A program made the position numbers and the translations under genes. A stretch of DNA of 64,000 nucleotides from Shigella phage Sf19. The stretch lies in the sequence record MF327005, one strand, 5' to 3'. The notes under the pieces were generated by a model. It made no database searches. It was not told where the DNA came from and worked only from the letters and a program-made list of their open reading frames with translations. Position 1 is the first letter of the stretch. Each line of letters starts with the position of its first letter. This document shows positions 1 through 64,000 of the stretch, one piece after another.

Positions 1-264
1 ATGAATAATCAAGAAATCACTATCCTGTTACAAATCGGTACTGACAAAGAAGATATCCAACTTTGCAAACGTATTGAAAGTGATTGGTTCAACGGTGAAA
101 TCATCGCAGAATCTTATGAAGTAGTCGGATTCATGAATGGTGAAATTGTAAGCCATTTCGGTTTAACTAAATCTGAAGCCGTTGCAAAGTATGACGTTTT
201 ATCTTGTGAGATTCTTACAAAATACAATGAAAAAAGACTTGCAACTTATGCAGCAATGAATTAA
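1..264 (+). CDS. hypothetical protein (may be 5'-truncated at window edge)
   Basis: 87 aa ORF from track; no recognisable motif. Confidence 0.35.
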   Translation: MNNQEITILLQIGTDKEDIQLCKRIESDWFNGEIIAESYEVVGFMNGEIVSHFGLTKSEAVAKYDVLSCEILTKYNEKRLATYAAMN

Positions 265-329
265 TATTACTTTCAACGGGGAGGGAGACTTCCCCACTAA
301 CCTAAATTCCTAAACTGGAGAATCTGAAA

Positions 330-581
330 ATGGCTACTATCCACGCAACTGTTAACAATTTTGGCTTCCATGTATTAGATGTTAAATTTGATATGGTTGG
401 AACTGGCGATGTTTTTGGCATGGTTGATATGTGTCTAAAAGCAACTATTCAGGACTACAATCAATCTGAGTGGTTCTGGAAAGAAGTAAAACAAGAAGTC
501 TTAAAGGATGGCAAATCCTCTTACTATTGGGGTGATTCTCTTATCACGCTTTACTATGAAGTTGACGGCTTCAATAACTAA
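330..581 (+). CDS. hypothetical protein
   Basis: 83 aa ORF; GGAGA RBS-like upstream; followed by hairpin+T-run terminator. Confidence 0.5.
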   Translation: MATIHATVNNFGFHVLDVKFDMVGTGDVFGMVDMCLKATIQDYNQSEWFWKEVKQEVLKDGKSSYYWGDSLITLYYEVDGFNN

Positions 582-593
582 CAAGTCGCCGCA

Positions 594-647
594 ACGGGGC
601 AAATAGCCCCAGACACCTTTACAGCCCCTTAGATGGGGCTTTTTTAC
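594..647 (+). terminator. rho-independent terminator (two GC hairpins, T-run)
   Basis: ggggcaaatagcccc then agcccc-ttagat-ggggct followed by tttttt. Confidence 0.65.
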
Positions 648-649
648 GT

Positions 650-2225
650 CTTCCTAGAATCTTACCATTGATTCGATAGAATCTATCTCATACATTTAGA
701 ATAATAACTCTATAGCTTACTCTATATCCTCTTATCAAATCAACTATAAATTCCCTTAAATATAAGCCCATAACCCGAAAGGGAAGGGCAATCCCTAAAA
801 CGCTCTATAACGCTCTATACGGGCTTATCATCTCATCTTAAGCAATCATATTAACCTACTCTTAAAAGCCCTTTATAGAGCTTTCTAGAGCCTTAAAAGA
901 ATCTTATAAGGGTATAAGCTTTATTATCTCGTTAGTATCTTGTGAATGGTTACAAAGGGGCTATGAGATAGGACTCTATCGAATCCTATTGATAATAGCT
1001 TTAAAGTATGTTATGGAGTCTTCAAAGTAACGTAAAAGAACCTTAAAAGTAACGTAAAAGTTAGCCCCCTTTACATTCTCTTAACAAAATCTTAACAAAT
1101 GCTACATAGTTATGCTTGTTAGAGACTTGTTAGCCCCTTGTTAAATCCTTGTTAGAGGTATGTTAAGAGCTTGTTAGACACTTTGAAGTCCCTGTATAAG
1201 CCCCTAGAAAGCTCTATAAAGAGCTATACAGGTAGTTGGGGTGTAGTTACTAGGGAGAACCTTAGAAGAGGCTATACAGAGCTACAGAGAGCTTTTAAGA
1301 GGGCTTTATAGAGAATCACTAAGAAGGGAAGGGAACTATAGACCAAGAGAAGTTGTGTTTGTAAACAACCACTGTGACCATGTTAAGAGACTGTTAAAAA
1401 GGTTTAGAACTTGTTAGCACCTTGTTAATTATCTTAACAAAATAACTCTTAAGATTTAACTATTTAGCAACTTATAAGCAACTTGTTAGACTCTTGTTAG
1501 TAATGTTACAGACTGGTTAAGCTCTTGTTAGTTCTGTTAAAAGACTGTTAAGAACTCTGAAGAGATGTTAAGAGCTTGGAAGAGTTGTTAAGAGATTGTT
1601 AATGATATTTTAATAAACTGCAAAGGGGATGTTACAGGGCTGTTAAGGGCTACCAAGCAGATATACATCCTAAGTAGATATTTTCAAGAATCTCCAAAGA
1701 ACCTAAAAAGTAACCTACCTAGTCTATTTTATAAAAATTTTATAATTCTGAATAACTATCTATACACTATCTTATATAAAACAGGAATTAACAGGCTTAT
1801 AAGAGACCTTGTTAGTACCGTGTTAGACCTTGTAGGATAAGCCTTTACAGGGAATACCTGTTTAGTGTTATATAACAGTCTATATAGAGGCTTAGTAATA
1901 CCTAGTGATTCTGCTATATAGGGTACTATCTTGGACATAGAGATTAAGATGGGTATAGGGGCTTCTAAGGGGCTAGGAAGAGGTTAGGAAGGTGATTGTA
2001 TAGGGTTGATTAATGGTAGGCTTAGAAGGCTTTATAGAGGGCTATATAGAGAGCACTATTTAGGGACTAAGAGGTTATATAGATACTATATAATACTATA
2101 TAGAGATGATGCTTAGAGAGGGTGTTTAGAAGGGTATAGATATTTTATCACATATCATGGTGACCCAAGATGAACGGAGTGAATCCCAAATTTTATAAAA
2201 ATTATAAATTTCGTAAATTTTACTC
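650..2225. repeat. non-coding block with two families of short phased repeats (TGTTAAG-type at ~10-11 bp spacing; CTATA(C/G)AGAGC-type)
   Basis: No ORF >60 aa of note; dozens of TGTTA(A/G) units at helical spacing 1080-1190 and 1380-1620; TATAGAG/CTATACAG units 780-1330 and 1850-2150. Confidence 0.75.
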
Positions 2226-2228
2226 AAT

Positions 2229-2250
2229 AAAAAGCCCCAATTAAGGGGCT
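2229..2250 (-). terminator. rho-independent terminator for minus-strand gene 2259-2936
   Basis: agcccc-aattaa-ggggct hairpin with A-run on plus strand (T-run on minus). Confidence 0.6.
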
Positions 2251-2258
2251 GTATAGTT

Positions 2259-2936
2259 TTACATCACTTCACTAAGCATAGTTTGCAATGAAGTTTTAGA
2301 AGTCTGGAAGAAGTGTGTGAACCCATTATGACGTTCTCTTACCTGAATCATTATCTGGTCACCCTTAATCGGGTGTGAACTAATATGGTATTCATTCATG
2401 TTCAGTGCAGCACCCAAACCATCTATAATGTGTCTGAGTATGTCATATTCAACAAATTCTTCTTTACCTGTGACCTTGATACAAACACCCTTGTTAGTTC
2501 TTTTAGGGTTTATATCTTCCATAACCAGCATTTGTTGTCCACCAAGAGAAATCATAGAGAACTCTTTACGGTTCTGCTGCTTAACATACATCTCAAGTTT
2601 CTTCAAAGTATCTTCATAGAACGGATAAGACTTCTTGACAAAGATACCTTCAAGTGGCTCTTTACCTGTTAGATTTCTACGATAATTCATCCGATGAATA
2701 AGACGATACAGGTCACTTTTCTCATCTTTGGTAAAGTGTCTGTCTACATCTTTAACACTAAATGTGATATAATTACTCTCAAGTTCAAACTTTTTCATCT
2801 CTATCAAATCCTTAAAGCATTTCTTAGTAATCGCTTCCCATTCTTCGGAGTTCTTTCTCTTCCTCTTCAGATGGGGAACCATATCTGCTAAGTTCTTCCA
2901 ACTCTTCTTCAGTAGGTGTCCCATAGCTTTCTTCAT
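2259..2936 (-). CDS. hypothetical protein
   Basis: 225 aa ORF, start overlaps next gene stop. Confidence 0.55.
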   Translation of the reverse strand: MKKAMGHLLKKSWKNLADMVPHLKRKRKNSEEWEAITKKCFKDLIEMKKFELESNYITFSVKDVDRHFTKDEKSDLYRLIHRMNYRRNLTGKEPLEGIFVKKSYPFYEDTLKKLEMYVKQQNRKEFSMISLGGQQMLVMEDINPKRTNKGVCIKVTGKEEFVEYDILRHIIDGLGAALNMNEYHISSHPIKGDQIMIQVRERHNGFTHFFQTSKTSLQTMLSEVM

Positions 2937-3409
2937 CGTAACACTTCATAAGATGGAACACCAAAAGCATTATTTGAGTTTGGAGAAATTAGGTTATCTG
3001 CACTAACGAGCCATTGAGTATTTTTGAGATGAGATTTCTCTTCAACACACTCTTTGAATCTTATAAGATACGCATCATCACTGTATACTTCAGTTACAAC
3101 ACCCTTCCCAATAATAGTTTTTGATTCAAAACACATTACATCGTAAATATTACCAATAACTAAAGGAAGAGTTACTTTATTTTCACGTAAGTCATATGGT
3201 GCTAACAAATCTTTATCGGCTTGTAAGTGGGACTCTGAAAAAGCTGCATGAACCATGTAAGCTTCTGAGCACTCCCAGATAAAGCTATGGAGAAGAACCT
3301 TTGCAGCATGTCTTGAACAACCAAGTTCTGCAACAATAGCTTTGTACATATCATCTTTAGTACCGTTGTTAAGCATAGCCTTGCGTACTGTCTCTTTAAC
3401 ATTCTTCAT
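2933..3409 (-). CDS. hypothetical protein (track ORF 2933-3460; internal Met start 3409 preferred to limit overlap)
   Basis: ORF track; upstream gene stop at 3396. Confidence 0.45.
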   Translation of the reverse strand: MKNVKETVRKAMLNNGTKDDMYKAIVAELGCSRHAAKVLLHSFIWECSEAYMVHAAFSESHLQADKDLLAPYDLRENKVTLPLVIGNIYDVMCFESKTIIGKGVVTEVYSDDAYLIRFKECVEEKSHLKNTQWLVSADNLISPNSNNAFGVPSYEVLR

Positions 3410-3698
3410 CTTTCCAATCCTCATCTCTCTCAATCTGAAACTCGTCAGGTAACTCTGCAATAGCTTTCAAGTAATAAGCTTCTTGAATACTGCAAAGTTC
3501 TTCATAACCACCATTCATAAGCCAGTTGTAACCAGCAGGTACACCGTTATCATCGCAGAACCCTGTGTAGAACATTGCTTTATGAATCATGTTAAGTGGC
3601 TTGTAAGCAACTTCAACGATGTAGAAAGTGTTATCTTTCCAACCACCCTTTGGAGGGTGGATACCTTTAACACCTCTGGATTGTGGAGTCATAGTCAA
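3396..3698 (-). CDS. hypothetical protein
   Basis: 100 aa ORF in tightly packed minus-strand array. Confidence 0.5.
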   Translation of the reverse strand: MTMTPQSRGVKGIHPPKGGWKDNTFYIVEVAYKPLNMIHKAMFYTGFCDDNGVPAGYNWLMNGGYEELCSIQEAYYLKAIAELPDEFQIERDEDWKDEEC

Positions 3699-4138
3699 CC
3701 TTTAGAAATTTTTATATCAATGATATTCAAAAGTGCTTGTCTAGATAACTTACCAGATTTTAAGTATGGAAGCAATGGTTCTAGTGCATTATCAATCTTA
3801 ACAGACATTTCTAAGATTTCTTTTGCAATATCTTCTTGAAGGATACTGTATGTGCAAACCCCACTTACATCTTTCTCATCAAACATTGCAATCTGGATAT
3901 CAAAAACTTTGTGGTCAGCATGTGCTATGCCTCTGTACAAGAAGTTTTTATCAAACGTGATAATCTCCCCGCACTTAAATGTCATTCCTTTATCACCTTC
4001 ACCAATGATGAAATCATTAGTGAGTTCTACTGAGAATGGATAACGGCCTTGTTCAATGTTTCTGACTGTACCAAATGCTACACGCTCTCTCGTTGCATAG
4101 TTTACAAGCTCTACTACTTCATACTTCTTAAGTTCCAT
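3695..4138 (-). CDS. hypothetical protein
   Basis: 147 aa ORF. Confidence 0.55.
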   Translation of the reverse strand: MELKKYEVVELVNYATRERVAFGTVRNIEQGRYPFSVELTNDFIIGEGDKGMTFKCGEIITFDKNFLYRGIAHADHKVFDIQIAMFDEKDVSGVCTYSILQEDIAKEILEMSVKIDNALEPLLPYLKSGKLSRQALLNIIDIKISKG

Positions 4139-4180
4139 TTTCGCTACCTCTAAACAGGGGCTTTTACACCCCTTGACAGA

Positions 4181-4390
4181 TTACTCTTCAGCAGATTCTT
4201 TATCTTTCTTTGAAGAAGTCTTTTTATCTTTCTTCTTAGTCTCAGTTGCTGCAATAGCAATGTCAACAAGCTGTGCTAAGTCAGATTTAATCACTGTTAC
4301 TGGTTGTTCGTTGTAGAAACCTTTCTCAAGGTACTCTTTGAACTCTTCCAGAGTGTTAAAGCCAAAAGGCTTGACAGGTGTTCTAATCAT
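4181..4390 (-). CDS. hypothetical small protein
   Basis: 69 aa ORF. Confidence 0.4.
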   Translation of the reverse strand: MIRTPVKPFGFNTLEEFKEYLEKGFYNEQPVTVIKSDLAQLVDIAIAATETKKKDKKTSSKKDKESAEE

Positions 4391-4460
4391 TTACCCTCCG
4401 AGATATCTTTTAAGATTTTCTGGTTAATCATTTCCGCAATAGCATAGCGGATACAAATTA

Positions 4461-4967
4461 CTAAAATTTTAGGTTGCATTCTCTACTTACCTCTTCAAAC
4501 TTCTTCTCAGACTCTACAATCTTCTTCTTGTAAGTCGTCATTCTCCAATATGAAAGTATGATACCAACTATTGGCAGTACAAACAAGTACCAAATCTCAG
4601 AAATCTTCTTCTCAGCTTGGTTAAAGGTTAAATCTTGCATGTACACACTTCCAAAAGAGATGATACAAATCATAGCAAGAACTACAGAGACCATAATTGC
4701 TAGACCTGCCCATCCTCTGGTGTTATACTCAGCATTTCTACGCTTATTTTCAAGATTGATAAGTTCATTGTAGTCTGCTGAGAAGTCTCTGTAGAAAGCT
4801 TTCAAGTACTCTCTGCTGTAACCTTCAAAGCAGCCTGTACCAAACCAATTTTCACCTCCGAAGTGTGAAATAGTTCCTGCATCACCGTTTGCTTTCACAA
4901 TCTTGAAAGATACATGGTGCTTAGATTGCTCATAAGAAATCTGGTCTCTTGAATCTTCGTAAATCAT
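4461..4967 (-). CDS. hypothetical membrane protein
   Basis: 168 aa; two hydrophobic helices in C-terminal half (AGLAIMVSVVLAMICIISFG, LFVLPIVGIILSYW). Confidence 0.5.
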   Translation of the reverse strand: MIYEDSRDQISYEQSKHHVSFKIVKANGDAGTISHFGGENWFGTGCFEGYSREYLKAFYRDFSADYNELINLENKRRNAEYNTRGWAGLAIMVSVVLAMICIISFGSVYMQDLTFNQAEKKISEIWYLFVLPIVGIILSYWRMTTYKKKIVESEKKFEEVSRECNLKF

Positions 4968-5182
4968 TGTTCAATCCTCTTTAATCGTGCATTCCACTCT
5001 CTGTCAATCATTCTCTGGAATGTCTTACCTCTGGGAGTAACGTTCTTAAGTGATTCTTCAGTACATACTAAGATATCACCTCTGGCAATTTTGCCATAAC
5101 ACTGTTTAGTCTTCTTAGCTCGTCTGTACTGCTCAGAAACAGAGAGCTTCCAGTATTCACCTAAAGTTGTAAACTTTTTCAT
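4964..5182 (-). CDS. hypothetical protein
   Basis: 72 aa ORF, overlapping stop/start with neighbours. Confidence 0.45.
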   Translation of the reverse strand: MKKFTTLGEYWKLSVSEQYRRAKKTKQCYGKIARGDILVCTEESLKNVTPRGKTFQRMIDREWNARLKRIEQ

Positions 5183-5919
5183 TCTTTCACCATTGCGTTG
5201 TAGAATTGCCTTTGAATCTCTTCAGCAATCTGATAAGGTGTGAAACCAGCTTTTAACATCATTCTTACTGTGTACTCAATGTCATTCTTATTAACCACAT
5301 GGTCTGTGACACTGATTGCTTCTTTTAACTCTTCCACATTCTTTTTAGCATCTTCACAAGCGCTGGTCAACATGGAGTTAAATTTCTTTTGTGGTGTAGT
5401 CCAAGCATGACTATGTGGATTTGCATCACAGAAATACTTGAAGTAATCTCTGACGTTATCTACAACCAGAGTTTGATGACCATCTTCTTTAGTTTGGTAT
5501 CGAGACTCTTGCTCAGGTACATCTGCAAGTCTGTGTGTAGGAGCCTCTATAGTAACATCAATCGTTCTAACCTTTGGAGTTGCCTCTTTCTTCAGAGTCG
5601 GAGTTGCCTCAAAAGTTGCCTTTTCAGTTTCTTCTTCATCCCCTACCACAGTATCTTGTAAAGAAATACCCAGAATCTTTCTGAAGCTTCCTGTGAAGGT
5701 TAAGTTTTCAATATCAGTGGTCGAATAGACTTTACCAGCCCATAAGTGTGCTTCTGGACCAAGTGATGTTGCTGGATAAATCTTGAAATGTAATGTCTTC
5801 ATAGGTCGGAAGTACACAACCCCGCTATCAGACACATACGTAACAAATGCCTTAGTTCTTTGGGCTGGTGAAGCCTTTACATAAATGTAAATTGTGTCTG
5901 TCTCTTTAACTTTAACCAT
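5179..5919 (-). CDS. hypothetical protein
   Basis: 246 aa ORF. Confidence 0.55.
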   Translation of the reverse strand: MVKVKETDTIYIYVKASPAQRTKAFVTYVSDSGVVYFRPMKTLHFKIYPATSLGPEAHLWAGKVYSTTDIENLTFTGSFRKILGISLQDTVVGDEEETEKATFEATPTLKKEATPKVRTIDVTIEAPTHRLADVPEQESRYQTKEDGHQTLVVDNVRDYFKYFCDANPHSHAWTTPQKKFNSMLTSACEDAKKNVEELKEAISVTDHVVNKNDIEYTVRMMLKAGFTPYQIAEEIQRQFYNAMVKE

Positions 5920-5989
5920 TTTATCTCTCCAATAAAAAAGGGAACCACCTTTCGATAGCTCCCATCATACAAAATTCTAGATATTACTG

Positions 5990-6583
5990 TCAAGTATATT
6001 TTCTAGGCAGTAATTTACTTTTTCTGCTTCGAACATCTTCAAGGATAGCTATGAAGTCATCAGAAGCACCCTTCCAAGGGCTGAAGTTTGGGATATGCTG
6101 ACGAATGGCTTCAATAATCGTCTTCATACCTGTGTTCTTCATCCACCAATCTGAGCTTGAGGCAGTCATAACAAAGAACTGCTCATCATCGGTTAAGATG
6201 ACCTCTTTAGTGAATGGAGAAGTGTACGTGGTGATAACTGAACCGCCATTCATGTAATATGTACGCTTGTGGACTTTATCAAGCATGTCATGCAGGTCAC
6301 CAAACAGTTTCACAACCTCTTGGTGGTTAATGTCTTTCTCAAGGTCTAAACGGTACTTCAGAAGTGCTTCATCAACTTCTTTAGATGAGAACTTAAAGTA
6401 CTGCACATCTTCAATGACACATGCAGAGATATTGTTCACATCCATAGTCAATTTGGCAACTTTTGCTGGTGAGTTAATGTTTGGCTGGAACGCAGCAAGC
6501 ACACCCTGAACATTACCGTAGTGTTGGACTAATGCAACTTGTGGAGAATCAACTCCACCCTTTTCTTTAATGTGTACACTCAT
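5990..6583 (-). CDS. hypothetical protein
   Basis: 197 aa ORF. Confidence 0.55.
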   Translation of the reverse strand: MSVHIKEKGGVDSPQVALVQHYGNVQGVLAAFQPNINSPAKVAKLTMDVNNISACVIEDVQYFKFSSKEVDEALLKYRLDLEKDINHQEVVKLFGDLHDMLDKVHKRTYYMNGGSVITTYTSPFTKEVILTDDEQFFVMTASSSDWWMKNTGMKTIIEAIRQHIPNFSPWKGASDDFIAILEDVRSRKSKLLPRKYT

Positions 6584-6584
6584 A

Positions 6585-6929
6585 CTATAACTTCCTCACT
6601 AAATACTTTTTAAGTGGTGTCTTCGGTTTTTCAAAGACCTCAATAGAATCTATTTTGATGCCCTCACCACGCATACCTGTGGATTGGTAGATGTAGAACT
6701 CAAGCATCCCTATATTTTTAGCTGGCATATCATGCTTAACAAAGATGGTCACTGAATCTTCACTTTTAAAGATTACTGTACCATCTTTATACACAAGCTT
6801 ATCAGGTTGTTTATAGTCAAGCATATCAAACATCAGAAATAGTCTTTGCTGACATTTGTCCAGCCTTGATGACAGGGCTTCTTGTATATCTGCGAAATTC
6901 TTATAAACAACGATGTGTAGCTTAAGCAT
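6585..6929 (-). CDS. hypothetical protein (track ORF extends to 7022; internal Met preferred)
   Basis: ORF track; avoids 100 nt overlap with 6922-7215. Confidence 0.45.
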   Translation of the reverse strand: MLKLHIVVYKNFADIQEALSSRLDKCQQRLFLMFDMLDYKQPDKLVYKDGTVIFKSEDSVTIFVKHDMPAKNIGMLEFYIYQSTGMRGEGIKIDSIEVFEKPKTPLKKYLVRKL

Positions 6930-7215
6930 CTGCGTATTCTCTGACGAAGAAGTAGTTGATTTTGTTATCAGATACCAGAAGGTCATAGCAAGTAATTTCG
7001 AACTTACTCTTTTCAGCATCATAGCTAGTGTATGGCTCGGAAACTTGCTTTGTTGACACTTTTGGGTTATTAGGGTTTAAAAGGCCACCATAAAGTTTCT
7101 TAATGGCCTTTGATACCACGCTCCAGATAACATCATCAGTGAGTTCTTCGTACAGGTCAAACTCGGCTTCATAGCTAAAGTCATTAATTGGAAAGATAAC
7201 CTGTACTTTACTCAT
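6922..7215 (-). CDS. hypothetical protein
   Basis: 97 aa ORF. Confidence 0.5.
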   Translation of the reverse strand: MSKVQVIFPINDFSYEAEFDLYEELTDDVIWSVVSKAIKKLYGGLLNPNNPKVSTKQVSEPYTSYDAEKSKFEITCYDLLVSDNKINYFFVREYADA

Positions 7216-7216
7216 A

Positions 7217-7597
7217 TCAAACTACCTGTGTAACTTGCAACGCTTCTGTTACGGAGATATCACCGACTTTTTCTTCTTTGATGAAGGTGAAAGTTAGAAG
7301 GGTTGGTTCTGTAACCTCATCTTCCAGAGGTACACCATTCAGTTCATCAAAGATAGCCTGTGTAGTCCAATCTTCCTGACCATCTGGGTAGTGGTAAGCA
7401 TATTTGTTAAAGTTCAGGTCAAACCATCCAAAAATTGGACAACCATCTGCATCATCCCCTCGATGGTCTAATGTGCTACCTGATTCAAACTGTAACTTCA
7501 GTTTTCCATTGTCTTGGAAAATAATTGCTTTTGCAAAATCACGGCAATCGTTATCATCGTGGCCTGAAGTGTCAACCAATACATCAATCTTATTCAT
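7217..7597 (-). CDS. hypothetical protein (track ORF extends to 7696)
   Basis: ORF track; internal Met at 7597 just after upstream stop 7590. Confidence 0.45.
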   Translation of the reverse strand: MNKIDVLVDTSGHDDNDCRDFAKAIIFQDNGKLKLQFESGSTLDHRGDDADGCPIFGWFDLNFNKYAYHYPDGQEDWTTQAIFDELNGVPLEDEVTEPTLLTFTFIKEEKVGDISVTEALQVTQVV

Positions 7598-8000
7598 AAT
7601 AACCTCTCTCAGCTTTCTCAATTTTATCCAGAAGTTTGATACACTCATTGTTATGGTATGTAGCCTCACTCTGGTGTAACTTCTTCTTCTGCTCAAGTAG
7701 AAATTTATAGTAACCTGATAACTGCTCTCTTGTCAAGGGGTGCTCTGAAATAATATCAAGAGAACTTTCACCTAAAGGTGAGAACATGCCATTGTCATCA
7801 ACGTTGTACAGTTCACCAGCAAAGAAGCCTTTGTTAGCCATTGTGATAGGTGAGCGTTCAATGACCTCAACAACAAACTTTGTGAACACCTTGTCACCCA
7901 TAGTAATCAACTTGGTTCCTGCAATACGAACCTTCATACCACTTCTTGTGTACTTGAAAGTACCATTATCATTCGCCCAAAGCTTCATAGTTTTCTCCAT
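7590..8000 (-). CDS. hypothetical protein
   Basis: 136 aa ORF. Confidence 0.5.
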   Translation of the reverse strand: MEKTMKLWANDNGTFKYTRSGMKVRIAGTKLITMGDKVFTKFVVEVIERSPITMANKGFFAGELYNVDDNGMFSPLGESSLDIISEHPLTREQLSGYYKFLLEQKKKLHQSEATYHNNECIKLLDKIEKAERGYYE

Positions 8001-8005
8001 AGAAA

Positions 8006-8029
8006 TAAAAAAGGCTCCCGAAGGAGCCT
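8006..8029 (-). terminator. intra-operon hairpin terminator (minus strand)
   Basis: aggctcc-cgaa-ggagcct with A-run on plus strand. Confidence 0.5.
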
Positions 8030-8038
8030 CTTAATCTA

Positions 8039-8509
8039 CTATTTTGGATAAACAGCGTCAAGGTAAATCTTGGCTTCCAAACTACGTCTATTTTGTAGAC
8101 CCTTGGAAGTTACTTTTTGACCATTCACTGTAATCTTGTTCCACCACTGCATAGCTTCTGCACAACCAACTTTGTTACCAGCATTGTGACGCTTGATAAA
8201 AGTTGAATCCTGCATAGCACTGATACCAATGTTGTAAGTCTCTACAACAAGTGCATCAAATTCGTTCTGCGTAGTTGGAACCTTGATTGCTTTGTTTACT
8301 GCACCTACATAGTTTTCAACATCTGCAAGGAGATATTGAACAGCTTGTTCAGCAGTAATCTTCATCCCCATCGTAACAGGTCTTCCGTTGATACGGATTG
8401 TTCCATAACCAATTGTAGGGATTCCAGCAGAGTCTTTATAGGCTTCTAAACGAAGCCCTTCAAAGAACTTAATGGCTTCTAAGCCTTTACTTGAGAGTTG
8501 CATTATCAA
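8039..8509 (-). CDS. phage lysozyme (T4-lysozyme-like, glycoside hydrolase family 24)
   Basis: FEGLRLEAYKDSAGIPTIGYGT matches the T4 lysozyme catalytic Glu/Asp/Thr region. Confidence 0.85.
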   Translation of the reverse strand: MIMQLSSKGLEAIKFFEGLRLEAYKDSAGIPTIGYGTIRINGRPVTMGMKITAEQAVQYLLADVENYVGAVNKAIKVPTTQNEFDALVVETYNIGISAMQDSTFIKRHNAGNKVGCAEAMQWWNKITVNGQKVTSKGLQNRRSLEAKIYLDAVYPK

Positions 8510-9390
8510 CCTCCTACTGCGTTAATAACCACCTTGGCAGATTGGGATGTGATTGAGCCACCTACACCAGTTACAACACAAGAGTAAGTACCTTCATCAT
8601 CAGCTTTAGAAGTCGGTGTCTTTTCATATGTTGCAGATGTTGCTGAAGGGATATCTACATCATCTTTCTTCCACTGATAACCAGTTGCACCAGTGGCTAC
8701 GATGCTAAGGGTGAGTGTATCTCCCTCTGTAATCTCTTGGTTAGTAGGTTGCTGTGTAATCACAGGCAGTGCATTCACAGTTACTGTGGCAGCGTTGGAA
8801 TTAACACTTGAGCCACCTTCACCAGAAACTACACAGGTGTATGCGCCAGCATCAGTAGGGACTACGCCATTCTTAGTATATGTTGCAGAGGTTGCTCCAG
8901 AGATGTTTGATGCACCTTTCTTCCACTGATAACCAGTTGCACCAGTAGCAACAACTGAAAGTGTAAGTGTTCCACCCTCGTTAACAGTTTGGTCAGTTGG
9001 CTGCTGTGTAATAACTGGAGGTGTGATTGCATCCTTCAACTTTGCATTAAGCATGGAGAAAGGTTTAACCCTTGCCAACCATTCACAATAAACTGTGTCA
9101 ACATCCTTCCCATTGATGATTGCATACTGCAAGTCCATGAAGAAGTCAGCAGTCCTCATCTGAGCACCAACTGAATATAAAAGTTCTTCACTAAATGGAA
9201 CTGTGTAGTCTGGTGTGTAATTGAAGTCAGTAACTTCTGGAATATCAGACTCAGGCCACGGTGAGCTATATGTCAGAGGCAGAACGGCCTCTTGATACTT
9301 TCTGAAGTCGTATCTTTTGCCAGCTTTAACATTCGCTACAAAGTCTTTAACGAACTCTTTAAAATCTGGATATGTCTTTGCTTTAATCAT
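8506..9390 (-). CDS. protein with conserved N-terminal domain plus two tandem Ig-like domains
   Basis: Two ~80 aa repeats ITQQPT(D/N)Q...TLTLS(V/I)VATGATGYQWKK; N-terminus paralogous to 9387-9755. Confidence 0.6.
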   Translation of the reverse strand: MIKAKTYPDFKEFVKDFVANVKAGKRYDFRKYQEAVLPLTYSSPWPESDIPEVTDFNYTPDYTVPFSEELLYSVGAQMRTADFFMDLQYAIINGKDVDTVYCEWLARVKPFSMLNAKLKDAITPPVITQQPTDQTVNEGGTLTLSVVATGATGYQWKKGASNISGATSATYTKNGVVPTDAGAYTCVVSGEGGSSVNSNAATVTVNALPVITQQPTNQEITEGDTLTLSIVATGATGYQWKKDDVDIPSATSATYEKTPTSKADDEGTYSCVVTGVGGSITSQSAKVVINAVGG

Positions 9391-9755
9391 TTCTTAGCCT
9401 CTAATCTTGCATTTAGTCTAAAATAACCTTTGTGCTGCGGTGAAACATCACCTACAACAACTCCGTCAATCTTATAGCCTTTACCCATCACATATTGAAT
9501 ATCCATCAAAAATGTACCAAGACCAACGATATGAAACATTGGGTAAAGAAGTTCTTCAGTATCTGGTAGAGGAATTTTAGGTGTGTATTCGAAATATGTT
9601 TCGGTAGGGTTGATATCCTTTTCAGGCCATTTGCTATCACGCCATGTTAAGGGTGTCGGAAGTACATCATCAAGATTATACCTGTCACCTTCTTGAACAC
9701 TTTGGACATAAGATTGTAGGAAGCAATAAAAGTCTTTTCCACTCTTTGCCTTCAT
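9387..9755 (-). CDS. hypothetical protein, paralog of N-terminal domain of 8506-9390
   Basis: Shared motifs (KxGKxYxF, EELLY, FxMDxQY) with neighbour. Confidence 0.55.
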   Translation of the reverse strand: MKAKSGKDFYCFLQSYVQSVQEGDRYNLDDVLPTPLTWRDSKWPEKDINPTETYFEYTPKIPLPDTEELLYPMFHIVGLGTFLMDIQYVMGKGYKIDGVVVGDVSPQHKGYFRLNARLEAKK

Positions 9756-9793
9756 TATCTATCCTTAACAAATAAAAGGGGCTTTCGCCCCAT

Positions 9794-9811
9794 AAAACTT
9801 AAGCCATAGTC
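9794..9811 (-). terminator. hairpin terminator (minus strand)
   Basis: ggggc-tttc-gcccc preceded by aaaa on plus strand. Confidence 0.45.
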
Positions 9812-16478: not shown

Positions 16479-16549
16479 CTCGCTTAGTTTATATGGTAAA
16501 GCCCCATCCTTACAAGTTGGTGAAGAAGGTTCAAGTCCTTCAGCGAGTA
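16478..16549 (+). tRNA. tRNA-Val (anticodon TAC)
   Basis: acceptor gctcgct/agcgagt, loop cttacaa, T-arm gaagg-ttcaagt-ccttc, CCA encoded. Confidence 0.7.
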
Positions 16550-16553
16550 CCAA

Positions 16554-16628
16554 GTTCCAGTATCCCAATTGGCAGAGGATGCAAGCTCAAACCTTGTATT
16601 AGTGACGGTTCGAATCCGTCTTGGAACA
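16554..16628 (+). tRNA. short (type-I-like) tRNA with Leu anticodon CAA
   Basis: acceptor gttccag/ttggaac, anticodon arm gcaag-ctcaaac-cttgt, A73, 75 nt. Confidence 0.6.
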
Positions 16629-16647
16629 CCAATTTTAGGAGATTCCT

Positions 16648-16860
16648 ATGAAGCCTTATGGTAGACATGGTAAAGTTGAAATTGCAAGTTGTGGCTGCTG
16701 TGCAGCACATGATGGTGAAGAAGATTATTACAAATGGCGTACAGACCATCGTAAACGCTTTCTCAGAAGAGATAAGAAGAGAGCTAGACAGGAATCTCAA
16801 AAGGATATTGCAGAATTAGTTCAAATGGATAGAGCAGCAACCTACGAAGTTGTTAGTTAG
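16648..16860 (+). CDS. small Cys-rich ORF whose 3' third overlaps tRNA-Arg
   Basis: 70 aa; strong AGGAG RBS 6 nt upstream of ATG; overlap with tRNA makes it doubtful. Confidence 0.25.
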   Translation: MKPYGRHGKVEIASCGCCAAHDGEEDYYKWRTDHRKRFLRRDKKRARQESQKDIAELVQMDRAATYEVVS

Positions 16861-16883
16861 GGGTTCGAATCCTCTATTCTGCA
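16810..16883 (+). tRNA. tRNA-Arg (anticodon ACG)
   Basis: acceptor gcagaat/attctgc, D-stem gttc/gagc, anticodon arm gcaac-ctacgaa-gttgt, CCA encoded. Confidence 0.75.
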
Positions 16884-16904
16884 CCAAATTTAATAGGTAA
16901 CATT

Positions 16905-17132
16905 ATGTATAAACTCATAGTTGAAAAACATAAAGATGACCACAAGATTGAAACAGGTAGATTTGGAGATACTTTCTTTATAGCGGTTGGTTGGCAATGT
17001 GACCCGTTAGAAGTTAGAAAGATTGTTTATAACTTTGCTGGATTAGAACTTAAGCAAGCTATCTTCGAAACATCACTACCTGAAAATAAGGATACTTGCA
17101 ATAACGCATATATTCTTTCAAGAGTTCGTTAG
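16905..17132 (+). CDS. hypothetical small protein between tRNAs
   Basis: 75 aa ORF; stop overlaps first nt of tRNA-Gln. Confidence 0.3.
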   Translation: MYKLIVEKHKDDHKIETGRFGDTFFIAVGWQCDPLEVRKIVYNFAGLELKQAIFETSLPENKDTCNNAYILSRVR

Positions 17133-17203
17133 GGGATTAGTTTACAAGGTTAAAACCTCGGTCTTTGAAATCGAAGAAGATGGTTCAATTCCATCATCCC
17201 CCG
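17131..17203 (+). tRNA. tRNA-Gln (anticodon TTG)
   Basis: loop ctttgaa; unpaired 1:72 (A:C) and G73 as expected for Gln identity; CCA encoded. Confidence 0.7.
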
Positions 17204-17208
17204 CCAAT

Positions 17209-17284
17209 GCTCCATTACTCCAATTGGCAGAGAGGCCAGATTTAAAATCTGTGTTATGTATCGGTTCGAATCCGATATGGAGTA
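17209..17284 (+). tRNA. short (type-I-like) tRNA with Leu anticodon TAA
   Basis: acceptor gctccat/atggagt, loop tttaaaa, T-arm atcgg-ttcgaat-ccgat, A73; D-arm paralogous to 15977 and 16554 tRNAs. Confidence 0.6.
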
Positions 17285-17293
17285 CCAAATATT

Positions 17294-17366
17294 AGCAGTA
17301 TAGCATAACTGGCAATGCTCCAGCCTCTGAAGCTGAAAGATTAAGGTTCAAATCCTTATACTGCTG
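17294..17366 (+). tRNA. tRNA-Gln (anticodon CTG)
   Basis: perfect acceptor agcagta/tactgct, loop ctctgaa, T-arm ttaaggttcaaatcctta, G73, CCA. Confidence 0.7.
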
Positions 17367-17372
17367 CCACTT

Positions 17373-17397
17373 CTAAGGGTTCTTACGAGAGTCCTTA
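17373..17397 (+). ncRNA. conserved hairpin with loop TTCTTACGAG (copy 2)
   Basis: taaggGTTCTTACGAGagtcctta; stem covaries with copy at 13796. Confidence 0.45.
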
Positions 17398-17400
17398 AAT

Positions 17401-17474
17401 GTGGCCTTATCATAAATGGATAATGACCCATGCTGTGAACATGGTCTATACGGGTTCGATTCCCGTAGGTCACC
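17401..17474 (+). tRNA. tRNA-His (anticodon GTG)
   Basis: D-stem tcat/atga, anticodon arm ccatg-ctgtgaa-catgg, C73 discriminator, CCA encoded. Confidence 0.8.
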
Positions 17475-17484
17475 CCAATTTAAT

Positions 17485-17557
17485 AGCTCAATTAGCTTAT
17501 ATGGTTAAAGCGCGTGTCTGAAAAACATGAGAACAGGGTTCAAATCCCGATGGGCTA
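17485..17557 (+). tRNA. tRNA-Phe (anticodon GAA), slightly irregular acceptor/D junction
   Basis: anticodon arm cgtgt-ctgaaaa-acatg, D-stem gctt/aagc, CCA encoded; one extra nt near positions 8-9. Confidence 0.55.
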
Positions 17558-17576
17558 CCAACTTTATAGGTGCATA

Positions 17577-18311
17577 ATGAAAGAGATGACAGAACAAAGT
17601 AAAGAGATTTTTAATCTCCTTAAAACTGGTAATGGTTTCTCAAACCCTCTTATTACTGGTGCAGCAGTTCTTGGTGGTACTATAGCTGCCTCTCAATCAT
17701 TAGTTAACTCAATTAGTTCTGTAACAGACCCAGCTACACAACAGATTTTAGTTGCTGCTGGACTGACAACAGCCTTATTAGGAAGCTTCACAACAAGCCT
17801 TGGAAGTACAACTTCAACGACAAGTACACTTACTGAGTATGGACAAAAGTCTGTAGATGAGTTTTCACAACGTATGCAAGTAGCCAAAGGTTACTCTAAC
17901 GTTATGGGAGCAGCAGGTGAACAGGTTGGATGTACACCATTTAGCGGTATCATGGGCGTAGCTACCGAGTACGGTAATAAAGCGATGGATTTGATTAATA
18001 CCTCCATAGACGCTGTAAATGGCGTTCTAAGCGATTTGCAAGATGCAATCGACCAAGGACTAGATACAATCTCTGAACTCGCTACACAGGCCGTTACAGC
18101 GATTAATGAGGGTATTGCAAAGATTACTGCATATGCTAATGAAGTAACTCAGATGATTGCAGATGAAGCAGCACTGATTGCAGAATACCTGAAAACAAAT
18201 ATTAATGGTTTCCTTGCGAATGTTCTACCAAGCTGGTTTGATGATTCATGTAAAACTGGTGTGATTGATACTATCGCAACTCCAGAGATGAAAGAAGCTC
18301 TGAACAAATAA
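17577..18311 (+). CDS. hypothetical protein (Ser/Thr/Ala-rich; one N-terminal hydrophobic segment)
   Basis: 244 aa from internal ATG with AGGTG RBS; track start 17514 lies inside tRNA-Phe. Confidence 0.5.
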   Translation: MKEMTEQSKEIFNLLKTGNGFSNPLITGAAVLGGTIAASQSLVNSISSVTDPATQQILVAAGLTTALLGSFTTSLGSTTSTTSTLTEYGQKSVDEFSQRMQVAKGYSNVMGAAGEQVGCTPFSGIMGVATEYGNKAMDLINTSIDAVNGVLSDLQDAIDQGLDTISELATQAVTAINEGIAKITAYANEVTQMIADEAALIAEYLKTNINGFLANVLPSWFDDSCKTGVIDTIATPEMKEALNK

Positions 18312-18312
18312 T

Positions 18313-18402
18313 GGAAGATTAACCCTAAAAGGTAAGGGAGCAGTTTGCTAAACTGCCAGTAACCGAGAAATCGGCGTACCAGTTCAAGTCTGGTATCTTC
18401 CT
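18313..18402 (+). tRNA. tRNA-Ser (anticodon GCT), long variable arm
   Basis: perfect acceptor ggaagat/atcttcc, anticodon arm gcagt-ttgctaa-actgc, 90 nt, CCA encoded. Confidence 0.8.
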
Positions 18403-18411
18403 CCAAATTAT

Positions 18412-18484
18412 GTGTCGGTGTCAGAAATGGTTATGTGCCTGTCTGCAAAACAGGTTTATGAGGGTTCGAGTCCCTTCCGATACT
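18412..18484 (+). tRNA. tRNA-Cys (anticodon GCA)
   Basis: anticodon arm cctgt-ctgcaaa-acagg, T-arm gaggg-ttcgagt-ccctt, CCA encoded. Confidence 0.8.
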
Positions 18485-18509
18485 CCAATTTATATTAATA
18501 TCTCTCTCA

Positions 18510-18569
18510 AAGTTATTATGCCCTGCTATGAGTATTCTCCCTTTCGCTACCGGAGAGTATTTTTAGACA
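18510..18569 (+). terminator. compound rho-independent terminator closing tRNA cluster
   Basis: gccctg...cagggc outer stem with inner hairpin, then tttttt. Confidence 0.6.
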
Positions 18570-18644
18570 GGGCTTTTTTATAGAGTTATACTTTATGGGA
18601 AGACCTATACAGTATGTCTCTGGCATACATTGTGGTTTCTCCTT

Positions 18645-18668
18645 GACGGTCTCTGCACCGTCTTTTTT
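18645..18668 (+). terminator. rho-independent terminator
   Basis: gacggt-ctctgc-accgtc followed by tttttt. Confidence 0.55.
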
Positions 18669-18706
18669 CAGGAGAATCACTATAACTTTAATTTTGGAGA
18701 AATACA

Positions 18707-18913
18707 ATGAACGAGACTAATGTTTACAAAGAACTATATGAAACTCAGAAACAGGCTCAGATGCTTCAAGCAACTGTAATGGCTGTGGCTGAACGTTTAA
18801 TTGTTGCAACTGGTATTAACCCACAAGAAGCAACGATGGATAAACTTCTTAATTTAGTAGATGAAAAGTTTGGTGTAGAACCTAAACAGGAATCTGAAGA
18901 AGTTTCTGAATAA
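18707..18913 (+). CDS. hypothetical small protein upstream of terminase (possible small terminase subunit, unproven)
   Basis: 68 aa ORF with GGAG RBS; position only. Confidence 0.4.
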   Translation: MNETNVYKELYETQKQAQMLQATVMAVAERLIVATGINPQEATMDKLLNLVDEKFGVEPKQESEEVSE

Positions 18914-18919
18914 TTCTAT

Positions 18920-20536
18920 TTGCAGAGGTGCTTAATGGACTTAAATGTTATTAAGCAGAAGCGAGTGGAAGATGTAAGGAAAGTCCTAGCAGGTGAGTTG
19001 GGGCTTTCTGAAGAAGTAAAAGATATTATCAAATCCTTTGGTAAAGACCCCTCTAAATTCCTTCCAACTCAAATTCTGACTTTATTAAGATACACCCCAG
19101 ACCAAGTAAGGCTCATCTTTAAATTGATGACTGACAAGAACTATGTAGCTCCACAGCCTGGCTCTCAAGAGGTATTCTTGAACACTAATGCTGACTTGGT
19201 ACTATATGGTGGTGCTGCTGGTGCTGGTAAGACTGCTGCCCTATTAATGGACTCACTAAGGTTTATTGAAGACCCAAACTATAATGCTGTTTATTTCCGT
19301 CGAAATACAACACAGTTACAAGGTGGTCTATGGCCTGCGGCTAAGAAGTTATTTGGTAAGTTTGGTGGAGTTCCACATGAACAGAAAATGACTATCACTT
19401 TCCCTTCTGGAGCAACTATCAAGTTTACTTATTTGGAACTTGAGAAACACTCAGAAGGTCACCAAGGTATCGAATACTCAGCTATTTATTTCGACGAAGG
19501 TACACACTTCTCGGCTTCACAGATTTCATATCTTCAGACACGTTTACGTTCTGGTGCTGAAGGTGACTCATATATGAAAATCTCAATGAACCCAGATAGA
19601 GACCACTTTATTTATGATTGGGTAGAACCTTTCCTAGATGATGCTGGATATCCAGACCCAGAGAAGTGCGGCAGGATTCGTTGGTATGTTATGAATGATG
19701 GTGTCATGGTTTCTGATTGGGATAGAGACAAAATTCTTGAAATGTTCCCTCTTGAGATTCCTCAAACATATACCTTTATTTCCGGTACAATCGATGACAA
19801 CCCTATTCTAGATTTCCTTGAACCTAAGTATCGTGGTAAATTAGAAAACAACACACCAGTTAACGTTGCACGTTTACGTTTTGGTAACTGGAAAGCTCGT
19901 GCTGAAGGTTCAAACTACTGGCAAAGACAATGGTGTGAAATTGTTGATAGTGTTCCAGCAGACGTATTTGACGTGAGAGCATGGGACTTAGCAGCAACAT
20001 TACCTTCTGAGGTTAACCCTAACCCTGACTGGACAGCAGGTGTTAAAATGGGTAAATCTAAAAAAGATGGTTGCTATTATGTGATTAACGTAGTAAGATT
20101 TAGAGATAGACCTTCTGGAGTTGAAACACAAATTAACCAAACTGCTGAAGGTGATGGTAAGCGCACAGGTATTTTTATCCCTCAAGACCCCGGCGCTGCT
20201 GGTAAATCCTACGCAACCTCCCTTATTAGAAAACTTGCTGAGAAAGGTTTCCGAGCAAGAGCTAAACCAACAAATAAAGATAAAGTCACCCGTTTTGCGG
20301 GTTTCTCTGCTGCTTCTGAAGCAGGACTTGTCAAAATTGTTAGAGGCTCTTGGAATGAAGCATATTTCCAAGAACTAGAAGGTTTTTGTGGTGATGGTCG
20401 TACTAAGGATGACCAAGTGGATGCTACCAGTGATGCTTTCAACAGTCTAAACGAAGTTAAACTATTCAAGCCACCTTCAATGGGTGCTCATACAGATATT
20501 ATGAAGAGTAATCCATATCAGGGGCTAAGACGATAA
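18920..20536 (+). CDS. terL: terminase large subunit
   Basis: 538 aa; Walker A LYGGAAGAGKT; acidic nuclease-domain residues downstream; followed by portal-sized gene. Confidence 0.9.
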   Translation: MQRCLMDLNVIKQKRVEDVRKVLAGELGLSEEVKDIIKSFGKDPSKFLPTQILTLLRYTPDQVRLIFKLMTDKNYVAPQPGSQEVFLNTNADLVLYGGAAGAGKTAALLMDSLRFIEDPNYNAVYFRRNTTQLQGGLWPAAKKLFGKFGGVPHEQKMTITFPSGATIKFTYLELEKHSEGHQGIEYSAIYFDEGTHFSASQISYLQTRLRSGAEGDSYMKISMNPDRDHFIYDWVEPFLDDAGYPDPEKCGRIRWYVMNDGVMVSDWDRDKILEMFPLEIPQTYTFISGTIDDNPILDFLEPKYRGKLENNTPVNVARLRFGNWKARAEGSNYWQRQWCEIVDSVPADVFDVRAWDLAATLPSEVNPNPDWTAGVKMGKSKKDGCYYVINVVRFRDRPSGVETQINQTAEGDGKRTGIFIPQDPGAAGKSYATSLIRKLAEKGFRARAKPTNKDKVTRFAGFSAASEAGLVKIVRGSWNEAYFQELEGFCGDGRTKDDQVDATSDAFNSLNEVKLFKPPSMGAHTDIMKSNPYQGLRR

Positions 20537-20548
20537 TAGGTAGAAAGA

Positions 20549-22015
20549 ATGGCAGATATCACAGAAACACAAGAAAGCCTTCCTCCATTCAGAATGGGTG
20601 AGGTTGGGAGTCTTGGCCTTAAAGTTCGCTCAGGAAGAATCTATGAAGAACCTAGACAGGCTTTAAGATTCCCAGAAAGTATTAAGACTTTCCAACTTAT
20701 GATGAGAGACCCTTCAGTAGCAGCCTCTGTAAATATTATTAAGATGTTTGTCAGAAAGGTTAACTGGAGATTCGTACCACCGAAGGGAAAAGAGAAAGAT
20801 GCCAAGATGATTGAAAGGGCTAATTTCTTTAACTCACTAATGAATGACATGGAGCACGATTGGGCTGACTTTATTAACTCTGTAATGTCATTCTGTACTT
20901 ACGGTTTCTGTGTAAACGAGAAAGTTTATAAGAAACGTCAAGGTAAGAAAGGTAAGTACCCTTCAAAATATAATGATGGTTTAATTGGTTGGGCTAAATT
21001 ACCAATCCGTAATCAGACTACATTAGATAAATGGTACTTTGACTCTGACTATAGAAAAGTCATTGGTGTTAGACAGAACCTGCGTAATGTTTCCCATATT
21101 GCAGGAGCAATTAATCTTGGTGAACAACCATTGACAAGAAAGCTTCCTAGAAGTAAATTCTTATTGTTCAAGTATGACGATGAATATGGTAACCCAGAGG
21201 GACGTTCACCATTGCTTAATGCTTATGTTCCTTGGAAATACAAAGTTCAAATTGAAGAGTTTGAAGCAGTTGGTGTTTCCAGAGACTTGGTAGGTATGCC
21301 AAAGATTGGTCTTCCACCTGATTACTTAGGTGAAGATGCAGAACCTGAAAAGAAAGCTTTTGTTAAATACTGCCAAGAAGTAGTAAATGATTTAATTGCT
21401 AATGACAGAGCAGGTTTAATTTGGCCTAGATTTATCGACCCAGAAACTAAAGAAGATATCTTTGAGTTCTCATTAGTTTCTCGACAGGGTGCTAAAGCTT
21501 ATGATACAGGTTCTATCATTGATAGATACTCTAAGCAGATTATGATGGCGTTTATGTCTGATGTTCTTGCTATGGGACAGTCAAAATATGGCTCGTTCTC
21601 TCTGGCAGATTCTAAGACAAGCTTACTGGCAATGTCAGTTGATATTCTGCTGAAGCAAGTGAAGAATGTAATTAACCGTGATTTGGTTGCTCAGACTTAT
21701 GCACTAAATATGTGGGATGATGAAGAACACGTAGAAATTGTGTACGATGATATTGAGACACCAGACCTTGAAGCTATTGCATCATTCATTCAGAAAACAG
21801 TTGCAGTTGGTGCTCTGGAAGTTGACAAGCCATTGTCTGACAAGCTTAGAGAATATCTTGACCTTGAACCTGCTGATGAGTCTAAACCAGTATCTGAGAA
21901 ACTATCTCCAAACACTCAAAGTCGTTCTGGTGATGGTTATCAAACTGCTGGAGAAGGGACTGCTAATACTCCTTCAGCTAAAGACCCAAGTACAGCTAAT
22001 AAGGCAAACAAATAA
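20549..22015 (+). CDS. portal protein (by position and size)
   Basis: 488 aa ORF immediately after terL, before protease. Confidence 0.7.
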   Translation: MADITETQESLPPFRMGEVGSLGLKVRSGRIYEEPRQALRFPESIKTFQLMMRDPSVAASVNIIKMFVRKVNWRFVPPKGKEKDAKMIERANFFNSLMNDMEHDWADFINSVMSFCTYGFCVNEKVYKKRQGKKGKYPSKYNDGLIGWAKLPIRNQTTLDKWYFDSDYRKVIGVRQNLRNVSHIAGAINLGEQPLTRKLPRSKFLLFKYDDEYGNPEGRSPLLNAYVPWKYKVQIEEFEAVGVSRDLVGMPKIGLPPDYLGEDAEPEKKAFVKYCQEVVNDLIANDRAGLIWPRFIDPETKEDIFEFSLVSRQGAKAYDTGSIIDRYSKQIMMAFMSDVLAMGQSKYGSFSLADSKTSLLAMSVDILLKQVKNVINRDLVAQTYALNMWDDEEHVEIVYDDIETPDLEAIASFIQKTVAVGALEVDKPLSDKLREYLDLEPADESKPVSEKLSPNTQSRSGDGYQTAGEGTANTPSAKDPSTANKANK

Positions 22016-22515
22016 TGGCAGAAGTTATCTCTATTTCCAATGCTACGCGAGTGCATTCTTATAGAGGTGTCTTAATTATCACTGATGAATCAACTGTAGA
22101 GGCTGGCTCAAGGGTCAGCCTTTCAGGGTATGTTAGTGATGGTGGAACCTCTGACGTTTTCACTATTTGCAGGTTACTTGATGCTCCAATGAGCGGAAAA
22201 CAGTTTATTTCAAACAATTGTAACGAAATTGTTAAAATTCCATTTGACAGTTCATGCCTTTTGGGTGTAAAGTTATATAACTGTGAGAATAAACGTGTTA
22301 ACGTTAATAGTGTTGAAGCTGCATTCATTACCATTGATACAGCATTTCAATCTCCAATGACAGTAAATAAAGAGTCTAACAGACTTGAGTACATTTTTTC
22401 ACAAAATGATTACAAAGTACTTGTCAAAGGTAAAGTTTATGATATGATTGTAAATGTGGTAGATGAATCTGGTAACCATTCAACAATCCTTAAACAAAAA
22501 GTAAGGTTTAATTAA
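22015..22515 (+). CDS. hypothetical head-region protein
   Basis: 166 aa; last 68 bp are part of the 337 bp tandem duplication. Confidence 0.55.
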   Translation: MAEVISISNATRVHSYRGVLIITDESTVEAGSRVSLSGYVSDGGTSDVFTICRLLDAPMSGKQFISNNCNEIVKIPFDSSCLLGVKLYNCENKRVNVNSVEAAFITIDTAFQSPMTVNKESNRLEYIFSQNDYKVLVKGKVYDMIVNVVDESGNHSTILKQKVRFN

Positions 22516-22784
22516 TGGGAACATTAACGATTGATGGTAAGAATAAAATCCTAGCCACACTAACCCCGACAACTATTGTATTACACAATGTAGACCCAAC
22601 GGCAGACCCTACAGCAAACAAGGTTACTCAGCCAGTGGCTATCTTCTTCTCAGAACCTAATAATGGATTAATTGCCTCAGAAGACACAGTTAATATTACT
22701 GTTCCTGCTTCTGCTACAGTTTCTCATTTTAGCTTATGGGATGACAACTCTAAGTGCGTGGCAACAGGTGCTCTAAGTAGCCCT
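22448..22784 (+). repeat. 337 bp tandem direct repeat, unit 1
   Basis: Sequence 22448-22784 is identical base-for-base to 22785-23121 where compared. Confidence 0.9.
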
Positions 22785-22790
22785 TTGTAA
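22515..22790 (+). CDS. truncated duplicate copy of 22852-23184 (stops at repeat junction)
   Basis: 91 aa, identical to first 90 aa of downstream ORF; 337 is not a multiple of 3 so the junction shifts frame. Confidence 0.45.
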   Translation: MGTLTIDGKNKILATLTPTTIVLHNVDPTADPTANKVTQPVAIFFSEPNNGLIASEDTVNITVPASATVSHFSLWDDNSKCVATGALSSPL

Positions 22791-23121
22791 ATGTGGTAGA
22801 TGAATCTGGTAACCATTCAACAATCCTTAAACAAAAAGTAAGGTTTAATTAATGGGAACATTAACGATTGATGGTAAGAATAAAATCCTAGCCACACTAA
22901 CCCCGACAACTATTGTATTACACAATGTAGACCCAACGGCAGACCCTACAGCAAACAAGGTTACTCAGCCAGTGGCTATCTTCTTCTCAGAACCTAATAA
23001 TGGATTAATTGCCTCAGAAGACACAGTTAATATTACTGTTCCTGCTTCTGCTACAGTTTCTCATTTTAGCTTATGGGATGACAACTCTAAGTGCGTGGCA
23101 ACAGGTGCTCTAAGTAGCCCT
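22785..23121 (+). repeat. 337 bp tandem direct repeat, unit 2
   Basis: Identical to unit 1; carries its own RBS and ATG. Confidence 0.9.
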
Positions 23122-23184
23122 CAGTTCTTTGCTGAAGAAGGAATTTATGTTATCTCTTCAGTATCCATTGACTTAAATAAATAG
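22852..23184 (+). CDS. hypothetical head-region protein (full-length copy)
   Basis: 110 aa ORF. Confidence 0.55.
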   Translation: MGTLTIDGKNKILATLTPTTIVLHNVDPTADPTANKVTQPVAIFFSEPNNGLIASEDTVNITVPASATVSHFSLWDDNSKCVATGALSSPQFFAEEGIYVISSVSIDLNK

Positions 23185-23195
23185 GGTGAGTAAAA

Positions 23196-24542
23196 ATGAG
23201 TTCGAATATCTTCAGACTTGCTGACAGATTATTCAACCAACCTTTACTAGCTACAGAATCATTAGCCCACTCAGCAGCGACTTATGTTAATAACCGCTTG
23301 TTAGGTGAGGTACAAGCAGCAGTAAACTTCGATAAGCCAAAAGGTGAAGCAAGAAGTCTTTTAAAAGTTAAAGAAGACATTGCTATCATCCCTATTATGG
23401 GCGGCCTAACACATCGTATGACCTTCATGGATGCAATGTGTACTGGTGGACTAAGTTCTTATGAAGGTTTACGCAGAGGCTTTGACGAAGCCCTAGCAGA
23501 TGAGTCTATTAAGACTATCGTGCTGCACGTTGATTCAGGTGGTGGTGAAGCGTCAGGTTGTTTTGAGTTGGCACGTCACATCATGGCTTCAAGAGGCCAA
23601 AAGAAAATTATTGCTTATGTAGATGAGTTTGCTTGCTCTGCTGCATATGCTCTTGCATCTTCCGCTGAAGAAATTATTGCATCACCAGATGCAGATGTTG
23701 GTTCAATTGGTGTGATTATGGTTCACCAAGAATTAACTAAAGCATTTGAAAAGAATGGCGTAACTATTAACGTTATTAAAGCTGGTGAATTTAAAGGTAT
23801 GGGTTCCCCATTCCAAGCATTATCAGAAGAAAGCAAGAATAGACTTCAAAAGAGAATTGATGACACTTACAAGACTTTTACTAGTTTTGTTGCAGACTCA
23901 CGTAATATCTCTGAAGAAGCTGTAAAGAATACTGAGGCGAATGTTTATTCTGCTCAGGAAGCTCTTGAACTTGGTTTAATTAACTCTATCATGTCTCAAG
24001 ATGATTTCTTAAATTACTTACAAGGTTCTGAAGAAGCTCCTGTAAGTTTAAACACAAACAATTCAGGTGAAGAAATGACTGAACAAGAAAAGCAAGAACT
24101 AGAAGCTCTGCGTCTTCAGGTTGCTCAAATGAAAGCTAAGGAACAGGAAGCAGTTCTTACAGATTTAACTGGTAAGATTTCTGCATCTGCTGAAGCTTTT
24201 GGGTTTGATGCAAAAGAAGCTGCAACAGCTATTTTAGGTGCTGGTCTTGACAACCCTCTGAGTGTTCTGTTTATGAATGCTATGGAAGGTGCTAACCAGA
24301 AACTTAATGAAACTATCGCGTCCCACGCTTCTGCCATGTCTGAGAAGGATTCTGAAATCACTAAGCTGAAAGAAACTGCTGGTGCTGTTCTGGAACACTC
24401 AAACGCTATGGAAGAACTTGGCAATGACGGCGAAGCAGAAGTGGATGACGGTAAAGACACCGCTCCAGAAGCAAATGCTAATGCTAACGCTGACCAACGC
24501 AAACTGGCTCTCCAGAATGCTTTGAAAACTCTTATCAAATAA
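23196..24542 (+). CDS. prohead protease (S49/ClpP-like) with C-terminal scaffold-like Ala/Glu-rich coiled region
   Basis: 448 aa; VDSGGGEASG and FACSAAYALASSAEEI resemble S49 serine peptidase active-site region; C-terminus helical, low complexity. Confidence 0.7.
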   Translation: MSSNIFRLADRLFNQPLLATESLAHSAATYVNNRLLGEVQAAVNFDKPKGEARSLLKVKEDIAIIPIMGGLTHRMTFMDAMCTGGLSSYEGLRRGFDEALADESIKTIVLHVDSGGGEASGCFELARHIMASRGQKKIIAYVDEFACSAAYALASSAEEIIASPDADVGSIGVIMVHQELTKAFEKNGVTINVIKAGEFKGMGSPFQALSEESKNRLQKRIDDTYKTFTSFVADSRNISEEAVKNTEANVYSAQEALELGLINSIMSQDDFLNYLQGSEEAPVSLNTNNSGEEMTEQEKQELEALRLQVAQMKAKEQEAVLTDLTGKISASAEAFGFDAKEAATAILGAGLDNPLSVLFMNAMEGANQKLNETIASHASAMSEKDSEITKLKETAGAVLEHSNAMEELGNDGEAEVDDGKDTAPEANANANADQRKLALQNALKTLIK

Positions 24543-24554
24543 GGAACACAAATA

Positions 24555-24932
24555 ATGGCATATCAAGGTTTTACTAAATTAGGTAACAGAGAACCTCTGA
24601 ACGATATCATCCTTTGGGAACAGATTACACCAACTGGTCACTCTCGTAAAGAGTACGCTCCAGTAGCCAGCACTGAGTATCGTGTAGGTGAAGTTCTGAA
24701 AGCTGATGGTACTAAAGTTGCAGCAGGTGAAGAAGCTCAGGCTGATTCTGTATGTATCGTTAACTTCTACGCAGACCTGCAACTGTCTTATCATGGTCAG
24801 TTAAAAGTCGTTGGTATCTACCGTGACGCTGAACTGAAAGACTTGCTGAAGCTAGAGAGTGGCGTTGATGCTGCTGCTGTCAAGTCTGCTCTTAAGGCGA
24901 AAGGTATTGATTTCGTCCCAACTGGCCTGTAA
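24555..24932 (+). CDS. putative head decoration/accessory protein
   Basis: 125 aa between protease and major capsid gene; E. coli-type high-expression codons. Confidence 0.45.
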   Translation: MAYQGFTKLGNREPLNDIILWEQITPTGHSRKEYAPVASTEYRVGEVLKADGTKVAAGEEAQADSVCIVNFYADLQLSYHGQLKVVGIYRDAELKDLLKLESGVDAAAVKSALKAKGIDFVPTGL

Positions 24933-24963
24933 TTAATAATAAGACATTCTGGAGAATTTTACA

Positions 24964-26067
24964 ATGTTGACTAATTCTGAAAAAAGCAGATTTTTCCTTG
25001 CTGACTTAACTGGTGAAGTCCAGTCTATTCCAAATACTTACGGATATATCTCTGGTCTGGGACTGTTCCGTTCTGCTCCACAAACACAGACTACTTTCCT
25101 GATGGACTTGACTGATTGGGATATCAGCTTACTGGATGCGGTAGACCGTACCAGCCGTAAAGCTGAGACTAGCGCTCCTGAGCGTGTTCGTCAGATTAGC
25201 TTCCCGATGATGTACTTCAAGGAAGTTGAAAGCATCACTCCTGATGAGATTCAGGGTGTTCGTCAGCCAGGCACTGCAAATGAACTGACTACTGAAGCAG
25301 TTGTACGTGCTAAGAAGCTGATGAAGATTCGTACCAAGTTTGATATTACTCGTGAGTTCTTGTTTATGCAAGCTCTGAAGGGTAAAGTTATCGACGCTAA
25401 CGGTGTTCTGTACGCAGACCTGTACAAGCAGTTCGATGTAACTAAGAAGACTATCTACTTCGACTTGGACAACCCGAACTCTGATATTGATGCGCACATT
25501 GAAGACCTGCGTATGCACATGGAAGATGAAGCTAAGACAGGTACTGTAATTAACGGTGAAGAAATTCACATCGTTGTTGACAGAACTTTCTTCAGCAAGC
25601 TTATCAAGCATCCTAAGATTCGTGACGCATACCTTGCACAGCAGACTCCGCTGGCTTGGCAACAGATTACTGGTTCTCTGAGAACTGGTGGTACTGACGG
25701 TGTTCAGGCTCACATGAACCGTTTCTACTATGGTGGTGTTGTATTCGTACAGTACAACGGTAAGTTCAAAGACAAGCGTGGTAAGACTCATACTCTGGTT
25801 AGCATTGACGGTGTATCTGATACTAATGTTGGTGTAGGTCACGCATTCCCTAACGTAGCAATGTTGGGTGAAGCTAACAACATCTTCGAAGTTGCTTACG
25901 CTCCATGTCCTAAGATGGGTTATGCAAACACTCTGGGTCAGGAACTGTATGTGTTCGAATATGAGAAAGACCGTGACGAAGGTATTGACTTCGAAGCCCA
26001 CTCTTACATGCTGCCATACTGCACACGTCCTCAACTGCTTGTTGACGTTCGTTCAGACGCTGAGTAA
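24964..26067 (+). CDS. major capsid protein
   Basis: 367 aa after protease/scaffold; strongly biased codon usage. Confidence 0.75.
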   Translation: MLTNSEKSRFFLADLTGEVQSIPNTYGYISGLGLFRSAPQTQTTFLMDLTDWDISLLDAVDRTSRKAETSAPERVRQISFPMMYFKEVESITPDEIQGVRQPGTANELTTEAVVRAKKLMKIRTKFDITREFLFMQALKGKVIDANGVLYADLYKQFDVTKKTIYFDLDNPNSDIDAHIEDLRMHMEDEAKTGTVINGEEIHIVVDRTFFSKLIKHPKIRDAYLAQQTPLAWQQITGSLRTGGTDGVQAHMNRFYYGGVVFVQYNGKFKDKRGKTHTLVSIDGVSDTNVGVGHAFPNVAMLGEANNIFEVAYAPCPKMGYANTLGQELYVFEYEKDRDEGIDFEAHSYMLPYCTRPQLLVDVRSDAE

Positions 26068-26089
26068 TAACTTGAAAGGAGGGTTATAA

Positions 26090-26539
26090 ATGTGTTATAC
26101 AGGCGACCCCGCTAATAACCCTCTTGATAGAGTTCGAATCCTCTGCACCGATACTGACAACAATGAAATCCTCATTGACCAATCGGTGCTAGAGTGGTTC
26201 TACCAAGAATCTGGAAAGGATGAAAAGAAAGCAGCCATCAAAGCTCTTAAATATTTACTCTTTCAAGTAGCCAAGATGGGAGATGAGAAAGTTGGTGGTG
26301 TTTATTTACGAAACTCTTCCAGATTCAAATCTCTGAAAGCTGTCTATGACGACCTAGTTAAAAGCTCTGTTAGTGGCCTCCCTTATGCGGGTGGTATTAA
26401 CCAGTGTGATATTGACATGCGTCGTCAAAATCCTTGCTCTGTCAAGAAATATACTGAATATGGCGATGCTGTTAGATACTACGGTAGAGATTACTGTGAA
26501 CGTGTCAATGGTGTATTTATTATCGAGCGAGATGAATAA
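26090..26539 (+). CDS. head-tail joining protein (positional)
   Basis: 149 aa; AGGAGG RBS. Confidence 0.45.
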   Translation: MCYTGDPANNPLDRVRILCTDTDNNEILIDQSVLEWFYQESGKDEKKAAIKALKYLLFQVAKMGDEKVGGVYLRNSSRFKSLKAVYDDLVKSSVSGLPYAGGINQCDIDMRRQNPCSVKKYTEYGDAVRYYGRDYCERVNGVFIIERDE

Positions 26540-27021
26540 TGGTTAAAAGGGTTATTCACCCCGCTAGAGCTAAATTAGTCGGGGCTATGAAGAACTTGCA
26601 TACGGCTAATGCTCAAGTTGGGTATTTTCAGGAACAAGGTCAACATAGCTCTGGTTTTTCTTACTCTGCTTTAATGTACTTGCATGAAGTTATTGGTGTA
26701 CCAGCAGCTTCAGGTAAAGTATATCGTAGGTTGTTTGAAATTACTATGATGTTACACAGACAGACCTTGTTAGAGCAGACTAAGAAGAATCTCTATAAGC
26801 AATTAAACAGTCTTAATACTGACCCCTCAGATACTTTAGAAGCATTTGCAAAGAGTGCTCAGAAAGCAATTAAAAGAGGTTTTGGTAATACGGCTATATT
26901 GCCTCCTAACGCTCCATCTACAGTTAAAAAGAAAGGCTTCAATGCCCCTCTTGTAGAAACTGGAGATTTACGAGATAACCTTGCTTATAAAATTTCTACT
27001 AAGAAAGGTATTAAAAAATGA
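26539..27021 (+). CDS. head-tail joining protein (positional)
   Basis: 160 aa; overlapping stop/start. Confidence 0.45.
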   Translation: MVKRVIHPARAKLVGAMKNLHTANAQVGYFQEQGQHSSGFSYSALMYLHEVIGVPAASGKVYRRLFEITMMLHRQTLLEQTKKNLYKQLNSLNTDPSDTLEAFAKSAQKAIKRGFGNTAILPPNAPSTVKKKGFNAPLVETGDLRDNLAYKISTKKGIKK

Positions 27022-27419
27022 GACTCTTAAATAGACACAGCTTTGTAGTTAAAAGGAAGGTATCTGAAGATGGTCATTACAATGAAGATGGTGATTGGGT
27101 AGCTTCACAGGATATTGTATCAATTAACTGCAAAGGTAATATTCAACCTTATATTAAGGGTTCTGTAAAGAATGGTACACAGATTGTTTTACCTGAAGGT
27201 ATCAGACTGACAGATACAAGAATCCTTTTCACTGTAGCTGAGTTAAGAACGTCTGATGATGTTGATTGGACTGAAGCTGATATTGTCATGATTAAGGGAC
27301 ACGAATACGAAGTCTTTATGACAATGGATTGGTCTGAACAATTAGCTCACACATCCCATTATGAGTATATCATTATTAGAAGGGATAAGATGAATGCAGT
27401 TAGAAACAGCAGAACTTGA
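27018..27419 (+). CDS. head-tail joining protein (positional)
   Basis: 133 aa. Confidence 0.45.
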   Translation: MRLLNRHSFVVKRKVSEDGHYNEDGDWVASQDIVSINCKGNIQPYIKGSVKNGTQIVLPEGIRLTDTRILFTVAELRTSDDVDWTEADIVMIKGHEYEVFMTMDWSEQLAHTSHYEYIIIRRDKMNAVRNSRT

Positions 27420-27993
27420 GAAAGGTATTGTCCGAGTTTTGGTTGATGTTATTGGTCACCGTTTAGCGAGAGACAAGAATAACAGACCAAATGTTATTAG
27501 GGCTTACCCTTCAGATAATTCCAATGATAAAGGTCTGAAACCAGACCAACCTTTTATTACAGTATACTGTCAAGATGCTACCACACCTTATGGTTGGGTT
27601 CTTGATAAGTTCGTGGAAGATGATGTAGTTTGTTATAGAATTGCTTTTCAGATTCCTGTACTGATTACTGTAAATGGTAAAGGTGCTCACAGTATTATGC
27701 TTGAGCTAAAACAAAGATTAGAGATGAGTACTACAAGAGATTATCTAGCTGACATGACAGGTGCTTCAGTACTTGATACAGGGGCTATCCCGAATGATTA
27801 TACTTATCTCAACACAGATTTTGAAAATTCTGCACCTCTTGTTGTAACCCTTGTAAAAAATTCAGTATTAAAAGATGAACGTGGCAGTATTATTGAACGT
27901 GTCATTGTGGATGGTGAATTGGTTTACGAGGAAGGACAGGAGCCACCAGAATATACTATCCATCTAGATGTAGACTCCAAAGGGGTAAAATAA
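27394..27993 (+). CDS. tail completion/terminator protein (positional)
   Basis: 199 aa directly upstream of sheath-sized gene. Confidence 0.45.
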   Translation: MQLETAELEKGIVRVLVDVIGHRLARDKNNRPNVIRAYPSDNSNDKGLKPDQPFITVYCQDATTPYGWVLDKFVEDDVVCYRIAFQIPVLITVNGKGAHSIMLELKQRLEMSTTRDYLADMTGASVLDTGAIPNDYTYLNTDFENSAPLVVTLVKNSVLKDERGSIIERVIVDGELVYEEGQEPPEYTIHLDVDSKGVK

Positions 27994-29346
27994 ATGTGGA
28001 ATCCAATTGTTAATGTAGATATTACATTGAACACAGCAGGAACTACAAGAGAAGGTTTTGGTTTACCATTATTCCTTGCTTCAACAGATAACTTTGAAGA
28101 AAGAATCCGTGGTTATACTTCATTAACAGAAGTAGCTGAAGACTTTGATGAAAGTACTGCTGCGTATAAAGCTGCAAAACAGCTATGGAGCCAAACTCCA
28201 AAAGTAACTCAACTGTATATTGGTAGAAGAACTATGCAATATACTGTTTCTATTCCTGACACAGTGGCTGAAGGAAGTGAATATTCATTGACAGTTGCTA
28301 TCGGTGGTGGTGTTTCTCAGCCATTCCAATACACTGCAAAAGAAAACGACACAGCACTTATTGTCTTGAATGAGTTTAAATCACAGATTGAAGCAAGCCC
28401 AACAATTAAAGATGGTGTTAATGCTAGTGTAACAGGTACTGGTGCTTCTGCGACGATGATTATTACTAAAGCTGGTGATAATGACTTCGTAAAAGTAACA
28501 TCTATTACACCTACAACGTCTATTGCAGCAACAACTGCTGACACGGCTTCCGCTGCTCTGGCATCCATTGAGACATATTCAACAGATTGGTACTTCATCT
28601 CAGCAGAAGACAGAACTCAACAGTTTGTCTTAGCAATGGCTTCAGAGATTCAGGCTCGTAAGAAGATTTTCTTCACAGCTAATGCTGACGTTAAGGCTCT
28701 GCAAGGCACTGATTTGACCTCTGCAACAGATGTTCCGGCACAGTTAGCTAAGAGCAAGTACACTCGTACAGTTTGCTTGTGGCATCACACAGCCGAGTTT
28801 GACTACCCAGAAATGGCTTACATTGCATATGGTGCTCCATACGATGCAGGTTCAATTGCTTGGGGTAACGCTCAATTAACTGGTGTTGCAGCATCTCTAC
28901 AACCCGCTAACCAGAGACCACTGACAAGCATTCAGAAGTCAGCTTTAGACACTCGTAGCTGTAACTTCATTGACCTCGATGGTGGGGTTCCTGTAGTGCG
29001 TAGAGGTATCACTTCTGGTGGTGAATGGATTGATATTGTACGTGGTGTTGATTGGCTTGAATCTGATTTGAAAACATCTCTGAGAGACTTGCTAATTAAT
29101 CAGAAGGGTGGTAAGATTACTTATGATGATACTGGTATTACCCGTATTCGTCAGGTCATTGAAACATCTCTTCAGCGAGCAGTTAACAGAAACTTTTTGT
29201 CAACTTACACCGTTACTGTTCCTAAAGCCTCACAAGTTGCATTGGCAGATAAGAAAGCACGTATCCTGAAAGACGTTACCTTCCACGGTATTCTTGCAGG
29301 GGCTATCTTGGATGTTGACTTGAAAGGCACAGTGGCTTACGAATAA
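27994..29346 (+). CDS. tail sheath protein
   Basis: 450 aa followed by 148 aa tube-sized gene, chaperones and tape measure. Confidence 0.65.
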   Translation: MWNPIVNVDITLNTAGTTREGFGLPLFLASTDNFEERIRGYTSLTEVAEDFDESTAAYKAAKQLWSQTPKVTQLYIGRRTMQYTVSIPDTVAEGSEYSLTVAIGGGVSQPFQYTAKENDTALIVLNEFKSQIEASPTIKDGVNASVTGTGASATMIITKAGDNDFVKVTSITPTTSIAATTADTASAALASIETYSTDWYFISAEDRTQQFVLAMASEIQARKKIFFTANADVKALQGTDLTSATDVPAQLAKSKYTRTVCLWHHTAEFDYPEMAYIAYGAPYDAGSIAWGNAQLTGVAASLQPANQRPLTSIQKSALDTRSCNFIDLDGGVPVVRRGITSGGEWIDIVRGVDWLESDLKTSLRDLLINQKGGKITYDDTGITRIRQVIETSLQRAVNRNFLSTYTVTVPKASQVALADKKARILKDVTFHGILAGAILDVDLKGTVAYE

Positions 29347-29359
29347 GGAGTAATTAGGA

Positions 29360-29806
29360 ATGGCTATGTATCAGCAATATTCCCCTAAAGATGTAGTTTG
29401 TAGCTGGAATGGCATTGCCATTGAAGGTTTTGCACCAGACTCATTCTTGCGTCTTCAGAGAAACTCTCCACTTGTTACGCAAGTTGTAGGTGCAGGTGGT
29501 CAAGTAGCTCTGACAAGAAATGCAGACAAGACAGGTACGATTGAGATTGAGCTAATGCAGACTTCTCTATCAAACCAGATGCTTTCTGCAATTCAAGCTA
29601 AACAAGATGACATGGAACTTGAAGAAGATATCTCATCTAACTTTGTAATTTACGACCCATCTGGTTCAGTTCTGGCAACAGGTATTAATGCTTGGTTGCA
29701 AGAGCTTCCACAGATTGAGTTAGGTCGTGACCAGAACTCGAAAACTTGGATTTTCGGTTGTGAGAAGTTAGACTACACTTCAACAATCCCTGCGTCAAGC
29801 GTTTAA
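29360..29806 (+). CDS. tail tube protein
   Basis: 148 aa after sheath; strong terminator follows. Confidence 0.6.
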   Translation: MAMYQQYSPKDVVCSWNGIAIEGFAPDSFLRLQRNSPLVTQVVGAGGQVALTRNADKTGTIEIELMQTSLSNQMLSAIQAKQDDMELEEDISSNFVIYDPSGSVLATGINAWLQELPQIELGRDQNSKTWIFGCEKLDYTSTIPASSV

Positions 29807-29820
29807 CAAATCCTAATAAG

Positions 29821-29852
29821 GGGGAGACTGTAAAAGGTCTTCCCCTTTTGTG
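29821..29852 (+). terminator. rho-independent terminator after tail tube gene
   Basis: ggggagac...gtcttcccc hairpin then ttttgtgttttt. Confidence 0.6.
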
Positions 29853-29882
29853 TTTTTATAGCATAACTTTTAAGGAATCACA

Positions 29883-30284
29883 ATGAAGACTGAAACTAAA
29901 ATGATTAACGGCAAGAAGGTAACTATTATTCTTCTTGGAGCAAGAGATGGTATCCGTATCTCTATGAAACTTGGTAAAGCAGTTGTACCAGCATTTGCAC
30001 AGATGTTCTCTGGTTTAACCTCTAAAGATGGGGAAGCTAAAATCCCATTTAAAGAACTCGTTGAAGCTTGCTTTGAAAAGGTTGACGAACTAGATATTGA
30101 TGCAATGGCAGAGACACTATTTCAGGGGGCAACAGTTAATGACTTCCCACTGAAAATTGATAGTTACTTCCAAGCGAACTACGGTGAATTTATTGACTTC
30201 TTAGCTTTTGCTTTGGAGGCAAACTTCGGAAGTTTTTTCGAGGCAAGCATTTTCAAAAGCCTAACTTCTCAGCAGGAAGCTTAA
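29883..30284 (+). CDS. tail assembly chaperone (upstream frame)
   Basis: 133 aa between tube and tape measure; contains T_TTT_TTC slippery site near 3' end. Confidence 0.6.
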   Translation: MKTETKMINGKKVTIILLGARDGIRISMKLGKAVVPAFAQMFSGLTSKDGEAKIPFKELVEACFEKVDELDIDAMAETLFQGATVNDFPLKIDSYFQANYGEFIDFLAFALEANFGSFFEASIFKSLTSQQEA

Positions 30285-30520
30285 GTTATTCTATGCAGAC
30301 CCCGCTGACTGACGGGGCTGTAAAGGCAACTTATGATGAAGCAGATGAGATGAAATTTGTGCTTGCTATTTATGGTATGGATGGGTGTAAAGAAACACTC
30401 AACCAACTTTTTGATATGACCTTCGTTGATTTATTATCTCTACGTCAATATTTAGAAATCCAGAAGTCATATAAAGAAGAAATGGCTTACAACGAACTCA
30501 GAAAAGCAGGTAAAATTTAA
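30197..30520 (+). CDS. tail assembly chaperone frameshift extension (-1 frame)
   Basis: Open -1 frame overlapping 3' end of upstream chaperone, ends at tape measure start. Confidence 0.5.
   Translation, partial: LLSFCFGGKLRKFFRGKHFQKPNFSAGSLSYSMQTPLTDGAVKATYDEADEMKFVLAIYGMDGCKETLNQLFDMTFVDLLSLRQYLEIQKSYKEEMAYNELRKAGKI
30233..30239 (+). other. candidate -1 programmed frameshift site (T TTT TTC)
   Basis: Heptamer in frame of 29883-30284; -1 frame is open from 30197 through 30520. Confidence 0.55.
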
Positions 30521-32756
30521 TGGCACAATATACAGTTGATAGTTTTATTGTTGAACTTGGATTCAGTGAAAAGGTTGTTAAGGGTTTGCAAAGAGTTGAG
30601 AAAATGGCTATGCAGTCTGCTCAACGTATCGAACGCAATATCAATAAAGCCTTTGATGTGAAGCCTAATAGAAGTTCACAAGACGCTCTAAACAGACTTG
30701 TAAAAAACGCTCAGACTGCTTCAGGCAGAATCAATAAATCCCTAAACAATGCTATGAATTTAGATTCACAAGGTGTAAAATCACTTCGTAGATTAGAAAC
30801 ACAGGGTAAGAAAACAGCCAAAGAAATTAATAAGGCTCTAAGACAAGCTATGAATGTTGAAGGTAAAGTCAATGTTCGTGGTGGAGTTGGTAGAGGCCGT
30901 GGTAACACTATCCCTCCGGTTGGAGGTGGTGGTTCACCTAGAGTTAGACCTGATATTGCTCAAAGACAGATGGAAAGAATGTTTAATAACAACTTCTACT
31001 CTGGTTTGACTCGTCGTCTTGAAACAATTGGTGGACAAGGTAACCAAATGGCTACTTCCTTCAGAGGAAGCTTACAAGGAATCTATAATAAGTACAAAGG
31101 TAGTGGTAAAGTTGGTGAGTATGAGATGGAAGTCAAGAAACTCATTGACACTACCAAACGTTGGGTTATTGCAGAAAATGCTAGACTTAAGGCAGTCAGA
31201 GAGTCAGCTTGGTTACAAGACAGAGCAAACTCTTCACTAAGACAGCTTGTAGGTGGTTTTGTTTCAGCGTATGCTATGCTGGAATTAGCTCAGAAGACTA
31301 TTGATGCAGGTGTAAAGAGACAGTCTGCACAGTTAGCCTCAACAGCTATCTTTGGAGGGGATACACAGCAAGCTAGAATGTTCGCTGCTACGTTCTCTCA
31401 CCAGATTGGTCAGAACTACACAGACACTATGAAGCAGTACTCAAACTTCGCTGCTGGTGCTCAACCAGAGTTAGGTTTTAAAGGGACTCAAGAGTTCTAT
31501 AAGAACGCTGCTATGTTCTCACGTATTCGTGGTGCTTCTGATGAAGACTTGAAAGGTATCATGATTGCTTTCCAGCAAATGGCATCTAAAGGTAAGATTC
31601 AGGCTGAAGAACTTCGTGGACAGTTAGGTGACCGTTTAGCAGGTGCTGTTCAGTTATTCTCTGATGCTATTGGTAAAACTCCACAAGAACTTGACAAGAT
31701 GATGAAAGATGGTCAGCTTCTTGCAAAAGACGTTCTACCAAAAGTCTCAGAAAAAATGAGAGAGCTTGTTGAAGCAGCAGGTGGTATGAATGCAGTTTCT
31801 AAGCAGACAGCTACCTCTATGGGCCAAGCAAAGGCAATGTGGGATAACACCCTTGTAGCTTTGTTTAACAACTCTAGCGAAGGTATTTCACAACTCTCTA
31901 ACTCAGTTGCAATGTTCTTGCAAGGTTCCCTTGGTACATCTGAAGCACTTGGTACAGGTATTGGTTACCTTTTAAAAGGTGCTAGTAACCTCCTAGACTT
32001 CGTGACAGATATCATGTACCGCATTTCTTCATTGTACTACACCTCAATGGGTTATTTCAAGGAATTAGATGCTAGTCAACAGAAACTAATCAAGGATTCT
32101 GCTGAGTTGGTTGCTACGTTCACCGCTATTGGTGTTTCAATTGCAGCTATTACAAAAGTCGCTAAAATCTTCGGTGGCACTGTAGCATTTGTCAAGAGTA
32201 TCTTTGAAGAAGGTATCTTAGCTAAGATTGCACAGAAGTTTGGATTAACTACAGCAGCAGAAACAGCAGCTACAACGGCTGGTGTATCAGCAACCAGAAT
32301 GGCTCTTGGTGTAGGTGGTTCTGCATTAATGTTATCTGGTTCAGTTGACAAGAATGCTGGAAAGAGATTTAACGAGGTTAACACACCTAATCCTTTCAAT
32401 GAAGCTATCTCAGGAATCACTAATCCAAAACGTCCAATGTTCTTTGACCAGAATGGACAACTTCAGTTTGCACAATATACCACAGACACTTCTGGAAATA
32501 TTCAGAGAGTTGATAATGGTTTGTCAAATTGGGATATTATCATGAACAATCTGTCTGAGTCTCTAAATAACTTTGCAAACAAGTTTAACCAGACACCTAT
32601 GATGATGACTCCTTCTGGACTACCATTGCAAACTAAGCAGACGCTTAACGTTTCCTTTAATCTGGATGGTAAGCAGATTGCTACTAAGATGGTGGATATC
32701 ACTGATAAGAGTCAGGAAGATATTCTGTTAAACTCTAGCTACCCAGAGGATGAATA

Positions 32757-32757
<1 letters not shown>
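30520..32757 (+). CDS. tail tape measure protein
   Basis: 745 aa, helical repeats in N-terminus, Gly/Ala-rich hydrophobic stretch, downstream of chaperones. Confidence 0.8.
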
Positions 32758-35518
<2,761 letters not shown>

Positions 35519-35519
<1 letters not shown>

Positions 35520-35935
35520 TGAAAACAGATTTTGCAATCAATCTTGGTGGTGACTACGTAGCTAAATTAGGAAATGATTCTGTATACGTTGCTCACGGAG
35601 ATTTAAAAATTACGGGTAATCAGATTAGAATTATCCCAGAAGACGATAAAGCTACTCAGGTAGCTCAAAGATTACATATTAGGTGTCTTCTAAGGGCTGG
35701 AGAGGTATTCTTTAATACATCTGCTGGATTCCCTTATTTACAGCTTGCTAAGTTCAAGCAGAAGACCTCTATTTTTGATAATTATATGAAAGGTTACCTT
35801 GTTGAAACGAGAGATGTAACAAACATCTACAACTACTCTTCAACAATGGATAATGCAATGAGAAAAGTGTCAGTAAGATTTAATGCAACGACAACTGCTG
35901 ACGATGTTGAAATTAATACAGAGGTAAACATTTAA
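35519..35935 (+). CDS. baseplate wedge small subunit-like protein (positional)
   Basis: 138 aa. Confidence 0.45.
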
Positions 35936-37404
35936 TGGCTGGATTAACAACTACAGGTTTACAAACAAAAAGATATCAAGAAATCTTGGATGATGTTAAA
36001 GCAAGTCTGTATAGAGATATCTCACCAAACCTTGATGTTTCTGAAGATAGCGAACTTGGGTTATTCTTAGCTTCTGTTTGCCGAGGTCTTGCAGACGTTC
36101 ATGAAATCTTGTCAGAAATCTATGATGGTGGTACTATTGACAAAGCTGAAGGATTCAGTTTAGATGATGTAACAGCTTTGAATGCTGTATACAGATATGT
36201 GGCACAGGCTACAAGAGGCCAAGCTGAGTTCACTGGTAATTCTGGTGCTCCTGTACCAGCCACTACAAGATTAAGAAGCACAGCAGGTAATATCTTTTAC
36301 CCTGTGTCAACTTTCACACTGACTCCATCTTACTGTGTAGAGGCAAACTTAGAAGTTAACTCTTTACGAACAGATGCAAACTATGTTATTATCATTGACA
36401 ACATTGAGTATTCATATCAGCCGACTAGTTCTGATACCATTACAACATTGCTACAGAAACTTGCAGATGCTATTAATGGTGGTATTATTGCAAAGGCTGA
36501 AGTTACTAATGATGGTTCAGTTCTGAGAATCTATAAAGACACTGGAGATATCATTGCCAGAACTAACCCTATGGTTGTTACCGCAACGACATTCTTAACA
36601 TTTACAAAGATTACTTCAATTAGTGACGTTGTAGCAGATGAAACTGGAGCCATCCAGACTCTGGCAGGAACCTTGATTGAGATTGAAACAACTGTAGATG
36701 GTCTCGATAGTGTTTTCAACAGATATGACTTGACAACAGGTCGTGATGAGGAAACTGACACAGAACTGAGACAGCGTTACTTAGAATCTCTGGCTGTTAC
36801 TGGTGTAGGTACTCTAGATGCTATTGTAGCTGCTGTCAAGAGAGTTCAAGGTGTGTCTGATGCTTCTGGTGTAGAAAATGATACTGAGACAACAAACTCT
36901 GATGGTCTTCCTCCGAAGTCTTTTAAGATTGTTGTAGTTGGTGGTCAGAATGATAATATTGCACAGGCAATCTGGGACACGAAACCTGCTGGTATTCGCC
37001 CATATGGTTCAATCTTTGGGACTGCATATGACTTAGGTTCTCTCCCTCACGACGTTTACTTTAGTAGACCAATGCCTAAATACGTTTTTGTCAAGGTTAC
37101 TTACTCTCTTTACGATGAAGAGACTCTTAACATCCCTGAACAGGATATTCATGACAGAATTGTTCAAGGTATTAATGCCTACGGTAGAACTTTGAAAGTT
37201 GGTAACGATGTAATCCCTAACAGAATCTATGGACATATCTATGATGTGATTCAAGGTATCGAGATTAATGAGATTAAGGTTGCACTTTCAAATAACCAAG
37301 CAATTCCACCTGCTGAGGGGCAGTACACAACCTCAAGAATCACTATTGATGGTGACCAGTACACTGTTTGGGAAAGCTCACAGTATACAATTACCAAGGA
37401 GTAA
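35935..37404 (+). CDS. baseplate wedge large subunit-like protein (positional)
   Basis: 489 aa. Confidence 0.55.
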
Positions 37405-37406
37405 CA

Positions 37407-38264
37407 ATGTTTAAAAAGATTGAAAACTTTTATGAGAAAACATTGGACGAAAGAACTGTAACTCAATTCAAAGATAAGTTTATTTACACAAGTCTATTGA
37501 AATCTATCACAGATGAGTTACAATTATTAGAGGATATCAGTAATCAGTTATATACTGAAAGAAATATTCGTGTAGGTGTTGGCACACAACTTGATAACAT
37601 CGGGGCTTTGATTAAAGTCCCTAGACCTATTGGTGCTGATGATGACACTTACAGAGCTATCCTCTACATTCAAATTTTCTTAAGACGTTCTGACACCACA
37701 CCAAGCTTCTTACAAAGAGCTGTTATGACTCTTTACAACGCATCATTCAGCCAGATTTTTGAGCACATTACGCCAATGACTGGTGGAATTGTTATCCGTG
37801 TAAACACTCGTAATAACGTGTTAGATACAGCATACACACTTTCTAAGATTGCTGCAACAACTATTGGTTCAGCAGTTATCCTTAGAGATGTTACCTTAAA
37901 TGGTACTGCTTGGACTCCTGTAGAGGTTGCTGATTCATCTCTGGCAATTACTGATGAGAACAATAACTGGTTTGTAACAAACACTAACAAGGGTCTTATT
38001 ACGAACAACACAGGTGGCTCTCTAGAAGCAAATAAATTAGGTAGTTTTGCAGATGCAGGTGTAAGGGATGGTTATGTAAGAGTGGATAAAACTGGTGGAA
38101 GTACCAGTAAAGATTATTTAAAAGTCAGCAAAACAAACAATAGCAACGACTATTTCATTGCTGGTAAAGAAACAGTAGCAGGTGGTGATTATGGGATTAT
38201 GGCAGAAGTCGCCCAAATCGTCAAAGGCAGAAAAGATAAATCTCAACAAGAAGGAAGTTCATAA
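37407..38264 (+). CDS. baseplate/tail fibre base protein
   Basis: 285 aa from ATG after AGGAG RBS (track start 37368 overlaps upstream gene). Confidence 0.5.
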
Positions 38265-38563
38265 TGTCTCTTTCATGGTCTACAGATACAGTTGATGCTG
38301 ACGGTAACCAGCTTAAAGTTTTACCACCTCCAGAAATTCAAGCCACTGGCCTATTAAGGGGTGAACCTATGGGTCGTCAGTGGTTTAACTATATTATCAA
38401 CTATTTGCTTAACAAAGTAAATGGTACGGTTGGAGAGGTTCGTTCATTTGCTACGGAGCAACCTGATTTAGTTTCCAATGGTTGGGAATTAATTGACACA
38501 GTAACAGGAACTGCACCCACTAGCACGACTAACCTTTACACATACGAATATAAAGGGAGCTAA
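38264..38563 (+). CDS. hypothetical tail protein
   Basis: 99 aa. Confidence 0.45.
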
Positions 38564-38565
38564 TA

Positions 38566-39741
38566 ATGCCAGTAGGTGAAATTCAAATTAGTGCATTGCC
38601 TCAAGCCTCGTTGCCTATTGATTTAAGTGATATCTTTCACCTTAAGCAAGGTATTGAGGATAAACGATGCACACTTGAGCAATTACTTGCTCCACACGCA
38701 TCTTTAAGAAATAACCCACACGGCGTTACAAAGGTTCACGTAGAACTCGGTAATGTTGTTAACGCACTCCAATTAGTGGCTGCTAATAACTTGTCAGACG
38801 TGGTTAGTGTTGAAGAGGCTAGGCAGAACCTTAATATTCTATCAAGTGATGAAGTTAATGCTCTTATCCAGAATCACATTAATGACAAGAATAACCCTCA
38901 CAACACTAACAAGATTCAAGTAGGTTTGTCTAATATTCAAAACTGGACATATTCAAACTCTTACTCTGAAGACGCTGATAAGTATGCTACTGCAAAAGCT
39001 GTGAATGCTTTATACAGGGCTATCCAGAATAGCTATCCAATTGGTACTATTCATTTGTCAGTTAACCCTGCAAACCCATCTACATATTTACTTTGTGGTG
39101 GTACTTGGGAGTTAGTTTCTAAAGGAAGGTCTCTTGTCGGTTATGACACAGATACAAGACCTGTAGAATCAGTATTTGGTTCTGCTACTGTAACACTTAC
39201 ACAAAATAACATTCCAAGTCACACACACTCTGTATTGTTAACTGGTGGTGGACACTCCCATAATGCAACAGTAGTAATTTCTAGCTTTGACTATGGGACT
39301 AAGAGCACATCAAGTTTTGATTACGGTTCTAAGGCCACAAACGACTCTGGAAGCCACGCTCATAACGTTAATGGTTCTGTAAGCAGTGCTGGTAGTCACA
39401 GCCACAGGATTCCATTGAGGGGTTCTGACAGGGGTGGTGTGAATGCTATTACGGCAACGGCTGATGCAGGGGTTGGTAATGCGTCATATACAGACTTTGA
39501 TGGGGTTCACACACATACCTTCAACGTTAATTCTTCAGTTGGTGGTAACCACTCTCACAGTGTGTATATCGGAGCACATGGACACAGTGTTGCAATTGGT
39601 TCACATGGACACTCAGGTACTGTGACAGTCCAATCTTCTGAGCACACTCACTCAGGTACAACTGGTGCATTTGGTGCTGGACAAGCATTTAATATTGAGC
39701 AACCTTCTTATGTTGTATATGTTTGGAAGAGAACTGCGTAA
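38566..39741 (+). CDS. tail fibre protein with His-rich C-terminal HxH repeat domain
   Basis: 391 aa; repeated HTH, HSH, HAH, HGH motifs over the last ~150 aa; C-terminus VWKRTA shared with next gene. Confidence 0.7.
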   Translation: MPVGEIQISALPQASLPIDLSDIFHLKQGIEDKRCTLEQLLAPHASLRNNPHGVTKVHVELGNVVNALQLVAANNLSDVVSVEEARQNLNILSSDEVNALIQNHINDKNNPHNTNKIQVGLSNIQNWTYSNSYSEDADKYATAKAVNALYRAIQNSYPIGTIHLSVNPANPSTYLLCGGTWELVSKGRSLVGYDTDTRPVESVFGSATVTLTQNNIPSHTHSVLLTGGGHSHNATVVISSFDYGTKSTSSFDYGSKATNDSGSHAHNVNGSVSSAGSHSHRIPLRGSDRGGVNAITATADAGVGNASYTDFDGVHTHTFNVNSSVGGNHSHSVYIGAHGHSVAIGSHGHSGTVTVQSSEHTHSGTTGAFGAGQAFNIEQPSYVVYVWKRTA

Positions 39742-39786
39742 TTATTTTATAAGGGGCTGTGTAGCCCCTAGAAAGAGGATTTATAA

Positions 39787-42165
39787 ATGGCTGAATATAA
39801 GCTAAGTGAGCTAAACAGTATTGATACAGTTCGCTCAGAAGATTTACTTCACCTAAGAATTATCAAAAGGTCTGATATGCTAGGTGATGAAGACCGTAAA
39901 ATGACCTATGCAAATTTCCTTGCCTCTTTCAAACTAGAAAGATTCTTACAACTAACTGGTGGGGATATGACAGGGAATCTTGGCATCGTTAAATTAAGAT
40001 ACGGTGGAAAAGACTTATTAGACCCAACAGGTTCTTCTGAGGTTATTCTCGGTGACACTGCCAAGACCTTTAGAATTAATGCAAGTGCTTTAAGATTAAC
40101 TGTAAATGATGCCACAAGGTCTGCAACAGTTTATCACACACTTAATAAACCATCTCCTAATGAATTAGGTATGAGAACTAATACTGAAAATGATGCAAGA
40201 TACGCTATGAAGGAAACTGAAAATACCTTCTTGGCAAGACAAATCATTAATATCAACGGTGTTGGTTTGACACTTAAAAGTATCTTACCAGATGGTGGAG
40301 CATATATTGAAGCAAGAGACTCAAATAATGCTTTGAGATTCACAGTTGGTAACTTGACTTCTGGGACTGATGTTACATTAGTTAACAGCAAAGGTGCTAC
40401 GTTGACTCTTGGTACAAACTCTGTTAGTGTTGACAAGAACTTTGAAATCAATGGTCAGGTTCAGCCTAATAACTGGAACAACCTTGATGCAAGATTCTTT
40501 ACACAGACTGCTGCTGACCAGAGATTTGCAAGACTTAATGCAAGTAATAACTTTGTTGGGGTTAACAACTTCAACGGGAAGACTTATGTTATTGCAGATA
40601 GTAATGCACTTAACTTAAGAGCGGCTACAGAGAATGCTGCATTATTTATGCGTGGTTACAACAGTGCTGGGACAGGTGCTTGGTATGTGGGTCAACCAGA
40701 TGGTACGCAGTCTGAGATTGTTTTAGCAAACCAGATGACAAATGTTAACTTGAAAATTGCTACAGAGTTTTCATTTAACAAAGCTATTAATGTATCTGGT
40801 CAGGTAAAACCAAGTGACTTCGCAAACTTTGATACAAGATATGTTCCAAGCTCTTTAACGAACGTGCTTGCAAGAACTAATGCTGCAAACGTTTTTACTA
40901 ACCCACAAACTATTGTTACTACAGATGCGGCTTTCACATTGCAAAGTGGGACAGCTAATTCATCACTGTATATTGTTGGCGCTAATGCAGACGGCAACAG
41001 ACGTTGGTATATTGGTAACGGTGAAGGCAGTAGGCCAAATTCTCTGTTCCTGTACAACTATTCAAGTGGTGGTGTACAGTTAGAAATTGCTGACACTTTC
41101 ATGTTCAACAGAAGCGTATCAGTAACTGGTCAGGTTCAGCCTACAGATTGGACAAACTTCGACTCAAGATACTACACACAGTCTGCTGCAAACTCTAGAT
41201 ATATGTTATCTGGTGTATCTGGAACTGGAACAGAAGTAGGTGATGCAACAGGTATTGCTTGGAATTCAAAAACAGGTTTGTACAGTGTTACAAATTCAAC
41301 TGGTGGGTCTACTCACTTAGTTTACCAAATGCACCTTGGAGTTGGTACATCTACACCGACTGCACAGTTTAAATTTAACTACAAGAATACTGGAATCTAT
41401 TATAGAACAGCAAGGGATGGATTTGGTTTTGAAGAGGTTTGGGCTAAAATCTACACAGACCAAGACAAACCTACACCTTCTGAACTTGGTGCTTACACCA
41501 AGGCTGAAGTAGACCAACGTATTGCTTCTGCTGTAACTGATTCTACAGACCTCAAGAAAGTGTATCCAGTTGGTATTGTGACGTTCTTTGCTTCTAATGT
41601 CAACCCAAATACAGCTTTCCCAGGCACTACTTGGACTTACTTGACAGAGGGTGCAAACAGAACTATTAGAATTGGTTCTGCAAATGGTTCCGATGTGAAA
41701 GGTCTTGGTGGTTCTGATACGGTGGCTCTAAGTGTTGGTCATATTCCTGCGCACACTCATAGCTTCTCTGGAACAACAAGTACATTTGATTATGGTACTA
41801 AGTACACAGACGCTCAAGGTGCTCACGACCATGACAGAGGTAACATGGAAATCTCTGGTGACTTTGGTTTCTTCAGAAGTGATGCAAACAGCTTCTATAC
41901 AGCAAGTGGGGCATTCGCTATCTCAGGTTCACAAGCCTCTAGGGGTTATACTGGTTCACAATTCACTTATGGTACACCTGTCAACTTCTACGCATCAAGA
42001 ACTTGGACAGGGAGAACAAGTTGGGTAGGTGCTCACGGTCACGGTGTAGGTATTGGTGCTCACAACCACACATTTAGTGGTAACACTGGTGCAACTGGTT
42101 CTGGTGCAGCATTCAGTGTTCTGAACACTTACATTAAATTAATGGCTTGGGTAAGAACTGCATAA
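39787..42165 (+). CDS. long tail fibre protein with repeated shaft modules and His-rich tip
   Basis: 792 aa; internal repeats (NxSGQVQP.DWxNFDxRY); C-terminal HxH cluster; ends WVRTA. Confidence 0.7.
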   Translation: MAEYKLSELNSIDTVRSEDLLHLRIIKRSDMLGDEDRKMTYANFLASFKLERFLQLTGGDMTGNLGIVKLRYGGKDLLDPTGSSEVILGDTAKTFRINASALRLTVNDATRSATVYHTLNKPSPNELGMRTNTENDARYAMKETENTFLARQIININGVGLTLKSILPDGGAYIEARDSNNALRFTVGNLTSGTDVTLVNSKGATLTLGTNSVSVDKNFEINGQVQPNNWNNLDARFFTQTAADQRFARLNASNNFVGVNNFNGKTYVIADSNALNLRAATENAALFMRGYNSAGTGAWYVGQPDGTQSEIVLANQMTNVNLKIATEFSFNKAINVSGQVKPSDFANFDTRYVPSSLTNVLARTNAANVFTNPQTIVTTDAAFTLQSGTANSSLYIVGANADGNRRWYIGNGEGSRPNSLFLYNYSSGGVQLEIADTFMFNRSVSVTGQVQPTDWTNFDSRYYTQSAANSRYMLSGVSGTGTEVGDATGIAWNSKTGLYSVTNSTGGSTHLVYQMHLGVGTSTPTAQFKFNYKNTGIYYRTARDGFGFEEVWAKIYTDQDKPTPSELGAYTKAEVDQRIASAVTDSTDLKKVYPVGIVTFFASNVNPNTAFPGTTWTYLTEGANRTIRIGSANGSDVKGLGGSDTVALSVGHIPAHTHSFSGTTSTFDYGTKYTDAQGAHDHDRGNMEISGDFGFFRSDANSFYTASGAFAISGSQASRGYTGSQFTYGTPVNFYASRTWTGRTSWVGAHGHGVGIGAHNHTFSGNTGATGSGAAFSVLNTYIKLMAWVRTA

Positions 42166-42251
42166 TTACCTTGTTGACTAACTGTCAAGATGGTGTTAAT
42201 ATTTCTTAGTAGGTATTCTCACCATCTTGGCTCAAGAAGTAAGGTGATTAA

Positions 42252-42446
42252 ATGCCAACCATTCTAGCAATCCTCATGAAAAACCTTGGGGCATTCTTTT
42301 GGAAGCTTCTTTTTTCTCTTCTCAGTGAATACATGATTGAAAAAGTGTTCTTTAAGCTTGCAAGATACCTTGCGAGCAAAACAGATACACCTATTGATGA
42401 TGAATTTGTAGATACCTTGGAAAAGGCTTTTAAAGGTGAGAAATAA
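42252..42446 (+). CDS. small hydrophobic protein (possible holin-like)
   Basis: 64 aa with hydrophobic N-terminal half. Confidence 0.35.
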   Translation: MPTILAILMKNLGAFFWKLLFSLLSEYMIEKVFFKLARYLASKTDTPIDDEFVDTLEKAFKGEK

Positions 42447-42820
42447 TGAAGTGGCTTGAAGATGCTTTTAAGAATAATATTGGTGCAATCGTTGTAGGTA
42501 TTTTCAGTGTAATTGGTATGTACACTACAATGCAGGTCTCTGATGGTAAACAGGAAGTGTCTATCACAAATAAGTTACAGCAGTTGGATGGTTACTCAAA
42601 AGGTAACTATTCAGCTATTCGTGACTTACAATCTGATATGAAGCTCCTACAATTAGGGATGGAGAACCAGAAAGTTCAGCTAGAGAATGTTAAGGGAGAA
42701 AACGCTAAGTTGACTAAGACCCTTGATAAGTTCTCTGACAGTGTTAACAACTTAGCACAATCTGTATCAGCTTTGCAAGCAATTACAGAACAAAATACCC
42801 AAAGCACTAAAAAGAAATAA
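42446..42820 (+). CDS. single-pass membrane protein with coiled-coil domain (holin- or i-spanin-like)
   Basis: 124 aa; N-terminal TM IGAIVVGIFSVIGMY followed by Q/L-rich helix. Confidence 0.4.
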   Translation: MKWLEDAFKNNIGAIVVGIFSVIGMYTTMQVSDGKQEVSITNKLQQLDGYSKGNYSAIRDLQSDMKLLQLGMENQKVQLENVKGENAKLTKTLDKFSDSVNNLAQSVSALQAITEQNTQSTKKK

Positions 42821-42826
42821 TTCTAA

Positions 42827-42852
42827 GGCTCCTTTTTACGGGAGCCTTTTTT
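42827..42852. terminator. bidirectional rho-independent terminator between convergent operons
   Basis: ggctcc-tttttacg-ggagcc followed by tttttt; sits between + gene ending 42820 and - gene ending 42857. Confidence 0.65.
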
Positions 42853-42856
42853 GTTT

Positions 42857-43756
42857 CTACTTACCTACTGATAAAGGTGCTTCAATCTTACCAGCATGTT
42901 TATACCCTTTCAACCCACCTAGGAAGTCATCTGCTGTCATATGTCTCAAGTCTTCAAGAGACTTCAAATCTTGATGAATTTCAAACTTAGGTGCTGGGAA
43001 CTCTTCATTACCAAGAAGCTGAAAAACCTGTGACATATGGTTCTGGTAGATTTGAGTATCACCATAAGTCCCTACCAGATATCGCGGTGTATATCCCGTC
43101 AGTTTACACAACACTTCCAAGATAAAGGCATAGGAAGCAATGTTAAATGGTAACCCTAAGAAGGTATCACAAGAGCGCTGATACCATTTCAAATCCACCT
43201 CATTAGTGTTCGAGATATAAATCTGAAAAAGTACATGACAAGGTGCTAATGCCATAGAGTTACTTGAGATATCTGCTGCATTCCATGCGTTAACGAGCAT
43301 GTAACGGTCTGTAGGAGACTTTCTCATCTTCTCTACAAGATTACTCAACTGGTCTACAACAACGCCACCATGACCTTCGTAGGCTCTCCATTGGACTCCA
43401 TAGATTCTTCCTCCAGCGTCCTCCAGCCAATCATTCTCTGTAGCATAGGTTGTTTTCAACCAACGTTTAAAATCATCTGTCCAGATAGTCCAACGCTCTC
43501 CGTCGTTCTCTCCCCAAGTTCTGTAACGCAAATGGCCTAGTTGGTTTTCACCGTTCATAAACCATAATGCTTCACCGAGGACTTGACGCATAAATGTTTG
43601 TTTTGAGGTGATTAAAGGAAATCCACTACGCATATCAAAACGGAACTCAGGTGGAGCAAAGGTAGAAATCACTGAGCCAGTTCGGGTTTTACGCAACTCA
43701 CCAACTGATAAAACATGGTTTAAAATAGCTTTGTAGCTTACATCTGCTTGTGACAT
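42857..43756 (-). CDS. thyA: thymidylate synthase
   Basis: 299 aa; active-site region ALAPCHVLFQIY and conserved TS motifs. Confidence 0.9.
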   Translation of the reverse strand: MSQADVSYKAILNHVLSVGELRKTRTGSVISTFAPPEFRFDMRSGFPLITSKQTFMRQVLGEALWFMNGENQLGHLRYRTWGENDGERWTIWTDDFKRWLKTTYATENDWLEDAGGRIYGVQWRAYEGHGGVVVDQLSNLVEKMRKSPTDRYMLVNAWNAADISSNSMALAPCHVLFQIYISNTNEVDLKWYQRSCDTFLGLPFNIASYAFILEVLCKLTGYTPRYLVGTYGDTQIYQNHMSQVFQLLGNEEFPAPKFEIHQDLKSLEDLRHMTADDFLGGLKGYKHAGKIEAPLSVGK

Positions 43757-43757
43757 A

Positions 43758-44303
43758 TTAGAAACGTCCTCTTACTTGTGGAACATAGGTATCAAACACC
43801 ACAGACTTATCTTCTGAAGGTTTGGACTGTACTTTAGCAAATAAATCTGTGTCATACAAGTACTGGAAGAAACCCTCATAAGGTAGCTTGACAGTAGCCT
43901 CTTCAGTAACTTCCTTAATAACACTGTGGAAAACTACGTCAGCATACGGTAAAGCTGAGATTAAGATGTTGGCTCCACCGATTACTAAAACATCTTCCTC
44001 AATAGAGCTATCAATATACTTCAGGAAAGCCCCAAAAGCTTCAGGCTTAACTCTTGCTTTACAATGAGAGTCATCTTTAAAGTCCAGACCGTAAAAGTCA
44101 AGAGAGTTTGTCAAGATAAGGTTCTCACGGTTTGGCAACGGCTTGCTCCCAAGAGTCTTCCAAGTTTCGCTACCCATCAAGACTAACTGGTTAACAGTCT
44201 GCTTCTTAAACTCTGCCATATCTTGTTTATTACGAGGCCAAGGCATTCCAGTAGCTGTGCCAAACTCCCCGTTAATACCACTTGCAAAAATTAACTTAAT
44301 CAT
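43758..44303 (-). CDS. folA: dihydrofolate reductase
   Basis: 181 aa; N-terminal IKLIFASGINGEFG..MPW and LVLMGSETWKTLG resemble E. coli DHFR; adjacent to thyA. Confidence 0.85.
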   Translation of the reverse strand: MIKLIFASGINGEFGTATGMPWPRNKQDMAEFKKQTVNQLVLMGSETWKTLGSKPLPNRENLILTNSLDFYGLDFKDDSHCKARVKPEAFGAFLKYIDSSIEEDVLVIGGANILISALPYADVVFHSVIKEVTEEATVKLPYEGFFQYLYDTDLFAKVQSKPSEDKSVVFDTYVPQVRGRF

Positions 44304-44572
44304 TTTGTAAATCCTTTGATAATGAACCAGTTCAGAACACGCTTCACAATCCTGTTTGGATGGTAAATAAGGTGAGGTTGTGGTTCATAACTTCCGTAAG
44401 CCCAAAAAGATAAAATCTTTCCACATCCACAGCAACGGGTGTACTCTTCAGCGATATTGCCAGAGACAATCTCTGAAACTTCACCTTGGAAGTTCTCACC
44501 TCCACAATGGCAGCATTTAACTGGCTCACCATCATTCATGTAGCACTGTGATACTCCGCTTAAGATTTTCAT
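44300..44572 (-). CDS. small zinc-ribbon-like protein
   Basis: 90 aa with CHCGG...CCGCG cysteine pairs. Confidence 0.45.
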   Translation of the reverse strand: MKILSGVSQCYMNDGEPVKCCHCGGENFQGEVSEIVSGNIAEEYTRCCGCGKILSFWAYGSYEPQPHLIYHPNRIVKRVLNWFIIKGFTK

Positions 44573-45084
44573 TTTTTGTTTACCTTAAAAGTACGTTCAA
44601 ATTTTAGTATGAAATCAAGGTCATCAACTTCACTTGACAAAAAATCTTCAAAGTGTTTTGGAACAAAGTCTAAGAAACTCATAGAACCAAAGTCACCTGT
44701 CAGTTTGATAGTGCCTTGTTCATACTCAGCAGTTACTACATGACCACCTTCAGTCTGCTTAACAATCTCTACAATATCAGCTATGAAGATGTTTAGCAAT
44801 GCTTTAAAACTTCTTGGATACTGTGTATCTGAGTACAGTTCAATACTTGGCTCCAGATTAACTTCAATAGAACGGCTATCCCGTAGCTCTGGAGTAAATA
44901 AGTGAGCAGGAAGAACACACAGAGAGTCAGCAGTGTCTTCATCAATGAACTCAATAGTTCCTGCATCATAGTTAGTGTCAATCAAGAATGTCTTCTCAGT
45001 ATGATTTGTGGACTTCATATGCTCAGACAACATTGATTTCAAGAACTCTGCTTCAGGCTGGCAAAGGGTAATTCCAATTTTCAT
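44569..45084 (-). CDS. hypothetical protein
   Basis: 171 aa ORF. Confidence 0.5.
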   Translation of the reverse strand: MKIGITLCQPEAEFLKSMLSEHMKSTNHTEKTFLIDTNYDAGTIEFIDEDTADSLCVLPAHLFTPELRDSRSIEVNLEPSIELYSDTQYPRSFKALLNIFIADIVEIVKQTEGGHVVTAEYEQGTIKLTGDFGSMSFLDFVPKHFEDFLSSEVDDLDFILKFERTFKVNKK

Positions 45085-45085
45085 G

Positions 45086-45589
45086 TTAAACCTCTACAAA
45101 AGTATCTTTGTCATTATCGTACTTGAAGAATTTTATACACTTTTGTGTATTCCAGTCAACCTTTTCATCATAAGCAATACCTTTTGCTACACGCTTTCCA
45201 ATGGTCTGTATAATGATTTCACGGAGCTTTCCATACTCCTTCCAAGGTCTTGAGCCAATAGTTATATTATATTTGTTATAGCTATCAATTGCTTGTTCGT
45301 TATAGCGTATCTCCATAGGACTTGCAGGTTTGTACAGATGGGGTAGTAAATTCCAACCCATATGACCTTCTTCTTTGGCTAGTTCTAGTTGGTGAAGATA
45401 TTCATTCAACCGTCCATCTTCCTCAAGCCACCTGTGAAGTGTCTGCAAGCCTAAGATGTTGTTGTTAAAGTGTGATGCACGTTTCACAGAACCTAAATCA
45501 CAACGATAATCTGACTTTGGTAGTGACAGTATGCTGCCTTGCAATACACTGTACCCAAAGTATAAATCGAGTTTTAAGGGAAGAGACAT
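45086..45589 (-). CDS. hypothetical protein
   Basis: 167 aa ORF. Confidence 0.5.
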   Translation of the reverse strand: MSLPLKLDLYFGYSVLQGSILSLPKSDYRCDLGSVKRASHFNNNILGLQTLHRWLEEDGRLNEYLHQLELAKEEGHMGWNLLPHLYKPASPMEIRYNEQAIDSYNKYNITIGSRPWKEYGKLREIIIQTIGKRVAKGIAYDEKVDWNTQKCIKFFKYDNDKDTFVEV

Positions 45590-45933
45590 TTGATATCCTC
45601 ATTTTTAAACACAAAAGTTGTGTAGTTGTGACCATCAACATCTAACCAGACAGCCTTAACATCAACACCATCTAGGTTCTCTGACAACTCTTTGATGAAG
45701 TGGTCTCGCACCTTTTTAGCACTTGTAGTTTCAAGTTTGATGTTAGAGATTGCAGAGCCAATTGCCATATAACCTCTTACACGATTTGCTTCAGTATGCT
45801 TCATACCACCAGTTGTGTAAACCTCTTTCAAGGTCTCCAGAATTGCATTACCATAAAGCTTCTCTGCTGGAGTTGGTTTACCATAGAAGCCAATTGCAAA
45901 GTTATCGTTAAAGATTGCATTTTCACGTTTCAT
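45574..45933 (-). CDS. hypothetical protein
   Basis: 119 aa ORF. Confidence 0.5.
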   Translation of the reverse strand: MKRENAIFNDNFAIGFYGKPTPAEKLYGNAILETLKEVYTTGGMKHTEANRVRGYMAIGSAISNIKLETTSAKKVRDHFIKELSENLDGVDVKAVWLDVDGHNYTTFVFKNEDIKCLFP

Positions 45934-45934
45934 A

Positions 45935-46234
45935 TTAATCTGCCAGCCTTAAGTTAAAGTTTACACCAAGTTTTGTACAAGCATTAAGCATGTACTCTAA
46001 AGAAATCTTTTGAGGGTCGTTAATGATATTTGACACACGACTCTGTGAGATTTCACAAACAGTTGCTACTTGAGCCTGAGAAAGTTTTAGCTTCTCAATC
46101 TCTTTAGAGAATCTGAAAGATACAAAGTCTTTCATCTCTTCTATATCCATTGGACAGACATAACTCTCCATTTCAGCCTCTCTATCAGCCTCCCAAGAAT
46201 CTTGAGGTGCATATGGGTCAAAGACTTCATTCAT
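45935..46234 (-). CDS. helix-turn-helix (XRE-type) transcriptional regulator
   Basis: 99 aa; LSQAQVATVCEISQSRVSNIIN matches HTH_3 pattern. Confidence 0.6.
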   Translation of the reverse strand: MNEVFDPYAPQDSWEADREAEMESYVCPMDIEEMKDFVSFRFSKEIEKLKLSQAQVATVCEISQSRVSNIINDPQKISLEYMLNACTKLGVNFNLRLAD

Positions 46235-46430
46235 CTTTCTTTCTCCGTTTTCGAGAAGTGTCTATTAACGAATCAAGATTAGTTGCTCTGACGTTTTCAC
46301 GAGTCCCATTGATGTAGTTATCTAAAGACTCTACAACGGTTGAATAATCACTTGCCCAAACTCTGTAAATAACTACTCCGTCATCATCGACTACTTCACC
46401 GTAGTCTACTCTACAGATGTTCTTCTTCAT
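46227..46430 (-). CDS. hypothetical small protein
   Basis: 67 aa ORF. Confidence 0.4.
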   Translation of the reverse strand: MKKNICRVDYGEVVDDDGVVIYRVWASDYSTVVESLDNYINGTRENVRATNLDSLIDTSRKRRKKDE

Positions 46431-46432
46431 GA

Positions 46433-46813
46433 TTATAAACCCATGCAGTGACGATTTTCAATAAAGTATTGAACACCTTTGAAAGACTCACGCATAAAAT
46501 TATCTTTCACATCTTCTACAGTCTCAATACCTTTGCTATCAAGAATGTCAACGTTCTGAGTAACCATCTCATCTGCTAATCTGTCATAGTAATCTCCCAT
46601 AAAATGGTAGTTGTAGTCAACCATCTTATCAGTCATTTCTTGAACAGTCTGAGCAGACAACGGTTTAGTCAACTCTCCAGCATTTGAAGCGATTTTCTGT
46701 ACAATCTTACAAGATTCTAAAGCGACACCATTAAAGTTTGCTTCAGGCATCTTCATAGCTGCTGCACTAAAACTCATACCAATAGCAATGACACCAACAA
46801 GTAACTTTTTCAT
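46433..46813 (-). CDS. secreted protein with N-terminal signal peptide
   Basis: 126 aa; MKKLLVGVIAIGMSFSAAA signal-like N-terminus; AGGAGG RBS. Confidence 0.55.
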   Translation of the reverse strand: MKKLLVGVIAIGMSFSAAAMKMPEANFNGVALESCKIVQKIASNAGELTKPLSAQTVQEMTDKMVDYNYHFMGDYYDRLADEMVTQNVDILDSKGIETVEDVKDNFMRESFKGVQYFIENRHCMGL

Positions 46814-46910
46814 AACTACCTCCTATATAAAATTTTGTATACATTTGAGTATAAAAATAAGCTATAACACCTGACTTGTCAACAGATTTTATAGCTTATT
46901 TGGCAGATTT

Positions 46911-47143
46911 TTTATAAGGCTACTGCCATCCTTCCGCACCCGACCTGACCTCGCCCAACCTTACCTGACTGAACCACACCCGACCAAACATCACTTAAAA
47001 ACCCTTTTCAAAGACTCTTAAGTGATGTAATCGAATTTTTATGTAGCTCCGATTAACTACCCATACCTAACCCCACCTTGCCACACCGAACCAGACCAAA
47101 CCCAGCCTCATTAAAAGACCCTTTTAAAGACCTTTTAAAAAGG
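46911..47143. repeat. mosaic repeat element copy 1 (C/A-rich tracts + conserved hairpin modules)
   Basis: Shares modules with 48286-48560 (ggctact(g/a)ccatcc; catcacttaaaa..ttaagtgatg; cctcattaaaagaccc..ttttaaaaagg; TTTT(T/A)ATGTAGCT loop hairpin) in different order. Confidence 0.7.
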
Positions 47144-47165
47144 AGCCTCCGAAGAGGCTACCTAG
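47144..47165 (-). terminator. hairpin terminator for minus-strand gene 47171-47611
   Basis: agcctc-cgaa-gaggct with A-run on plus strand. Confidence 0.55.
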
Positions 47166-47170
47166 TCAAC

Positions 47171-47611
47171 TTAGAAAGGTTTTCTACGTTGCTTGTTAAT
47201 GTTAGCTTTCATGGCAGCTAAATGGTTTTGCTGTTCAATCAGTCGTGAACGTTCTTGATGACTAAGTGCCATAGTGTTCACATTCTCAATCGCTTGAGTG
47301 GCTTGTTTTAAAGCACGACCAATCTTACTAGACATTTTACGTTTTGCAATAGTTGCTTGATGTTTAGGTTCCACCACACGATAACCAACACCCATTGAAG
47401 TGACCAGATAAATCTTCTCTTCTTTAAGAAGCTTCTCAATAAACTTCTCAAGTCGATTTAGGCGTGTAAGTGCGTAAGCTTTCATTTCATCTTCGTACTT
47501 AACAATGTCACCTTGATAAGTCGGCTTCACAATACCTAAGAAGGTGTCCATCTCAGAGTGTGATACAGTATCACCGTAACTGAACTTTGCTGCTAATGCT
47601 TTTGTATTCAT
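47171..47611 (-). CDS. hypothetical protein (cassette gene 2)
   Basis: 146 aa ORF flanked by mosaic repeats. Confidence 0.5.
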   Translation of the reverse strand: MNTKALAAKFSYGDTVSHSEMDTFLGIVKPTYQGDIVKYEDEMKAYALTRLNRLEKFIEKLLKEEKIYLVTSMGVGYRVVEPKHQATIAKRKMSSKIGRALKQATQAIENVNTMALSHQERSRLIEQQNHLAAMKANINKQRRKPF

Positions 47612-47613
47612 AA

Positions 47614-48219
<606 letters not shown>

Positions 48220-48285
48220 TTAGTTGATTGTTAAGTTGTTTGTAAAGAACCCTCAACAGAAGACTCTTTAGAAACTTGGTAGATT

Positions 48286-48560
48286 TTTAACGTGGCTACT
48301 ACCATCCACCCTTACCTCACTTTACCTAACCTGACCTTACCAGACCCAACCGGACACTACCCTACCTAGCGAAACCTCATTAAAAGACCCTCTTTAAAGA
48401 CCTTTTAAAAAGGTGAGTCTCATTTTAATGTAGCTGAGACTAACTACCCTCACCAAACCGGACCAGACCCAACCCAGCCATACCAGACCATACCACACCC
48501 AACCGAACCGAACCTTACCGAGCATCACTTAAAACCCTTTTCAAAGACTCTTAAGTGATG
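48286..48560. repeat. mosaic repeat element copy 2
   Basis: Same modules as copy 1, shuffled; lies in 5' leader of minus-strand transcript. Confidence 0.7.
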
Positions 48561-48592
48561 CTGGTGAGTACCCGTTGGTTTATGCTGCTCAG

Positions 48593-48620
48593 TATACTCA
48601 CCAAATTTTCTATGTCAACA
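48593..48620 (-). promoter_or_regulatory. sigma70-like promoter on minus strand (TTGACA-16-TATACT)
   Basis: Reverse complement reads gTTGACAtagaaaatttggtgagTATACTgagc. Confidence 0.55.
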
Positions 48621-48781
48621 ACTTTATATTAAAAATTCTCTGACTACTGCATTTACTACAAATGATAACAGAGTAAGGGCTAAGGCTGATTTGTATGTTA
48701 TGCTTAACAGTTTACTTATGAAGTAAGATAATGATAAAACAACAAAAACAAACAGGATAATTGCGCTAAACATGCTAACCT

Positions 48782-49882
48782 CTATTCATAATCTCGTATA
48801 ACAAGCCCAACAGGGAACTGTAAAGAACCCTTACGAGTCATCTTCTGGAACTGAACCGTTAAAGGCTTCCCGATAAACTCTTCAGGATGTTCAGCAAGAT
48901 ACTTTTTCTTCTCGTGTGTAGTTTTCCATGAAACATCTACAAAGACGTTAGGAAGAGTCTCTACAACGAACTTACCATGACCACGTTTATCAGTCTTTAC
49001 ACCAGTTACTATGAACTCCTGCGTGTGCATCTTCTTGTGTTTAATCAAGAAGTACGAACGGTGACCACACTCATAGAACGAATCTGGTGAGATTGACCGA
49101 TACATTGCCCCTTCAAACTTGAGTTTAACCCAATTGTCATGAGCATTATCAAATTCTTCCCAAGAGTTAACACGGATTGTCTGAACAGGTACAACCCTGC
49201 AAGCATCACCGAGTTCAACGATTGGTGAATTATCAATAACTTCACGACGCTCAGGCCAAGATTTAGTCTTGTCACAGATATCATACCAGTAGAATTTAAG
49301 AAGGTGACGGTCTGGATTGTCAGCATTCTTAATCATAGACACAATATCTTCCAAGTCCCAACCATGAGCATAAATCTCACCGTCGAAATCTTCAACATCT
49401 TTATGAAGCTTCAGCATAAGAAGAACATCAGGAATCAACTCTACAGGAATGTTGTATACCGTGTTCTCACGAGAATATGCCGTAAAACTTTCTGAGTCAG
49501 CATCTCTTGAAATCCTGCAACGAACCCCGTCAAGTTTAGGTTGAGCATCGGCAGGGAATACCAGATACTTCTTGTGACTTATCTTGGAAGCATCCTGAGC
49601 AAGCTGTACACCAACCTTTTCAACATTCTCTGCTTCAGATTTTGTGTAAGCATACCCTTTACGGTCAACCTGCTTCTTGTACTTAGCAGCAACTTCAAAG
49701 AGAGCTTGCTGTTCAGCATTACGCTCATTCTTTTTACCGATGTTCTTAGGTTCTGCTGTGTACTCTTCGAACATCATCTTGCCATTTTCTTTACCATAAG
49801 TCGTGACTACTTTATCACCTACAGCAACACATGACCAGACGTTGAAAGAACCATCTTTATTTTGTTTGTACAGAATTGTCAT
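48782..49882 (-). CDS. ATP-dependent DNA ligase
   Basis: 366 aa; adenylation motif PKLDGVRC (KxDG) and downstream ligase motifs. Confidence 0.85.
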   Translation of the reverse strand: MTILYKQNKDGSFNVWSCVAVGDKVVTTYGKENGKMMFEEYTAEPKNIGKKNERNAEQQALFEVAAKYKKQVDRKGYAYTKSEAENVEKVGVQLAQDASKISHKKYLVFPADAQPKLDGVRCRISRDADSESFTAYSRENTVYNIPVELIPDVLLMLKLHKDVEDFDGEIYAHGWDLEDIVSMIKNADNPDRHLLKFYWYDICDKTKSWPERREVIDNSPIVELGDACRVVPVQTIRVNSWEEFDNAHDNWVKLKFEGAMYRSISPDSFYECGHRSYFLIKHKKMHTQEFIVTGVKTDKRGHGKFVVETLPNVFVDVSWKTTHEKKKYLAEHPEEFIGKPLTVQFQKMTRKGSLQFPVGLVIRDYE

Positions 49883-50136
49883 TTACGTTTCCCACCAATT
49901 TCTACATCAATAACTTGTGTGTCTCCACAAACATCAAACTTATGAATGATATTCTCTACAGTGTAAGTCCAACCATCAATCCTTACCCATTCACCTTCTC
50001 GTGGCACTATTGGGTTACGTTGTGCTACAGTTGTAGTTGAGTGAACAACGTCATACTTATAGATAAAATTTACCAGAACCTGCATATCAATATTCTCCAT
50101 CAAAAACTGTGGTGTGTGACTGACTATTCTTCCCAT
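49879..50136 (-). CDS. hypothetical small protein (true start may be internal Met)
   Basis: 85 aa ORF overlapping 50087-50332 by 50 nt. Confidence 0.35.
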   Translation of the reverse strand: MGRIVSHTPQFLMENIDMQVLVNFIYKYDVVHSTTTVAQRNPIVPREGEWVRIDGWTYTVENIIHKFDVCGDTQVIDVEIGGKRK

Positions 50137-50332
50137 ACTTGTAAGAAGTTGTAGTCTGAGAATTTGGGCAGCGAACTACAATAACATCCCTGCTAATGGC
50201 ATCACCATTAAGCTTATAAATCTTGCAGTCTTGCATTTCTGGAGGAAGTCTGTAAGAGGCATCCTTATTCTCATAAGAAGGGTTGCACCCCACCAGTAAG
50301 ACTACTAAAGCTGGTATCAATAATTTTAACAT
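50087..50332 (-). CDS. small lipoprotein
   Basis: 81 aa; signal peptide with lipobox LLVGC. Confidence 0.5.
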   Translation of the reverse strand: MLKLLIPALVVLLVGCNPSYENKDASYRLPPEMQDCKIYKLNGDAISRDVIVVRCPNSQTTTSYKYGKNSQSHTTVFDGEY

Positions 50333-50342
50333 TTTAAACCTC

Positions 50343-50609
50343 TCAATAAAATAAGTCTGAAGCTTTTGAATTTACAGGATTCAAAGAACCTTCGTAATGT
50401 TCTTCATAACCCTCTTGGCAGATATTATACAGTTCTTTGAATCGGGTTTCATCAACTGGTTTAACATCTTTCTTAGCGCATAAGAAAAGATACCAATCAT
50501 ATCCCAAACCTCTGCACCAAGCCTCTGAGACAAAAGCTATTGATTTGTCTTCATTCTTGAAGATTGCTAAAGCTTCTTCTTCTCTACTGCTCATTTTTGG
50601 TGTCTCCAA
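50343..50609 (-). CDS. hypothetical protein
   Basis: 88 aa ORF. Confidence 0.45.
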   Translation of the reverse strand: METPKMSSREEEALAIFKNEDKSIAFVSEAWCRGLGYDWYLFLCAKKDVKPVDETRFKELYNICQEGYEEHYEGSLNPVNSKASDLFY

Positions 50610-50800
50610 AATTCAATGTCAATAAGTTCCTGTGCAATACTTTTCAGATTCCCTTTCAAGAAAACCTTCTCACTACCAGAAAGAGAAGTGTTATCAATGA
50701 GTCTGTTCATTCTCTCAAACAACTTCTGCTTACGGTTCTTAATAGTCTCCTTTGAAGCATCTTTCATCATTGCCAGATGTGTTCTTCCACGGTGGCTCAT
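50591..50800 (-). CDS. hypothetical small protein
   Basis: 69 aa ORF. Confidence 0.4.
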   Translation of the reverse strand: MSHRGRTHLAMMKDASKETIKNRKQKLFERMNRLIDNTSLSGSEKVFLKGNLKSIAQELIDIEFWRHQK

Positions 50801-51015
50801 AGTAAACTCTCAATATCTACGTGCTCACCTTTTAAGTAGCCTGTCTTATCTTTTGCAATTTTCCCACCAGCAATAAAGATATCTACTTTACGCAGAACTT
50901 CAGGGTTTACCTTCAAATTTCTAGAACCACTGCAAAGAGCAATAAACATACCTTCAATCTCTTTTTGAGAATAACCTGCACACTGCAATTGTACTTCAAT
51001 CTCTGAAAGTGTCAT
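50797..51015 (-). CDS. hypothetical small protein
   Basis: 72 aa ORF. Confidence 0.4.
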   Translation of the reverse strand: MTLSEIEVQLQCAGYSQKEIEGMFIALCSGSRNLKVNPEVLRKVDIFIAGGKIAKDKTGYLKGEHVDIESLL

Positions 51016-51075
51016 ATGACCTCCTATACAAGATATAGTATAAGGTACTCTTCCATGAGCACCTTGTCAACACTA

Positions 51076-53775
51076 TTAGTGAACTTCCAGCCAGCTTTTA
51101 CCAACCTTACCAGCACCAGTTACAAGGGTATCTTTTTTAAGACCTAAGTTCTTAGAAGCTTGCCCGTAGTACCAGTCAGTTACTGCTTTGACTTCTGCTG
51201 TCATGCTCTCTGGACATTCCCAGCTTGTTTCATCGTGGTAAGCACAGAGTAGGCGAGCACCAATAGCTGGTTTACGACCATTCAGTTTCATTAACCCTTC
51301 ATCAATCATACGACGACAAGCAAGGTTGATTGCTTCATTCTGTACTTGTGCTTCTGAACCCATCAACAGATAGTTCAAAAGTTTATGTGGAGATTTACAC
51401 CACAACCAAGCACCAGCAACCTTAACAAAACCACCTTTAGCGATAGCAGCAGTTTTACCAAACACCTCTTCCAGTGCTTTCTTAGTAGCTTTAAAGTCGG
51501 CTTCTAAGTTGTCTAACAGTTTCTTAATCTTCGGCAAACGCACAAAGTAAGTCTGTTTAGTTAATGCACCTTCCTGAGTGGTAGCTGCTTTAATGGTCTT
51601 AGCAAACTTTTCATCACCTGCACCGAACAACAGTGCATAGATACCATTCTTAGCTTTCTTACGACCCTTACTAATTTCGTGAAGAAGATTTTCATCCTGA
51701 GTCATACGACAAGTCAAGATATCCTGCTCATCATTCAAACTAAAGTAGATACTGTTCAGTGTATGAGCATCAGTACCTGAGTAAACTACATACAGGTCAT
51801 TTTCATGGTCATAACGAAGATACTTGTCAACTTCAGGGTTCAAGTATTCATCAAAGTGTTTGCAATAGTAACGACCATCTTCTTGACGAACAAACTCAAT
51901 CTCTTCTTTACCTTCAGTTACAGCCTTTGTGAAATCCTTATCACCCATAAAGTTACAAAGAAGAACAAGCTGTGCAGAGTTCATATCTACAGAGACTACG
52001 TTTGTCCCTTCTTCACAAATCCAAACTGCCCTCATTGGTTCCCCATAAACGGCAGCACCAGAAGGTACGTTTACAATACCATACTGCGTCATACGTCCAG
52101 TAGATGTACCAAACACCATTGCACCAGCACTCAAACGACCATCTGGACGAATCTGGTTCAACCAGCCCTTTTCATCATCTTTTGAGTTCTCAATAGTTCT
52201 ACGTCGGTGCATCAAAGTATAGTACTTCGCAATCTTCTGTCCAAGCTCACCTTCGATTGTATCATAAGAAGATTCTGTAAGCTTTGGTGAAGTCCTAATC
52301 AAGCAAGGCTCAAGCACATCTGTGTACTTCTTAACAGACCAGTTATGCTCGATGTAATAGACACCTTCATGCTCAATATAGTTCAACCCACAACGTTCAA
52401 CCATCTCATCCCACTTAGGATGTTTGCGAATCATCTTTTTGTTATCTTTGAATCTGCAAACCTTAATAGGACGACCATCAGAATCTTTTTTATAGTTCCA
52501 ATCATCAGGAATCCAGCCAACGGATTTTAAGTAATCCTTCACCACAGCTACCTGAGTCATTCGTGAAACTTCAAACTCAATTGGTGTGAATGGTGCATCA
52601 ATCAAACCAGTGTAGCGACTAGACTCTAACTCAAAGTGGTTAACAACGTGAACATTGTAGTACTTCACAGTTTTCACAGTCTTAACTGGCTTCCAATCTT
52701 TACACTTCTTGCCAATCTTCTCATTCAGTTCATTACAAACTGCACGAGCATCTTTCATTGCTACAAAACCTTCAGGGTACTCTTCTTTTGTGACCGTGTT
52801 AGTTGGAGTGTAGCAGTTGCGTTTCTCAACATTAAAAATCTTTGTAGTTGGCTTACCATACGGCTTGATAGGGTACTGCTTCAACTCGCCTTCACGCATC
52901 TGTTCACGATACTTTGTCTTAGGGTACTTGGTAATCCTTTTTAAACCGTCAACGTGACCAAATGTATCTACATACTCATTCCAAGACTTGGCAAATTCTT
53001 CACCTGTGACTTTACCTTTTGTCTTAATAGTTGGTGGAAGGTGTGGTTCAACCTCAGCAGCCAACTCATTAGTTAACTTGTCAAGCTCTTTAACGTGGAA
53101 CTGCATAAGCTCTACATCAGCTTTCCAACCGTTGATAGCTTGCTGACTCATCCAGAAAGATGTTTCTTTAGCTCGCATGTAGGTTTCATAAGTGTCAACA
53201 CCACACTTCTTAAGCTTGAGGTACTCATTATCAAGAGCACGTTTAGTTTTGGCGTTAATCTTAATATCTTCTACAACACGAGTAAGAATCTCTGCATTCC
53301 AGACACCCCACTCTTCAATCTCTGGTTTACGGACACCTACACGAGCACCCCATGCAGCCAAACCATGAGCACCTTTGTAACCTTTTGGTGTAGGTCTATC
53401 CATCCACTGTACGCGAGATTGGATAAGTGAATCCTGAAAGAAGTCACCCCAAGGCTTACACTTAGGATTCTCAAAGTTCCACAGGTCAGGTGCAATGTGA
53501 TTAAACACCCACCAGTCATAACCAAGACCATTATGGATACAAAGACGTTTAGCTTTCAGTGCAAACTCAACCCCTTCACGCAGACCACCTTTGATGTACT
53601 TCGTGTACTTGTGACCAAGGATAGGCTCATCAGTGAACACCCACACAGCAGGTTCGTCACTGTCATCTTTATAGTCTGCGAAAGCCATTACGTGTGCTTT
53701 TGTAAACTCAAGGAGCAACCCATCAGTTTCTGTATCACCAACCAAATGTAATTTTTCGAAATCTACATTGTCCAT
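51076..53775 (-). CDS. DNA polymerase, family A, with 3'-5' exonuclease domain
   Basis: 899 aa; Exo I VGDTETDGL; motif B RKKAKNGIYALLFGAG; motif C YHDE. Confidence 0.9.
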   Translation of the reverse strand: MDNVDFEKLHLVGDTETDGLLLEFTKAHVMAFADYKDDSDEPAVWVFTDEPILGHKYTKYIKGGLREGVEFALKAKRLCIHNGLGYDWWVFNHIAPDLWNFENPKCKPWGDFFQDSLIQSRVQWMDRPTPKGYKGAHGLAAWGARVGVRKPEIEEWGVWNAEILTRVVEDIKINAKTKRALDNEYLKLKKCGVDTYETYMRAKETSFWMSQQAINGWKADVELMQFHVKELDKLTNELAAEVEPHLPPTIKTKGKVTGEEFAKSWNEYVDTFGHVDGLKRITKYPKTKYREQMREGELKQYPIKPYGKPTTKIFNVEKRNCYTPTNTVTKEEYPEGFVAMKDARAVCNELNEKIGKKCKDWKPVKTVKTVKYYNVHVVNHFELESSRYTGLIDAPFTPIEFEVSRMTQVAVVKDYLKSVGWIPDDWNYKKDSDGRPIKVCRFKDNKKMIRKHPKWDEMVERCGLNYIEHEGVYYIEHNWSVKKYTDVLEPCLIRTSPKLTESSYDTIEGELGQKIAKYYTLMHRRRTIENSKDDEKGWLNQIRPDGRLSAGAMVFGTSTGRMTQYGIVNVPSGAAVYGEPMRAVWICEEGTNVVSVDMNSAQLVLLCNFMGDKDFTKAVTEGKEEIEFVRQEDGRYYCKHFDEYLNPEVDKYLRYDHENDLYVVYSGTDAHTLNSIYFSLNDEQDILTCRMTQDENLLHEISKGRKKAKNGIYALLFGAGDEKFAKTIKAATTQEGALTKQTYFVRLPKIKKLLDNLEADFKATKKALEEVFGKTAAIAKGGFVKVAGAWLWCKSPHKLLNYLLMGSEAQVQNEAINLACRRMIDEGLMKLNGRKPAIGARLLCAYHDETSWECPESMTAEVKAVTDWYYGQASKNLGLKKDTLVTGAGKVGKSWLEVH

Positions 53776-54034
53776 TTTTACTCCCTCTCAAATCATTCTG
53801 GGTAATACCCTACAGCAATTTTCTGCAAAAAGCAAGTTGACAAACTGCTTGACAAGGTGTTAGTCTTTTCGAAGTGGGTTTTATCTTAATAGACTCCCTT
53901 TATAGATTAACTATACAGTTTCTTTAAAAGTCTTAAAAGATTTTTAATAGCTTTTAAAAAGCTTTAAAGTTATATGTATAACATACATAAAGATAAGAGA
54001 TTAAAATCTTTATAGATACTTAACAGAGGCAATC

Positions 54035-54475
54035 ATGCAGAGGATGTACGTTCACCCAGATATCAATAACCTTGTCCAAGCTTTAGAAAGAGTTGAAGCA
54101 CTTTACATCGAGGCTCAGAAGGAGTATGCTTATCAACATCGTCGAATGGTTGATGTTCAGCATGAGATAGAACTATCAAGTGGATACGACGAAGGTTTAA
54201 AGTGCTCGGTATTTGAGCACATGAAAGAGATATCTTCAGAAAGACGTAAAGCGAAAGACACAATCTTTTTGATAGATACCTTAAAAAATAAGTTGCAAAA
54301 TGGAACGGACTTAGATAGTCTATCCCAACTGCTTCAGGATGCAGAGAATACATGGGACAGAAATTACTTCCCACGGTCTGAAAAAGGACTTGACTTCTCT
54401 TCACAAGAAAGCTTAAGATTGTCACGACTTACTATTAACAAAATGAGAGAGATTAAAGATGAAAACTGTAAATGA
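54035..54475 (+). CDS. hypothetical protein
   Basis: 146 aa, first gene after divergent AT-rich region. Confidence 0.5.
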   Translation: MQRMYVHPDINNLVQALERVEALYIEAQKEYAYQHRRMVDVQHEIELSSGYDEGLKCSVFEHMKEISSERRKAKDTIFLIDTLKNKLQNGTDLDSLSQLLQDAENTWDRNYFPRSEKGLDFSSQESLRLSRLTINKMREIKDENCK

Positions 54476-55253
54476 GATTCTTGAAGAAAAAGGTATTGAC
54501 GAAGCATTCATGCTGAACACTGTTGAGACTCTTGCTATCATTATGCGTAGCAACTCACTGTCAGGAAAATTTATCCCTGAATCTCTGCGTGTTGTAGAAA
54601 ACGCTGTAGAGAATGACGAAGATTTCCGTAAAGAGGTTGAATACCTGCTGGCTAATAAGACTGATGCTCTGAAAACCATCCTCATTGGTGTTGATGCCTT
54701 TGCAACATACATCTTTGATGAAATGTATTCAGGTGGATACATCCAGATTACTGAGAAGGGTATTAAAGAGCTTGATAACATGAGTGATGAAGACCTTCTG
54801 AAAGCTATTTGTACGCCAGTTGCTGCTGTAATGGCATCACTAGAGAAGCGTATGAATGATAAGTCACCACGTTATGCAAAACTGGATTGGGGCTTTGATG
54901 AAGTATCTGACAAGGCAATTCAGTATGCTGATGAGACAATGAATAAGCTGTCAGAGATTACTAATGGTCTCTCTTTAGACCCTATTCAGGTTAAGGTAAC
55001 TTCACTGTTAAATGCTATCTTTAGCATCATGGGTATCCATGCTTTACTTGAAGTGTCAAAAATGTTAGAGTCTGACCCAAGCTTTGTAGAGAGCATTTCA
55101 CAAGGTGCTCATACAGCAGCACTCGGGGATGTATTTAGCCAAACTGGTGCAGCAGTTCTTAGCACCAAGATTGCAATCAACTTCGGTGAAGAGTTTGTTC
55201 AGCAGTTAGAAGCAATGTCTGAGCGTGAACTCACTGGTTCTAAACTACAATAA
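54459..55253 (+). CDS. hypothetical replication-region protein
   Basis: 264 aa ORF. Confidence 0.5.
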   Translation: MKTVNEILEEKGIDEAFMLNTVETLAIIMRSNSLSGKFIPESLRVVENAVENDEDFRKEVEYLLANKTDALKTILIGVDAFATYIFDEMYSGGYIQITEKGIKELDNMSDEDLLKAICTPVAAVMASLEKRMNDKSPRYAKLDWGFDEVSDKAIQYADETMNKLSEITNGLSLDPIQVKVTSLLNAIFSIMGIHALLEVSKMLESDPSFVESISQGAHTAALGDVFSQTGAAVLSTKIAINFGEEFVQQLEAMSERELTGSKLQ

Positions 55254-55268
55254 TTGTGGCATACCCTT

Positions 55269-55295
55269 AAGCCTCCTTAATTGGGGGCTTTTTAT
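55269..55295 (+). terminator. rho-independent terminator
   Basis: gcctcc-ttaatt-gggggc then ttttt. Confidence 0.55.
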
Positions 55296-55310
55296 TATGG
55301 AGTGAACGAT

Positions 55311-56051
55311 ATGAAAAGTGTTATTGCATTTACTGGAAAAGCTCGTTCTGGAAAGGATACATCTTGCAGCATTGTAAAAAATCTATTGAATGAGGCTGGA
55401 TACACTGTTAAAGTGTTTGCGTTTGCCGATAACTTAAAAGCAACTGCTGGATTTATCTTTGACTTGAACTGGCAAGACCTGTATGGTGATACGAAAGAAA
55501 CACCTAAAAAGTTTAGCTTAGATTTTGACAATCTTAACTCCCGTGTGGCATGGGCTTTCCAGCTAAACATGAAAAGTAAGGGCATCCATGAAGATGCAAA
55601 ACTTTGTGGGGAAATCACAGACAGGCTTATCAAAGAGTTAAAGAAAGTTGGTAAACCTACATTGCTTACAAAGCTTGGTTTGAAAAATGAATATATGATT
55701 TCCTCAAGACAAATACAGCAAGTCTGGGGTAGTGAGGTTATCCGTAAAATTCTTGGAGAGCGTTTCTGGATTACAGACTTGGCAGAACGTATTGAAAAAT
55801 TCTATGGTGATTGTGTTAAGAAAAGTCACATAGGTATTGCACTGATATGTGATTTAAGGTTTGATATTGAAGCTGAGTTCCTTCAAAGCTATGATAGCCA
55901 GATAATTGAGATTACAAGAAAAGATGCTATTCAGGTGGCTTCCCATAGCTCTGAACGTGGTATTTCCACTAACTTCTCTCGTGATATTATCCAGAATAAT
56001 GGAACGATGGAAGAATTAGAGAGTAAACTTAAAACCATTATCAATCTATAA
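55311..56051 (+). CDS. deoxynucleoside monophosphate kinase (T4 gp1-like)
   Basis: N-terminal MKSVIAFTGKARSGKDT P-loop resembles T4 dNMP kinase; ATG with GGAGTG RBS (track start 55281 is TTG). Confidence 0.65.
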   Translation: MKSVIAFTGKARSGKDTSCSIVKNLLNEAGYTVKVFAFADNLKATAGFIFDLNWQDLYGDTKETPKKFSLDFDNLNSRVAWAFQLNMKSKGIHEDAKLCGEITDRLIKELKKVGKPTLLTKLGLKNEYMISSRQIQQVWGSEVIRKILGERFWITDLAERIEKFYGDCVKKSHIGIALICDLRFDIEAEFLQSYDSQIIEITRKDAIQVASHSSERGISTNFSRDIIQNNGTMEELESKLKTIINL

Positions 56052-56054
56052 AAG

Positions 56055-56255
56055 GTGTTGAAGATGAGAGAGAATAACTTTAAAGTAATTGACCACCGTA
56101 CAGTGGAACTCTCATCTCTTTCCAAAGAAGTTATGATGGAGCGACTTGAAAGGGTCGCTTCAAGAAGGAAAGAGATTGCAGAAGAAATCCATGAGCTTGA
56201 TAAGATTGAAAACGGTCTTAAGGCAGAACTACAACGAAGAGGTGTGAATGGCTAA
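56055..56255 (+). CDS. hypothetical small protein
   Basis: 66 aa ORF. Confidence 0.4.
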   Translation: MLKMRENNFKVIDHRTVELSSLSKEVMMERLERVASRRKEIAEEIHELDKIENGLKAELQRRGVNG

Positions 56256-58239
56256 ACAGAGAAAACTGAAAGATGCTGGAACATTTGTAGGTCACTGTGC
56301 ATGTCCACGCCATCAATGTTTATCTTCAGATGCAGGTTCTATATATCGTCATGATGACGGTTCATATTCAATGACATGTTTCAGTTGTGGAAAAGGTTTT
56401 CCAGAGTGGGATTTTGATAAAGGGCAGATTGTGAGTACTCATACTTCAGGTTCAGAGAATAAAAACCGTACATTTCGTGGTATGGATTTAGATGATGTGA
56501 AAGAAAACCTAGAAGCAATGGATTTAAAAGACAGGAAGATTCCTGCAAAAGTCCTTGAGCGTCTTGGTATTAAAGTTGATATTGATGATAACGGTGATAT
56601 TGATGCACATTTCTATCCAACATACAAAAAGGATGAAGATGGGAAGTTGCAACATGTAGGTTATCGTGTTCGTCACAAATATCCAGATGACTATCATAAA
56701 GAGCACTTACGTGGGAAGTTGAAAGATTTTTCTGGTGGTGTCGGAGATATTAAAGGTGAACTGGCTATGTTCGGTTCATGGATTGCTCCAGAAGGTGGTA
56801 ACCGTCTTTTCATCTGGGAAGGTGAGATGGAATGTGCTACAGCAATCTACATGACTTCTTTAGCAATTAAAGATAAGTCTAGACGTAAGAATTACTGCCA
56901 CGTTTCTGTACCATCTGGTGCTAATGTTAAGTCTATCAAAGAGAACTATCAGTATATTACTTCCTTTGATGAAATCTACCTGTGCTTTGATAATGATGAA
57001 GCAGGGGCTAAAGCAACTAAGGAAGCTGCTGGTATCTTACCTATTGAGAAAGTAAGACTGTTCCAGTATCCTGAAGGTATTAAAGACCTTAGTGAGTGGT
57101 GGACTAAGTTCTTCAAAGACAAAGATACAGTCTTAGAAGGATTTAAACAACGAATCTACAATGCACCTCGTTACTGTCCTGCTGGTATCAAGAACTTTGC
57201 AGACGGTTTCGATGCTATGAAGAATCGTGGTCAGATTCCTTTAATTCCTTTCCCAGATTCTTTCGGGGATTTGAATAAGCTGACTTATGGCGGGTATGGT
57301 TTAGGTGAAATTACAACCCTTGCTGCACCTTCATCTGTAGGTAAATCTGCATATACTCGTGAGATGATTTACAAAGCATGGAAAGATACCGAGTACAACA
57401 TTGGTGTGATTCCTGTAGAAGATACTTACGAAGAACTCATGGAAATGCTCTGTGCAATCCATCTTAGTAAGCAGATTTCAGAGATTCCTTACGATGAGCG
57501 TAATTGGGATGAGATTAAGGTTGCACATGCTGAGTTATCAAAAGGTCGTCGTATTCACATCGTAGACCACCAAGGGGCAATTGACCAAGATAACCTGCTG
57601 GAGTTTGTTGACTATCTGGTTAACAGTCTCGATTGTAAGATTATCATCCTTGACCCTATTACATTGGCACTGTCACGCTCTGATACAGATGAAGAAGAAG
57701 TTCTGTCTGAGTTACTTCGTCGCTGTAAGCGTTATCAGTATGCTCAGGTAAACGTATGTCACGTTCGTAAGAGTGCAGGTGGTCAAAAGGCCAACTCTGA
57801 AGGTGGTGATATTTCTGAAGAAGATATCAAGGGTTCTGGTGCATACTTCCAGATTTCCATGAACAACATTTTGCTTATGCGTAACAAGGTTGACCCAGAC
57901 CCTGTTAAAAAGAACTTGACAAAAATCAAGCTAACGAAGTGTCGTCGTCATGGTAAATCAACTGGTATTGCTGGTCACACTTGGTACAATCCAGATACAG
58001 GCCGTCTTGTAAAGGCTGCTGGATGCGGTGTTGATATTGATGGTGCAGCAGAGAATATTCGTCAGCAGTTTGGTATTGGTGAGGCTGAAGACCATTACGA
58101 TGACTCTATGCCACACTATGAAGATGTTGATTTTGACCGTGAATCTGGAGAGATTTACACACAAGAGCAACGTGAAAGCTCCACCATTCCACCTGTGATT
58201 AACGAGGATAATGATGACTGTCCGTTCGAAACTGATTGA
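56248..58239 (+). CDS. bifunctional DNA primase-helicase (T7 gp4-like)
   Basis: 663 aa; N-terminal Cys4 zinc ribbon, TOPRIM acidic motifs (WEGEMECA, FDNDEAG), helicase Walker A AAPSSVGKSAYT. Confidence 0.85.
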   Translation: MAKQRKLKDAGTFVGHCACPRHQCLSSDAGSIYRHDDGSYSMTCFSCGKGFPEWDFDKGQIVSTHTSGSENKNRTFRGMDLDDVKENLEAMDLKDRKIPAKVLERLGIKVDIDDNGDIDAHFYPTYKKDEDGKLQHVGYRVRHKYPDDYHKEHLRGKLKDFSGGVGDIKGELAMFGSWIAPEGGNRLFIWEGEMECATAIYMTSLAIKDKSRRKNYCHVSVPSGANVKSIKENYQYITSFDEIYLCFDNDEAGAKATKEAAGILPIEKVRLFQYPEGIKDLSEWWTKFFKDKDTVLEGFKQRIYNAPRYCPAGIKNFADGFDAMKNRGQIPLIPFPDSFGDLNKLTYGGYGLGEITTLAAPSSVGKSAYTREMIYKAWKDTEYNIGVIPVEDTYEELMEMLCAIHLSKQISEIPYDERNWDEIKVAHAELSKGRRIHIVDHQGAIDQDNLLEFVDYLVNSLDCKIIILDPITLALSRSDTDEEEVLSELLRRCKRYQYAQVNVCHVRKSAGGQKANSEGGDISEEDIKGSGAYFQISMNNILLMRNKVDPDPVKKNLTKIKLTKCRRHGKSTGIAGHTWYNPDTGRLVKAAGCGVDIDGAAENIRQQFGIGEAEDHYDDSMPHYEDVDFDRESGEIYTQEQRESSTIPPVINEDNDDCPFETD

Positions 58240-58492
58240 TAGTTATCTGAAGGAGGGTTTTGAACCCTTCTATTCAGAAGAAAGCAGAGAAAAATTTGTA
58301 AAAGAGTGCTTGACTAAGATAGAGCAGTTCGGTAAAGTACTCATCAACAAGGGACATGAAGTAAAGTTTGAACACTTATCAAAAGATAATGTTGAGCAGT
58401 TTGCATTAGCGATTGATGGTTTATCTACAGTTTACATCTTTACCTTGACTAATAAACATTTTGAATATGAAATATATCGGAGAGATTCATGA
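58211..58492 (+). CDS. hypothetical protein
   Basis: 93 aa ORF. Confidence 0.45.
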   Translation: MMTVRSKLIDSYLKEGFEPFYSEESREKFVKECLTKIEQFGKVLINKGHEVKFEHLSKDNVEQFALAIDGLSTVYIFTLTNKHFEYEIYRRDS

Positions 58493-58626
58493 AACATTCT
58501 AAAGCATTCGAGAAAGTATTTGGCGATTCCATGAAAGCAACTGCTGGTAAATCTGCTGAACACTATGTACAGAAGCGAGTTCGTACAGGTAAGACGGCTC
58601 GTAAAGCAGCTAAGAAATCTGCTTAA
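58489..58626 (+). CDS. small basic Lys/Ala-rich protein (not in ORF track, <60 aa)
   Basis: 45 aa; ATGA start-stop overlap with upstream ORF; hand translation. Confidence 0.3.
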   Translation: MKHSKAFEKVFGDSMKATAGKSAEHYVQKRVRTGKTARKAAKKSA

Positions 58627-58631
58627 AGTGT

Positions 58632-58660
58632 TTGACAAGGGAGTACGAAGTCTGTAAGAT
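58632..58660 (+). promoter_or_regulatory. sigma70-like promoter (TTGACA-17-TAAGAT) overlapping 7 bp inverted repeat
   Basis: tTTGACAagggagtacgaagtctgTAAGATtgtactcc; GGAGTAC...GTACTCC palindrome spans the spacer and -10. Confidence 0.5.
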
Positions 58661-58711
58661 TGTACTCCTTGATAGTTGAGTTGGAAGTTAATTTGAGAAA
58701 GAGGTATTAAA

Positions 58712-59575
58712 ATGTCTAAAGTTGTTAAAATGAAAGCTCCGGTAGAGAAGTACAATGGTCAAGAACGTGAGACTCTGCGTTACCTGCTGAAAGATGTTTG
58801 GTTCTATTACCTGAACACTATTCCACGCCCTCAAAAGGGTAAATCTGTGGATAAGCATTTTCCGGGCAAAGATTGTAACTACAGCGTTTCAATTCTGGCA
58901 AAAGATGGTAACAAGCTCTTTAAAGAGTTCACCAAGTCTAAAAAGAGTCCTGAAGGTTGGGATAAAGTTACTACAGAGGCTGTTGATGCAGATGACTTCG
59001 AAGAGAAGTTTGGTTGTGAGCCTCCGTTTGAAGCTGACACCTATCACATCCTGAAGGTTAGCCGTTCAGCAGCATATAAAGATGGTGCTGTGTGGTCAGC
59101 AAAACAGAGTTTCCCTGTAATGCTGGTTGAAGAAATCAACGGTAAGCGTGTTGCAGTTAAGCAGCCTATGAAGAAAATCAAGGCAGCAAAATCTGATAAG
59201 CACGATGATGATAAGACTTACGATGTAATTCATCCAGATATTGCAGTTGGTAACGGTTCATTTGGTAGTGTGATTCTGGCGACTCACTTCTACACATTTG
59301 AAGGTAACGTTCTGACCAAGCCAATTCAGGAACAATTTATCATTGATACTCTGGTTCCTTACACTGGTGGTACTGGTGGTGCTACTGAGACTGAACTGGA
59401 TGAAGATGAACTGGCAATGCTTGGTCTTGCAGGTGTTGAAGACAACGGTGAAATCACTGAAGAAGATGCAAAAGATTCTGGTGATGAAGGTAAAGGTGGT
59501 GATGACGACGATGACGACGACCTGCCAAACCCAGATGATGACGACGAAGATGATTTCGAAACTGACGACGAGTAA
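58712..59575 (+). CDS. single-stranded DNA-binding protein with acidic C-terminal tail
   Basis: 287 aa; C-terminus GGDDDDDDDLPNPDDDDEDDFETDDE; high-expression codon usage. Confidence 0.7.
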   Translation: MSKVVKMKAPVEKYNGQERETLRYLLKDVWFYYLNTIPRPQKGKSVDKHFPGKDCNYSVSILAKDGNKLFKEFTKSKKSPEGWDKVTTEAVDADDFEEKFGCEPPFEADTYHILKVSRSAAYKDGAVWSAKQSFPVMLVEEINGKRVAVKQPMKKIKAAKSDKHDDDKTYDVIHPDIAVGNGSFGSVILATHFYTFEGNVLTKPIQEQFIIDTLVPYTGGTGGATETELDEDELAMLGLAGVEDNGEITEEDAKDSGDEGKGGDDDDDDDLPNPDDDDEDDFETDDE

Positions 59576-59593
59576 TAGTCAGTAACTACTACA

Positions 59594-59622
59594 AAGCCCT
59601 GTACAGACGTATGGGGCTTTTT
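59594..59622 (+). terminator. rho-independent terminator after SSB gene
   Basis: agccc...gggct hairpin followed by ttttt. Confidence 0.55.
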
Positions 59623-59637
59623 CGTATGGAGAGTACA

Positions 59638-60678
59638 ATGGAACAATACACCTTAACAAAGCTCCCAGAGAGCGTTACACACGTCTTTATTGACTCTGAT
59701 AGCATTGCTTACAAAGGTGCTTGTGTAGTTGAAAAAGCAAAGTACAAGTATGTGAATAAAATCACTGCTGAAGAATCCGACGCTTTTGATAGTGCAAAAC
59801 TGGCAGCACAATGGCTGTCTGACCAAAGAGTTTTAACTGAAGAGTTAGGACTTGACTTTGATGAAGATGAATGGGAAAGACAGACTTGGAAGGAGGCTAA
59901 GAGTGAAGCTGAAGCAATTATGGCTACACAGCAAGTTCTTCAGGAGTGGTTGAAAGTCGTTGGTAAAGAACGCAAATGGATGGGTTACCTTACTGAGAAA
60001 GGTGTTCACAAACACAAGGATATCAAAGGTCTTGAACACCAATACCAAGGTAACAGAAAAGAAGCTGTAACACCTACACACCTAGTTGCTTGTCGTGAGT
60101 ATCTTCTGTCACGACCAGAGTTTAAGCTCCTAAAGGGGGGCTTCGAAGCAGACTCTATCGTTATTGCAAAAGCTGAGAAGATGGGTAAAAAAGCTGCTCT
60201 GATGAGTATTGATAAAGACCTTCGTCAAGCTGAAGGAACTTACTGTATTGATATGACTTACGAGAAAGCTCCATTAATTTTCATTGCAGATAATAACGTT
60301 GGTGAGATTTGGGATTGCCCTATCAAATCTAAACCGAAAGCTAAGAAGACAGTCGGAGTAGGTTTTAAATTCCTCTGCTATCAAGCTGTAGCAGGTGATA
60401 ATGCAGATAACTACTTCGGTTTAAAAGGTGCTGGTAAGGTTGCAGTGATGAATGCACTGGAAGGTAAAACTACCTACAAAGAGTGCTTAGACGCAATCTA
60501 TGAGCTTTATGCTAAGAAAGAGTCATACACCTATGAATCATGGGATGGTCAGATTGTGACAAGAACTCCACTAGAATTAATGGAGCAACACTTCTGGATT
60601 GCTTATCAAGAACGAAATCCTAAAGATGATTTTACGTTTAAAAAATACAATTGGGAGCCAGTTATGAATGAAGATTAA
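59638..60678 (+). CDS. 5'-3' exonuclease / flap endonuclease (FEN family)
   Basis: VFIDSDSIAYKGA, FEADSIVIAKAEK, GDNADNYFGLKGAGKVAV resemble FEN/RNase H-like nuclease motifs; GGAGAG RBS. Confidence 0.7.
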   Translation: MEQYTLTKLPESVTHVFIDSDSIAYKGACVVEKAKYKYVNKITAEESDAFDSAKLAAQWLSDQRVLTEELGLDFDEDEWERQTWKEAKSEAEAIMATQQVLQEWLKVVGKERKWMGYLTEKGVHKHKDIKGLEHQYQGNRKEAVTPTHLVACREYLLSRPEFKLLKGGFEADSIVIAKAEKMGKKAALMSIDKDLRQAEGTYCIDMTYEKAPLIFIADNNVGEIWDCPIKSKPKAKKTVGVGFKFLCYQAVAGDNADNYFGLKGAGKVAVMNALEGKTTYKECLDAIYELYAKKESYTYESWDGQIVTRTPLELMEQHFWIAYQERNPKDDFTFKKYNWEPVMNED

Positions 60679-61168
60679 AGGATTTGGAAATTGCCCTGTT
60701 TATGGACATTGGGTTTCACTGTGCGGGGAAATTGACCCCGCTAACTATTTTGGTTTTGTCTATTTAGTATACTGTAAGAAAACTGGACAATATTATATTG
60801 GAAAGAAACAATTTAATAACGTCACTAAGAAAAAGGTTGCTGGAAAGACCAGACGTAAAGTCGTGACAAAAGAAAGTGATTGGATGACTTATCAAACATC
60901 TTCTGAATACATTAAGAAAGATATTGAATCTTTTGGTGAAAAAGAGTTTGACTTCTACATCATCCAGACTTACTATACGCGAGGTGGCTTAGTTTATGGC
61001 GAAGCTAACCTACAACATAAGTTTGACGTCATGACAAAAAGGATTGACTCTAAGCTTCGACTCTTCTACAATGCAAACATTGCAGCAATCAAGTTTCTTA
61101 CAAAAGAGACTTATGATGAAGCTGAGAAGAGAATCACTAAAATCATGAAACTTAATGAGAGAGTTTAA
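60668..61168 (+). CDS. GIY-YIG-like endonuclease
   Basis: 166 aa; FVYLVYCKKTGQYYIGKK matches GIY-(10)-YIG spacing. Confidence 0.5.
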   Translation: MKIKGFGNCPVYGHWVSLCGEIDPANYFGFVYLVYCKKTGQYYIGKKQFNNVTKKKVAGKTRRKVVTKESDWMTYQTSSEYIKKDIESFGEKEFDFYIIQTYYTRGGLVYGEANLQHKFDVMTKRIDSKLRLFYNANIAAIKFLTKETYDEAEKRITKIMKLNERV

Positions 61169-61385
61169 AATGTTTAATAAAATCAAAAATGACCATGTTT
61201 CTAAAATCCAGAGTGGTGTAGCAGCACTGAAGGAAACTATCAGTAAAGCTAAGTCAGCTACAGAAGCTGAGATGGATGCTCTGGAATCACAAATTCAACA
61301 TCTGTTAAGCAAACGTGTTGAACTCAAAGAACGAATGGACTATATTGAGTCTCAACAAAAGTTGTTTGAAGATAAGGAGGCTTAA
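61155..61385 (+). CDS. hypothetical small coiled-coil protein
   Basis: 76 aa ORF. Confidence 0.4.
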   Translation: MREFKMFNKIKNDHVSKIQSGVAALKETISKAKSATEAEMDALESQIQHLLSKRVELKERMDYIESQQKLFEDKEA

Positions 61386-62140
61386 TGTTTAATTCCAGAG
61401 AATCCGTAAGAAATTGGAATCTACGTTGTGGCAATAATCCAAAAGAACCATACAGCACAGAGTATTGGGAATCACTGAAAAGCCAATCTCTGTGTATGCT
61501 TGAAGAAGCTAGAGAGTTAGTCGCAGCAGTAGAAGCCAAAGACCCTGTTGAGACCCTTGATGCTCAAGCTGATTTGCAGTATGTACTTGATGGTTTAATT
61601 TTCCTGACACAACATGACCATGATGGTGCTATCAAGGCTGTTTGTGAAAACAACAACCTCAAATACACAGACGACTATCAAGAAGCTCTACAGCGAATGT
61701 TTGATATTGAGAAACGTACTGGTGATGAATGTTACCTGCGTCAATCAATCATCGAAGGTAAAGAGTGGTTTGCGATTATTCGCAAGTCTGATGGTAAGAT
61801 TATGAAACAGTCTAATCTTCCAAAAGTTCAACTTGAAAGTTTTATTGCAGAAGTTGACGCAAAAGAATTATTTGTGGTAACATCTGACACATGCGTTATC
61901 TGCCAAGGACTGATTGGAAGTCTTGGTAGTCTTGGCATTAAAAACTTTTCTAAAGTTGAACCAATCTCTTCAAAAGCAGATAAAGATTTCTGCCGTGAGA
62001 ATGGATTATGGCTTGCGGATATTGTGTACTATGATGGTGAGAAGTTCCATGTAACCTCATATCCGAAATTGAATTATGATGCAATCAACCTCAAGCAGTG
62101 GTTGAAAGGAGTCGGTTATAATGGATTCACAGAACATTAA
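61385..62140 (+). CDS. MazG-like NTP pyrophosphohydrolase domain fused to CxxC thioredoxin-fold-like domain
   Basis: N-terminus EEARELVAAVEAKDPVETLDAQADLQYVLDGLIF; C-terminal FVVTSDTCVICQ. Confidence 0.45.
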   Translation: MFNSRESVRNWNLRCGNNPKEPYSTEYWESLKSQSLCMLEEARELVAAVEAKDPVETLDAQADLQYVLDGLIFLTQHDHDGAIKAVCENNNLKYTDDYQEALQRMFDIEKRTGDECYLRQSIIEGKEWFAIIRKSDGKIMKQSNLPKVQLESFIAEVDAKELFVVTSDTCVICQGLIGSLGSLGIKNFSKVEPISSKADKDFCRENGLWLADIVYYDGEKFHVTSYPKLNYDAINLKQWLKGVGYNGFTEH

Positions 62141-62447
62141 TAAAGGTGAAGAAGTGGTGGCAAAAAGCCACTTCTCCAACTACAACCTCTCTATGACAGT
62201 GTTTATGAATGATTCACTGTTAGACAAGTACGGAGAGAAGCCAGAAACGATTCTGGATAATGAACAAGTATTAGCAGCAGTGTTGTATAAGTATGGCTTA
62301 AATATTGATAAACCGTACTCTTACGAGATTTGCCAGCACAGAAATACTTTTGGTAAAGTTGTTGTAGCCCCCCTGTTCATGGGTGTAGAGCGCACAGATG
62401 ACCAGTGGATTTACTTGAAACGAAACTTGGATAGATATCATGTCTAA
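62121..62447 (+). CDS. hypothetical protein
   Basis: 108 aa ORF. Confidence 0.4.
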   Translation: MDSQNINKGEEVVAKSHFSNYNLSMTVFMNDSLLDKYGEKPETILDNEQVLAAVLYKYGLNIDKPYSYEICQHRNTFGKVVVAPLFMGVERTDDQWIYLKRNLDRYHV

Positions 62448-62775
62448 AATTAAGAAGTTAACTAAAGAAGAAATCAAAGCTGGTGAAGAACTAGGCAATG
62501 ATAAGTTTGGTGAGACATTACATCATGGTGACTTTGTAATGTACACTGAAGATTGCAAAGGTCGCAGCGATATCAAATTTGGACGAGTTGTCTGCAAAGT
62601 ACGTGGTAACTTTTCAATTGCAAGACTTGAAGAAGATATTAGTGAGAAACTTGACATGGCATTCGATGAAGGTAAACGTTACTGGTACATGAATACAATG
62701 TCTAAAGGTTCACTAACAAAAGTGTCACAGAAGTTCATTGAACTCTGGGAAAGTAAAAAGATTTTTAGCATTTAA
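62440..62775 (+). CDS. hypothetical protein
   Basis: 111 aa ORF. Confidence 0.4.
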   Translation: MSKIKKLTKEEIKAGEELGNDKFGETLHHGDFVMYTEDCKGRSDIKFGRVVCKVRGNFSIARLEEDISEKLDMAFDEGKRYWYMNTMSKGSLTKVSQKFIELWESKKIFSI

Positions 62776-62782
62776 TCTCTAA

Positions 62783-62806
62783 GGGGTCTCTTCGGAGACC
62801 CTTTTT
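62783..62806 (+). terminator. rho-independent terminator
   Basis: gggtctc-ttcg-gagaccc followed by ttttt. Confidence 0.6.
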
Positions 62807-62826
62807 CACCTGTAGGATTTAATATA

Positions 62827-64000
62827 ATGATTACTACTATTCGCAAATCAGACGGTACAATCGTACCATTCGAACCAGAACGTTTAAATAAGTGGGCTTC
62901 ATGGGCTGACAAGAGAGGAATTATCTGGTCAGAAGTTGTAATGGAAGCTATGAAGCGTGTCTATGAAGGTTGCACAACAAAAGAAATGCACCAAGCTATG
63001 ATTGACGTTTGTATTGATAAGCAAACTCAAGAGTACTCTGATATGGCTGGGAGACTACTTCTTGGCATTATCTACAAAGAAGCTTTTGGTGGATTTACAA
63101 AGGTTCCTCAATTACTTCCATTTGTGATGAAGATGGAGCAGATGGGGCTTTGGGAGCATATGGATTACACACCTGAAGAGATTGACTATTTACAAGGTCA
63201 CATTGTACATTCAAAAGATATCTCTTATGGGTATGCAGTACTGAAGCAGTTCCGTGATAAGTATGGAATCCGTGACATTAAAAGTGGTAAGCTGTTTGAG
63301 TCTCCACAGTTTATGTTCATGGGTATGGCTATGAAATCCTTTGAAAGACAGCCTAAACAGCGCCGTTTAGATGATGTTATTAAGCTCTACACATATCTAT
63401 CTGACCTGAAGATTAATGCCCCTACACCGTATCTGAATGGTCTGAGAGCTACAAAATCTGGCTATGCTTCATGCTGCCTAATTAAAGCAAACGATACTGC
63501 TGAATCTCTTGGCATTGCTACAAAAGTAGCTTATGACATGACCACTAAGCAAGCAGGTATTGGTATGCTGATGGAGACCAGAACAATTGGTGATGGAATC
63601 CGACAAAATACTATTGAGCATATGGGAAAACTCCCTTATTATAAGCTTGTACGTGCTGCTGTAGAAGCTAATAAGCAGAAGAGTCGTGGTGGTTCAGCTA
63701 ATAACTTCTTCACTGCATTAGACCCACAGATTGAGGATTTGCTACGCTTGAAGCACCCTACAACGGTTCCTGCAAAGCGTATTAATGAAATGGATTACTC
63801 ATTTGGTGCAAATGATTACTTCTGGCAATGTGTACAGTACGATACAGATTGGTTGCTATTCTCTTACAAAGACGCACCAAGACTGTATGATATGTTCTAC
63901 ACAGCAAGTGCTGATGAATTTGCTATGGCAGTAGGTCACGCAGTTCATACAGGTGTTAAACATAAACGTGTAAAGGCTCGTGAGGTTGCCAAGTTGTTTA
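62827..64000 (+). CDS. nrdA: ribonucleotide reductase large subunit, class I (3'-truncated by window end)
   Basis: ATG at 62827 (not in ORF track, no stop in window); N-terminal ATP-cone, then NAPTPYLNGLRA and SCCLI region resembling NrdA. Confidence 0.8.
   Translation, partial: MITTIRKSDGTIVPFEPERLNKWASWADKRGIIWSEVVMEAMKRVYEGCTTKEMHQAMIDVCIDKQTQEYSDMAGRLLLGIIYKEAFGGFTKVPQLLPFVMKMEQMGLWEHMDYTPEEIDYLQGHIVHSKDISYGYAVLKQFRDKYGIRDIKSGKLFESPQFMFMGMAMKSFERQPKQRRLDDVIKLYTYLSDLKINAPTPYLNGLRATKSGYASCCLIKANDTAESLGIATKVAYDMTTKQAGIGMLMETRTIGDGIRQNTIEHMGKLPYYKLVRAAVEANKQKSRGGSANNFFTALDPQIEDLLRLKHPTTVPAKRINEMDYSFGANDYFWQCVQYDTDWLLFSYKDAPRLYDMFYTASADEFAMAVGHAVHTGVKHKRVKAREVAKLF

Follow-up and report, generated by a model that had tools for sequence, protein, structure and literature searches.

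The all-alpha NTP pyrophosphohydrolases include DR2231 of Deinococcus radiodurans, MazG, HisE/PRA-PH and the dimeric dUTPases, which are all built as an all-alpha bundle with a metal site of the form EExxE...ExxD. T4 gp56, which we take to belong with the dimeric dUTPases of this superfamily, serves in uracil exclusion and in the supply of dUMP to thymidylate synthase. The NrdH-redoxins (E. coli, 1h75; C. ammoniagenes, 1r7h; M. tuberculosis, 4f2i) are free-standing proteins with an 80-residue glutaredoxin-type fold and a CxxC motif at the N-terminus of alpha1, and T4 NrdC is the textbook analogue of a glutaredoxin or thioredoxin encoded in a phage ribonucleotide reductase (RNR) operon. A phage enzyme of the MazG superfamily with tested activity is Atd1 of Pectobacterium phage PcCB7V, which was described with a MazG-like catalytic domain only, without mention of a thioredoxin-fold domain, and is found in anti-defence regions near NTase genes (bioRxiv 10.1101/2022.06.09.495361).

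The gene described here lies at 61385..62140 (+ strand; 251 aa plus stop) of the window, i.e., the whole stretch of 64,000 nt of Shigella phage Sf19 (MF327005) that was analysed, and is referred to as gp075, its name in Shigella phage Sf17 (phrog_2144). The protein has the helical bundle and metal site of DR2231 and its superfamily and differs from them in an extra beta-hairpin, an R-x-x-D-x-K-x-x-K motif and a fused thioredoxin-fold domain. This C-terminal domain resembles the NrdH-redoxins in fold, in the position of its CxxC, in having Val (in Sf17) as the first of the two middle residues and in lying near nrd genes. Unlike NrdH, it is fused to an enzyme, has no CVQC, cis-Pro or WSGFRP and is kept in phages without class I RNR. 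Like Atd1, gp075 is a phage member of the MazG superfamily, but its gene neighbourhood is of another kind.

The gp075 gene and its N-terminal domain

The coding sequence was taken from the ORF list and the sequence. It starts with an ATG preceded by a strong Shine-Dalgarno sequence (AAGGAGG). This ATG overlaps the stop codon of an upstream ORF (76 aa, coiled coil) in the string TAATG, and at its other end gp075 shares its last 20 nt with the beginning of gp074. Positions 60600-64000 of the window are 100% identical to Shigella phage Sf17, a Mooglevirus of the Ounavirinae (Felix O1 group), where the gene is annotated as FDJ00_gp075, "MazG-like pyrophosphatase". The protein matched phrog_2144 ("MazG-like pyrophosphatase") over its full length at E 7.5e-96, and tblastn recovered it, again full-length, from about 300 phage records, with Escherichia, Salmonella, Shigella, Citrobacter, Erwinia, Pectobacterium and Hafnia as hosts and with one record carrying a Listeria phage label. 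Given these records and the full-length PHROG match, the fusion is a stably maintained gene and no artefact of assembly. Public names for the family are "MazG-like" and "phosphoribosyl-ATP pyrophosphohydrolase", which cover the N-terminal domain only, or else "hypothetical"; the second is a superfamily label, and no histidine operon is present. No description of a MazG-glutaredoxin or MazG-thioredoxin fusion was found in full-text literature searches, and gp075 is a newly recognised domain-fusion form of a known kind of enzyme.

The ORF at 60668-61168 (+, 166 aa) is named "NAD synthetase" in RefSeq and carries a GenBank note of a GIY-YIG homing endonuclease; its positional counterpart in metagenome contig L084 has the Pfam domain SegE_GIY-YIG. 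The RefSeq name is probably wrong.

The N-terminal domain (aa 1-155; 61385..61849, +) was assigned to the all-alpha NTP pyrophosphohydrolases (MazG/HisE/DR2231-like), as the preliminary description had proposed, using Pfam, profile, AF2 and Foldseek searches. Pfam PRA-PH (PF01503) matched residues 17-85 with E 7e-7 and 30 bits (cut-off 21.3). A PDB search with a profile of 43 diverse relatives matched HisE 1yvw (1e-5), AF0060, the MazG-related 2yxh and DR2231. The AF2 model (mean pLDDT 83 and pTM 0.52 for the whole protein) is helical over residues 8-112, with helices at 25-50, 54-75, 79-93 and 98-112 followed by strands at 116-133, and the pLDDT of this block is mostly 84-97, falling to 70 over residues 71-80. 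Foldseek matched the model to the MazG-like dUTPase DR2231 (prob 0.97) and also to viral proteins named DR2231-like, PRA-PH or MazG.

Two acidic motifs were placed by family conservation. The first metal-binding motif, E40-E41-x-x-E44 (61502..61516, +), has E40 and E44 invariant and E41 at ≥90% among 43 diverse N-domain sequences, and all three residues are invariant among the two-domain members. In the second, E56-x-x-D59-x-x-x-D63 (61550..61573, +), D63 is invariant, and E56 and D59 are the majority residues of the family consensus. The helices are followed by the family-specific beta-hairpin and the motif R133-x-x-D136-x-K138-x-x-K141; N90, K93, K138 and K141 are likewise invariant in the 43 diverse relatives, and R133 and D136 nearly so. 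Judged on this conservation, the metal and phosphate-binding site looks intact, and an activity of the type NTP to NMP plus PPi is predicted.

The gene was also considered as HisE. This was rejected on the NCBIfam search of gp075, which returned no HisE match (sole match MobA, E 0.058, noise), and on the surrounding genes, which are of replication and nucleotide types, with no histidine operon.

The C-terminal CxxC domain

The C-terminal domain (aa 160-245; 61862..62119, +) was delimited from the AF2 secondary structure and has a thioredoxin fold with glutaredoxin topology. Its elements are beta1 161-165, alpha1 171-182, beta2 189-191, alpha2 197-205, beta3 212-216, beta4 221-225 and alpha3 233-242. 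The CxxC motif, C170-V-I-C173 (61892..61903, +), was read directly from the sequence and sits in the model between beta1 and alpha1, at the N-terminus of alpha1. When the domain was searched as a sequence profile against the PDB, NrdH and glutaredoxins ranked first, with marginal E-values of 0.025-0.1. The proposal of a glutaredoxin- or NrdH-like C-terminal half with a CVIC motif thus agrees with the AF2 fold and the top PDB matches, and both halves of the protein return the folds first suggested for them when searched by profile and structure.

Family-level matches to the C-terminal domain were few. Pfam Glutaredoxin (PF00462) matched two orthologues at 25.2 and 24.5 bits against a threshold of 22.9, over profile positions 1-39 of 60 only, and did not match the window protein itself even at E ≤10. 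No NCBIfam family, NrdH TIGR02194 / NF007657 included, matched the domain at E ≤1; gp069 of the same phage gave weak NCBIfam glutaredoxin and NrdH matches. The C-domain and gp069 (Felix O1 ORF115, phrog_22) have the fold class and a CxxC in common, and only about 25 columns can be aligned between them (hhalign E 2e-4, prob 44%). An origin of the domain as a recent copy of the phage glutaredoxin was rejected on this short alignment and on a BLASTP E of 0.62.

Free-standing relatives of the C-domain amounted to just two fragments among the 5.8 billion proteins searched. One of them (P0169) comes from contig L084 (2996-3641), where the gene is split into ORFs of 120 aa and 88 aa. Since nrdA is split in the same contig, this fragment is probably an assembly error or a pseudogene, and it was not accepted as a natural free-standing C-domain. 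Scans of viral sequences with P0022 and P0023 found nothing.

Both cysteines of the motif are invariant across 36 loci (30 unique sequences) and also across relatives with as little as 26% identity. This invariance across loci and distant relatives means that the CxxC domain is not a chance occurrence; it is a sign of selection, without telling for what. The two middle residues vary (VI, EI, SM, SL, FI, TQ, GL, GM, AI, TL, RM and II) and are never Pro. The C-[VM]-Q-C active site of NrdH is accordingly not conserved, with CVIC in Sf17 and CEIC, CSMC, CSLC, CFIC, CTQC, CGLC and others elsewhere, and neither is the region equivalent to the NrdH motif WSGFRP[DE]. The thioredoxin-fold cis-proline position, at the start of beta3, is occupied by D212 (codon GAT, 62018..62020, +), which an HMM alignment places opposite the Pro of the NrdH segment QAPVV. 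The 36 loci have D, S, Q or C as residue 212, in no case P, and they lack Pro throughout residues 204-214. The cis-Pro is conserved even more strongly than the CxxC in thioredoxin-fold proteins and has been proposed to prevent metal binding (PMC2757866), and in DsbA its substitution abolishes turnover (PMC13269488).

Neither of the two prolines that disfavour metal binding, the cis-Pro and a Pro inside the CxxC, occurs in any member, which makes a metal or sensing role a serious rival reading. The CxxC would then be a ligand site for a metal or an Fe-S cluster, possibly bridged across a MazG-type dimer, with a structural or sensing role, for example the sensing of iron or of the oxidative state, which bears on nucleotide oxidation and on either class of RNR. 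Consistent with such a site, D199 is invariant and residue 212 is usually D, both in loops expected near the active site in the AF2 model, and nearly all members have a third Cys, at position 203 or, in Erwinia phages, at 212. The number of invariant cysteines is only two, however, known metal-site motifs are unmatched, and C203 is probably distant from the CxxC, so that we regard a metal or Fe-S site as possible but unlikely. The relocation of the third Cys was seen in the Erwinia phage orthologues (L003, L035 and L036), in which C203 is replaced by Ala and D212 by Cys (codons 61991-61993 and 62018-62020 of gp075); P0023 has Cys at neither position.

Neighbouring genes and co-occurrence with nrdAB

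The gene overlapping the end of gp075 is gp074 (62121..62447, +; 108 aa), named "hypothetical" in RefSeq. A phmmer search matched it over its full length to 9w3d_G (E 2.6e-59, about 87% identity), and 9w3e_G (PP1), of the same family as EP1 and gp074, was matched by profile at 7e-29. It was therefore assigned to the EP1 family of inhibitors of host RNA polymerase. [quoted passage not shown] A gp074-like gene lies downstream of the fusion in 36/36 Ounavirinae-type loci.

The overlap with a gene for an RNA polymerase inhibitor that contacts beta' and omega, and the recurrence of MazG-like and EP1-like genes as a pair in other phages, would fit an N-domain that acts in anti-defence or host takeover, e.g., as an Atd1-like pyrophosphatase of (p)ppGpp or of a signalling nucleotide, translationally coupled to the inhibitor. 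Such a role also has a precedent in Atd1, a phage MazG-like protein that weakens TIR-based defence and has ppGpp as a substrate (bioRxiv 10.1101/2022.06.09.495361). The Atd1 work is, however, a preprint on a different MazG subgroup, and its source phage PcCB7V is not among the approximately 300 records with the gp075 family; Atd1 was accordingly rejected as an orthologue of gp075. The dominant conserved neighbours are moreover ThyX, NrdB and NrdA, and an anti-defence role of the N-domain is considered quite improbable.

A second ORF, gp073 (62440-62775), follows gp074. The 5' part of nrdA, which encodes the large subunit of class Ia RNR and is annotated as nrdA in Sf17, begins at 62827 and runs off the window (62827..64000, +); its translation starts MITTIRKSDGTIVPFEPERLNKW. 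The placement of gp075 just before the RNR gene, as given in the preliminary description, has to be amended in that these two ORFs intervene. In most Ounavirinae, gp075 is 0.7 kb upstream of nrdA and in the same direction. Directly after nrdB, Sf17 has a canonical standalone glutaredoxin, gp069, with CPQC and a cis-Pro (MPF). Sf17 also encodes ThyA, DHFR, a dNMP kinase, NrdAB and NrdDG, and no dUTPase or dCMP deaminase is annotated in it. A tblastn search of Sf17 for a trimeric dUTPase, using an approximate E. coli Dut query, gave a best E of 4.4, i.e., noise. In the Ounavirinae, ThyA is about 19 kb from gp075 and on the opposite strand.

Downstream of the nrd cluster and beyond the window, at 71657-74400 of the Sf17 record (L006 58-2801), two adjacent genes encode a ribose-phosphate pyrophosphokinase-like protein and a nicotinamide phosphoribosyltransferase. 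The pair may form an NAD+ salvage or reconstitution module directed against NAD-depleting defences.

Relatives of the protein were collected with HMMER from 1.84 billion representative proteins. Most of the 1385 relatives are of about 160 aa and consist of the N-domain alone, and the CxxC domain is found in only about 7 clusters at 50% identity. Genes for ThyX and/or class I RNR lie within 8 kb in 12/13 of the non-Ounavirinae viral loci; the 13 contigs carry N-domain-only relatives, without the CxxC domain, and the usual gene order there is MazG-like, ThyX, EP1-like, NrdB, NrdA. The proximity to RNR thus belongs to the pyrophosphatase and not to the CxxC domain.

This order recurs in the unrelated IMG/VR contigs L037, L038, L074-L078, L080 and L083, where a homologue of a sigma-displacing RNA polymerase binder is placed inside a dNTP-synthesis cluster. 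The label "thymidylate synthase" of phrog_3506 on the small EP1-like protein looks like a mislabel. Many relatives of 220-250 aa (P0027, P0031, P0035, P0042-P0047, P0052, P0054, P0055, P0069 and P0080) carry acidic, Cys-free C-terminal extensions of 70-100 aa after a linker of the form PKVDL..FVP. Homology of these extensions to the CxxC domain, as degenerate copies of it, was not established, as the hhalign match (prob 53%, E 1.4e-4) fell to prob 0.3% and E 0.18 when the linker was trimmed, and a PDB profile search with the extensions found nothing.

The co-occurrence of the fusion, the standalone glutaredoxin and nrdAB was compared across the Ounavirinae-type loci. The fused CxxC domain is present in all 36. 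Among loci with nrdAB and a flank long enough for assessment, the standalone glutaredoxin is present in 31/31; it is absent in 3/3 loci without nrdAB (three loci from two lineages), where the fused CxxC persists. One of these lineages is Pectobacterium phage Arno18 (MK290738.1; L041-L043), which keeps the fusion at 41% identity with a CEIC motif and also has an EP1-like gene, NrdD/NrdG (class III RNR), ThyA, Prs and NAMPT. Neither nrdA, nrdB nor grx was found in its complete genome by tblastn at E ≤1. In L039/L040, the fusion is likewise kept with an intact CxxC, and nrdA, nrdB and grx are absent within 8 kb on each side. The layout of L039/L040 is Arno18-like, with a deoxynucleoside kinase inserted before nrdD.

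These distributions bear on the suggestion, made in the preliminary description, that the fusion couples dNTP sanitation to the reduction of RNR. In such a model the C-domain would be a hydrogen donor of the NrdH or glutaredoxin type, acting on the disulfide at the C-terminus of the large RNR subunit. A donor role would be in keeping with the thioredoxin fold, the canonical position of the CxxC, the NrdH-redoxins as top PDB sequence matches and, in most Ounavirinae, the co-directional nrdA 0.7 kb downstream. Against it, the dedicated glutaredoxin after nrdB is present wherever nrdAB could be assessed and in none of the loci without nrdAB, whereas the fusion keeps an intact CxxC in Arno18 and L039/L040. 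CPQC, a cis-Pro and co-variation with nrdAB are features of gp069 that the C-domain does not share; it has no C-[VM]-Q-C, no WSGFRP and no NCBIfam NrdH or glutaredoxin match. Relatives consisting of the N-domain only, moreover, have the same RNR linkage. The coupling to RNR reduction was for these reasons not upheld, and a donor role of the C-domain is considered quite improbable. NrdH-like chemistry is nevertheless conceivable for the domain, its best sequence matches being NrdH proteins, and in phages without nrdAB it could reduce the NrdAB of the host.

Function and significance

The reading preferred here, with a probability of roughly 55%, is that gp075 is a pyrophosphatase of the dNTP pool with an accessory CxxC thioredoxin-fold module and not a dedicated RNR reductant. 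The N-domain would most likely hydrolyse (d)NTP to (d)NMP and PPi within the phage dNTP supply. Its preferred substrate may be dUTP and/or dCTP, so that, like T4 gp56, it would keep uracil out and supply thymidylate synthase with dUMP. This choice of substrate is suggested by the frequent position of the gene directly upstream of ThyX, by the likeness in fold to the dUTPase DR2231, by the presence of ThyA and DHFR in Sf17 and, less strongly given the approximate query sequence, by the fact that a dUTPase was neither annotated nor detected in Sf17. As HisE is a better sequence match than the dUTPase DR2231, specificity for dUTP is a guess, and the distant position of ThyA in the Ounavirinae also speaks against the reading.

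The C-domain would be an accessory module of the pyrophosphatase, acting as a redox- or metal-sensing switch or as a docking domain. For the phage class Ia RNR, the likelier dedicated reductant is gp069, the canonical glutaredoxin with a gene of its own behind nrdB. A regulatory contact between the two domains is unproven, as the inter-domain geometry of the AF2 model (pTM 0.52) is not confident. A more specific proposal sees in the cis-Pro-less CxxC domain a new kind of regulatory module that switches or localises a phage dNTP pyrophosphatase, either by sensing redox state or Fe/metal or by thioredoxin-like docking, for which the redox-independent use of thioredoxin by T7 DNA polymerase offers an analogue. 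This is rather unlikely on present evidence; if true, sanitation of the dNTP pool or the supply of dUMP would be tied to the replisome or to the state of the infected cell with regard to redox or iron.

Phages of the Felix O1 type are widely used for typing, biocontrol and therapy of Salmonella, E. coli and Shigella. Recognition of the CxxC thioredoxin-fold domain allows the annotation of gp075 in these phages to be corrected. The locus also gives a general caution, in that proximity to RNR genes was inherited from the pyrophosphatase family and is uninformative on the added domain. The C-domain is a natural CxxC thioredoxin fold without the cis-proline and is as such relevant to the mechanism of thioredoxin-fold proteins, and it points to a connection, open to experimental test, between control of the dNTP pool during infection and redox or metal state.
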